Assembly: GCA_964016885.1 (NCBI GenBank)
Contig: OZ024745.1
Span: 38,254,001 to 38,318,000 of the forward strand
Reading direction: 5' to 3'
From: Eledone cirrhosa
Taxonomy: Eukaryota
Length of the DNA stretch: 64,000 bases
Shown here: positions 1 through 64,000 of the stretch, one piece after another
Numbering within the stretch: position 1 is the first letter of the stretch
Layout of the letters: the number at the start of each line of letters is the position of its first letter
The notes under the pieces: generated by a model
Seen by the model: only the letters and a program-made list of their open reading frames with translations
Told to the model about the DNA's origin: nothing
The model's database searches: none
Program-made: the position numbers and the translations under genes

Positions 1-1398
1 ATATATACACCGCTAGAGTTAGTTATTTATATATATATATATAAATATAAACATGAACATAACAAAGAACAAAAAACACTGTACAGTGACGAAGTATATT
101 AGTTCCCGACACTAGTCGTTCATCAGATGTTAGAATGAGGAATAAAGTATGAAATAGAAATATAAAGAGAGAGAAGAGGCAGGAACGGAACACACTCTGT
201 TTAGGAAAAGCAGGTGGATATCTTAGGAAATTTAGAAAAGCAGATAATCATTACATATTTAAAGTAGACATGTGTGAGTGCGTATGAGTGTGTGTATCTC
301 TCTGTGTACGTGTAGATTTGTTCGTTTGTCTGTGTAAAGCTTTCAGTAATGAGCGTTGGACCCTAACAGAGCTGGTTGCTTTGAGAATGTAAAGGATAGA
401 GTATGTGCGCGCGCATGAACCTTCACCTGCAGTGAGAAATTCAAATATTTTTATCAAATTATATGTATATAGACATATGTCGTTCAAAAAGCAAAACGCG
501 TGTTAAGTGAATAAACTTCACTTCTTATGGTGTGAGGGTACAGTCATCAGCCACGCACTCTAGAGGGTGCTTTCGGTAGAATCCCTCCCCAAATGGATTA
601 AATGGATCCCTAAGCGAAACCAATATAGCTTATAGATTTAATTCAGCTCTCTTCTCCTAGTCTATATCGCGATAGGTTGCCGATTGGTTTTGCCATACAA
701 TCTGTACAGCGATTTTATTTTAGACATTCTAATCACATGTCCATTATAGCGGAGATGTAGCTACGCTATTTGGGTTGAATCCATGCTCTCACAGCTCACA
801 TCATTATCGATTAACATTACTCCAAATACCCTTCCGAGGAACAACATTTATAATTGATCAAGCGACCACCTAAGAAGTTTCCTTATTTGTTTGTGTGTAT
901 GTAAATTTGAAATGATATTTGCCATAGCATAAATGCACAGTTAAACGAAAACTTTATTGCTTTTACTATATTCAGTTCGTTAACATCATAGTAAAAGGCA
1001 TACCAGTCATATACTCTACATCCTCCAGTGCTGGATGTCAACAGGTTACACCATTCATTCATGCGTGTCAGTGATGATTTTTTTTATCAGAAGTTATTAC
1101 AGTGTTCAAAGTTTGATTTATTTCTGTTAGTACAAAGTTTGTTGGTCCGTTGGTTTTAGCTCACCTTCTTCTGTGTTACAATCACTAATATATAGACACC
1201 ACTATCACACTATTTTGTATATTATGTGTGTGTAGGAAGTGAAACAGTGAGAGACGCAGTCATAGAATAAAGAAACAGGTTTATACACACAAATAAAACA
1301 CATACGCACACGCACACACACACACACAAATAAAACACATACGCACACGCACACTCACACACACACACACACACACACACCCCCACACACACACACAC

Positions 1399-1455
<57 letters not shown>

Positions 1456-2665
1456 CAGACATACAATTATACATATGTACATATCTACTATTTACGTATA
1501 TTATGTGATGTATTAATACAACGATATATCGATTTATCTATCCTTCCAAATTTGTCTGTCTTTGTCTCGTGTCTCTTTTCCACTGTATCTACTAGTATAT
1601 GTTAAATGTTTGTTTAAGCTGACAGCTTTTCATAACGTATAGGGAAAGAGAGAGACAGTGATATGTCCACCAGAAGACACCGGATATATTAATGGCAAAT
1701 TTCAGTAAGCTTTATCTTCAGTGCATCATCGATTGTTGACCTTTTGTAAATATCCTATACAGATATTTCTTCAGTATTTTATTATCACCGCATTCAATCA
1801 ATTGACATAGCCTGCGACACTGACTGGCAGGGTACGACTCCAGTCTCTTAAACTATTGTACCATAATGTTGAACTTTACTCTATCTATCAAAGAACCATT
1901 GTAATATATCAAATAAATCTTCAACAATCGGAAAAGTCAATTTGGGAAATAAGTGATAAAAACTTATATTTTTTCTGTTATTATCATTTAATGATTGCAA
2001 CAAGTTACGCAAACGGCATTTCCCTCTTGAGACGAGTAATATAGAAATTTGGGTTTTCTTTTCATGTAATACGCTTTCCATTGTTTCTTTTCGGCTTGTC
2101 ACCTTATATTTTATGTATGGGTTTTATGTTAAGAAATACTTTTATTTCTTTGTCAAAAATGTACGTATTTCAATTTGTACCGTTCCCTTGTTATGATTTC
2201 TATGATTTAGGGTTATTACAAGATTTAAATCAAATAAATCAATCATGAGAAGACTTCTTATGGTTTGAAGGTGAACTGTCGACGCATTATAAGACTAGAA
2301 TTTAAGATGTATTGACACGCAATAAGAAACGATGAGATGTCTATCATGGTTCATATAAATAAATATTAGAGATTAAAGTGTTTTTTCGACCAGAGATATT
2401 GTTAAACTGTGAGTTGGTGGATAATCGAACAACCGACAAAATGAAAAGATGAAAAATTATCTTCGAATATTTCTTATATTTGTTGCAATCGACTGTAGGA
2501 TGATCTGAAATACATTTAGTTTTGAAGTTAACTATTGTCCTATTTTACTTATTGTAGAGGGGTGGTAATTTGAATATATATATATAAATATAGATGAAGT
2601 ATTTCCGTAGGAAGGGTAAAGGAAAGGAGAGTGCTCTCTCTGTCTCCCTCTCTCTCACTCTCTCT

Positions 2666-2765
<100 letters not shown>

Positions 2766-3702
2766 GTATATATTCCCCGTAGTTACTGGTAAATGTGCTA
2801 TTGGTATATATTCCCCGTAGTTACTGGTAAATGTGCTATCCATATATTTCTAATATTTAGAGACAATATGTTCGTTTGAGAGCTGGAAATTCAATTACAG
2901 TATTGAATTTATACAACATCAGTAAAATATTTTCTCAATACTCTCTAAAGACTATACATTCAAAAGATGAGATCAGGATGGTATGGAACCATTTATGATG
3001 GATGTCAAATCAATCAGATTTCCGTGGTATAACCATTCGTTAAGACGCCCACAATCCCGCTAGTACTAGTATGAGATTGTGCAGTGGTTAGGAGTTTATA
3101 TATAAGCTCACAAATACGAGAAGGTCGAAAGTTAGGCGTACTCGACTGTATATGCCAAACGAAATGAATGTATGTAAATATTTAAATTTAAATATTTCTG
3201 TAGGTTTATTAAACTACTAGTAATTTGAATAAGCATTTTATAAAGATTTTAAAGATTATTTTTTTAAGATTATTATTACCTAATAATTATATGAGTTGGC
3301 AGTAGAACTGACATAAGTGTTAGCCTTAAACGAGTTATAATACTATATTATATGGGGTCGTGTTTAAAATAGTAGAATGATATGGAAATCATGTGCAGGC
3401 ATGTGGAAAAGTTTCACGTTTCCTATTTAAGACTAGTAAATCAGATTTGATTATTAGAAGACACATTATGATATAAGATGAATTTTGAGGTTTAACTTAC
3501 TACACATTACTTATATTTAGCTACGTGTTTTGCCACACAACCTACCTAGTTTGTCTTTCCTTTTCTTGTTTTTGCTTTCTCTTCTTGAATGCTTGCTTGT
3601 GTATAAAAAAAACCCATATTAAATTATCTATTTCTGTGTGTGTATGTGCATATATATATATATTTATATATAAATACACGCACACACACATACACACCCC
3701 CC

Positions 3703-3769
<67 letters not shown>

Positions 3770-3824
3770 GTATGTATATATATTTATGTGTATGTATATA
3801 TGTATATGCATGTATGTGTATGTA

Positions 3825-3985
3825 TTAATCAAAAGCTGCTCCTCACAGCCATATGAGCCTCGTTTACATCCTCTCTGCTCATTGGGAAATAGATCATTTG
3901 TTATCAGGTGATCATATGTATATTCAGTTCGGATTGATGTTAAGATTTGATACATTGTTTCATCAAGTTATCGGTCTGTATTATT
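3825..3985 (-). mobile_element. RT fragment of a second R4/Dong-like family (inverted duplicate of 13665-13820)
   Basis: Encodes MYQILTSIRTEYTYDHLITNDLFPNEQRGCKRGSYGCEEQLLIN. Reverse complement of 13665-13820 with the same 5' junction (taataatacagaccgataac). Confidence 0.8.
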
Positions 3986-3998
3986 TTTATTATTATTT

Positions 3999-6900
3999 TT
4001 CTTTGAGTCTCAGTCATAGATGTTAGTTAACTGGAAAGTTTGTTGAAATGAATATCAAGCCACTACCTGCAGCCTCAGTTATTCAGGACGTATTGGAGGT
4101 TTCTTGCTGTTCCCAGCAAGCATGCCTTTTGAAGTGTTCCAAAAAGCGGCGTGGGGCCAATTTTCTTTAACCATCCGTGGAAACTCTTTGAGATAGTCCC
4201 TAGTGCGCCTATGACAATCAGGATCACTTTGTCTTCATGGCAGTTCCAAATCCTTTTTACCTCCCACTTTAAGTCCTGGTATCGGTTAATTTTCTCTCTC
4301 TCCTTCTCTTGCACTCTCGTTTCGAATGGGCAGGCCACATTCACAATCAGGCACGATCTTTTTTCTTTGTCCACAACCACCAGGTCAGGTCTATTGTGTT
4401 CCAGTTTCTTGTCCGTCTGTATCCTAAAATCCCACAGCACCTTCACCTGATCGTTTTCTATCACCGCCTCTGGCTTATGCTCATACCTCTTCTCAGAATG
4501 TGGTAAATTGTTTACTTTGCATAGGTGCCAGTGGATCACCCTGCCCATCACATCATGTCTCCAGCCCTTATAGTGAGTCTGGGCTAGGTGTTTACACTCG
4601 GATACAATGTGAGCCACAGTCTCCTCTCCCTCTCCACAGATCCTGAACAGTGGGCTAGCCTCCTTGTAAATATGGTGTTTCAACCACTTCGTTTTGAGGG
4701 CCTGCTCCTGCGCAGCCATTAACATTCCTTCTGTAGCCTTTTTAAGGTCTCCTCTTTTCAACCAGTTCCATGTCATTGGATCTCTAAGTTCAGTTTGCTC
4801 AAAGAAGGTACTATGAAGGGATTTTTCCTGAAGGCTGCTCTTTCTCCTTGATGTTATTTCCTCCTTGGACATACCCTAGCCTATTGTCCCCTCCTTTAGT
4901 ACAGTTCTGAGCATTGGCTCCTTACCATCAGTCACGTATTTGTGTAGGTTGTTTTTTTCCATCTGAACACAGTCCTCTATGCTGATAAGACCTCTTCCAC
5001 CCTCAGATCTCCTTAAGTAGAGTATATCGACATCACTCCTCTCGTAGAACATGTTGTATATAGTCAATAGCTTCCTAGTCTTCCTATGCATTTCTTTCTG
5101 TTCAGCAACATTCCATCTCAGAATTCCCGCACTGTACCTAATAATGGACACAGCTCGGGTATTTACTGCACTTATGGCATTCCTACTGTTCAGATGTAAC
5201 TTTAATACGCTCCTTACTCTCCGAACGTATTCAGTTCTTATCAATTCCTTCATTTTTTTGTTCTTGATGTCATCAGCCTCCAGAACGCCCAAATACTTGT
5301 ATCCTTCTTCAGAGTCAATTTCCATTATCATCTCACCCGTTGGTATCTGGATTCCGTTACTTCTGCTCAACTTACCCCTCTTCATCACAAGGACTCCACA
5401 CTTACTAATACCAAATTGCATACATATATCATTGGTGAAAATACGGACAGTGTCAACATGCACATCCGGCTCCTTCTCACTCTTCCCGTAGAGCTTAAGA
5501 TCGTCCATGAAGAGGAGGTGATTGATGGTAAGCCCTCCTCTTTCCCAACCTGTATCCTGCTCTCACTTTTCGTAGTACACTGGTCAGGGGCATCAGCGCA
5601 AGGACAAACAGCAGAGGGGACAGACTATCTCCCTGGAAGATACCTCTCTTGATCTTCACGCTTCCCAAGGATTCTCCAGTTGATGTTAACTCTGTTTCCC
5701 AGGACTGCATACTTTTGCCAAACAACTGTCTGATGTTATCTACCACCTTGAAGATCTCTAGGCGTTTGGTGATCCAAGAATGAGGCACCATGTCAAATGC
5801 CTTTTTGTAGTCTATCCATCCCATGGCAAGACCAGTGTGTCTCCTCTTGCAATTCCTCATTACCATCTTATGAATAAGTCTGGTCCTTTGTACCACGTGA
5901 CTTCTTTCGGCTTCCTTTCTGTTCGTCCGGTAACAAGTTGTTTCTGTGGAGGTGATGGTAGATTTCCTCAGACATAATGCTTGTCAACAGTTTCCACATT
6001 ACGGACAGACATGTGATAGGTCTATAGTTGGTAACATCATTACCCTTGATTCGGTCTTTCATTATCAGAACTGTGGTACCTTTTGTCAACCACTCTGGTA
6101 CCTCACCTGACATCAAGCAGTCATTGAACATGGTTGTCAGTTTCGGGTGGAGGGATGTTATATTTTTAATCCAATACCCCTGCACACCATCTGGGCCTGG
6201 TGATTTCCAGTTGGTTAGTTTTTTGGCCTGCCCCTTAAGAGTTTCAACTGTGATACTCAAATCAGATTGTTGGTGTGCCTGTTCAATAATCTCCTTCTGT
6301 ACTGTCTCAATCCACACTGCCTGGTCATTATGTTTAACATCCTGCTCCCATATTCCTCTCCAGAATGTTTTAGTTTGTTCCGCCTCATCGATGAAGTCGT
6401 TGCCTCTTTCTTTCCCTTCAAGCTGACCAAACAGCATCTTCTGGTTGTTGCCGAACATGCGGTTCTGTCTATATTGGCTGACTCCGTTCTTGTATCGCCT
6501 GATTTTTGCACTCTTTGCTACAATGCGTTGCTTCAGTTCCTCTATCATAATATTTAGCCTTTTCCTCCTAGTTTTGTACTTTATTTCCAGTCTATTTTTA
6601 GTGTCTATGTTTTTTAGTGTCCCATTCAGTAGGGACTCAAGCTTTCCAACGGCATTCCTCATTTCCCTGATTTGACCACTCATTCGTTTCTTCCACCAAG
6701 GCTCTGCACTTTCTTGTCTGTTGCTTCCTTTCGCTTTTATACCAAGTAGTTTCCTTACCATATTTGCTGTTGCTTTGAGGATATTGTTGCACTGGTGAAG
6801 GCTCCTCGCCTCAAGGTATGGGATGACTTCGTTTACCTTAGCTGTTGTTTCTTTTAACTTTTTCCTGTCTACAAATCTTAGGTTCATCGGTCTCCCACTA

Positions 6901-7507
6901 TCATTGTTCAATTCATCTACCACTAAGTTTAGGATATCAACTAAATATTGTCCAAGCCCGTCAGCATTCATCTCCTCAGTGGCCGTATCTCTGTTCCAGG
7001 TATTATTTATCTCAGCATTCAGATCATTGTCTACTTCGTGTGGTTACTCCGTTCTCTTGACCTCTTCACCTTCATTTCCCACTGGCTCATTTGCCTGGCA
7101 TACTCCACTCTCCATCTCCAAGCTTATCTCTCTGCTCAGTTCCTCCAGTTCCAGCTCGCTTATCCACCCATTAGTTCTTATTACTCGAGCCTGCCCGGCC
7201 AATTTTTGTTCATCTAATTTAAATAGAGCAATCTCGTTCCAGATGTTATACATCCGTTTCCTATTGCCTTTCTCCTTGGGGTTACTCTTCAGGTAACATT
7301 GCATAACCGTTCTATTAAATTCTTTCGTCCGGTTGGTTCTGGTCCCTTTTCTTCTTCTTCTTCCTCCGACACCAGCAGTATCTGGTTGACAGCCAGGTCC
7401 CTGCTGTTGAGCCAGGGAGCACCTGTTGGGTGAGAGTCTGTCACATGACATTCTACTCTCCATTTCACCTTTATTCGAACTGTTTAGGTTCGACATTTAA
7501 ACACTCT
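3999..7507 (-). mobile_element. Near full-length R4/Dong-clade non-LTR retrotransposon (RT + restriction-like endonuclease), frameshifted
   Basis: ORF pieces 7044-7496 (R4/Dong N-terminus VMQCY..RKRMYNIW..EQKLAGQARVI), 5868-6971 (WKSPGPDGVQGYW, NYRPITCL), 5495-5896 (WIDYKKAFD, GIFQGDSLSPLLF), 4876-5508 (FMDDLKL, YKYLG, GGRGL), 4075-4872 (decayed CCHC, RHD, RPDLVVVDK). Both ends abut (TTA)n. Confidence 0.93.
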
Positions 7508-7523
7508 TATTATTATTATTATT

Positions 7524-7710
7524 AAGGGCGGTGGATTGGCAGTATCGGTAGAGGGTCGGACGCCATGCTTTCCAGCATAGTTACGTCCCTTTACGATCTG
7601 AGTTCAAATCCCGCCGAGCTTGACTTTGCCTTTCATCCTTACGGGGTCGATAAAATAAAGTACCAGTAATGCACTGGATAATTGCTGGCCTTGTGCCAAA
7701 AGTAGAAACA
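7524..7710 (+). mobile_element. tRNA-derived SINE with (TTA)n tail
   Basis: A-box-like TGGCAGTATCGG, B-box GAGTTCAAATCC, central GCCTTTCATCCTTACGGGGTCGATAAAAT, ATT-repeat tail. More than ten related copies or fragments in the window. Confidence 0.85.
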
Positions 7711-7751
<41 letters not shown>

Positions 7752-7752
<1 letters not shown>

Positions 7753-8530
7753 GTTCTTTAAGTCTCAGTCATTGATGTTAGTTAACTGGAAAGTTTGTTG
7801 AAATGAATATCAAGCCACTACCTGCAGCCTCAGATATTCAGGACGTATCGGAGGATTCTTGCTGTTCCCAGCAAGCATGCCTTTTGAAGCGTTCCAAAAA
7901 AGCGTGGCGGGGCCAATTTTCTTTAACCATCCCTGGAAACATTTTGAGATAGTACCTAGTGCGCCTATGACAATCGGGACCACTTTGACTTCATGGCAGT
8001 TCCAAATCCTTTTTACCTCCCAATTTAAATCATGGTATCAGTTAATTTTCTCCCTCTCCTTCTCTTGCACTCTCGTTTCGAATGGGCAGGCCACATTCAC
8101 AATCAGGCACAATATGTTTTCCTTGTCCATAACCACCAGGTCAGGTCTATTTTGTTCCAGTTTCTTGTCCGTCTGTATCCTAAAATCCCACAGCACCTTC
8201 ATCTGATTGTTCTCCATCACCGCCTCTGGCTTATGCTCATACCACTTCTCAGAATGTGGTAAATTGTTTACTTTGCATAGGTGCCAGTGGATCACCCTGC
8301 CCATCACATCATGTCTCCAGCCCTTATAGTGAGTCTGGGTTAGGTGTTTACACTCGGATACAATGTGAGCCACAGTCTCCTCTCTCTCTCCACAGATCCT
8401 GCACAGTGGGCTAGCCTCCTCCTTGTAAATATGGTGTTTCAACCACTTCGTTTTGAGGGCCTGCTCTTGCGCAGCCATTATGATTCCTTCTGTAGCCTTT
8501 TTAAGGTCTCCTCTTTTCAACCAGTTCCAT
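7752..8530 (-). mobile_element. 5'-truncated copy of the R4/Dong element (RLE domain + 3' UTR)
   Basis: Highly similar to 3999-4772; CRIC..ETVAHIVSEC, RHD, RPDLVV; flanked by (TTA)n. Confidence 0.92.
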
Positions 8531-8552
8531 TATTATTATTATTATTATTATT

Positions 8553-8737
8553 AGGGCGGTGAATTGGCAGTATCAGTGGAGGGTTAGACGCCATGCTTTC
8601 TAGCATAGTTACGTGCCTTTACGGTTTGAGCTCAATCCCGTCGAGGTTAACTTTGCCTTTCATCCTTACGGGGTCGATAAAATAAAGCATCAGTAATGTA
8701 CTGGTTAATTGCTGGCCTTGTGCCAAAAGTAGAAACA

Positions 8738-8740
<3 letters not shown>
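8553..8740 (+). mobile_element. SINE copy (same family as 7524-7710)
   Basis: Colinear match, (TTA)n tail. Confidence 0.85.
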
Positions 8741-8785
<45 letters not shown>

Positions 8786-8907
8786 TATTTATATATTTAT
8801 TTTATTTATATCTAACGTTATCCAATTTAATTATGCATATATATATATATATATATATCAAGTATGTATGTTTTTAAACAGTGAGCAGGTTTGAAATTAG
8901 AAAATAG

Positions 8908-9096
8908 AATAGCTATCACCGTAATTTTGACTAAAGCAATTTTAGTCTGATAATGGCTTTAGAAGCCTCAGATTAACCAAAGATGTGGGTTCGACTCCTA
9001 TGTACGTCAATACTCATCTTTTCCCACTTATCTGAGGGTTCTAAACCCCATTATCAGGCTAAAACTCCTTTAGTCAAAATTACGGTGAAAGCTATT
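8908..9096. mobile_element. MITE-like fold-back element with ~65 bp imperfect inverted arms
   Basis: aatagctatcaccgtaattttgactaaag... pairs with ...ctttagtcaaaattacggtgaaagctatt; the loop contains B-box-like GGTTCGACTCC. Confidence 0.65.
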
Positions 9097-9162
<66 letters not shown>

Positions 9163-9293
9163 GTGAGGTTTTTTTTACAAAATGAAAAATAACCGAGATG
9201 TCCTACACGAGTGAAAGTATAAAGAAAAAGAGATGAAATCGAAAATGCAACTGAAGTCTTAATTAAAAAAAATTTATATATATTTATTTGGTT

Positions 9294-9331
9294 CCTTTAC
9301 CGGTTTCGCAGTTCTTCTGCTTTTCAAAAGG
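9294..9331 (-). ncRNA. Minimal type I hammerhead ribozyme, U3-A8 variant (left inverted pLTR)
   Basis: Reverse complement of 12610-12647. Confidence 0.75.
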
Positions 9332-9867
9332 TGAGTTGAGATGGAGGGTCTGTGGTTTTTCTCACATCTGGTTGGTCTCTGAATGTTACTTGTTTTATAT
9401 GGAAAAAGTGGCTCGAAATTCCAGGTTTTCGAGAAGTAATTTGATTGGTTTGTCAATAATTATAATAAATTTCGCGCCAGTTCGCGATACAATAGTTCTT
9501 CAAATAAGAGAGTGGGGGGTGGGGGGGGGGGGGGGGGGGTTGTCACAGGTTGTTTTTTCCATATATGAGTGTTTGAATTTCTTTTTACTTGAAAAAAGGA
9601 GGCTCACGAAGGCTTTTTTGGGGTTGGTTATAAATGAAATTTGGCTGTCACGTGAACAAGTTTTTATTACATTTTTGCGCCCTTATTTGGAAAACTATTC
9701 TGTAGTCTTTATAGTGAATGTTATGACAATGGAGAGATAGTGGTCAAGAGAAAAGGGATTGGGAGAAATGTTCTGGTTCAGTGAATATGGCCAGCTCGCC
9801 GGGGTGTCAGAGTTCAGATTTTCTATTGAGACTGAAGATATGTATGTTTATTTGTGTGCTTGTGTGT

Positions 9868-9910
<43 letters not shown>

Positions 9911-10354
9911 TATAGGAAGATGATTCTATTAGTAGAGATGGGGGAGGGAGTTGTGTGTGTGTGTATATGGGTGTTATGTGTGTGTGTGCGAGTATGTTAA
10001 GATGGAGAGAATATATATTTTGTGTGTGTGTATATATATATATATGTGTGTAGGAAAGTGGTTCTATTAGTAGAAATGGGGAGGGAGTTGTAGGTGTGGG
10101 GGTTATTATGTGTGTGTATGGGTGTTATGTGTGTGGGAGTATGGTTAGCATGTTAAGATGAAGAGAATATATATATATATATATATTGTGTGTGTGTGTA
10201 TGTGTGTGTGTAGGAAAGTGATTCCTTTAGTAGGAATATTTTTGAATGAACACATTTTCCTTACTTTTTCGTGTTTGCTGTTGTATTGCCAGTGCAAACG
10301 TATGTTAAGGTTTATTTAGTTCGGGTTTTTATTTTCTAAAGTAGAAGGTGTTAT

Positions 10355-11568
10355 ACTTACAAGCAAATATCGGGGACTGCGATGGGCACAAAAGCCGCTC
10401 CAACTTATGCCAACTTAGTCATGGCATACTTAGAAGTCCAGATATATGAACAGTCCAAATCAAAATACGGATTGAACTTCCACAAATATTTATCAGAGAA
10501 TTGGAAACGCTACTTGGACGATTGCCTCATTCTTTGGTCCCACACACTCGACCAACTGAAGGATTTCAAAAACTTAATAAACGGCATCAATAACCACATC
10601 CAATTCACAATGGAATACAGCCAAGATCAACTCCCATTTCTGGACATCTTAATCACAAAAAAATACACAAATATCGAAACTGACATACACTACAAACCAA
10701 CAGATTCCAAACAATATCTGCTATTCACCTCCAACCATCCAAAGCACACGAAGACGAACATTCCTTTTAACCTAGCAAGAAGAATTTGCACAATTGTCTC
10801 CAATTATGAAACGCGAAATGAAAGACTTCAAGAATTAAAGGAAATTCTACTTGAGAGAGAGTACCCACTATTACTAATAAATAATGGAATAGAAAGGGCT
10901 AAAGCAATAGGCATTGATGAATTACGGAAACAGAAACAAATTCAAGGTACGTCCAATATTCTATCATATATCTCAACACACAACCCAAGAAATGCGGAAG
11001 CTTACAACACTATTCACAATAACATCCCACTACTAAAACAAAACCCAAGAATGAAAAAAGCCCTTGAAACACACAAAATAATCAAAAGCAAAAGACAACC
11101 AAAATCACTGAAAACATTACTCACCAATGCCAAATTACCTACCACAAACCCACAACCAAGTAACACAAAATGTGGTCGCTCTAATTGTGGAACCTGCACT
11201 CACCTCATTGAAGGCAACACGTATACATTTAAATCAGGACAACATTTTACTGTAAAAAATCACTTCACTTGCTCATCAAAAAAAATCTAATTTATGCCAT
11301 TAAATGTAAAGGATGCAATGAAGATTATATAGGACAAACTAAACTCACACTCAGAAACAGAATGACAGTTCATCGCCAACAATTACGAGATCCAACCACG
11401 AGACAGATACCACTAAGTGCATATCTAGACATTTGCGCAAGTAATAAGACACCCAAATTCCAAGTCTTCCCATTTTACCTTTGCGCTAACAATACAACAG
11501 AACAAATGCGAATAAATAAGGAAAATATGTTTATTCAAAAATATAGACCAACATTAAATAAGGTTTAA
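10355..11568 (+). pseudogene. PLE polyprotein C-terminal part: RT, Cys-rich linker, GIY-YIG endonuclease
   Basis: GTAMGTKAAPTYANL, WKRYLDD, FLDI, HYKPTDSKQYL..SNHP, CGRSNCGTC, NLIYAIKCKGCNEDYIGQT..LRNRMTVH. One frameshift in the A-run near 11278-11285. Confidence 0.92.
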
Positions 11569-12053
11569 TATACATTATGTCAACACCACAATATGACATA
11601 CACACACACACATAACACCTTCTACTTTAGAAAATAAAAACCCGAACTAAATAAACCTTAACATACGTTTGCACTGGCAATACAACAGCAAACACGAAAA
11701 AGTAAGGAAAATATGTTCATTCAAAAATATTCCTACTAAAGGAATCACTTTCCTACACACACACATACACACACACACAATATATATATATATATATATA
11801 TATTCTCTTCATCTTAACATGCTATCCATACTCCCACACACATAACACCCATACACACACATAACAACCCCCACACCTACAACTCCCTCCCCATTTCTAC
11901 TAATAGAACCACTTTCCTACAAACATATATATATACATACACACAAAATATATATTCTCTCCATCTTAACATACTCGCACACACACATAACACCCATATA
12001 CACACACACACAACTCCCTCCCCCATCTCTACTAATAGAATCATCTTCCTATA

Positions 12054-12092
<39 letters not shown>

Positions 12093-12609
12093 ACACACAA
12101 GCACACAAATAAAGATACATATCTTCAGTCTCAATAGAAAATCTGAAATCTGACACCCCGGCGAGCTGGCCATATTCACTGAACCAGAACATTTCTCCCA
12201 ATCCCTTTTCTCTTGACCACTATCTCTCCATTGTCATAACATTCACTATAAAGACTACAGAATAGTTTTCCAAATAAGGGCGCAAAAATGTAATAAAAAC
12301 TTGTTCACGTGACAGCCAAATTTCATTTATAACCAACCCCAAAAAAGCCTTCGTGAGCCTCCTTTTTTCAAGTAAAAAGAAACTCAAACACTCATATATG
12401 GAAAAAACAACCTGTGACAACCCCCCCCTCTCTTATTTGAAGAACTATTGTATCGCGAACTGGCGCGAAATTTATTATAATTATTGACAAACCAATCAAA
12501 TTACTTCTCGAAAAACCTGGAATTTCGAGCCACTTTTTCCATATAAAACAAGTAACATTCAGAGACCAACCAGATGTGAGAAAAACCACAGACCCTCCAT
12601 CTCAACTCA

Positions 12610-12647
12610 CCTTTTGAAAAGCAGAAGAACTGCGAAACCGGTAAAGG
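12610..12647 (+). ncRNA. Minimal type I hammerhead ribozyme, U3-A8 variant
   Basis: CCTT-TTGAAAA-GCAG(AAGAA)CTGC-GAAA-CCGG-TA/AAGG: stem I, variant core, stem II, palindromic stem III, GUA cleavage triplet; AATAAA just downstream. Confidence 0.78.
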
Positions 12648-12716
12648 AACCAAATAAATATATGTATATTTTTTTTAAATAAGACTTCAGTTGCATTTTC
12701 GATTTCATCTCTTTTT

Positions 12717-13388
<672 letters not shown>

Positions 13389-13394
13389 TATACA

Positions 13395-13587
13395 CACAGA
13401 GTGTGTGACGAAAGGACTATGACTATATATAAACAACTATCTGGTTGTGGAACCAACCAACCAACCAGAAATTTATAGGTTTGTAAATTTGTAAATTTAT
13501 AAATTTATAAATATATAATAAATTGAAGTGAAAGCAACTGGTGCGTGTGTTTCTTATTGGCAACATGACCCTCCCAAAGTATAACAA
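13395..13587 (+). mobile_element. Short PLE-end-like element (family of 37255-37452)
   Basis: Colinear with 37275-37452; both end ...ccctcccaaagtataaca followed by (AT)n. Confidence 0.7.
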
Positions 13588-13664
13588 TATATATATATAT
13601 ATTTATATGCATAATTAAATTTGAAAAAAGTTACATATAAAGAAAAAAAATAAATAATAATAAT

Positions 13665-15535
13665 ACAGACCGATAACTTGATGACAACAATGTATCAAAT
13701 CTTAACATCAATCCTAACTGAATATACATATGATCACCTGATAACAAATGATCTATTTCCCAATGAGCAGAGATGATGTAAACGAGGCTCATAAGGCTGT
13801 AAGAATCAGCTTTTGATTAACTGTCAATTGCTTGCATAGAATACAAAAAAAAAAAGCATTTGATAGTTTGCCACACAATTGGATTGAAAAGTGTATAGAG
13901 ATTTTCAATATATCTCCAGTTGTCAAGAAGGTCCTGTCATTCAGTATGAAAACATTTTAAACAACACGTTTTTTGAACAGTGAACAAAAAAACCAGGAAG
14001 ATGGTGAAGTTAATATTAATTGTGTAATGTTTCAGGGTGACGCTTTATCACCGCTTTTATTCTGCATCGCACTTATACCATTAAGTAAAATGTTCAATGA
14101 AACAAATATGGATATAAAGCCTGTGACAAAACCCTTAATCACTTGTTCTACAAGGATGACCTGAAACTATTTGCGAAAAATGATGAGCAATTGCAGGGGC
14201 TATTATCCAATGTGAAGCAGTTAAATGATGATACTAAAATGGAGTTTGGACTAGATAAATGCGCCAGAGGAAAGCTGCTGAGAAGTTCAGACATTAATCT
14301 TGATAGGGGGAACCTAATCTGGATAAGAGAACTTGATCAAGAAGAAACTTATAAATACGTAGGTGTTTGTGAATGAGACGGAATCAAGCACTCGACAATG
14401 AGTGAAAGGATAAGGAATGTTACCGCAGAGTAAGAGCAATCTTAAGAAGACTAGATCGATGCCATAAACATACTTGCCATACCAGTAGTAATTTCCAATT
14501 TCAATTTCATCAACTGTTCAAGCACATAGATCCGTAGGTAAATCCTTAACCATGCACAGAATACTTCACACTAAGGCAGATACAGATAGAATATATCTCC
14601 ACAGGAAAGAAGGAGGACGTGAATTACTCAAGTTAGATATTTCTTTGAAAATGCAACAATTAGATTATCTACATATCTAAGGGAAGCATATGATTGGATG
14701 ATCAAACTTGAAAGCATCAAAAGATCGGACATGAAAGCATCAAAAGATCGGACTCCATCACAAAATATGCACATAGTTACAGTAATAAACTACAAATTTC
14801 AGAAGTTCGCTTTACTGCTGAAATGAAAAACAGAAAAAGGAAACCAGGTGAAAGTAACGCAAAGAAAGAACTGCTACAGAAATTGGCAAGAAAAACCTCT
14901 GTATGGAAAATACCCAGAAAGAGCTAACAATCCTGATGTTGACAAACTTTTAACCCATCAGTTGTTGGCTTTCGCTGGACTAAAATCAAGGATTGAATTA
15001 CTGATTATGTCAGCACAAGATCAGTGTCTGCCAACAAAAAATTATGAAGCCAACATCATAAAATATGGATGCAACCCATTATGCCGTGTATGTAAAAAAC
15101 AACCAGAGACCATTGATCATATAATTTCAATGTGCAGCCCTATAGCTCCACCGGAATACCTAAACAAGTGCGATAGTGCTGCGCAATACATATATTGGGT
15201 AATGTATAAGCATTTTGACCTGCCCCATAAAAATTATTGGTGGGAGCATCAACGACTTCCCGTACTTGAAAAAGGTCACATCTCAAATTTTGTGGAAATT
15301 TAGCATCCAAAACAGACCGAAAAATAGATGCAAATAGATCTGATATAGTACTGAAGGACTTTAAAAAGAGGGTATGCCTGCTATTTGACACGTATGTTCC
15401 TATAGACAAGAATTTATCTATAAAAAACATTTGAAAAATTGAGCAAGTGTAAAGACCTGGAGATAGAGATTAGAAAAATCTGGAAGTTCAGAACTAAAAC
15501 AATAACAGTGGTTGTAGGCGCTCTAGAATCACAAG
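13665..15535 (+). mobile_element. Decayed 5'-truncated R4/Dong-like element (second family)
   Basis: FQGDALSPLLFC, FYKDDLKLF, YKYVGV, AQDQCL, CRVCKKQPETIDHIISMC; many stops and frameshifts; begins in (TAA)n. Confidence 0.85.
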
Positions 15536-15679
15536 TCTAAACTCCTAAAGATACATGTATGTGTGTATGTGTTCTTTCTTGAACATGGCGGACCTTCTTA
15601 TCTCTTGAGGTCACTGGTCGTGATTGGTGATAACTCGTATGAACATAAAGCAAGATAAATGAAAAAAAAAAATAATAAT

Positions 15680-18600
15680 GATGATTTCTTTATTGATCAG
15701 AAATGGGTCATTCCTGGAAAAAGCTCATAAAACCACGAATGTTCTGATCTTTTGGGCAAGTGCCCTGTCCCAGTTATACACCTCCATTCTTCAGGCTTAC
15801 ACTCAGAGCATGCCCATTCACTCGGGCCATGCTCGCTTCTCTCATCCACTTTTCAACAAATTGCTTTGAAGGCAGCACTTCTCTCCCTACCTCTATTTTC
15901 CTCATCAAGTGGAATCTGAAAAAGTTGATCGGGGTTTCACCGAAAAGGAAAGTGCTCGTCTTCAAATCTTTCAAGCGTGTCAGCATACTACATGACATGA
16001 AATCGGCCTGCCCTTCTTGATTAAAAGAAGGCGGTGGGAAAATCTTCACAATCAACACGTTTGATAACCGAATTTGTCCTACACGTGACAGCAGGTATTC
16101 GACATAAAAATACGAGTCAGCAATGGTCAGACACCGGACGGTTTCATCGTCCTGCGCGCATCTCGAACAGGTTCGGCTGACGGCACTTCCATGTCCTTAG
16201 ATGTTATCTCGAACTGGCAAAGCTCCTCGGTAGCAATACCATGCGAGTGATTTCTGGAAAGCCCATCCGAAAAGAGTTGATTTTCGTCGATGTCTGGGGT
16301 TGGCCTAAGAACCCCGTCGCTTTTATCTGCCACTAACCCACTATAGAACATTAAGGTGGTGTTTCCACCGCGCTTCTATTTACCGATTGTTGAATGGCTG
16401 TAAACGCTTGGAGACTTACCAGAGTCCAAGCGCCCTCCGACGCTCTCCGCTTGACCCAGGACTGTAGCTCTGTTAAGATTACGAGCTGAGGCAACATGCA
16501 TCTGGTGTACGGTGACCACACCTATTCAACGTTTAGGAAGATATAGAGATGTCGTAGCCTCAGTGCATGCATGTGCATCATTAATCACCGCATTCCCCGT
16601 CCTCCACGCAGGGTCTGATGACAGCAGATAGACCGCCTCTCCACCGCTATTGTGCAGTCAGAAGGGGTTCGGGACAACGTACTGCTATCAAGTGGAAGTA
16701 AATGATGAATGGGATGATTGTGTTCGTCACCTCTGCCCTATCCTTGAGGAACAACTTTCTCCCGGCCCATTTCTGGGTAAGTTTGGCCACTTTGTTAGTC
16801 ATCTGATCCCAATTTCGGTCCATCTGGAGGTCAGAACCAAACCAGAACCCGAGTAATTTAACAGGACCGTCAGTCTAGCACCTGACGACACTGTTAGACA
16901 GCATAGACATGCCCCTCCATGTGCCGATTTGTAGGCCCACGGATTTTTCCTGGTTGATTTTCGCTCCTGTCAGCGCTTCGTATTCCTTCACTACAGTGCC
17001 GATCACCCTAATGTGTTTGGTGTTCGACACTACGACTGTGATGTCCTCGGAGTAGGCCGACACAGCTCTTCCATGTTCACGCGGGATGCCCCTCAACGTC
17101 TCTAATCAGTGTAGTAGTGGCACGAGAGTCAATACATACAAGGACGAGAGGGGATAGCCCTGGCGGACCGAACGCATTTATGTTGAACGGTTCCGAGAGG
17201 TGACCACAGAGCAGATGTTACTATGCATAGCAGCTATACATTCTCTGAAAACCGGCCGAAAGCTTTGATGACTGCTACCAGGTACAGATAGTCGACTCTA
17301 TCAAATGCTTTTGATTGATCCAAGTTAATCAGTGCCCTACCCGTGCCAGGTTCTTTAGTCATCTTCTCAATTATGTGCCGCATGTGATGGAGGTTGTCGT
17401 GGATAGATCTCTTGGGAATAGCACATGTCTGTGCTTCCCCGACCAGACCACCAACGACCAACCTCGTTGCTAAAACATTGACCAACATTTTGAACTCTGT
17501 ATTTAATAGATTTATGGGCCTAAAATTAATTATATTGTCTCCCTTGTTCAGGTCTTTTTTCAGCAGTTCCACCACTTCGCGGCTCTTAGAACTGGGGATT
17601 CTCCCATTCTGCTGCCAGTTGCTGTAGACATGTGTCAAGAGGTCACAAAACAAATCTGACATATAAACATAAAGCTCGTAGGGCACACCATGCAATCCAG
17701 TCGATTTGCCCCTCGTGCATTCAGCTAATGCATTCTGTATCTCAACGGCTGTTATTGGCTTTTCGCAACATTCCGCCTCTGTCACTGACATCTGCTGCAG
17801 GCCGTGGAGATAGGTTGTGAAGTCCATCTCGCAAATCGGACCGCCAACGCTACCGAAAAGTCGGGAAAAGTGTTTCTGAAAAGTCGCACACATCTGCTTG
17901 GGATCGAGTATCATGTGTCGGTCGTAGTGTTCCAGAAATCGAATTGTGGCTTTGTTGCCACGTGGCGCCTCTGCCACACGTGTCTATTGAACGGCTTTCG
18001 TCTCCTCACAACTGAGAGCACGCGTCTTATATCTGACATCGTAGCCTTCGTGTTTAGCATTGAAGAATTGGTTTAGAGCCAATATCGTCTCACGAACGTC
18101 AGTTGCGATTACTTTGTTCATTGCCTTTTCTCGTTTTCTCACCAGTCGCCTCTCTACTCAAGGTTTCTCTATTGTTACAGCTTTGCTCAATCTTATTGAT
18201 TCTACTTTAATTCCCCTTTTCAGGGCATACCACTACTTGTTGATGATGATTGGCCCTGTGAACGCCTGCTTAGCTAATTCACTAATCCGATCTATGTAGG
18301 CTTTTCGCATTGGGAATGAGGCGATTAGCTTCTAGTAACCGGGTACTTGCCTATGGAACTTATCTAGATCTACTAGGCATTTCACAAATTTGTGGTCTGT
18401 GTATTCATCTGTTCGAAAGTGTGGAAAATGTATGTTATTCCTGTCTACTTCCCCACTGAATACCCTATAGAGATACGATCTGGATTACGTGATGCGCCCT
18501 GGGAAAATCCAGTCGGTATCTGCCAGACATTTGGAAGTGTCTGAGCAGATTTGCGAGGCTTTTACATTCTCGTCTCCTATTCGTTAGACCCACACGATCC

Positions 18601-18720
18601 TAGCGTGCATCTAAGATACCGTTCTAGTCACCCACTGAGACTAACGAGCGAAGCGTTTCCAGAAAGGTTTCTAGACACCGGAAGAAATCAGTTCGTCCTG
18701 CCCTTGTTGGAGCATAGACA
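15680..18720 (-). mobile_element. Decayed L1/Tx1-clade LINE ORF2 (APE remnant + RT + C-terminus)
   Basis: GKSTGLHGVPYELY, NFRPINLLNTEFK, LDQSKAFDRVD, SVRQG, AYSEDITVV, KINQEKS; DHKFV endonuclease remnant near 18380-18400. Confidence 0.85.
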
Positions 18721-18741
18721 GCCACTAAACTGAAGATTAGC

Positions 18742-18960
18742 TGCTGTTATTGTTGTTGTGGCTGTTCTTGTTATTAGTGTTGTTTTCGTTGATACTGTTC
18801 CTACTATTATTGTTGTTGTGGATATTGTTATTTTCATTGTTATTGTCTTTCTCAAACGTATCGCTGTTATTTTCATTGTTATTATTATTGTTGTTGTTGC
18901 TGTTACTACTAACATTATTAATTCTAATTATTGCCATTATTGATATTATAATTATTACAC
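18742..18960. repeat. Degenerate (TTA/TTG)n trinucleotide tract
   Basis: Direct inspection. Confidence 0.85.
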
Positions 18961-20149
18961 TACCACTAGTATTGACAATAAGGACTGTTTGTTGGTGTCG
19001 GCGATGTTGCTAAAATTATTTCTGCATACTTAGTTCAGGTTTATGCTTCATTTCGTTTTCATTTAGGATCCTGTGAACGGTAAAAACATCTTCTGTTGTA
19101 CACAAACAAAAGATACAATCTGTCTACAATCAACAATGGTTGAAATAAATGTTTTGCCTTGTGGCATAGCATTCAAAATTTACCAAACTATGCAACCACT
19201 AGACATATTTGTATCAACTTCGTTTTTAGCCAGTGTAGATTTTATGTAAAGGAATTCAGGGCATAATCCACTGAGGTGGTGTCCACAACAATATTTTGCT
19301 ATACATATGAAACATCTTAGTGTTCATTTGTCGACACTTTCATTATGTAAACATTATCCTGTGTCTTCCTCTTTTATCTATTCGGGCATATGTCACCATT
19401 ACGGCTTTCAAAATAGCTTTATCTCTACCAAAACAACAGCTAAACACTTATTTGGTGTTAATTCAAATGTATCAGGCGTATTGAAGAAATGTTTGAAAGA
19501 CAGAGATACTTACTATAAGAAACCTGGTTACCGCATAGCCAGAAGAATATATTAAAAAAAGTTAATCAAATAAAAGTATTTACCGAATCAATGGTGGAAG
19601 CAAATAATTTCGTGCGCTATCACTGAATAATTACAATGACGTTTATGATGATGATTAGTATTATTATGATTCCGATAGTGATGTTGGTGATGATGATATT
19701 GATGATGGGGATAATGATGATGATGATGATAATGATGTTGATGATTTCTAACCATTAAGACGGGGTTAGAACATTATAGGAGTGAAAGTGTAGAGGACTG
19801 TATCGATCCTATCGCCTTATTGACAAGAAGGGAAATCAAATTTCTCCACCTGACACTTCATTATAATACAATGTAATAAATGCTAAAAGCTATTTACTTC
19901 GGCCCTCCACCTAATTTTCCACATCATGCACCTTAAATTAGTAATAATATTGATATATTATAGGGACAAACATCTACTGTTTATATGATATCTTAGAAAA
20001 CATCGGCAAACACATTCACATCTGTACTTATGTTCAGAATGTCATTTGATACAACTAAATACTGCAGTATATCTTGTCAATCACTCTATAGTTCCTGTCA
20101 CACGCATTGTCTTTATTTTCTTTCGTGTTCTGTTTAGATCAGACAGTAT

Positions 20150-20351
20150 CTCAGATGCGAGAAAAACCACAAACTCTCCATCTCAATTTTACTTTTGAAA
20201 AGCAGAAGAACTGCGAAACCGGTAAAGGAACCAAATAAATATTCTTAAAAAGACTCCAGTTGCATTTTCGTTTTCATCATTTTTCCTTATACTTTCACTC
20301 GTGTAGGACGTCTCGTTTGTTTTTCATTTTGTAAAAAACCTCATTTTCTAA
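20150..20351 (+). mobile_element. Solo PLE 3' end with intact U3-A8 hammerhead core (20191-20228)
   Basis: Matches the reverse complement of 9156-9370; ends in (TA)n. Confidence 0.8.
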
Positions 20352-20366
20352 TATATATATATATAT

Positions 20367-21240
20367 GCAGTGGCGGACTAGGTCTAAAAATACTGGTTGC
20401 CAGGAGATTAAGGGGGCTCACCTACGTATAGAATGCTATCATGTATACTGAATAAATAACATTTTCGAAAAATACATAGGTGGAAACAAAATATTTCAAT
20501 TAAATTTTTGAGGAAAAATATCTTAACTTCTCCAATAAAAATATGTATTTTACGAAATCCAGAGACTTTCAATAATGACCAGAAGTGGACCATAAATATT
20601 ACTAAAAGCCTTAGGAAGCCATGGATGACACCACATCTTTTTAACTTTGATTTTAAAAGTAGGATTTTATATATATTAACATAATATTTGTTTGCTAAAA
20701 TAATCAAATTAAATTAATTCAACAGTTAAACACTCATAGGAATATTAAGGTTGTTACCAAAGGGCCAGAAGATTGACAAGACGACCCTAAATATTATTAA
20801 TAGTTCTAGGAAAGCCATTTTATTAATTTTGATTTTGAAAGTAGGTTTATAATTATCAACTATCATTATACTTGTGTAGCTGTCTCGCTGGCCTAGTTGG
20901 ATGAATCATAGATGGTTGTGATCCTTGTCTGAAGTTCGATCCTGGTCGGGAGTAGTGTTCGCGGTAAATCTTTTCATTTTTTTTTCTATTGGTTGTAAAA
21001 TAAAAACTGAAAAGGTTTACACGTACCTCTCGACCAATATTGAACCCAAGGTCAGGATCTCCGCCGTCTCTTGTACCTCCCGCTAGGTGACAGAGACAAC
21101 TACGAACATTTTATGAACATTCATACTTATAAACCTACATTCAAAATTCTCAACACAAAGTGTTGTGGTGTCGTTCATGTCTTTGTTAATGTTATTGCTG
21201 CCACTTAAGGTCAACTTCTAAATCGTTTGGGCATTTCATA
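20367..21240. mobile_element. Non-autonomous DNA-transposon-like remnant with internal repeats and two inverted tRNA-like segments
   Basis: Starts CAGTGGCGGACTAG (hAT-like terminus). 20570-20670 and 20755-20850 are direct repeats, 21130-21230 is inverted. tRNA-like boxes at 20880-20950 (+) and 21025-21100 (-). Confidence 0.45.
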
Positions 21241-21539
21241 AACTACATCCTCGTTTTGTTTCACAGCTATCTAGACTATATTTTAACCTGTAATCCATGT
21301 TTCATTTTTGTTGCACCTCATTTCCCCCCATCTCTCTTTCTCTCTGTGATATTTGAGTCTACAGAAACCAAAAATGCGGAATGATCTACATTTCATTAGA
21401 AAAATGCAAAGGGAATCACTCACACAAACGAATAACAGAAACATATAATTGTGAAATATAACACTAATATTAACGAAAACATAATGTATGTGAATGAAAG
21501 ACTTAAGCAGCAATATGTAAACTAAACCGAGAGTATATC

Positions 21540-22750
21540 TTGCAAGAGATCAACTTATTAGAAACACATACCACAATGTTGACAGAAACTTTAAAAACAA
21601 AGCATCAAAATACTGGATGACATAGCAACATCATCTGGTGTTAAATAAAGTGAGAGGCATAATAGCATGAACACATTGTTAATTATCACAAAGCAAATGG
21701 AAGGGAAATGGGGAAAAGAAAACGCAATAACACAGCACGCACGGCAGAGCATAACTCGGGAGGAGTTTAATAACACTTTAGAACTACAAGCATGCGGAAA
21801 TTAACAAAGCCCAACATTCTGGTTGAAATATTTAACTATTTACTCACGTATTTCAATACATTATTCAATGAATTAATAAAGAGACCAGAGATAACACGAT
21901 TGGCTACTAGATCGCAAATCCAATACTGAAATCGAATAAAAAAACAGCAGCAGAGACTCCCTATACTACAGACCTATATATTGTTTGCAATCAAAACAAC
22001 ATAAAATCCCTTATGGCTATTCTCTATAACTGTTCATCTGGAAAATAATAATATGTTGTCTAAAAAGTTCAAGGGGTATCGGAATGTCATGCGCGATTTT
22101 ACAGATCCGTTACTATTAAATGGGGTAATTAACAAAGACAGAAAATAGCTTAAAATAGATTAAAGCAAAGCATTGCAAAGAACACTTCACTTTAAATATT
22201 GGAGAAACTGCATATGAATAAAATTGCTTCTAACGCAGTACAACAGTTGTGGCGTATAAACTGGAAGAGCAAATATATCAATGCAGTGAAAACAGACGAA
22301 AAAAAAAAGTTCTATACACATTAGAAAAAAGTATCTTCCAAGCTTTATGTTATCAGCAGCCGCAGTGTATTATATCAGCATAGCGAATGTGATCTTGCTG
22401 TCGTTAATATATTCACTGCCATAAGCCATTTAACTCTATGCCCAGTTTATCAAAGTGGTATAATCATCTAATAAAGACAGTATATGTGAAAGATCTCAAT
22501 ATAATTATCGTATATAAGCCTGTCTAAAATGAAATGACCAATGTAAATCTTCATAAGTAGAATGATCAATGGCAATCTATGTAGCATTAAAGATAGATAT
22601 TGAACCTATCTGATGAAACGGACGGAGTAAAATCTAATACAGTTCAAGTATATTGAAAATGAAATAAGCAGGGTCCAAGTATAACGATATGAATAATAAT
22701 TTAGGCATTATAAAACGGATGAATAAAAACATCTTTAAAATGATAACAAT
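21540..22750 (+). mobile_element. Highly decayed non-LTR RT remnant (R4/Dong-like)
   Basis: YRPI..CL-like motif at ~21967 and A-rich coding-like composition; no open frame. Confidence 0.4.
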
Positions 22751-22999
22751 GCTTAATTATTGGGTATATCGTTATCCACTGCTACACATATCCCTCTGTA
22801 GACCTTTTTCCTCCATTCCCCTCTGTAAAATATTAAAGGTTTGACGAGGTTTTGTTCGTATAATCGAACATTTAACGCAACCACATTAACTTCACGCTAA
22901 CATCTTTAATATGTTTATCAACCTACCTAGTCTTAGCAGAATATCTTCCCAGGCCGGCAGTGTTTTAAGCTTCTTGTTCTTTGGTTCATCCGTCTATTA

Positions 23000-24335
23000 T
23001 TCGATGTATAATACCCGTTTACAATTGACTTCACATCTGCATGATACACACTATTGGATTATTACTAATCATGGGCTTCGTCAAGGATGAAGTTGATTTA
23101 TAATGTAATTTATTCACCAGCCCTCGCAGGGCTGTTATTCTAGTCAGAACACACCTAAGAGTTATTAAATTCTTCCACGTAGAATGGATTTGTCTAACAC
23201 TTACATCAATTCGGTTATCTACTACCACCTGGCATCATGATTGGTCTAAGTATTCATCTGACTTGATTGGAATGTATACTTTTTCGCTTATTGAGGCAAC
23301 AGCATTATGGGCTGGTGAGGCGGTCTACTTGCTGCCAATACCACCACCAACACTAACATTGACACTCTTTGTATTTCGTGTTTGATGTAGTGTATGTCAT
23401 TGAGCTAAAACTTTTTACAGAGAACCTGACCGAAACGATGTGAATCCTTTCTTTGCGCTTCATGTAAATACTTTTCTACAACTCGTTTCTTTGAGAATGT
23501 TGCAGCTATTGGAAAAAGCACATTTGAGTTAGATGTTTTAAATCTGTAAATACCAGTTGGACAAAACGGTTTATATAAATCAATATTAAGTTTCTATGTT
23601 AACGGAGACGATAGGCCTGCCAATGTTTCTGAGCATCCTCAAAAACGCTCAGAATATTATTTTCAGATAATTTTTAGCCCAGGGAGCTCTACCGAATCCG
23701 GATATATTCTACCAGCCTGACTGTTATGGATCCGCAACCGACCGAATCTGTCGAACAGGTGTGCAGTTTGACCATCCGGTGCACACTTGCACAATGTACA
23801 TGCACCGTTGCTATGCCAAGTTTTGCCGAACAGCCGTTACCTCGTGCGCGATGGAAGTGGTAGTCATAATTCTATCGTTGACATTGATCCACTGAAGTCC
23901 ATCAGCAAAAGAGACTGTCATCTTGCTATTTCTGGTACTTGTGGTAAAGAAAGGTGCCTGGTGTTCATGGCAAAAATGCTTGAGGACAGAGCTTTTCCTT
24001 TCTGGACAACCTTAAACTCTTCAAATACTACATTGAAGAAAAAATTTAAGGTAGAAACGTGGGTGAACATAATGAAAATACCCTTGTTAAACGCATCATC
24101 AGTAACTGTCATTGGGAAGGTTGTGTGGTTTGCTCTGTTTCTCCCACATTTATAGAATTCTCTTTCCTACTATTTCATCTATTAATTGTTTTCAGTTTAT
24201 GAATGTGTTCTGATTGTTATTTGCTAGCCCCATTTTATTCAAACTAATTTCCTATCTCAGTGTCTTTCTTATTTTCGTATTTCCGCTTATGTAGTTCTTT
24301 CAATGTTTGGGCACTTGTGGCCAATAAAAACCTTC
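23000..24335 (+). mobile_element. Decayed LINE 3' region (possibly L1/Tx1-like)
   Basis: Cys/His-rich remnant near 23760-23820; weak resemblance to the C-terminus at 15774-16058; T-rich UTR ending gtggccaataaaaa. Confidence 0.3.
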
Positions 24336-24585
24336 TACTTCTTGATATTATCATTATTATTAATATTGTTATTATTGTTAACACCGTATGGTTTCGTCAC
24401 TAAATGTCTAAAGCACATCTTCATTTTACATCTTCATCGGTGTTAAAATTTTTCTCACATCATGCACAAATGTAATTATTTTTCCAGTCCATTTTTTTCA
24501 CATATTTTCCTTCATCCCGCGCTCTCTCTCTCCCCCACTATGTATCCACGCGCACGCACGCACACACAGAGAGACGCATATACAC

Positions 24586-24723
<138 letters not shown>

Positions 24724-25255
24724 GTATGTGAGTGTGGTATATGTGTACGTTCTATCATTCTTACTCATACACACTGTATCTATTTATGTCTCACCCAGTC
24801 ACTCTGTCTCTATTTTACCACTCTTTCTATCCGTCACTCCGTCTCACTCTTGGAATGATTAGAAACCATCATCTGGAAATGTCATGTACAATAAAATTTA
24901 GTTTTCCTTCACCGGAGGCTGAATGGACAATCGATAAATTTCTTATTTCAATATCTTCAATCATAATTTTTCCATTTAAATGAAAATAAGAATAATACTA
25001 ACATTAATACTAATCGTGCTATAAACAATTAAAGTATAAACATTGATAATATTAATGATAATAGAGCCATAATAGAAAATAATATGTTAATAATATTGCG
25101 AATAATAATGATTTAATATTTCTAACTGTATGTATCAACAATAACACTTTTATAGTCTACCATCATCATCATTATCAAAAGCAGCATTAATAACAAAAGA
25201 ACTACAAAAAAAAAAGAGAAATTGTTTAAAATCAATGATCTTATGACACACTAAT

Positions 25256-25505
25256 TCTTTCTAATTTTGACACAAGGCCAGCAATTATCCCAGTGCATTA
25301 CTGGTACTTTATTTTATCGTTCTTTCTAATTTTGACACAAGGCCAGCAATTATCCCAGTGCATTACTGGTACTTTATTTTATCGATCCCGTCGGGATGAT
25401 AGGCAACGTTAACCTCGGCGAGATTTGAACTCAGACCATAAAGGGCCGTAACTCTTTGCTGCAAAGCATGGCATCCGACTCTTTACCGATACTGCCAATC
25501 CACCA
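25256..25505 (-). mobile_element. SINE copy with ~64 bp tandem duplication of its 3' part
   Basis: Reverse complement of the 7524 family; ttctttctaattttgacacaaggcc...ttttatcg occurs twice. Confidence 0.82.
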
Positions 25506-26476
25506 ATGTCTGAGAGACACTCTAGTAGAACAGGGCAAGTTTAGGGCATTTTAAACCAGATCGCAATCATCATCTCCAGGTTTGACTAGAGTCGACTATA
25601 TTCCAGGGAGTGTTGAGGGTGTGAAGTAGAACAGAACCCAGTACTGAACATTTATTAAAACCGAATGGATGAAAGGCAAATTCGTCTCAAATGGACTTGA
25701 AATCAAAACGCAGTGATCCAGACTGATTGCCACAAAGTATTCAATCTGACGCTCTAACGACTCATATTGGAAGACTTATATATGAATAAATTATAGCGAA
25801 ATAATTTCTCCTTTCCCGGGAATTCATTAGTGAGTAGAGGTTATTAGGAAATTAGGAACATATTTATATACATACATACATACATAATACATACATACAT
25901 ACATACATACAAACATAATACATACATATATACGTACATACAAACAGAATACATATATACATAGATACATGCATACATACTGAACTATATATTCTCCTTA
26001 CTGAATTCGCCTTTGCCATAATTTGGTAGCCAGAAGATCAGATAGGGAAGAGTAGGATTGACGAGTAAAAATTATATTGGTAAAACCTAATGGTAAAAAC
26101 CACACCCAAATTAAAGCACAACTGACCTGATATTTTTGTGTGGGAACACTTTAAATACATGCTCTGTTGCAAAAGACAGCTGGTCAGTCGTTGTCAGTAT
26201 TCACAGCTAGTGAACAGAGGGTCATGTTTAATAATCAATAATTTTACTTTGCATATTGTTCTATATTTATTGAGTGACTGAATCTATTATAACCACAACA
26301 ATTTAAATCATTTCGCCCTGCTTCATTGACCATAGGTTTTGTAACCTTTCCTTTCTTTGTCGTTAACCTTGTTGCTTGCAAGTTAAGATATATCCAAGTT
26401 TACCCATCATTGTTTGTGTCTATCACCATGATATTGGTTTTGGATATTCTACCTCATATATATCATATGATACATC

Positions 26477-26578
<102 letters not shown>

Positions 26579-28440
26579 CCGTAGGTTGCCGTGTGGGTAG
26601 TTGTGTTGTATCTATACATCCTTTATTTATAGATTGGAGGTAAGGTTTCAATCTCCTTTATGTAAAATTTATATATATTTATGTTTTTATATATACAATA
26701 TATATCATTTAGACTTTTAAAATTCATACAATCCTCTCACGTACGCATTCTAGTGGATATTTAACAATCATTTTTTCTACCGAATATTATAAGACAAATA
26801 ATACCTCTGTATCGCCAACACATCCTGACATAGAATGATTATATCCGCACGTAATATATACACACTCGGTGAATATATAGTTTTATATTTTTTTTATTTT
26901 TCAGTCATATTGATTTAAATTTATCAATATCGTTTATATTATTTTACTAATTTTTGTTAAATTATCCCTACTTATGTCTGAAAAAAATTCCCCTTTTATT
27001 TCAATTGTTAACGTACGTGCCTCATCTACTCGATAATTTTAATTAAATTCTAAATAATATATTCCCTTCTTTTTTATTTAACTTTATTATTCATTTTCCC
27101 TCAGATGCGTTTCATGAAATAAAATTACTCTATAGAATTTTCACAGTGCTGACTTCTCTAAAAAGTATATTTCAGAAAGTTAATCATCAATTCCATGCAT
27201 TCTGTTGCATATGAATAAATTCACACATACACGCTCAAATATACACGCAGACCTACATAGTCATAAATACATGCACGCACATACATTCAAGCATAGAGTG
27301 ATTTAATTCTTTTGATTACGTCTGGAGGCGGCGAATTAGTAGCATTGGGAGACCAATGGGTAGAATAACTGGCAATATTCGTTCGAGTACTCAGCACTCT
27401 GCGTGAAATTCATACTGAAGTCAACAATTCCTTCCATCTTTTCGAGGTCACTATAAACTCCAGTACAGGGGACGATTCTTCCAATCTCTCTCTCTCTCTT
27501 TCTCTCTCTCTCCCTCTCCCCCTCTCTCTCTCTTTCTCTCGCTCACTTTCCACACCAATTCCTCTTTCTCTGTAAACTATAGTAAAAGCTGGTAATGGTT
27601 GGATTCCAACTGGTGTAAAATATTCAATGTATTGGCAGTACTTTTCGGAATCCATACGGAGTTAAAGCTCGATGGACAGGATAATATCTGAAGAATTGCA
27701 AGCCGTGAATAGAATACAGGAAGCAAAAACAAAAAATGATTTACAGCAGACAAACAAAAAAAGGTATATTCCTTTAATTATTTATTAGTAAGTCAAACAT
27801 TTCAGAAAACTGCCCGAGCCCAACCAGCTGTAGTGTGTGTGAAACCATCCAACAGGCGAGCTGCAAAACAAGACATGTGGTATTAAGCGTGTGAGTCTTT
27901 CAGAAGTATTATGGAGATATTGTGTGCTTCATATGTCTTGAGTGACCTAGTTGCCGTAACTATAGAAGAGCCTGCTCAGATCGATTCAGAGTGACACAGG
28001 TGTGACAAAGCTGGCAGTTACCATTTAGTATACCTGAGTGTAAAGTGCCTTACTCCAGAAGACAACATGACCCAGAGAGTCGGATCCACGTCCTTATGAT
28101 CGTCGGTGAATAACCTAACCACTAAGCTACGGGATTTTACAGTAGGGGCAATTACTATAAGATATATAGTAGAAACAACGAATATTTTAAGTGGAAGATT
28201 GAAATCCGAATACTGGTATGAGCACAAGTACACCGACCAATACTATTGCATCATATCATGGATATACATAACACACCGATAAACAACGCTCACTCACATG
28301 ATCCAATGATGATCATATGATACTAACTATATAGTACGTTGCTTTTAATATATAGGCAATCTAATAATGCATTATAGTATAATATAATTAATTAACTAAT
28401 TAAAATGAGACATTTACCTTTATGCAAGTTTGTGCACAGT

Positions 28441-28471
<31 letters not shown>

Positions 28472-28537
28472 ATGAATGCACATATGTGTACGTAGGTGAG
28501 TGGATGTGTACAGGTGCATGATTGTGGGAATGTATGA

Positions 28538-28655
<118 letters not shown>

Positions 28656-28860
28656 TGATGTGACAAAAACCACAGACCCTCCATCTCAACTCTACTTTTG
28701 AAAATCAGAAGAACAGCGAAACCGGTAAAGGAACCAAATAAATATATATATATATTAAAAAATAAGACTCCAGTTGCATTTTCGATTTCATCTTTTTTCT
28801 TTATACTTTCACTCGTGTAGGACACCTCGATTATTTTTCATTTTGTAAAAATAACCTCAC

Positions 28861-28867
<7 letters not shown>
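28656..28867 (+). mobile_element. Solo PLE 3' end (U3-A8 hammerhead with mutated stem II)
   Basis: Matches the family consensus; between long (TA)n tracts. Confidence 0.8.
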
Positions 28868-28948
<81 letters not shown>

Positions 28949-29031
28949 CGTTATTCCGGGTTGAATCGGAGGTAACCACAGTAAGTAAGGTACTCAATAC
29001 ATTGCAGAGTATAAAAGTTTTAATATAGATG

Positions 29032-29082
29032 AGATTCTACAGGACTAGAACTGTTTCATTCTTTAGAAATCATCAGGAATCT
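29032..29082 (-). ncRNA. Type I hammerhead ribozyme in a short (TA)n-flanked element (28946-29083)
   Basis: AGATTC-CTGATGA-T-TTC(TAAA)GAA-T-GAAA-CAG(TTCTAGTC)CTG-TA/GAATCT; perfect 6 bp stem I. Confidence 0.75.
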
Positions 29083-29478
29083 ATATATATATACTGTATA
29101 TATGGGAACAACCACTCTTTCATATACATAATTAATTAGTTAATGGTTTAATTAATTATTTAATTTGTATTGTCTGACTCACATAATCATGATGTAAAAA
29201 TGTTTCAGCTGAAAGTTCAATACAAAAATAATGTTGCGAAACAAATTCAATTTTAACTGTGTTCGCGAGTGCGTTTAAATATACATATGTATGTATGTAT
29301 ATATGTATGTATGTATTTATGTATGTATTTATTCAATATAGGGGGCGCACAGGACAAATACAATAGTGGGGGGGGGGGGGGGCAAAGGGAAAGACGGACA
29401 GTTTCATCTTTTCAGTCAACTTCTGGAAATCACAACGTTTTCGTTACATTAAAATGATGGTGATCATTCCAGTGTACA

Positions 29479-29572
29479 ATGGGGAATAACAAATCAGAGA
29501 CACGTTATGTCCTTAGGCAAATTACATAAGTACATAATGGCATAACGTGTCTCTGATTTGTTAGTCCCCATT
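29479..29572. repeat. Hairpin with ~34 bp arms next to (TA)n
   Basis: aatggggaataacaaatcagagacacgttatg pairs with cataacgtgtctctgatttgttagtccccatt. Confidence 0.75.
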
Positions 29573-29718
29573 ATATATATATATATGTATCGACAGTCGA
29601 TCGACTTTCGTTAAATCGGATCAAGTAATCAATGTTTCCATTGGTTTTTCTAATACCATCTATCGGTTGCAACTCCAGGTAGAATAAATGTATATACATA
29701 TATACATTTATGCATATA

Positions 29719-29807
<89 letters not shown>

Positions 29808-29810
<3 letters not shown>

Positions 29811-29990
29811 AAAATTATTATTTTTTTAAATGAGAAAAACGAGATGTCTTACACGAGTGAAAGTATGAAGGAAAATGATGAAATCGAAAATGCAACTGGA
29901 GTTTATATTTATTTGTCTCCTTGAGCGGTTTCACAGTCCTTATGCTTTTCAAAAGTAGAATTGTGATGGAGTGTTTGCGGTTTTTCCCGT
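29808..29990 (-). mobile_element. Diverged solo PLE 3' end (U3-A8 family)
   Basis: Degenerate match to 9156-9365. Confidence 0.72.
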
Positions 29991-30144
29991 TGAAGACGTT
30001 TGAAGAGGAAAGTCAACATAATCTTGAATTGACAATCTAAACTGAGTGCATGTATAACACATATTTTTGTTTCGTTTATACACTAACAATTTCATCTGTC
30101 TTTCATTTTTATTTCCTACCTATATTTTATGTACATGTATATAG

Positions 30145-30350
30145 CGCGTTGAGTTGGCAGGTTCGGTAGTGCTTCGGACATGATGGTTGATATATATTTA
30201 CAGCCCTTTACGTTCTGAGTTCATAATCTTGCCGAGATTAGCTTTGCCTATTATCTTTACGCGGTCGATAAAATAAATAAGCAATAAAGCACTGAGGTCG
30301 ATTTAACCGACTTTCTCAAAAAGTTGCTGGCCATGTACCTCATTTAGAAC
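30145..30350 (+). mobile_element. Diverged SINE copy
   Basis: ttggcaggttcggtag..ctgagttcataatc..gtcgataaaat. Confidence 0.65.
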
Positions 30351-30360
30351 CCCCCCCCCC

Positions 30361-30472
<112 letters not shown>

Positions 30473-30521
30473 AAATAAAGTTAAATAAAAGTCAAATGAT
30501 TAAAATTTAGCTTCGTTTATT

Positions 30522-30576
30522 ACTGCTATATATATTTCAGTGACAGCCATCTTTGGCTGTGACCTCTTCAGGCAGT
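30522..30576 (-). ncRNA. Minimal type I hammerhead ribozyme in element 30470-30686
   Basis: ACTGC-CTGAAGA-GGTCACAGCCA(AAGA)TGGCTGTCACT-GAAA-TATATA-TA/GCAGT-AATAAA. Confidence 0.78.
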
Positions 30577-30834
30577 TTGAATTAGTATGGTATAGACAAG
30601 TACATATGTTGTTTAGGTGTATAATATTGTCAATACTCTGATATGCCCAGTTCCTTGTTGGGTTGTTAATTCACTGAGGAACTGGAGTATATATATGTGT
30701 GTGTGTGTGTGTGTGCATATGAACGTATGTATGTGTATTCGTGTGTGTGATTGCCATGTTTCGTCACTCGTATTGTATGTGTAGGCGTTTGTGGTCAACA
30801 CACATTGAAATATTATTATAATGGTGATGGATGA

Positions 30835-31022
30835 AGGGCGGTGGATTGGCAGTATCGGTAGAGGGTCTGACACCATGCTTTCCAGCATAGTTACGGCCCT
30901 TTACGATCTGAGTTCAAATCCCGCCGAGGTTGACTTTGTCTTTCATCCTTACGGGGTAGATAAAATAAAGTACCAGTAATGCACTGGGTAATTGTTGGCC
31001 TTGTGCTTAAAGTAGAAACAAT
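30835..31022 (+). mobile_element. SINE copy
   Basis: Close match to 7524-7710; attattataatggtgatg occurs on both sides (TSD-like). Confidence 0.87.
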
Positions 31023-31334
31023 TATTATAATGGTGATGATGAATCTGATGATCATATTTCAGTTACTACGGTGACTATATTTCAATCTGTATTTCAATCA
31101 GAAGTAAAGTAAACAAAACACACATATGCAGGCGCACAGAGACATACACACTGAAACATAATATACGTCGTTGTGCCAAGACACAAATATAAACAGACCT
31201 ACCAGCAGTATTCCAAATATTTAAAAGTTCTTTGGTGTTGTTTATTTCTTTATTTTAGCTGCTTTACTTATATCCGCGTAGCATTATGATTTATGTACGG
31301 AGGCAGTGATTATAGGTAACACAGATACAAAATA

Positions 31335-32050
<716 letters not shown>

Positions 32051-32322
32051 ATGCATGCGAATGTCCATGGATAGTTTGTTTCTTTCCTTTTGCTATTCTT
32101 CAGTGTTTTCTTTCTGAAAGATACGAGGAGTTGTATTCGCCTCCAGATAATATTTCTCGAAATATTATTGTGGCTTTATGTTATTTGTTTCTGTATTCTT
32201 GCCCGACACTCATTCTTTCTTTCCTTCCTTTGCTTTAGAGATTATAACATTGGTCTTAATATACATTTTCTGTACATATACTGTCTTTGTTATGAGATAC
32301 AAAATGAGATGTCTCCCTCTTA

Positions 32323-32442
<120 letters not shown>

Positions 32443-32540
32443 TATATGTGTGTGTGTTGTAAAGAGTCATATTTTACTATTTCAGTTACCGAGTACACTG
32501 GTGAGTCATTGTCAAATCAGTTTCAAACTAAATCCACCCC

Positions 32541-32663
<123 letters not shown>

Positions 32664-32918
32664 TATGTATATATATGAAATATATGATATATATATACAT
32701 ACATACATGCCCCAGCATGACCTCAGCCGGGTGGCTGGAACAGGTAAAAGAGGAAAAGAGTAAATATATATATATGAATGAAAAAAGGCGTGCTGTGCTG
32801 TTGCATTTGTGATATACAAATTAAATAAAGAATTAGAAATAGAAGCCAGGACTATCCGTCATCAGTGGTCTACGAGCCATCATAGGTATTTCTTCGCATT
32901 AAAGTCCAGATACCTCCG

Positions 32919-33280
32919 GCGAGCGCGAACAATAATTAAAATAAGTTATTGGGATAAAAATAATTGGGTGGAGAAAGAGAGACAGGTGAACAAACATGAA
33001 TTGTTAGGCAACGTAAACACAGGAAAATGAGAAAATCATGTCAGTGAATCATTTGAACATAAGAACTTGCGAACAATTACGAGAAGACAAAAGACCACCC
33101 GTACTGTGCGAAGTGTGAGCGAGAAAAGTATCTCGTACGGAGCCGCGAGCGCGAAGAATAAATAAAATAATTTATTGGGATAAAAATAATTGGGTGGAGA
33201 ATCAGACAGGTGAACAAACATGAACGGTTAGGCAACGTAGAGAGAGGAAAATGAGAAAATCAAGTCAGTGATCCATTTGA
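32919..33280. repeat. Imperfect direct repeat (~138 bp, period ~225 bp), related in reverse to 62240-62490
   Basis: 32919-33057 vs 33144-33280. Confidence 0.7.
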
Positions 33281-33480
<200 letters not shown>

Positions 33481-33486
33481 TATATA

Positions 33487-34778
33487 CAGGGCGGGGCATA
33501 CAAACTAAAAGGGAAATAGGTTGAAAAAAACATTTATTTCAAGACCTGACTTCAACAAATAGTAAGCAATATAGTATTTAACAACTGCACAAAAATGTTT
33601 TGGAAATGCTTTCCTCTAGCTCTCACTAGTGCTCGAAGTCTTCTAGGAAAGTCTTCGATGGATGCACGAACAGTTTCCATGGGTATTTTCTCCCATACAC
33701 TTTTCAGTTTTGATTTTAGAATTTCAATATTTTGGCTAGGAGTAGAAGAGGCTTCACTCTCAAGAATTGACCCTAAAGAAAAATTGAGAGAGTTGAGAGC
33801 TGGTGATGTGGGAGGCCACTCTCCCTTACTGATCCATGCAGGACAATGGTCTCTACACCACTGTTGTGTTATGTGAGCAGTGTGGCTCATCGCTCCATCT
33901 TGTTGGAGAGTCCAAATGTCGACGCCATAAACAGATGTGCACCGTGGCATCAGTGCTCCTTCCAAAATATCCTTTATGTAAAGTTCTTTGTTAATTTTAA
34001 CTCGTTGAGGCACACACATCAGAGGAGACTTCCCTCTTTCAGAAATGGCTGCACAAACCATCACTGATGGTGGTTTCTGTGTTCTCAACACTTTTCCTAC
34101 ACTTGAAGGAATTGATTTGAGACTTTTTGCAAGTACTCGATCATTTTGATGATTGTGAGACTGCTGCACAGTGAATAACTTCTCACTTGTAAAAATGATG
34201 TTTTGCAGCGTGCCATCCTTGATACGGTTCAATAACAGTTTACTTCTGGAGAGCCTCTTTTCAATTGTATCTGCAGAAAGAAGCTGCCTCTTTTGGAACT
34301 TATAGGGTGACATCCCCAGATCATCTCGACTTATCCTCCACATAGTTCTCGGTGATGTTTCTGCTTCTTCTGCCATTTTTCTCATTGACCTTCTTGGATT
34401 ACGCCTTATATTTTCCCTCACACTTCTAACGAGTTTTAGTGTTCTTGAGGTAGGAGGGCGTCCGGATTGAGGTCTATCTTTGAACGAGGAAGTTTCCTTA
34501 AATCGATAGATTGTCCTTTTCATCAACATTCTATTGATCTCAAGAGTTTTCCCCAGTTTAAATATCTCTGGTGGAGTGAGGCCTTTTTCATGCTTCTCTA
34601 TTATGAACTTTCTTTTCAATTATATGGACATTGCAAATTGTTAATGGAGTAATGTTCTGAAAAATAGTTAATATGGTTACAGTGCATGGATTTGATACAC
34701 ATATATTAGTTATATTATCTACATAATGTATTTTTAAATTGATTGAAAACTTTGTAACTGGAATTATGCCCTACGCTG
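33487..34778 (-). mobile_element. Tc1/mariner DD37D (maT-family) transposon, inactive
   Basis: Degenerate TIRs CAGGGCGGGGCATA / CAGCGTAGGGCATA with TA flanks; contains the transposase frame. Confidence 0.88.
33552..34631 (-). pseudogene. DD37D transposase pseudogene
   Basis: HTH with SGRP, FTSEKLF (first Asp lost), QQDGA, WPPTSPALNSLN (third Asp replaced by Asn, 37 residues after the second Asp). The ATG at 34631 is followed by TAA at codon 4. Confidence 0.88.
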
Positions 34779-35565
34779 TATATATCATATGTATCGTATA
34801 TAAACATGTATGTGACTTTAAAGATAGCTTTTCAGCATTGTGCAAAATAAACTGGGTTTTATTTGAGAAAAACATTGGTCTTCGTACCTAAAGGAAAGCA
34901 ATGTAAATAAGAATCTACGGATCTGTGAGAAAACAGATATCAGTTGAATAATTATGACTTTCCTAGTAAATTCTTGTGGAGATTAAAGATGCGCTGATCT
35001 TAATGGAACTTTATCTACTGCATCAACGGTAATACGAGCTCTTACTCATTATATGACAAGCAAACTTTAGTTATTGTGTATAAAGAATGAAAAAAAAAGG
35101 AATAACACACAACGAATAACTAAATTATATGTTACGGTAAAATGTAGATATATCTGCATGAAACCTAACAATTGCTGGGTAAATATTTATTATTTAAACC
35201 AAAGAAATAGTTAATTAGACGAAAGTAACCGAAAGGAGAAACAAGATATAACGCGATATCATAGCATCGATATATCATTCAAATCTCATAAATGCAAATG
35301 TATCAATTCCTTTCACGACATATATGAAACAAATTCTGAATCACTGTATCCTTATAGTCGGAAGCTTAAAGAGAAAAATATAGACGTAAATATAAATAAA
35401 TATAAAATGATCCAGGTAAAAGATGCACGGTGATGAAAGATAAGGTCGTTACTTAATATCTGTGATTCCACAAAAGTGAGTGAAATTATGTTTCGATTAA
35501 TGTATATCGTTGTAATAAAATACACGACCAAGTCACAACTCACACACACACATACAGAGACACAC

Positions 35566-35613
<48 letters not shown>

Positions 35614-35674
35614 ATACATATGTATGTATGTATGCATATATTTATATATGTATATATATATTTTTTTTAGTATA

Positions 35675-36170
35675 TGTTGGTTGTATACCAACACCTCATT
35701 ATGCAGATTGGAGCACTCGACGAAGTGCGCAGGTTGGTTTGGTTACTCCGGAGTAATGTAAAATAAAATAAAATAAATATGTCAAATGTTTAAAATGTGG
35801 CTTCGTTTATTACTTCTATATATATTTCGATGACAGCCATCTTTGGCTGTGATCTCTTCAGGCAGTCCCAATTAGTGTGGTAGAGACGAGTACACATTTT
35901 GTTGAGTGTTTAACTTTGTCAATACTCTGATATGCACAGTTCCTGGTTGGGTTGTTGTTTCACTGAGGAACTGGAATCATATGAATTTAAACAAACGAAT
36001 TTCAGCGTCAATGGATATCTTCTCCTCTCATTGGTCCGTTGTGAGGACATTTATCAGTAAAAAGTCTATAGAAATTCGTTCTGAGGCAAGGCAATCTGTG
36101 GTGGTTGTTCTTGTTATTGTTAAGTACATCTGACCTCTTATGTTGGTAGTGGTGTTGGTGTTAGAGTCAG
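35675..36170 (-). mobile_element. Longer copy of the 30470-30686 family
   Basis: 35757-35976 is colinear with 30470-30686; ends near (TA)n. Confidence 0.7.
35812..35866 (-). ncRNA. Minimal type I hammerhead ribozyme
   Basis: ACTGC-CTGAAGA-GATCACAGCCA(AAGA)TGGCTGTCATC-GAAA-TATATA-TA/GAAGT-AATAAA; canonical G10.1-C11.1 pair. Confidence 0.78.
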
Positions 36171-36937
36171 CTCAAAAAAATGATAAAATAGTAGAAGGAA
36201 TAAGGTGGTAAAGGAACAAAATAAAAAAAATCAAATAAAATGTGTGTGTTATACCCAATCTCAATGTTATAAACATTTGTAAGGTCACTCCTCCCATTCA
36301 TCAGTCACCACAGTGGATCTCCCAGCGCGGGCAACGACCACCCCACAGATTAGGGCCGTGAAGATAACAAAACGCATAGCGACCCTCGAGATACTAAGAG
36401 GTGGAAGCCGCCTGATAAAACTCAGAACCGACTTCTTCGGGACATGCAGACACCTCAGGGCCTGGACCTTCCTCAAGCTATATGGACAGTAGCAACACAC
36501 TCACGCTATAGGGACTTCTCCAAAACATGTAGACACCTCTCGGCCTGACCTCCCTCAAGCTATATGGGCAGTAACAACACCATAGATTGGGAGCTCCTCT
36601 CAAGCCATAGGGACCCACCCAAGCTGAGCAGCCACCATGATAGCCTAGAGATTGATTCTGACACAGCCTTTCAAATTTGGCCAATATCTTTATAACACAC
36701 ATTTTATTTTACTTGATTTTTCATTTGATATTTCATTTGTTTTGTTTTCTTCACTTTATTGCCTTCTATTTAAATTGAGAATTGTTATAACACACACACA
36801 TTTTATTTGATTATCTTATTTCGTTATATTCTTTTACTATCTTGTTCCTCCTACCACTTTATCCAACATCTTTCTGACCTGGAGAATAATTATAGCACAC
36901 ACATTTATTTTATTTGAATCTTCACCTCATTTTTCCA

Positions 36938-37148
36938 CTTTTCATTTTCATTTTTCATTTTTCATTTTTCATTTTTCATTTTTCATTTTTCATTTTTCAT
37001 TTTTCATTTTTCATTTTTCATTTTTCATTTTTCATTTTTCAATTTTTCATTTTTCATTTTTCATTTTTCATTTTTCATTTTTCATTTTTCATTTTTCATT
37101 TTTCATTTTTCATTTTTCATTTTTCATTTTTCCTTTTTCATTTTTCAT
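36938..37148. repeat. (TTTTTCA)n heptamer array
   Basis: About 30 near-perfect units. Confidence 0.95.
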
Positions 37149-37258
37149 TACTTTTTCATTTATTTTCTATTTATTATTTATTTTCTGTTTTGTTCATTTT
37201 ATTGCCTTCTATTTCTTCAATTATATGGCAGAGCCAAAAAACAAAGAAAAGAATCCCC

Positions 37259-37303
37259 AGTCACTGAAGAGGGCACAGAATGCGTGACGAAAGAACTTTG
37301 ACA
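37259..37303 (+). ncRNA. Degenerate minimal hammerhead at the 5' end of element 37255-37452
   Basis: AGTCA-CTGAAGA-G..CAC(AGAAT)GCGTGAC-GAAA-GAAC-TT/TGAC. The sister copy at 13395 reads ..GTGTGAC-GAAA-GGAC-TA/TGACT. Confidence 0.55.
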
Positions 37304-37447
37304 ATATATAAACAATCATCTGGTTGTGGAACCAACCAACCAACCGGAAATTTATAAATTCATAAATTTATAAATTTATTATAATAAACTGAAATGAAAC
37401 TTCTGGTGCGTGTGTTTCTTATTGGCAACATGACCCTCCCAAAGTAT

Positions 37448-37497
<50 letters not shown>

Positions 37498-37592
37498 ATA
37501 ATAATAAATTTGAAGACTAAAATCCAAAGAGGGCTCGATAAGGATAGGTATATATGAAATATATAAGAACCGTAGAGCAAATATATATTAAT

Positions 37593-37705
37593 ATAACAGA
37601 TTAAAATTTAAGCAAATAATCACTGCTTTCACCCTTAACGGCATCTTCTGAAGATCCCATTAAGGGTGAAAGCAGCGATTCTTTGCTTAAACTTTAATCT
37701 GTTAT
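37593..37705. repeat. Fold-back palindrome centred on a hammerhead core
   Basis: Arms ~55 bp, centre ATCTTC-T-GAAGAT; right arm CTGAAGA-T-CCC(ATTAA)GGG-T-GAAA-GCA..TGC-TT. Confidence 0.65.
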
Positions 37706-37738
37706 TTAAAAAAAAAAAATATATATATATATATATAT

Positions 37739-37817
<79 letters not shown>

Positions 37818-38220
37818 TGTGTGTGTATGTGTGTGCATGTGTGCGTGTGTGTGTGTGTGTGTCTGTTTGTGTTTGTGTGTGCATGTGAGTGTATGTGTGT
37901 GTATACTGTTATTGACTGATGTAAGAAAACGCACTTCGTACCGAAGTGTAAATATTCATTTATTATATATATAAACGGACGGTAGTCCGTTTAGTAATAT
38001 TGTTGTGGTCGTGTTTTCGTTGGCAATCGTCTGTTTACGACAGTACAGCGCAGCTTTACGTTATTTAACTCTGAGATAAAACTTATATGAGCATGAACAG
38101 TAGATTATTACGCATCTTTTGGCTTAACAATCTAGAAATTTGGTCCAGCGGGAAAAAGTTTATAATCAAAGTTTGCTGATAAATCTTGTGTTCAAGTGAG
38201 TGGGTAGTAAGCGTGACGCT

Positions 38221-38349
38221 AGGGGAGGTAATCCAGAAATGACGAAATTTTTTCGGCGGAACTCTTGTGATTGTGATTACGTTAGTCAAATGTAGTCAAA
38301 TCGCCGAATCCCCTCCTCCTAATTGACTACGTCATTTCTGAACGGCCCT
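38221..38349. mobile_element. Small Harbinger-like MITE
   Basis: Imperfect TIRs AGGGGAGGTAATCCAGAAATGACG / CGTCATTTCTGAACGGCCCT. Confidence 0.45.
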
Positions 38350-38901
38350 ACTTGCGTCAGTGTGAAACATTACTTCACTTTTCACTGCTAAAATGCTTTT
38401 TAAATACTTCGTTAAAAATCTATGTTTATTATCAAAGCTATTTTTTGTACCAATCTATCAATAGTTTGCGAAAACAGGTAAACATGTGAGTTAAATTTTT
38501 TTTAATCGCATCGATCGCTTTGTCGCACCGACTGTGACACCGTCTGACTGTCTGTCTGACTGACACTTTTGTCGGAACGACACCTTTGTTCAAGCGGACA
38601 ACTTTGTGACACTGACACCTTTGTTCGTGCCGGCATCTCTGCGAAACACCCATGACAACAACCAGACCAAAATTTCACTTCATTCTTCATTCTTCTTCAA
38701 GACCGATCGCCGACCGATCGTATCGGTTGCTCTTCATATACCAGGTATTTAACAGATAGTTTGCACTTCTAGTATTATTAACAGTCGTGCGATTTTTTGT
38801 ACCGATAGGTGCGAATAGTACGCTATATTTTTGTACCGATAGGTGCGAATAGTGTACAATATTTTCTGAGATTTGCATCCACTAATTTCGCTTAATTAAA
38901 A

Positions 38902-39701
38902 ATGATGTTTCGCGGCTTTTTGATCGGCTTATTCATTTTTTCCATGGCACGGAAATGGAGTATTTCCATTTCGAATCAAAACTTTTCACTAAAATCGGGC
39001 AATTGGACTGATCAAATTCACATTCATGCCAGTTTTTACAAATCCATAATTAGAAATGTGGCGAAATCGAATGACCAGAAGGTATAAAAATATTAATTCA
39101 AATGTATTTACTTATCATACCAACAAAAATAAATACTTAGATATTTTGTATACCTGGGGCCCGACAGGGCCAGGTAATGTTAATCGCCAACATTGTTATC
39201 TGTTGTCCTTTTGTGAAAGTATTGGTGGTTCATGTCGGCTCTAATGATCTGAATCCTCGTCGCACCGTTGGCACTACAAAGCTGTGCAAAGTAATACGAT
39301 AATTTTTACCCAAGTATTTTTTATTAATCATTTATTTGTAAATTAATGACAAAGTGCCCATTCGAGGCACAAAACCGGAAAAACAGGGGAAGAGTCTCTT
39401 TGCAAGGCTACAGAAAATAGCGGAAAAGCACCACTGTACACCCATTTTCTACAGTGGTGTCATTCCACGTCCACAAAGTGTAATTGAAAATAAAAATGAC
39501 TTGGGCAAGAGGAATTCTCGTTTGGAAAAGTTTAATTACTGCATGAAAGAAATGAATCAAAAATTGAACTTGCCCAATCTTCACAACATTGAAAATTGGT
39601 CAAAATTTGACAAATCTGACTTCAAACCAGATATGATTCATTTGAACAATGTTGGAAATCTTAAATTGACACAAATTTTTGCCAATGTTTGTGCCACCTA
39701 A
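38902..39701 (+). pseudogene. Spliced SGNH/GDSL-hydrolase-like gene (3 exons, possibly damaged)
   Basis: Exon 1 ..KSIIRNV..DQK; GT-AG intron 39082-39140 in phase 0; exon 2 39141-39290 IFCIPGAR..VLVVHVGSNDL; probable intron ~39291-39354; exon 3 IFYSGVIPR..DMIHLNNVGNLKL. Blocks II, III and V are in order. Confidence 0.72.
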
Positions 39702-39881
39702 TCCTTGTTCTATGGCTGACTGACTAATTTTGTGACTTAATAAAATGTCATCATACTAGTAATGCACAATGGTCATTTTTAAATTTAAATTTTATTAAAT
39801 AGTTGTTGCTTGCATTGCCTTAAAATAGTAACAAGAATGTACACATACTTTTTAAAAATACATCATTATCAGTCAAATCAG

Positions 39882-40242
39882 TCAAATGTCACTAAAAGCC
39901 AGGTGGTCGATAACAACTTCTATAAGATTAGTTACATGCTCACACATTGGATCACCTATCATCAATGGCATTGGGTGTCTGAGATAATCGTGGAGATAAC
40001 TGATGAAGTCAAAAATGAAGTGATGGTCTTCCAGTGTGAACAACTCCCTATATGCATTGATATATGTGATGGCTTCCGATTCATAGGTGCATTTTATGAG
40101 GAATTCCATGCATCCTATTTTCAGTGATTCAATGGGCATTTTATCAGAGATGATAAGGTATTTGACCACGTTTTGCTTTGTAAGTAAATTGGAGAGAATC
40201 ACTGCAGTCAAAGTAATTTCTTTGCATGGGTTTTTGTCCATT
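39882..40242 (-). CDS. Putative terminal exon/small ORF with BACK-like (SPOP C-terminal-like) helical motif
   Basis: 119 aa open frame with LTKQNVVKYLIISDKMPIESLKIGCMEFL; acceptor-like tttaactttttag just upstream. Confidence 0.45.
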
Positions 40243-40515
40243 CTAAAAAGTTAAAATGATAAAGTATTACTACTATATAACTTACATCTATTGTTGTAAC
40301 ACCATTGAAATGCACAAGTTTCACCAATTCACTATTATGCACTAATCATCTCAAATGCATTGGTGATTTACTAGCTTTGTCATTAAGCCAGTTGCCTCAA
40401 CTAGATTGCAATTATACTCAAAAGAACTTTAAAATGTCAATCAGTCGTCAGTAATTCACTATGATCATTTAATTATTAGATAGTTGTTGCTTGCATTGCC
40501 TTAAACAATAGTAGA

Positions 40516-41573
40516 CCCGATAGAAAAATGCGTACAGCAAAAAAAGTAATATTGTTGGAATATAAACCTTTTAAAATACAGGACAAGAAACTAAAATAAA
40601 ACTTTAAAAGAATAGGACAAGAAACTAAGATAAAACTTTAAAGAATTGGACAAGAAATAAAAAAAATTTACAATAATATTAGTGGCAACATTTTTTTATT
40701 CGTTTCCTGTGCTATGCCCCAGTATCTTCTTGATTAGTGCATAATAATTGTAATGCTCTCATTGTGCGTTGCCCCTGATCGGTTGGGTCTGGTTGGGGTT
40801 GGTTGGCTGAGCAGTTCTGCTCCGTCAGAATGACCATTGCAAGAAGAATTGGCCGATGCAGCTGCAGGTCTCCTCCAAGAATGCACTTCTGGTCCCGCAA
40901 CACCAGACGAAGATGGAGAAGACGACCGGGACAAGATGTCGACTCTGACCACCGACTACGGCACCTCCCTCAACCACCGGTCCTCCCTCCTTCTGTCCCG
41001 TCATCCCTCCAGTCCTCCTGCTCCCCCTTCCTGTACCAGAAAGCTGTGGCACGCATTCATCTGGACTGCCGGACTTGAACTCAAGGACAAGATGCAAGGA
41101 GAAGATGGACGGGTTGGTCAAGATCAAGGATGAGCGGGACGACAAGACCGTCCGCTGCTGCTCAAGATCTGTGCTCATGGGCCCATGGGTCCATTCACAT
41201 TATGCATGACACATGAGGCATGTCGCCGAATGATGAAATAGGGGTATGGTTATAGCCCAATTGGTGTTCAAACCAGGATCAAATGATCCCCCCGGTCTGA
41301 CGACGACCTCTGAATGTGGAACCCATAGCCTATTAATGTGGAACTCGATTTTTTACCAATAAAAATGTTGCCACTAATATTATTGTAATTTTTTTTTATC
41401 TCTTGTCCAATTCTTTAAAGATCTTAGTTTCTTGTCATATTCTTTTAAAGTTTTACCTTAGTCTCTTGTCCTATTCTTTTAAAGTTTTATTTTAGTTTCT
41501 TGTCCTGTATTTTTAAAGGTTTATATTCCAACAATATTACTTTTTTTTTGCTGTACGCATTTTTCTATCTGGT
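40516..41573. mobile_element. Element with ~185-215 bp TIRs containing ~34 bp subrepeats and GC-richer interior (EnSpm/CACTA-like)
   Basis: 40516-40700 is the reverse complement of 41358-41573; termini CC(C/A)GATAGAAAAATGCG; tandem ggacaagaaactaa units. Confidence 0.65.
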
Positions 41574-44500
41574 TATATATATTTAAATAGTGCATATACT
41601 TTCCTATAAATAAATGTCTCAATAAGTGTGAACATGTCTGTATTATATACACAATACGGTGTGGCTTACATGTAACTCACGATACGATCATCCATGTTTC
41701 TATTTTAAATTCTATAGCCATTTTATCCCTTTGATATATTTACCACACTAATCGCCAAAAGCCTGGAGGGAATTGTGCGCAACCAGATTCATTTTTCTTT
41801 GATACTCAAAGCATCAATACGCCATGTTACTTGAAAATCATACTTGTACACAATCTGGTTACGTAAACCTTTCACTGTTTTCTATTTTCTGTCTTGACTA
41901 TATAACCTCAGTAGTGAAGATTCCCTTACTTAGCGTTTCGTAGACATCAGAAATTAAATTTAAATAACTATCTCAGCGGGGAGAACACACTGACTCTGAG
42001 GTGATCGCAATTACTGACATTTGACTGGCTTGCTCCTTACACTAGTTAAAAGCTAAATGTTACTTAATATAAGAAAAGTAAAACAAAAGATGCACTATTT
42101 TTAAGCCTGGCACGATAAACTCGAAAGGATAATTTAGTTATGAAGTGAGCAAAGCATTCAACATTTTAAAATACCGGAAAACAAACAAAGAAACGAAACC
42201 AACAAAAAAAGCACTCAATTTCTTTCTTCACCTTATATTTTAAGGCCACATTCAATTACCTATAATAGCTATGAGCGATTTTACGTTATTTTTTTCAATT
42301 TCAAAATAATTGATTTTGTTATGTGGTTGCCAAAATACGTATTGTATTTAGAAAAAAAAAAAACATTTAAACTTTTATGCAATTTTTCTTCAAAAACAAT
42401 GTCTGCCGAGTTTCGTTTGGTAAAACAAGGAAATGGGACATTCTAGTGTTGTTGAAATAGTTGTGCTGTATTGGAATTATATAATAAGATGTAGTAACCT
42501 AAGACGGGGGAAAATGTCGACCACACCAATAGGAATAAACACTGGCAAGAGATTATTCATAAAGGTTTCGTTATTTCTCTCTTACACATGCCCTCACTAA
42601 TTCAAACATATTTCAACATACATAACTAGATTCCCAAGCCGTTTAACAAAAGAATCAACACTACGGGGTTTTGTAGCAAAGTGCAGATGTAAATCATGTA
42701 CAATACTTTTAATATACATATATGTTGGCAGACTGTAACAAAAAAAAAATGTATATTTGATTGAATAACCGAATCTACCAACTATTCATTCATCTTCCAT
42801 GTTTTTTATGAAAAACATAAACAAACTATTACTAGTATATAATCATATGTATGCTACAAGGTTGACAGCCATGATTTATTAAGAAAACCAACAGCATAGT
42901 GTGGTACTGAATAAACATTGAATTTCTATAGTTGAAAGTTGAGATAAACAAACCGCAAATCCGCCACATGAGGAAACGTATGAGGAACATTTAAATTTAT
43001 TCATCAGTTCATATCTCAAATCTTCATATTCTTGTCTACGTTAGTGATACACTAAAACGTTCTTGTTTTCACTTTCACAATAATTCTATTTTGGTACTGG
43101 TTGGCAATCTTATTATTTCCGGAAATATAAAACATTGAAAGTTTATTTATTTCGTATTCAAATAATTGTTTCTACTTTAGGCACAAGGCCAGCAATTACC
43201 CAGTGCATTACTGGTACTTTATTTCGTATTCAAATAATGATATCTGCCGAATTTCTCTTAGTATAATGCAATGGAACATGGTGCTATTATACTAGAAATC
43301 GAGTTTGGGATTTGTATAAGTCGATGTAACTCAGGGAGTAGGCAAAATCTAAGTTGTGAGTTGTAAGCACAACATAGATAACGCCTAACCAGGCAGGTGG
43401 TACAAGAGTGCATTTATAAACAAACGGTAAATAGTAAACACAAAATGTTCCGAAATGTAATTGATTATTTTTCATCGTTTAAGCCGGAACATTTTGTCGT
43501 GAAGTAAATAGGTAAGTCATGTGACTGACTTAATGCTCTATTTAATATTCTAACGCGAAGACTGTTCATTCTAACTTCGTGTTTCCGAAAAATGTAAACC
43601 TCAGAATATTCAATAAGAACACATCTAAAACGGCTGACTCAAACTTTCAACTGTCTTCCTGACGTTTCTGCAGAAAATATATTAAATAGCACCCATTTTA
43701 CTATATGTTATAAATGTGGAATATTTATTACATTATATCATTGAGTATTTAAAGGTGGTGAACAGGCAGCATCATGACATGTAATGGAAACATACGGCTC
43801 TATAAGTGTTGCCTCATTGTGTTGTGTCTTCAAACCCTATCGGAATCAACATTGCTTCTCATCTTTCTGAGGTCGATAAAATAATCAACTAATCCGGCTC
43901 CTCAGGTTTCTGGATCTGTGCCTATATTTGAAATGAATGGATATTTGTTAAAAACTGAGTAGATAATATTTACTTTCAATATGTTATATCCCGCCGAAAA
44001 AGCAGTCATATTCATATAGATCTCCAAATCTAGCCGTTAAATTAAATTGTCTCACAAATTTAACTTTCAAGTTTAACATTACAGAAATAACATGTTAAAA
44101 AAGGATGTTATAATCCTGGGGTACCTTACAAAATATGTGTTAATTCCAGTACTAGCTTTAAATAATAGAATAACATTCAAATCTCAGTCGTACTTTCCAG
44201 AATTATATAAATGTAATATCTTAGCATAGTATACACGAATAAATACACACATCTCGCATATATCTTTTATGTATACATATAAAAATATATTCAAAGTTGA
44301 CCGACTTTTGCTTTCAGCCTGGAGATGAATGTGTTTCATGTTATCCCTTGTTGATTACATCAAGCATTCTGGGAACAGATGTTATAATATTTTGAGATTA
44401 TGAAACAAACTACTTCTTGTTCGTTCGAAACTTAAAAGATCAAGCATGCAACTAGCCAAAAGAGTACAAAAGAGCAAATATATATAAAAATGAAAAGGAA

Positions 44501-45289
44501 ACCGGGGTTTTCTAAATCTGATTCCAAAAGGAAAGTTGTTGCCAGCGTGGATTATTAACAGCTAAAAGGGATTATGTAATTATGTACTATTACAATTATT
44601 ATTTCCAAGATCAATAAGCAGCTGTGTTTTAAACGCCTTAAGAAACTATTTAATAACACAGGGAAGAATGATTGACTCGTATGGATTCGGTTTCATAAAG
44701 TGTTAATTAAAAATGGCGATATTCAAAAGTAATGACGCGATCTTTATAAAGTTGATGGAACGAAGATGGAGTGTGACCGCATATCATGCAATGTGTTAAT
44801 AAATGAAAGAAGAAAGAAGGAAAGATAGAAAGAAAACGTGAATGTCTCTCGTTTAGTTTGAAACGTGTTGCTTCATCGATTATTAACACGTAATTTAGCA
44901 GTTGATATAGCGATGAAGTCGGTTTCCAGTCAATTGACAACATTTCGGTGAAACTTTTGAAATCGGTCAAACGAAAAGGTTCTATTTAGTATGGCTACGT
45001 AGATTAAATATCTGTAGAATAGCATGACTGTTTCACCGGGGAAAGTTATATCTCAAACTGCTTGAAACACATCTCACAGTATTGCTTTCTTAAGTGCTAT
45101 AAATTGGAAATATGGGAAATATGTGTTTTCTAGTCTAGGAAATTTGCTAAATGAATATGCTTCGTTGATGGAATCTAACAACATGGATCATATCCAATCT
45201 CTCAACTAAGTTAGCACACAGGCAAGGCCCTCTCTCATTATATTCTGTAAATTGTTCCAAAATAATGAATCAGTCCTCATTATACTTAT

Positions 45290-45470
45290 TTGGTAGTATC
45301 GGTAGCGGGTCGGACGCCATGCTTTGCAGCACAGTTACGTCTCTTTACGGACTGAGTTCGAATCCCGCAGAGGTTAATTTTGCCTTTCATCCTTACGGGG
45401 TTGATAAAATAAAGTACCAGTAATACACTGAGATAATTGCTGGCCTTGTGCCAAAAGTAGAAACAATTAT
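45290..45470 (+). mobile_element. SINE copy
   Basis: Match to the 7524 family. Confidence 0.85.
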
Positions 45471-45769
45471 ACTTATTCTCGCTCTTGCTTGTATATCTAC
45501 ACCACCCCAATCGTGGATCGATCTTGAAATTGCAAGAAAAGGCTTCAGTGATTGAGTTATTCTTCTTTGATCGAGCCATAAACAAAAATAACAAAGCGAA
45601 CGACAGACTACAATAAAGTAATATATTACTATATGTGTACGTATAAGTATATATGTATAAATACATATATAAGTTTAATGTGTGTAATGATATACGATAT
45701 GTTTTAGAATAAAAACTTTGAAAGAACTTTAGCTACGAGTGTTAAGAAGCTGAAGGATACAACCATCTG

Positions 45770-47025
<1,256 letters not shown>

Positions 47026-47029
47026 ATAT

Positions 47030-47241
47030 ATATAGTTCCTACTCGTTCCTATTATACATATAATAGGAACGAGTAGGAACCCGACGGCTGAGCTCAAGCC
47101 ATTTCGACGGCTAATTCTGGACGAAACGGCTTGAGCTTAGCCGTCGGGGTCCTACTCGTTCCTATTACCCACTCTACTACCCTAAGTATTGAGTACGTTG
47201 GTACGTTATGCTCCACCTGGTTCCATACCACATTTCCTCCG

Positions 47242-47243
<2 letters not shown>
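47030..47243 (+). mobile_element. Second hairpin-headed element with hammerhead 3' half
   Basis: Matches 13003-13195 but with a different fold-back junction. Confidence 0.7.
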
Positions 47244-47306
<63 letters not shown>

Positions 47307-47313
<7 letters not shown>

Positions 47314-47494
47314 GTGATTTTTTTTTACAAAATGAAAAATAATCGACTTATCCTACACGAGTGAAAGTATAAAGAAAAAAATATGTAATCAAAAATGCAA
47401 CTGGGGTCTTATTTAAAAAAAAATATATATATTTATTTGGATTCGCAGTTCTTCTGCTTTTCAAAAGTAGAGTTGAGATGGAGGGTCTGTGGTT
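47307..47494 (-). mobile_element. Solo PLE 3' end (U3-A8 family, stem III deleted)
   Basis: Matches 9156-9358; (TA)n flanks. Confidence 0.78.
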
Positions 47495-47509
47495 TATATA
47501 TATAAATAA

Positions 47510-47574
<65 letters not shown>

Positions 47575-47675
47575 TAGACGGCGCAAGCCGTCGGCTTCCT
47601 AAATTTCATAGCTAAAAGGCTTTCCGAATGATTATTCGTAAACATAATGCATATCATTAGATATACAAATCTCAC

Positions 47676-47795
<120 letters not shown>

Positions 47796-47832
47796 GAAAA
47801 AGAACACAAGAGCGTCCACAACATCAAACGAT

Positions 47833-47894
47833 TTTTATTGGCTAACAATGTTTCTTCCTTACGTGTAACCGTAGGATTCATCAGAGCTATAAAA
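47833..47894 (-). ncRNA. Minimal hammerhead-like fold in element ~47795-48150
   Basis: TTTTATAGCT-CTGATGA-ATCCTACG(GTTACA)CGTAAGGAA-GAAA-CATTG-TT/AGCCAATAAAA. Confidence 0.62.
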
Positions 47895-48224
47895 GGGGTT
47901 TGATTGGTGTTATGGACTCTACCAACCAAACACTCAAGAACAAAGAGTAAAGAGAGTAAAAAGCAAAAGTATGGGACGATAAGTCTAATTTTGGTGCGGG
48001 AGGGTGGGGTGTTGGTCCTTGTTTACTAGCTGCGGTCATATTCATTCCCGGGGGTCGGGTGGTTAGCTGAACCATAGATGGGGTGGCGTCGATAGTATGG
48101 TGCAGAGGGTGCGCAGAGGCTACACAAACACAAAGGGCGTAGAATACATATATACATATAGCGGAGGAGAAGGTACATGAGGTAATTAGAAATGGAAAAA
48201 GAGTAATAATAATAATCTATAATT

Positions 48225-48410
48225 AATTGTTTCTACTTTAGGCACAAGGCCAGCAATTACCCAGTGCATTACTGGTACTTTATTTTATCGACTCCGTAAG
48301 GATGAAAGGCAAAGTCAACCTCGACGGGATTTGAACTCAGACCGTAAAGGGACGTAACTATGCTGGATATCATGGCGTCCGACCCTCTACCGATACTGCC
48401 AATCCACCAG
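48225..48410 (-). mobile_element. SINE copy
   Basis: Reverse complement of the 7524 family. Confidence 0.87.
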
Positions 48411-48699
48411 TGTATAATAAGGCATGGGGAAGATTACACTATAATAAGGTATAAAGGTAATAAGAAGGTAAAATATAAAGGAGGATAAAAGTGGAAATAA
48501 TAATAAAGATAAAAAATATATATAAAGAATATATAAGGAAATATAAGCGTATATTTGGAGGGGAAAACACAATGTAAAAAAACCGATTTGTTTCAAACAA
48601 TAATAAAAATATAATAATTATGGGGGGAGAAAACAGGATAGAGAAATATGATCAAGTGTGATTCGTTGATATAAGATGATAATAGTTATGTTCAGTTTA

Positions 48700-49870
48700 T
48701 ACATCTTAGTAATAAATAATAAACAATATGTGTATCAGAGTTGCAGAACCTTCAATTCACTTACGGGTTCAAGCCACGTGGCATGGTACATTGTTTATCT
48801 GTGCGGTCATGTGCGTTTGTTTTTGACACCACAGCAGATGCACAAGTTTGTAAATTCCAATGCAGATAGAAATCAATTTTTACTCACCCGGACATTGACC
48901 GAGGATCCAATATTCCTAGTTCAATATGTGTTTGGTGTTATTTTGGTCGCACAAATCAATCAATTGGTTCAATATATGGCGTATGGTTTTCTGGTCTTCG
49001 TAATAGTGTCAGTGGTTGTATATTTGGAAGTCACAAGGATCACAGTACTCCGGTTTGGTGTGATTATCGGTCATCCAGCTATGTTGTTGGTGGTTGGATT
49101 CAAATCTATTCGCCCAAGCGTTGAACTTTGGTGTCGATAGGACATTAACGAAGCAGGATGAGATCGCATCTGTGGTACAAAACGGTACGCAAGGAAATTC
49201 TTCGTCTTCGTTTCATCCGGGTCCAGTAGTCACGTGCAAGAACCGCTACGTAGTAATTGTGGGGTTAATCGGTCAAGTCAGCAACTGACCGAAAATTCAG
49301 GCAGGCATGACAGCTTTTTTATGTGTGTGCGTGTGTCTGACACACACAGACACATATCTATATGTATTTCAACCCCAAAAACTCAAATGATTCACCCAGT
49401 GGTACTACAATCGGTCAAGACAGTAACTGGCCGACAGTTCCCTTAGGGATTCAGACAGGCATGACAGGTATATTTAGGTCAAGAGCCTCCTTATGTGTTC
49501 GTGTGTTCGATACACACAGACACATATCCACATGTATTTCAACTCAAAAAAATTCAGTAGATTCCCCTATTGATATTATATCTGTGCTGTTTGGATATGC
49601 ATGCTGTGGTGTTCTGGTCGTGCGTGTCATTCACTGTATTTTGCCACTACATTGGAATGTGATGTTATGGTCATCAATAGTCCGGCAAGCGCATTTCGCT
49701 CTAATATTGCGGAGAATGGTGTTCTGTTCCTCAGTAAACATCCACGTCAGCAGGAGGGGTGGTGGTTCTCAGTTTCAACTTCGACAATACATATGTGTTA
49801 CTCTGCATATCGTGCTCCTCTCAGGGAAGAGTATTATAGGAGGAATTCATGCCACACAGCACACATAGAG
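48700..49870 (-). mobile_element. Decayed coding-like repeat, probably an old LINE 3' region
   Basis: Higher GC than flanks; internal direct duplication 49300-49400/49455-49570; no decisive motif. Confidence 0.25.
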
Positions 49871-50182
49871 AGAATTTCTACAGAAGAGTATACATACATA
49901 TACACATACATACACACATTATACACTTACACATACACACTCATACGCATACATACATATATTCACATACATGTCACACATACACATACACACAATTTAA
50001 TACGCATGCATACAATATACATATACACACACACACATGTATATACATACATATATATACATACATATACACACAATATACATACATACAGTGCACGCAC
50101 ACATGCGTGCATGCATGCACACACGCATGCACACCCACACATATGTCTGCGTGTGCGTGCGTGCTAGAGATAAAAGGAGAAT

Positions 50183-50213
<31 letters not shown>

Positions 50214-50307
50214 AGAGCACCAACCTTGTAGGGGACTGCACCACCCTTATGGTACCTATCTATCTAGGTTACGGGTTGGGGGGGGGGGGGGGGACAGGGG
50301 GGAAAAA

Positions 50308-51332
50308 TATGCGTGAGTGTGCAGAGCAGGCCAAATCAAAGACTGTCGGATTATACCTTCTACAGTAATTGGTTTGATGCAAAGTGTTTGGAACCTTGGT
50401 ATATGGATTGTTTATCGTAATTGTCAATAACTGGAGTGTATTTATTCATGTATATATATATATATATATGTATATATATGTAAGTATGTATACGTACATA
50501 CATATATGTATACAGTCGTATAGTAGTATGTATATTCATACGTACATGCACGCATATATATGTACGTATGGGTTTAGGGAACATTTATTATAATGCTCGG
50601 TTTGTTTGTAAACAAACAGCCCGAATTATTAGCCGTACAGTGTTCGGCAATCATCGTTGCCCTATCTGTTCAACACTGACAAAGGAATGATGAACTAGTG
50701 TTTAGCTTATTAGCTGTCATCACCACCGTATACCATCTTGTCAGTTGATTGAACGTTTGAGAGTACATACTTTCCTTATGCATATTAACGGCTGAGCAGC
50801 CTAGTTTGCATATGGAGTGAGTTAGTCGGCCGGGCGTACCGAAAACGATAATTGTTAAAAATGAAATTTCATTTCTCACTCTAGGAATTGAAATTTACAT
50901 GTTGCACTTACTGATGTAGATCTGGATCATTTTATATTATATCGTGTGAATATTTACCTGGACTTTAGTTAAATACTTGAAAACCGATCCGTGATTACTA
51001 GACACGTGACCCGTTATCGTCATCCGCAGATAAACACATTATGCATAGGTCCGTATTATTCGCAAATCTGACTATGCTGAGGCCTAAGCATTCTTCACTT
51101 TTTAAAATAATGTTTTTCCTTTTTTTTGTGAAGTGAAACTTTGAGGTGCAAGCGCGGACTCAATATACTCTAAATTCTCGGGCCCCACACATGAATAAAT
51201 ACACTCCAGTTATTGACAATTACGATAAACAATCCATATACCAAGGTTCCAAACACTTTGCATCAAACCAATTACTGTAGAAGGTATAATCCGACAGTCT
51301 TTGATTTGGCCTGCTCTGCACACTCACGCATA
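50308..51332. repeat. Apparently perfect 144 bp inverted repeat (50308-50451 / 51189-51332)
   Basis: Compared by eye with no mismatch seen. Confidence 0.9.
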
Positions 51333-51863
51333 CGTATATTCAGGTATATAATTATATGTCTATAATTTATGGATGTATAACAGCTCAACAAGCGTTAATG
51401 CATCGGTTTCTACCATACAGCCTCATAACCGCACTCCAATACTAGTATATTCTCCCATTAATTCCACGTGATAACTGTCTCAGTGAACCTTTCTCTCATT
51501 CTGTCTCGTTCTATTTACTAACCCCCCCCCTCTCTCTCTCTGTATATATATATTTATATATACACCTTAATGTCTCCTTTTCTCTCACTAATCGTCTCTC
51601 TCCCTTTCTTTATATATGTATATGAAAAGAGATAGAGAGAGGTTTAATGAGAGGGTTAGTCAGGGAAAACGAGACAGTGAGGGATATATATTTATGTATA
51701 TATACATGGGGAGGTTGTGTAGATATACTCCACACACACATACGCGTACCTATTTATTTATGTCCATAATTATATAATAATTCATCATATTGCCCTGAAT
51801 ATGAATCAAACGAATCAAAAGAAGCAGTCTTCGCTCACGTGGAAATATTAATAGTGAGAATTG

Positions 51864-51894
<31 letters not shown>

Positions 51895-51930
51895 GTACAT
51901 ATATATATATGAATATATAAATATATATAT

Positions 51931-52049
<119 letters not shown>

Positions 52050-52075
52050 AGTAATAATAATCTGTTATTTTAATA

Positions 52076-52119
<44 letters not shown>

Positions 52120-55019
52120 CTATCTCTTTATATATATATAAGTATAAATATGTATTTATACATACATACATAAATACATATATATTAATTCACTTATGAA
52201 ATTATTTCATAGACACCAAGTTTAAATATTTAGATCATCATCAGTGCTGTCATAATTCCTCACCCTGACTTTCACATGAACTCTCAATAAATAACGGTAA
52301 TTCATATAAATTACTCACTGAACCATTGCAATGTCAAGGCATATTATAACTCCTCTATCGTTCCGTTTAGGAAAGTTCCAATGCATGGCTGAGATAGTTA
52401 ATGGTTTTTCCTTTTTGCACGTTTATATGATTTCACCATTAACACTTCAATGCAACACTTTGACTGATATGAAATAAAATTTTAATGATTGGAATTTATT
52501 CTCCGCCCTAACAGTGCAATATCTATGCGCTAATATAAAATATGACATGTTAGGGTTATGTGTTGTAACACAGATATATCATGTCGATAATATATTGGAA
52601 CAATAGTTGACGTGTCGCTAGTTCGTGTCATCGTTACTTCTGCGTACTTTTGTCGCTGTGTTGGTATTTTGCTTCAGGGTAATCTCGGTCTCGATGTTGT
52701 ATGATGAAAATCATTAGTCTCATCAATATTCCGTTTAAAGATGTATATATGATTATGTATGGCAATATATCCTTCCTAAATGTAGATGGGTGCTGTTTCT
52801 GATGTAAATATGCTATAAAAACAGTGTGAAGTGAGAATTGCTGAGTGGCTAATTAGCCTGCTTTGTAATCATGCGATTCAGCGATTGATCATACTACGTG
52901 GTACCTAGTCGCTGACACTCGAATCAGATCCAATAAACACCGGGGCTGCTTAATCTCAAAGTGAAGATAAGGAGGAACCACCTAAAAAAAACCAAAGCAA
53001 AAAACAAAATATCTGGTATCACACAGACACACACACACGCACAAACAACCACACACACACACACACAGAAAAGAGAGAGAACCCAGAGACCACACACAAA
53101 CAACAAACAGACAAATCCACTGCAACTCAAACACCACCTACAGTACCACCGTTAAAACCAGTATCACAACCAAGCAAATACAAGCACACAGTACCATAAC
53201 TACCAACCGCACAGGCACCGAACTTTAAGCTAACAACAGATGAACTAGTGGCACTCATAGCTCGAAACAAATACATTGAAAAAGAGTGGGAGATCTTTGC
53301 TGCCAGCACCTTCAAATTTCCGCAGACTAATGATAATGCGAAGGGCAACTGAGACATACAAATCCATAGACAGGAGGATTTTGTCGGGCGTCTGGAAGCC
53401 AGTGTATTGAACTGCATCTTGGATACAAGCTGGGATTGTGTGAGAGTGGTAGACGGAAGGAGAGTGTGAAAAAAACCTTTAATTACAATTGGCAGCAGAG
53501 CTGGTGTATTTCCAGTTCTATGAGACTTTGTGAAGTAACACCGATGACGAAAATCAAGCACAAGTAGAACGTCATTGATAATTTCCTGGCCATAACACGG
53601 CTAAACACAGATCTCAAGATTTTGGCTTAGGTGCAGGCTATGAGGTTTGCGCTTATCGTCGAGACGTTTGTGGGTTTTCTTTATATCCACGACTGATAGC
53701 TAAAATGCATTGGGCGATTGCATGCAGGACGGATTCGTCACCTTGTGTGCATCTCAGCACGTCGATTTGTTGACCCTTCTGTGCCTGTAGAGCTTGTCTC
53801 GAACTTGGATTCCTTTTATGTAATATTCCCAGGCCAAGGATCTTCAGAAATTGTCCATGATCACGGATATAAACGTCCTTCAGTAGAGCATATTGAGAGT
53901 ATTATATTCAACGCCCAGAATCGTCACGAGGCCACAAATACGTATATTATCCACTAACTCTCTATAGAAAACAAGTTTTGTATCTGTCTTCCTATCGTTT
54001 TCTTCAGAATCAGAACCGTAGCTCGGCCAGGGAGAGAAGCTGCACGAAAGCTGCCCACATCAGTTAGGCCACCATGGATTAGATGATCGTAGCAGATGGA
54101 TGTTTTGAATATCGGGACTTGTTCTTTTCACAAAGCATCCATACTATCCGGTGGCTATGGAACGAAATACAGACATTAGTATGCCACCTAAGAAATGTAT
54201 ATGTGTGCTGACCCAATTCCACATTTTAGGGACAGATTTATCTCTGATAAATCTGGGTGAATTTGAACTCAGAACGGATACCGCTGTAGAACCTAATGAC
54301 CCAACTTCTGAAAACGGGGTCCAGGCAGCAGTAGTCTACTCTGTCAATCGCTTTCGTTTAGACCATTAAGTCCTGCTGATTTGGCTTTTACATGGTGGCA
54401 CACCCCATCTGCCATCTAATCTGTTGTGATCGGCTTTACGCAACATGCTAACTCCCTTCTGAAGATTTGAGGCAGGGCGTTAAGAGGGGTGCTGAAGTCT
54501 CTGATATCCATATCACTGTTTCTCTCAAAACTTTCATGTTGACTCCACCTTTATATAACTTACGCCCATCCAAGATGCCGTTCCAAAATACCTGTAAGAT
54601 GAATGAGCCAAGTATTTCTACGAAAGTCTCTAGCCGTCTAAATAAAACCGGTATTCCAGATCATGCCGGGTCAGAAACTGGCACTATTCTGAAAGAACAT
54701 TTATCACCTTTAATGCTGTGCACTTCTAAGTCCTTCTAGGTCTAGGAAGATTGTCCATACCTCTACATCCAAACATAGTACCCTGAGGTTATTAAGCAGG
54801 GGACTCTGCTTCAATTTCGACCCAAATAATAATCTTTTATTTATAAGCGACATATAGCAGGAATTAAGCAAACGTTAAAATCGACACATGCCAATACTGT
54901 GTGGGTGTCTCTGTGTTAAAATTGTTATAACAAAATCTAAAATATAATATTTAAAATACCAAACAAAATAAATTTGTCAATAAGAGTGGAGAAAGCTCAC
55001 AAAAAGCCAATAGTAATAT

Positions 55020-55177
55020 GAAGAAGAATAGAAGAAGAAGAAGAAGAAGAAGAAGAAGAAGAAGAAGAAGAAGAAGAAGAAGAAGAAGAAGAAGAAGAAG
55101 AAGAAGAAGAAGAAGAAGAAGAAGAAGAAGAAGAAGAAGAAGAAGAAGAAAAAGAAGTAGAAGAAGAAGAAGAAGAA
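55020..55177. repeat. (GAA)n microsatellite
   Basis: Direct inspection. Confidence 0.97.
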
Positions 55178-55317
55178 ATGTCATAAGCACCCGATATTTG
55201 TGCCAACTGAATCAAATAAAATACATCTTTTAAACAAATATTTTCTATTTTATTGTAGTGGAGACACTTTTTTAGCAACTGACATTTCTTTTAACATTAA
55301 ACCTCTTGGATGCCAAC

Positions 55318-55366
<49 letters not shown>

Positions 55367-55567
55367 TCCCTAAACATGTTTAACAATTGAAACTAATGAG
55401 GTATACGTATGTTGTTTAGATCTCTATTCTGTTCTATAGCATAAAAGGTTTTTCTAATTAATTTTATCAAAGTTAGTGTAAATAACTTTGAACTTTAAAT
55501 GTATCTATTTATCGAAGCTTATGTATGTTCTTCTGGTTTTATTACTTTATGAATTTCCACTCGTAGA

Positions 55568-55686
<119 letters not shown>

Positions 55687-56099
55687 AAACATAAAGTTAA
55701 GGTAAATAGGTATGTATGTCTGTGTGTGTGGGTGTTTTCAGGTATGGATGTTATTAATATTTCAATATGTATTTGTTTATTTTTATGTGTACACGGGCAT
55801 ATGTTTCTGTCTATATATACATGTGTATATGCAGTTATTACATGCTAAATTCCTAAAATCTTTTAGATATTTTTACAATTCCGTCATTGGACTGTACTTG
55901 CAACTTCCTGGCTAGCCCTACTCTTTCTGGTTCTGTGAATTCCAGCGTCTCAAGATTTGTACTGAAGAAAAATGATCAAACGTACAAATCTGAAGGTATT
56001 GTTAGCGTATCTGCAATTCTCTTAGTAGTACGGCATAGCTGTTCTGAAGGTATTGTCAGTGTATCTGCAGTTCTCTCAGTAGTTCAGCATAGTTGTTTT

Positions 56100-56860
56100 A
56101 GCTTTCGCTAAACTTAAGCATCATATTGACATTTGCGTGTAGAACGATTTCCTCACTTTAAGCACATCTCGGACAGATCTATCTGACCGCAATCCTGTAT
56201 ATCCCTGCTTGGGATCGAGTAACATGCACTAGTCGTTGTGCGCCAAATACCAAATTGTTTGTTTGTTTTTAGCAGCGCCTCTACCACTCGAGCACCACGA
56301 ATAGATCAGTAGTTGTAGTCCAGACCCGGACCAATTTTCCGGCTTCTTTCGGATTAGCTCTCAAATGGTTGTGCTCTCCTCGATGTCGGTGATGATAGCG
56401 GTCATTAGTCAAGAAATAGCTACTACTGACGGAATTCGAGTCACATTGATTTTGACCAGTTTTGGCCACAGTAATCTAGCACCAAAATGAGCTCGTCGCT
56501 ATTCAGTGGTGTCAAGGAATGTGTCATGTCATCCTGTGGGGTAGCAAAGAAAATGGCCACAGTCCTATATTTTCTTCCAAGGAGTAATGAGTTTTTTTTT
56601 TGTGTACACATGGCATCTAAAACCTTCTGTATTCAGGACTTGGTCACCGGTTCCACCCGGCGTGTTTCTACAACAATCATACGGTATGACACCATACAAA
56701 GACGTCGGGTTTCCAAAGCGTCAGATGGATGAGTGGTGTTGTCATTATGACCATTATTTTTTACCATCAGACTGTCATCCATCATCTCGTCGTTTCTCAC
56801 CTAGACCTTTTCATCTTTGTTGTCTGCTTTGGTGAAGGAGACGTTTAGTTCTACGACCGT
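56100..56860 (-). mobile_element. Decayed L1/Tx1-related fragments
   Basis: 56205-56290 resembles 17893-17980 (ctgcttgggatcgagta..catg..gtcgt). Confidence 0.45.
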
Positions 56861-57494
56861 ATCATCGCTGCTGCTGTTGCTGCTGCTGTTGCCATCGTCA
56901 GTTACATCTATCCCCACTGTTGTTGATGGTGATGCTACTACTGGTGCTGATGTTGTTGCTGTTGCTACTGTTGTTCGTGCTATGATGGTATGTGCGTACT
57001 GCCGTTATTTATATTTATTTCTCGTTTTCGTTGCTATTGATGCTGTGGTGTTGGTGTTTGCAATAGAGTTGCTCTTTGTTTTTTTCTGATTTATTATTCT
57101 GTAGTGACAGTGGTAAAGTGAGATAATGCTTTTTCATAATTTTCCCGTACTAAGCTGCTGCTGATCACATTGCCACCGCTTGTCCTGCTATTGCTTCTGT
57201 TGTTGTTGTCGGCGATGCTGCCTCTGCTCGTGGTTGTGGTAGCACTGATAATAAGGGTGGGTGTCTCTCTTTTTAACTTTAGAGCTGCTGTCACGTGACA
57301 TCTGGCTCAAAGTTGTGGGGAGTATTCCGTCCATACTTCTTCTTACAAAGAATTTTTTTTTTCAAAAATAACGTTCAAATACCTGGTCTTCCATCCAGGT
57401 AAAGATGGGAAACTTTATGTCTTCTTAACAAAAGTTTCAACAAAATACTAATTTAAACAACTTTTGGATTCTTACGTTTTCGTCGCAAATAATA

Positions 57495-58035
57495 TTGTTT
57501 CTGCTTTAGTCACAAGGCCAGCAATTTGGAGGGGAGGGGAAAGTCAATTAGTTCGACTCCAGTACATTACTGGTCTTTTATTTAAACGGAAATAGCCGTA
57601 ACACTATGCTTCAAAGTATCTTGTCTGGCGCTCTCCCGATACTGCCAATCCAGCGTCCCAATAATAATGGTTTCTTATATAGATACAAGGCCAGCCATTT
57701 TGGGGAAGGGAAACTCGACCCCACTGCATTACTGGTACCTTATTTCATCGACTCCGTAAGGATGAAAGGCAAAGTTAACCTCTGCGGGATTTGAACTCAG
57801 ACAGCAAAGCATGGCGTCCTAATAATAATAATAATAATGGTTTATTTCTTTATTTATTTCTTTATTTATTATCTAACCCTAAACCTTAACTCAAACACTT
57901 ACCCTAACCCTAACCTTAATAATAATTGTTTCTACGCACAATTGTTTCTAGGCACAAGGCCAGCAAATACCCAGTGTATTACTGGTACTTTATTTTATCG
58001 ACCCCATAAGGATGAAAGACAATATTAACCTTGGC
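57495..58035 (-). mobile_element. Cluster of three partial SINE copies separated by (TAA)n
   Basis: Repeated caaggccagc..cattactggtac..gatgaaaggcaaag segments. Confidence 0.75.
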
Positions 58036-58689
58036 TAAGTTAACCTTAATAATAATAATAATTTATTTTATTGGCCACAAAAACACAACACTGGTGAGAA
58101 ACTGGCACTCCAAGTGTAACAATGGTGAGTGTTACATTTGAGATAATAAATGGAACAGCCTGCTGTTGTAATTAACTTGCAAATTGCTGGGCATTTTACA
58201 GACGCGCATGCCCATATTGTATTTCTCGCGGAGACCTTCTGTAACACAGAATGAAGCAATGGTGGACTTTCAAATAACAGGTAATAATAACATTTGCCAT
58301 CGGAATTGGCTGGAGCAGCGTGAAATAAAATGTATTGCTAAAGTGTTGCACAGTGAAGAGCCAAATATGTCAACTACTAAGTCACGTGCCGTCGCATATT
58401 AGGAGATAATACAAAGAAATAGCAACAAGGAAAGAGTACATCACCAGAGTAAAACAAGGGTATAAGAATATGGATTTCTATAAATAACTATGGAACACAA
58501 TAACTTATTTAATCTAGACCAGCTCTCTATCAGGCGGGGGAAGTGGGGATGCTGAACTTTAGTATGATTTCAGAGTGAACACCACACAAAATCATGATTA
58601 CTTAGTCACAGATTTTAAACATACCTCTCCAAATTGCTTTCCACCTGATTAGAAATGCATATTAAGACTAGGCCCTTCAGCCCCGCCAA

Positions 58690-58790
58690 TCTTGCAAATC
58701 ACACCCAGCGTCCATAAACAAATAGAAAGTAGAACCTACCTCTCTTCTTTCACCTTACTCATCAAGTGGAACTTGAGGAAACTGAAAATT
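58690..58790 (-). mobile_element. L1/Tx1 3' fragment
   Basis: ctcatcaagtggaa shared with 15900-15915, with flanking similarity. Confidence 0.45.
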
Positions 58791-59569
58791 ATTTTTTCAT
58801 CATCATATCCTTTGCACCCTATTTTTCATCCCCCTCCTCATAACCATCATATTCATTTGTTATTTTACATAATTTATTTTTACGATCATCATCGAAATCA
58901 TCATCAACATCAACTCCCATCATCTACTCCAGCAGTTCTTTCTCCTCATCATTAAAATTTCGTCGTCATCAAAACATATTCTGAAGATTCTAAACATATT
59001 CTGAAAATTCTCCAGCCACATATTCATCTGCATCCCCATACTTCAATCTTGATTACCTATTCCTTCTATTATCTCCATCTCAAACACATTCGCTGCTTTG
59101 CTCCATCTCCTTCCATACAACCTCTCACCTCTGCCTACATTCGGCTACGATTTCCCAATTAACAATCCACCGTACGTTGCTGATATTCGATGTAACAGTC
59201 ACGAAGTGAAATCATTCTCACTGTTCTGACCATATATAATTAAAGCGGGTCTTACACAGATATTGCCGTTTTCCAATGTTTTCCTCCTTTTTACAATAAA
59301 ATCGTCTTATCTATTTCATTCCTTTTCTTATAACTCTATTTCACTTTTATTAACGACGTTTTACATCTTTTTATTGTGTTATCCGCTCATACACAAGGAT
59401 ATGCAATACACACACGCACACTTAAATATATTCACGCATATACACTCACACTCACACACACACACACACACATACACACATATATATATATATGTATATT
59501 TATATATATATATCTTTCTCTCTCTATCTATCTATCTCTCTTTCTCTCACTATATATATATATATAATG

Positions 59570-59665
59570 CATCTGTATAAAATATTTATATAAAATCCTT
59601 CTCTTAATGCTTCTCTGTGTTTTCTCTTTTATATATATATATGTATATGTTTATATATATATATT

Positions 59666-59730
<65 letters not shown>

Positions 59731-59777
59731 TTGTGTATATATATATATTTATATATATTTGTATATATATATATTTG

Positions 59778-59809
<32 letters not shown>

Positions 59810-59879
59810 CATATATATATATACATGTATATATATATATATATATATATTCACATATATATGTATATATATATACACA

Positions 59880-59935
<56 letters not shown>

Positions 59936-60034
59936 GACAGTAAACGCAAGTAATACTAGTTTGGTATTTTAATTTTTTCAGAATCCGACTATGTATATTT
60001 CATGCGTATATATATATATATATATATATGTGTG

Positions 60035-60080
<46 letters not shown>

Positions 60081-60123
60081 CATACACACACACGCGTATA
60101 TATATTTATATATATACAAACAG

Positions 60124-60172
<49 letters not shown>

Positions 60173-60233
60173 TATATATATATATATATAGATATATACG
60201 TATATATGCATATGTCTATATATATATATATAC

Positions 60234-60291
<58 letters not shown>

Positions 60292-60292
60292 G

Positions 60293-60324
<32 letters not shown>

Positions 60325-60345
60325 TATATATATATATACGTATAT
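59570..60345. repeat. Compound (TA)n microsatellite field
   Basis: Direct inspection. Confidence 0.95.
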
Positions 60346-61314
60346 CATTAAACAAAAGTACTTAAAACAAGTTTATGTAAGTTAATAGAGACATCAGCTA
60401 CATATACTACAATATAAGTATGCATCTGCGTACACTAGTGTCAGTTGATTAACTACCACGAAATATACCAAGTATATATATATATGTGTGAGTGTGTATG
60501 TATGTATCTGTTTCACACACGCATTCACATTATGTGAACTATGTAGACATCGACATAGCTATCTTCACTATCCCAATGTTATATGATTTGCTATAGAAAA
60601 ACATAATAGCACAAAAACAAGAAAAAATACACGGAAATTGCTGGCAATACGTCTAAAAAGTTCTTGGTCAAACATTTTGAGTGAATTGAAGAGATATATC
60701 ACATAAAATTACCCGTTCTAGTTTCGAATATTGACTACGAAGTGTTTTTATGAGCTTTCTTAGAATTTCAAATAATGCATATTGTATGTGGTGTTGTCTG
60801 CAAGTGAAAACTGTTCTGCAAAGTCAATAATCCGCCTGGAAATCAACACTGATTATTACCAAGTTCGAAACTAAAACTGGTTTCTAAGGCAAAGAAAAGG
60901 ATGTATTCCTTTCATGAATCATTGCGTTAGTAAATGTAATTTCTATTGGTTCTTTTTTTTTCTGTGTGTGTGTAATGATAGCGCTGGTGTGAGTTAGTGG
61001 TGCTAGAGAGTATGTGTGAAGAGGAAAGTGTTTATATAATTTTCGCCTTCTTCTAACCATTTTCTTTTTCCCTCTTCCTCTACTATCATCTTCTTCATTT
61101 TTCTCCGTTTTCGCCTTTCTCTTCTTTCTCTAAAATATTTCAGCCGCCAGTAAGGGTGTGGTGCAGTTTATTGGAGGATTTTAAGCCAGTTATCATAGTT
61201 ATCCTATTTGGTATCTATTTACTGCGTTTCTTTCTCTCTCACTCTCTCTCTCTCACTCTCTCTCTCTCATTTACTACCTCCCTCTCTCTCTCTCTCCCTC
61301 TCTCTCTCTCTCCC

Positions 61315-61406
<92 letters not shown>

Positions 61407-62204
61407 TATACCAGCACACATATATGTGACTATGTATGTGTGTGCGTACGTGTGTGTGCGTGTGTGTTTATATACTCACATATACGTGTGTATACTCACA
61501 TATATGCGTGTGTATACATACTGACCATTCGGTATGCAGATTAGACGCTTCCTAAAGAAATGTCATTTATTATGAACCTATCTGCTACTTTAGATTAGTC
61601 TATTGTGTAAATACGACATAGGCATGGTTTTGTGTATATGCTGGGGAACAATGTAGGGAACACTGTATCATGTATATTTTAAAGATAAATCGCTTCCGAG
61701 ATACAGAGAGTAGTATAGATTCGACTGTAAAAGTTATATTTGACAAACAAATATCTGCAGGAGCTAATATGATTAAACACATTAGTGAAAACGCATTTAT
61801 TTGGATATCACTGCGAAGGGCGTTAAGCAATATATTGTGTCACTCCCATCAGAGAGAATTGATAGTAGAGCCGAGAAAAGATTTTAAGGTGAACATAAAA
61901 TATAGTACATATGTGTATGTGCGAGAGAGAGAGAGGGAGTGTGTGTATATGTTTGGGTTCAGGTATTGGCCTTAATATCTGATGTAGCCGTGCGGGGAGA
62001 GAGTTAGGCTTACAATAACAAAGTCGGGAGTTCGATTCCTGCACTGGATTGTATCTTGTTCAGTGGGGAATTCGCTACGCCCAATAACTTTACCACGGCA
62101 TCGGCCTGATGAGCCATCAGTCTCGAGACAGACTTGAGACTCTACACATACATACACAAACACAGACACGCACAAAACCACACACGCGTAAATATATATT
62201 TATT

Positions 62205-62241
<37 letters not shown>

Positions 62242-62640
62242 TTCACAAAACTTATGTTCATCGATTTCAGGGACATGACTCCTTCTTCCTCCCGTTTGAC
62301 CTGAGCAAAATTCTTTCCTCACTTACATTTCGACCAGGTCGGATGGTCTTTATTCTATCTCGTCTACGATTTCACAGAACTTCTGTTCATCGATTTCAGG
62401 GACTTGACTCCTTCTTCCTCACTTTTCGTTGCATTACCATCTTTGTTTGTTTACCGTCTCGCTCGTTCCCCCTATTTACGTGTCCCAACGACTTTCTTTA
62501 GCCGTTGCTCGCACCAACGAGAGGTATATGGTCTTTAAAGCGATGAAATACCAATGAAGGCTGGAATATCACTGATAAAGGACTAAATTTATTCATATAT
62601 ATATATATATATAAATAAATAAATAAATATATATATATAT

Positions 62641-64000
62641 CAAACCGGCGGACAAGGGAGGCGCCGTAGTGGTATGGCGCGCGGACCTCTACATGGCCTA
62701 AGCCCTCAGGCAGCTCCGTAACCCCCTCTTTTACCGCCCTCTACCCCCCGATCCCACCCCCGTCTACCAACAACAAGTCTCCTCCACCATCAAAGACCTT
62801 ATCGCCTCCTCCCTCCTCCCCCCCCCCCCCCCACCGCTTCCCACCTCATCGTCCGCACCCCCCGACACCACACCATCTACTTCCTCCCCAAACTCCACAA
62901 ACCCGACAACCCCGGCCGCCCCATCGTCTCCGCTTGCAACTGCCCCACCGAACTCATCTCCGCCTTTCTCGACTCCCTCCTCGGCCCCCTTGTCACCACC
63001 CTCCCCTCCCTAATCTCCGACACCAACCACGCCCTGCGCCTTTTCAACTCCTTCACCTACCTACCCGGCCCACAGGCCTTCCTCTTCACCCTAGACATCA
63101 AGTCCCTCTATACAGTCATCCCCCACGCCGACGGCCTTCGCGCCCTCAAACACTACCTCGACCTTCGCCCCTCCCCCATTCCCTCCACCCCACCCTCCTT
63201 CGCCTGGCCGAGCTGGTCCTCACCCTAAATTGTTTCTCCTTCTCGGGTGAGTTTTAACAACAGGTCACGGGGGTAGCCATGGGCACAAGAATGGGCCCGA
63301 ACTATGCCAACCTTTTTGTTGGCCATGTTGAGGCCCAAATATTTGCCCAGTACACCGGCCCCACACCCGAACTGTACGGTCGTTACATTGATAACTGTAT
63401 CGGAGCCACGACCCTCACCCGAGAACAGCTCGACTCCTTTCTCTCCTTCTTCTGCTCCTTCCACCCCTCCCTCCACTTCACCACCTCTATCTCCACCATC
63501 CACGTCCACTTCTTAGACATCTCCGTCGCCTTCGACCCCTCCCACCACTCCCTCGTCACCTCCGCCTTCTTCAAACCCACCGACTCCCACTCTTACCTCG
63601 ACTTCACCTCTTCCCACCCCACCCACACAAAACACTCCATTCCCTACTCCCAACTTCTCAGGATCCGCCGCCTCTGTAGCCGTGATGCTGACTTCGAGTC
63701 CCAGGCCCTTTCCCTAGTCAGCCATTTCATCCGCAGAGGTTACCCCCCCTCTCTCGTCTACACCGCTCTCACCCGCGCCCGTGCTGTCCCTCGCTCCACC
63801 ACCCTCACCCCACGCCACCACACACCCACCCACCGTCTCCCCTTCCCCATCACCTACCACCCCTCCACCTTACCCCTCCACCTTACCCCTCCACCGCACC
63901 ATCCGCCTTCTCTTCCGACGCCTCCAGTCCGACCCCTCCACCTCCCACATCTTCCCCCCCTTCAAACGCGCACGCAATCTCTGCACCCTCCTCGTCCACA
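62641..64000 (+). mobile_element. 5'-truncated C-rich Penelope-like element RT (inactive), continuing beyond the window
   Basis: KPADKGGAVVVW, YFLPKLHKPDNPGRPIVS, TLDIKSLYT, GVAMGTRMGPNYANLF, RYIDN (catalytic Asp replaced by Asn), FLDI, FKPTDSHSYL..SSHP, RRGYP; has stops and frameshifts; begins directly after (TA)n. Confidence 0.92.

What the first reader, a model, noticed from the sequence alone, without database searches (positions are those of the whole stretch)
12610..12647. Multicopy non-canonical hammerhead with U3-A8 core (UUGAAAA) tied to a Penelope element
Seen: a 38-nt fold CCUU UUGAAAA GCAG-AAGAA-CUGC GAAA CCGG UA/AAGG in the 3' pLTR of the PLE. Six family copies occur in the window, three with an intact core and stem II. 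Established: C3-G8 is a tertiary Watson-Crick pair that tolerates a U3-A8 swap, and palindromic minimal stem III motifs work as dimers. Inference: a functional, probably dimer-dependent ribozyme that standard CUGANGA searches miss. Solo ~200 bp copies begin about 30-40 nt upstream of it.
Basis: partly seen in the sequence, partly recalled or inferred. Interest (0 to 1): 0.75.

Follow-up and report, generated by a model that had tools for sequence, protein, structure and literature searches.

The report
Weak U3-A8 hammerhead of Penelope retrotransposon
This is a known kind of tiny hammerhead RNA motif near the start of an animal jumping gene with over 11,000 copies; its unusual U-A core pair is already in print, and the ends of the copies suggest it likely cuts only a small share of the element's RNAs.

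Summary
The 38-nt fold is real. It is a minimal type I hammerhead with U3-A8 in the pseudo-LTR of a young Neptune-type Penelope-like element (11,286 exact-flank matches). U3-A8 in such ribozymes is published (PMC4209133), and this scan noted it on other DNA (37 notes). The motif is under selection: a sister family with saturated silent sites keeps 12 of 13 core bases, a compensated stem II and the palindrome; an outgroup family has C3-G8 at the same place. Solo copies start at a likely TATA-linked transcription start 72 nt upstream of the cut site (51 of 100; 3 of 100 at the cut), so most templates were uncut. A small excess of 5' junctions sits at the cut site (about 120, against about 22 and 35 in control windows), which fits rare cleavage. 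Against strong catalysis: U3 can pair with A17, the sister family reached 10,597 matches with A13C, and one other run shows C3 with A8. Cleavage and dimer dependence are untested. New member of a known kind.

The parts
12610..12647 (+). Minimal type I hammerhead motif: stem I 12610-12613/12644-12647, core U3-A9 12614-12620 (U3=12614, A8=12619), stem II 12621-12633, G12-A15.1 12634-12637, palindrome A15.1-U16.1 12637-12642, A17 12643; predicted cut 12643/12644
   Evidence: sequence
12492..12496 (+). CCAAT box of the likely upstream promoter
   Evidence: CCAAT motifs also upstream in sister families; function inferred
12542..12548 (+). TATA-box-like TATAAAA, 30 nt upstream of the 5'-end peak
   Evidence: similar motif and spacing in families B and C; function inferred
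12572..12573 (+). Likely transcription start; 5' end of most solo and fold-back copies
   Evidence: 51 of 100 copies end within -3..+9 of it
12644..12722 (+). pLTR 3' of the cut site up to the first 3' end (about +78), a likely internal RT start; the second end (tail) lies at about +140 and is absent from this arm
   Evidence: analogy to PMC11167929
12721..12832 (.). (TA)n tract, likely target site
   Evidence: Neptune-type bias noted in PMC8557442
10340..11568 (+). 5'-truncated RT-thumb-GIY-YIG reading frame of the element, split by a frameshift in an A run near 11285
   Evidence: 97-98% identical 775-aa intact frames elsewhere
9097..10354 (-). Inverted 5' arm (copy of 11612-12832) with an intact second motif at 9294-9331 and the tail
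20152..20366 (+). Solo pLTR copy, older subfamily, intact core, 3-bp stem I
28657..28927 (+). Solo copy with (TA)n tract, stem II broken
29747..29986 (-). Solo copy, diverged, palindrome broken
47247..47495 (-). Solo copy, deletion across the cut site

Best explanation
The motif is a minimal type I hammerhead with a U3-A8 core in the 5' leader of a young Neptune-type Penelope-like retrotransposon, and it is likely a slow ribozyme that would cut only a small share of the element's RNAs, likely when two motifs pair through their ACCGGU palindromes or the element's protein helps folding. Transcription likely starts 72 nt upstream of the cut site from a promoter lying in the preceding tandem unit. 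The RT likely starts internally at about +78 or +140 on (TA)n targets and copies through the uncut motif: to the RNA's 5' end (solo 150-210 bp copies, no promoter) or, from the second pLTR of a tandem transcript, into the reading frames. Cleavage is likely not needed for insertion; about 1 copy in 100 would come from a cut 3' fragment. Shown: sequence, copy numbers, end positions, cross-family conservation. Inferred: start site, RT start, cleavage, dimer, protein help.
For: All standard core positions present with U3-A8. Family B (RT-EN 429/766 aa identical, four-fold sites 44/132) keeps 12 of 13 core bases, G-C to U-A compensation in stem II and ACCGGU; block identity 26/31 against 39/84 downstream (Fisher p 0.0003) and 53/92 in the promoter (p 0.009). 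Family C (274/548 aa) has C3-G8, different stems and a different palindrome at the same distance from the start. The young subfamily gained a fourth stem I pair. 5' ends: 51 of 100 at the start site, 3 of 100 at the cut. Genome-wide junction pattern at -2..0: 141 matches, about 86 of the 100 listed true junctions by eye, 44 starting exactly at the cut; controls about 22 of 78 (-9..-7) and about 35 of 49 (+4..+6, stricter anchor). Low in vitro activity of metazoan min-HHRs (PMC4209133); protein-assisted cleavage not needed for insertion in an anole PLE (PMC11167929). ACCGGU self-duplex -8.3 kcal/mol.
Against: No cleavage assay and no RNA reads. U3-A17 pairing is in the predicted minimum-energy fold (-6.4 against -4.7 kcal/mol) and resembles the inhibitory C3-G17 pair (PMC3884650 passages); stem I probability is 0.03-0.27 in the six contexts reaching +60 or further. 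Block identity does not differ significantly from the adjacent leader (26/31 against 29/43, p 0.18). Family B carries C13 in 97 of the first 100 of 10,597 matches yet also shows an excess at its cut site (about 37 of 83 against about 19 of 23), so the peak may be partly non-catalytic (microhomology, or RT stalling at the palindrome helix). Run X12 (organism H) has C at position 3 in 21,300 of 21,569 depth with A8 unchanged (one run, contigs only).
Confidence: 0.62

Rival explanations
1. The motif descends from a hammerhead but no longer cuts; it is kept as an RNA pairing or protein-binding signal (palindrome plus stem II) needed for the element's RNP, and the small peak of ends at the cut site comes from RT stalling at the dimer helix or from TA microhomology.
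For: Family B keeps the whole block but fixed A13C and has only three A-U pairs in stem I; X12 shows C3 with A8; U3-A17 trap predicted; family B also has a two-fold excess at its cut site; single C3 or G8 changes cost over 100-fold and A13 changes 10-100-fold (PMC4075628, citing earlier work).
Against: Unpaired catalytic bases U4, G5, A6, A9, G12, A14 are kept in families A, B and C although silent sites are saturated; the excess is larger in A (about 120 against 22) than in B (about 37 against 19); 44 of 100 listed ends start exactly at the first base after A17.
Confidence: 0.22
2. [quoted passage not shown]
For: Two same-sense motifs 3.9-4.7 kb apart in 4 of 20 long loci; model proposed in PMC4209133.
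Against: 51 of 100 copies end at the likely transcription start, which a cut or circular template lacks; only 3 of 100 at the cut; lineages with damaged cores amplified; unprocessed RNA was the dominant substrate in vitro (PMC11167929).
Confidence: 0.08
3. The motif is a neutral relic carried along because it sits in the always-copied 5' leader.
For: No subfamily-level power inside family A; leader sequence is also fairly conserved (29/43).
Against: 26 of 31 identity with a compensatory pair where four-fold sites are 33% identical (binomial p about 2e-9 as computed for 26/30).
Confidence: 0.06

Closest known systems
U3-A8 minimal hammerheads of Schistosoma mansoni Cercyon PLEs (Cervera and de la Pena 2014, PMC4209133; abstract, results, discussion and part of methods read)
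   Same: Minimal type I architecture in the pLTR, U3-A8 covariation, palindromic stem III, G10.1-C11.1, mostly single dispersed copies, some inverted pairs on opposite strands.
   Different: Here stem II is 4 bp with no extra base after A9 (the paper describes 7-8 bp and an unpaired base for its most frequent family); copies are far more uniform and numerous (13,791 intact-core matches, against about 1,300); A17 can pair with U3.
PAc Poseidon element of Anolis carolinensis (Frangieh et al. 2024, PMC11167929; main text read)
   Same: Two internal 3' ends defining a tail, AT-rich targets, hammerhead upstream of the RT start sites, uncut RNA as main template.
   Different: PAc has C3-G8 and its motif overlaps the start codon; here the cut site is about 170 nt upstream of the ORF1 start codon, the tail is about 62 nt, and a small genomic excess of ends at the cut is seen, whereas they found no RNA reads ending there.
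Neptune/Nematis-type C-terminal-endonuclease PLEs (Craig et al. 2021, PMC8557442; passages read)
   Same: RT followed by CX2-5CxxC linker and GIY-YIG, (TA)n targets, partial tandems, inverted 5' copy, tail, ORF1 separated by a frameshift.
   Different: Clade placement rests on the linker and architecture; no named reference elements were in my tree.
Natural U3-A8 hammerheads (Perreault et al. 2011, PMC3088659; section 8 read)
   Same: C3-G8 covaries to U3-A8 in nature; such ribozymes reported active in vitro.
   Different: Those are not described there as PLE motifs; activity of this minimal A17 variant is untested.

Membership tests
Minimal type I hammerhead (min-HHR) of metazoan PLEs | Core N3 U4 G5 A6 N7 N8 A9 ... 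G12 A13 A14 A15.1 ... U16.1 H17 with Watson-Crick 3-8 pair | tested here: met
   U3-A8, all other positions canonical; 13,791 intact-core matches
Minimal type I hammerhead (min-HHR) of metazoan PLEs | Stems I and II, supported by covariation | tested here: met
   stem II compensated in family B; all stems replaced in family C; stem I 3 bp to 4 bp between subfamilies
Minimal type I hammerhead (min-HHR) of metazoan PLEs | Short palindromic stem III | tested here: met
   ACCGGU in A and B, AGUACU in C; self-duplex -8.3 kcal/mol
Minimal type I hammerhead (min-HHR) of metazoan PLEs | Located in the pLTRs flanking the reading frames | tested here: met
   motif before ORF1 in 4 of 20 long loci and after ORF2 in 19 of 20
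Minimal type I hammerhead (min-HHR) of metazoan PLEs | Self-cleavage after H17, as a dimer | not testable with these tools
   indirect only: excess of 5' junctions at the cut, partly mirrored in the A13C family
Rfam hammerhead families | Score against an Rfam hammerhead model | tested here: not met
   no hammerhead match at E up to 10; a canonical-core minimal motif near 30575 is missed too, so the minimal architecture, not only U3-A8, explains it
Neptune-type EN+ Penelope-like element | RT followed by C-terminal GIY-YIG endonuclease | tested here: met
   Pfam RVT_1 (just under cut-off) and GIY-YIG (above cut-off) in the 775-aa frame
Neptune-type EN+ Penelope-like element | CX2-5CxxC linker before the endonuclease | tested here: met
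   three-cysteine linker in the translation; motif definition from PMC8557442
Neptune-type EN+ Penelope-like element | Partial tandems, inverted 5' copies, tail, (TA)n targets | tested here: met
Neptune-type EN+ Penelope-like element | Phylogenetic placement among named Neptune elements | not tested
   tree (quick method) held unnamed homologues only
Non-LTR retrozyme (considered for the solo copies) | Head-to-tail tandem units of a few hundred bases, each with a hammerhead | tested here: not met
   solo copies are single or head-to-head and collinear with the autonomous element's leader

The most novel reading that the evidence does not exclude
One genome holds a natural allelic series of a homologous PLE hammerhead (C3-G8; U3-A8 with an auto-inhibitory U3-A17 pair; U3-A8 plus A13C; C3 with A8 in another organism), and inserted copies record both the transcription start and real in vivo cleavage. 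PLE hammerheads would then be tuned toward weak cutting, as a brake on solo-leader copying or as a dimer signal, and genomic junction counts could be used to read ribozyme activity in living animals.
Probability: 0.3. Interest if true: 0.62.

Novelty: new member of a known kind. Interest (0 to 1): 0.36.

Why it matters
The motif type is published, so the finding itself is ordinary. What it adds bears on an open question named in PMC8557442 and PMC11167929: what PLE hammerheads are for. Three large related families in one genome differ at catalytic positions, and their copy ends can be counted. That makes 'does cleavage matter for transposition' testable with four short transcripts and a full-genome junction count. 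I found no paper on genomic 5' ends at PLE cut sites or on a U3-A17 trap (searches; Lunse et al. 2017 and supplements not seen).

Tried and rejected
Rfam scans: microsatellite-driven miRNA hits over the window (best 150 of 280 seen), no hammerhead locally. The repeat finder was swamped by microsatellites. An HDV-like ribozyme starting at 12573 was considered by eye for the 5'-end peak and rejected: no room for P2/P3 and no GG junction (features recalled); the TATA spacing explains the peak. The UUUUGAAAA self-hairpin is negligible in folds. A long downstream anti-ribozyme hairpin appears in some contexts but z-scores are unremarkable (-1.8 to +1.3). A C3-G8 subfamily of family A: 0 of 49 C3 matches have G8, 6 unrelated singletons; the 49 fit post-insertion mutation. 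Core-versus-flank test within family A (221 copies): too few subfamily changes to decide. No RNA holder listed. Lunse 2017, Nelson and Uhlenbeck 2008 and Przybilski and Hammann 2007 are not held; a C3U/G8A paper search found 0. bioRxiv 2026.07.22.740005: only part 1 of 5 read. The careful tree did not finish; the quick tree is used. Look-ups by place and sequence in earlier scan notes were empty.

Full report
Observation. The 38-mer is at 12610-12647 as described. In hammerhead numbering U3 is 12614, A8 is 12619, and the predicted cut is between 12643 and 12644. BLAST of the flanking 321 nt finds six family copies in the window; three keep core, stem II and palindrome. Two of the three are the arms of one insertion: 11612-12832 is repeated inverted at 10354-9097, so they lie on opposite strands and cannot sit in one transcript. 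A strict descriptor hits these two places and 0 in 150 simulated windows. Rfam gives no hammerhead match but also misses a canonical-core minimal motif near 30575.

The element. The frames at 10340-11568 are a 5'-truncated RT and a GIY-YIG endonuclease. The genome (G000, 3.0 Gb) holds 11,286 matches with both exact flanks, 13,791 with an intact core and many 775-aa frames 97-98% identical. In 20 long loci the unit is 4.7 kb: motif, about 170 nt, ORF1 (400 aa), ORF2 in the -1 frame, 3' region, motif. Four of 20 hold two same-sense motifs 3.9-4.7 kb apart. A three-cysteine linker, (TA)n targets, inverted 5' copies and a tail fit Neptune-type elements (PMC8557442, passages). 3' ends fall at about +78 and +140 from the cut, like the two internal RT starts of the anole element (PMC11167929, main text).

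Where copies begin. I took the first 100 of 14,773 matches to an anchor 37 nt downstream of the cut and extended each upstream. Fifty-one end within -3..+9 of A12572, 28 further upstream, 9 between, 3 within 2 nt of the cut, 9 after it; inverted arms of one insertion count separately. TATAAAA lies 30 nt and CCAAT 80 nt upstream of A12572. Two related families show the same layout and peak: family C 42 of 78 at the start and 2 at the cut (one palindromic insertion), family B 8 of 31 and 0. So the solo copies are likely the 5' leader copied to the RNA's start, without the promoter, and their templates were uncut.

A small signal at the cut. Earlier scan notes reported copies starting at predicted cut sites in other families, so I tested it here with patterns that exclude the normal upstream letters. 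Ends at -2..0 gave 141 matches; by eye about 86 of the 100 listed are true junctions and 44 start exactly at the first base after A17. The window -9..-7 gave 78 matches, about 22 junctions; +4..+6 gave 49, about 35 junctions, with a stricter anchor. That is roughly 1 copy in 100 and about 3-6 times the controls. Microhomology with (TA)n and stalling at a palindrome helix are not excluded: family B gave about 37 junctions of 83 at its cut against about 19 of 23, in an A-rich context that favours fold-backs.

Selection. Within family A (140 young, 81 older copies) the whole leader is nearly invariant among masters, so core versus flank cannot be decided; stem I gained a fourth pair in the young subfamily. 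Between families the test works. Family B (429/766 aa, four-fold sites 44/132 identical) keeps U3-A8, 12 of 13 core bases, a G-C to U-A change in stem II and ACCGGU; the block is 26/31 identical against 39/84 downstream, 53/92 in the promoter and 29/43 in the leader (p 0.0003, 0.009, 0.18). Family C (274/548 aa) has C3-G8, other stems and another palindrome at the same distance from the start. A quick tree of 43 proteins (3 from this genome and the first 40 of 120 listed homologues) puts A and B in one clade and C outside. The other minimal hammerhead families seen in the fetched loci have C3-G8. U3-A8 is therefore likely an old, shared, compensated change.

Against strong catalysis. (a) U3 can pair with A17 and extend stem I; this is the predicted minimum-energy fold of the 38-mer. 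The analogy to the C3-G17 trap (PMC3884650, passages) is my inference; a search for U3-A17 found 0 papers. (b) Family B has C13 in 97 of the first 100 of 10,597 matches. (c) Run X12 (organism H) reads C at 12614 in 21,300 of 21,569 depth, with no change listed at 12619: a C3/A8 mismatch in a high-copy relative; one run, contigs only. PMC4075628 (part 1 of 2 read) cites over 100-fold loss for single C3 or G8 changes and 10-100-fold for A13. In G000, C3 with A8 occurs 49 times and C3-G8 0 times in this family. No RNA run was listed.

Mechanism. Most likely: a weak, probably dimer- or protein-assisted ribozyme, kept by selection over long times but dispensable for single rounds of insertion (0.62). 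Rivals: non-catalytic pairing or binding signal (0.22), efficient obligatory processing to circles (0.08), neutral relic (0.06).

Known or new. PMC4209133 (parts 1-2 of 4 read) reports U3-A8 minimal hammerheads in Cercyon pLTRs, about 1,300 hits, and low activity of dimers of a S. mansoni min-HHR. PMC3088659 (section 8) reports natural U3-A8 covariation. PMC6765202 (passages) summarises dimer cleavage; Lunse et al. 2017 was not held and may list further U3-A8 cases, as may supplements I did not open. This scan holds 37 notes with these words in at least 14 genomes (unchecked). Verdict: new member of a known kind; interest 0.36, for the allelic series and the countable ends more than for the motif.

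Noticed in passing
L092:3413-3419; L329:3476; L328:5734; L334:5196; L335:8000: ORF1 and ORF2 overlap in the -1 frame with a U-UUU-UUA slippery heptamer kept in families A, B and C; likely programmed frameshift. A frameshifted ORF1 is noted for PLEs in PMC8557442 Fig. 1 legend. No strong downstream hairpin predicted (-9.4 against -7.6 +/- 2.2).
   Followed up: partly
window about 30520-30575 (-): Minimal hammerhead of another family with canonical C3-G8 core, long stem II and an AU palindrome; copies in L106, L164, L180, L192.
   Followed up: partly
L052:1966 and 2433; L096:8206 and 8671; L161 (-) 3259 and 2571: Head-to-tail repeats of about 465 bp (and a 690-bp pair) each with a C3-G8 minimal hammerhead; retrozyme-like.
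   Followed up: no
L148:7790-7975 (-) and 10,597 pattern matches: Sister PLE family B amplified with A13C in its hammerhead core and a three-pair A-U stem I.
   Followed up: yes
window 12810-13392: Fold-back element next to the PLE: about 195-bp inverted arms around a 116-bp hairpin (13002-13117), related to 47053-47276.
   Followed up: no
window 45940-46971: 516-bp inverted repeat, 99% complementary, no spacer.
   Followed up: no
window 4075-8529 (-), 17234-17983 (-), 33552-34619 (-), 62917-63788 (+): Broken RT frames with zf-RVT (LINE-like), another RT fragment, a Tc1/mariner-like transposase fragment, and a distant PLE remnant (31-37% identical).
   Followed up: no
P0012, P0038, P0042, P0058: Close homologues (45-50%) are labelled as proteins of bacterial gill symbionts; likely host retrotransposon DNA in metagenome bins.
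   Followed up: no
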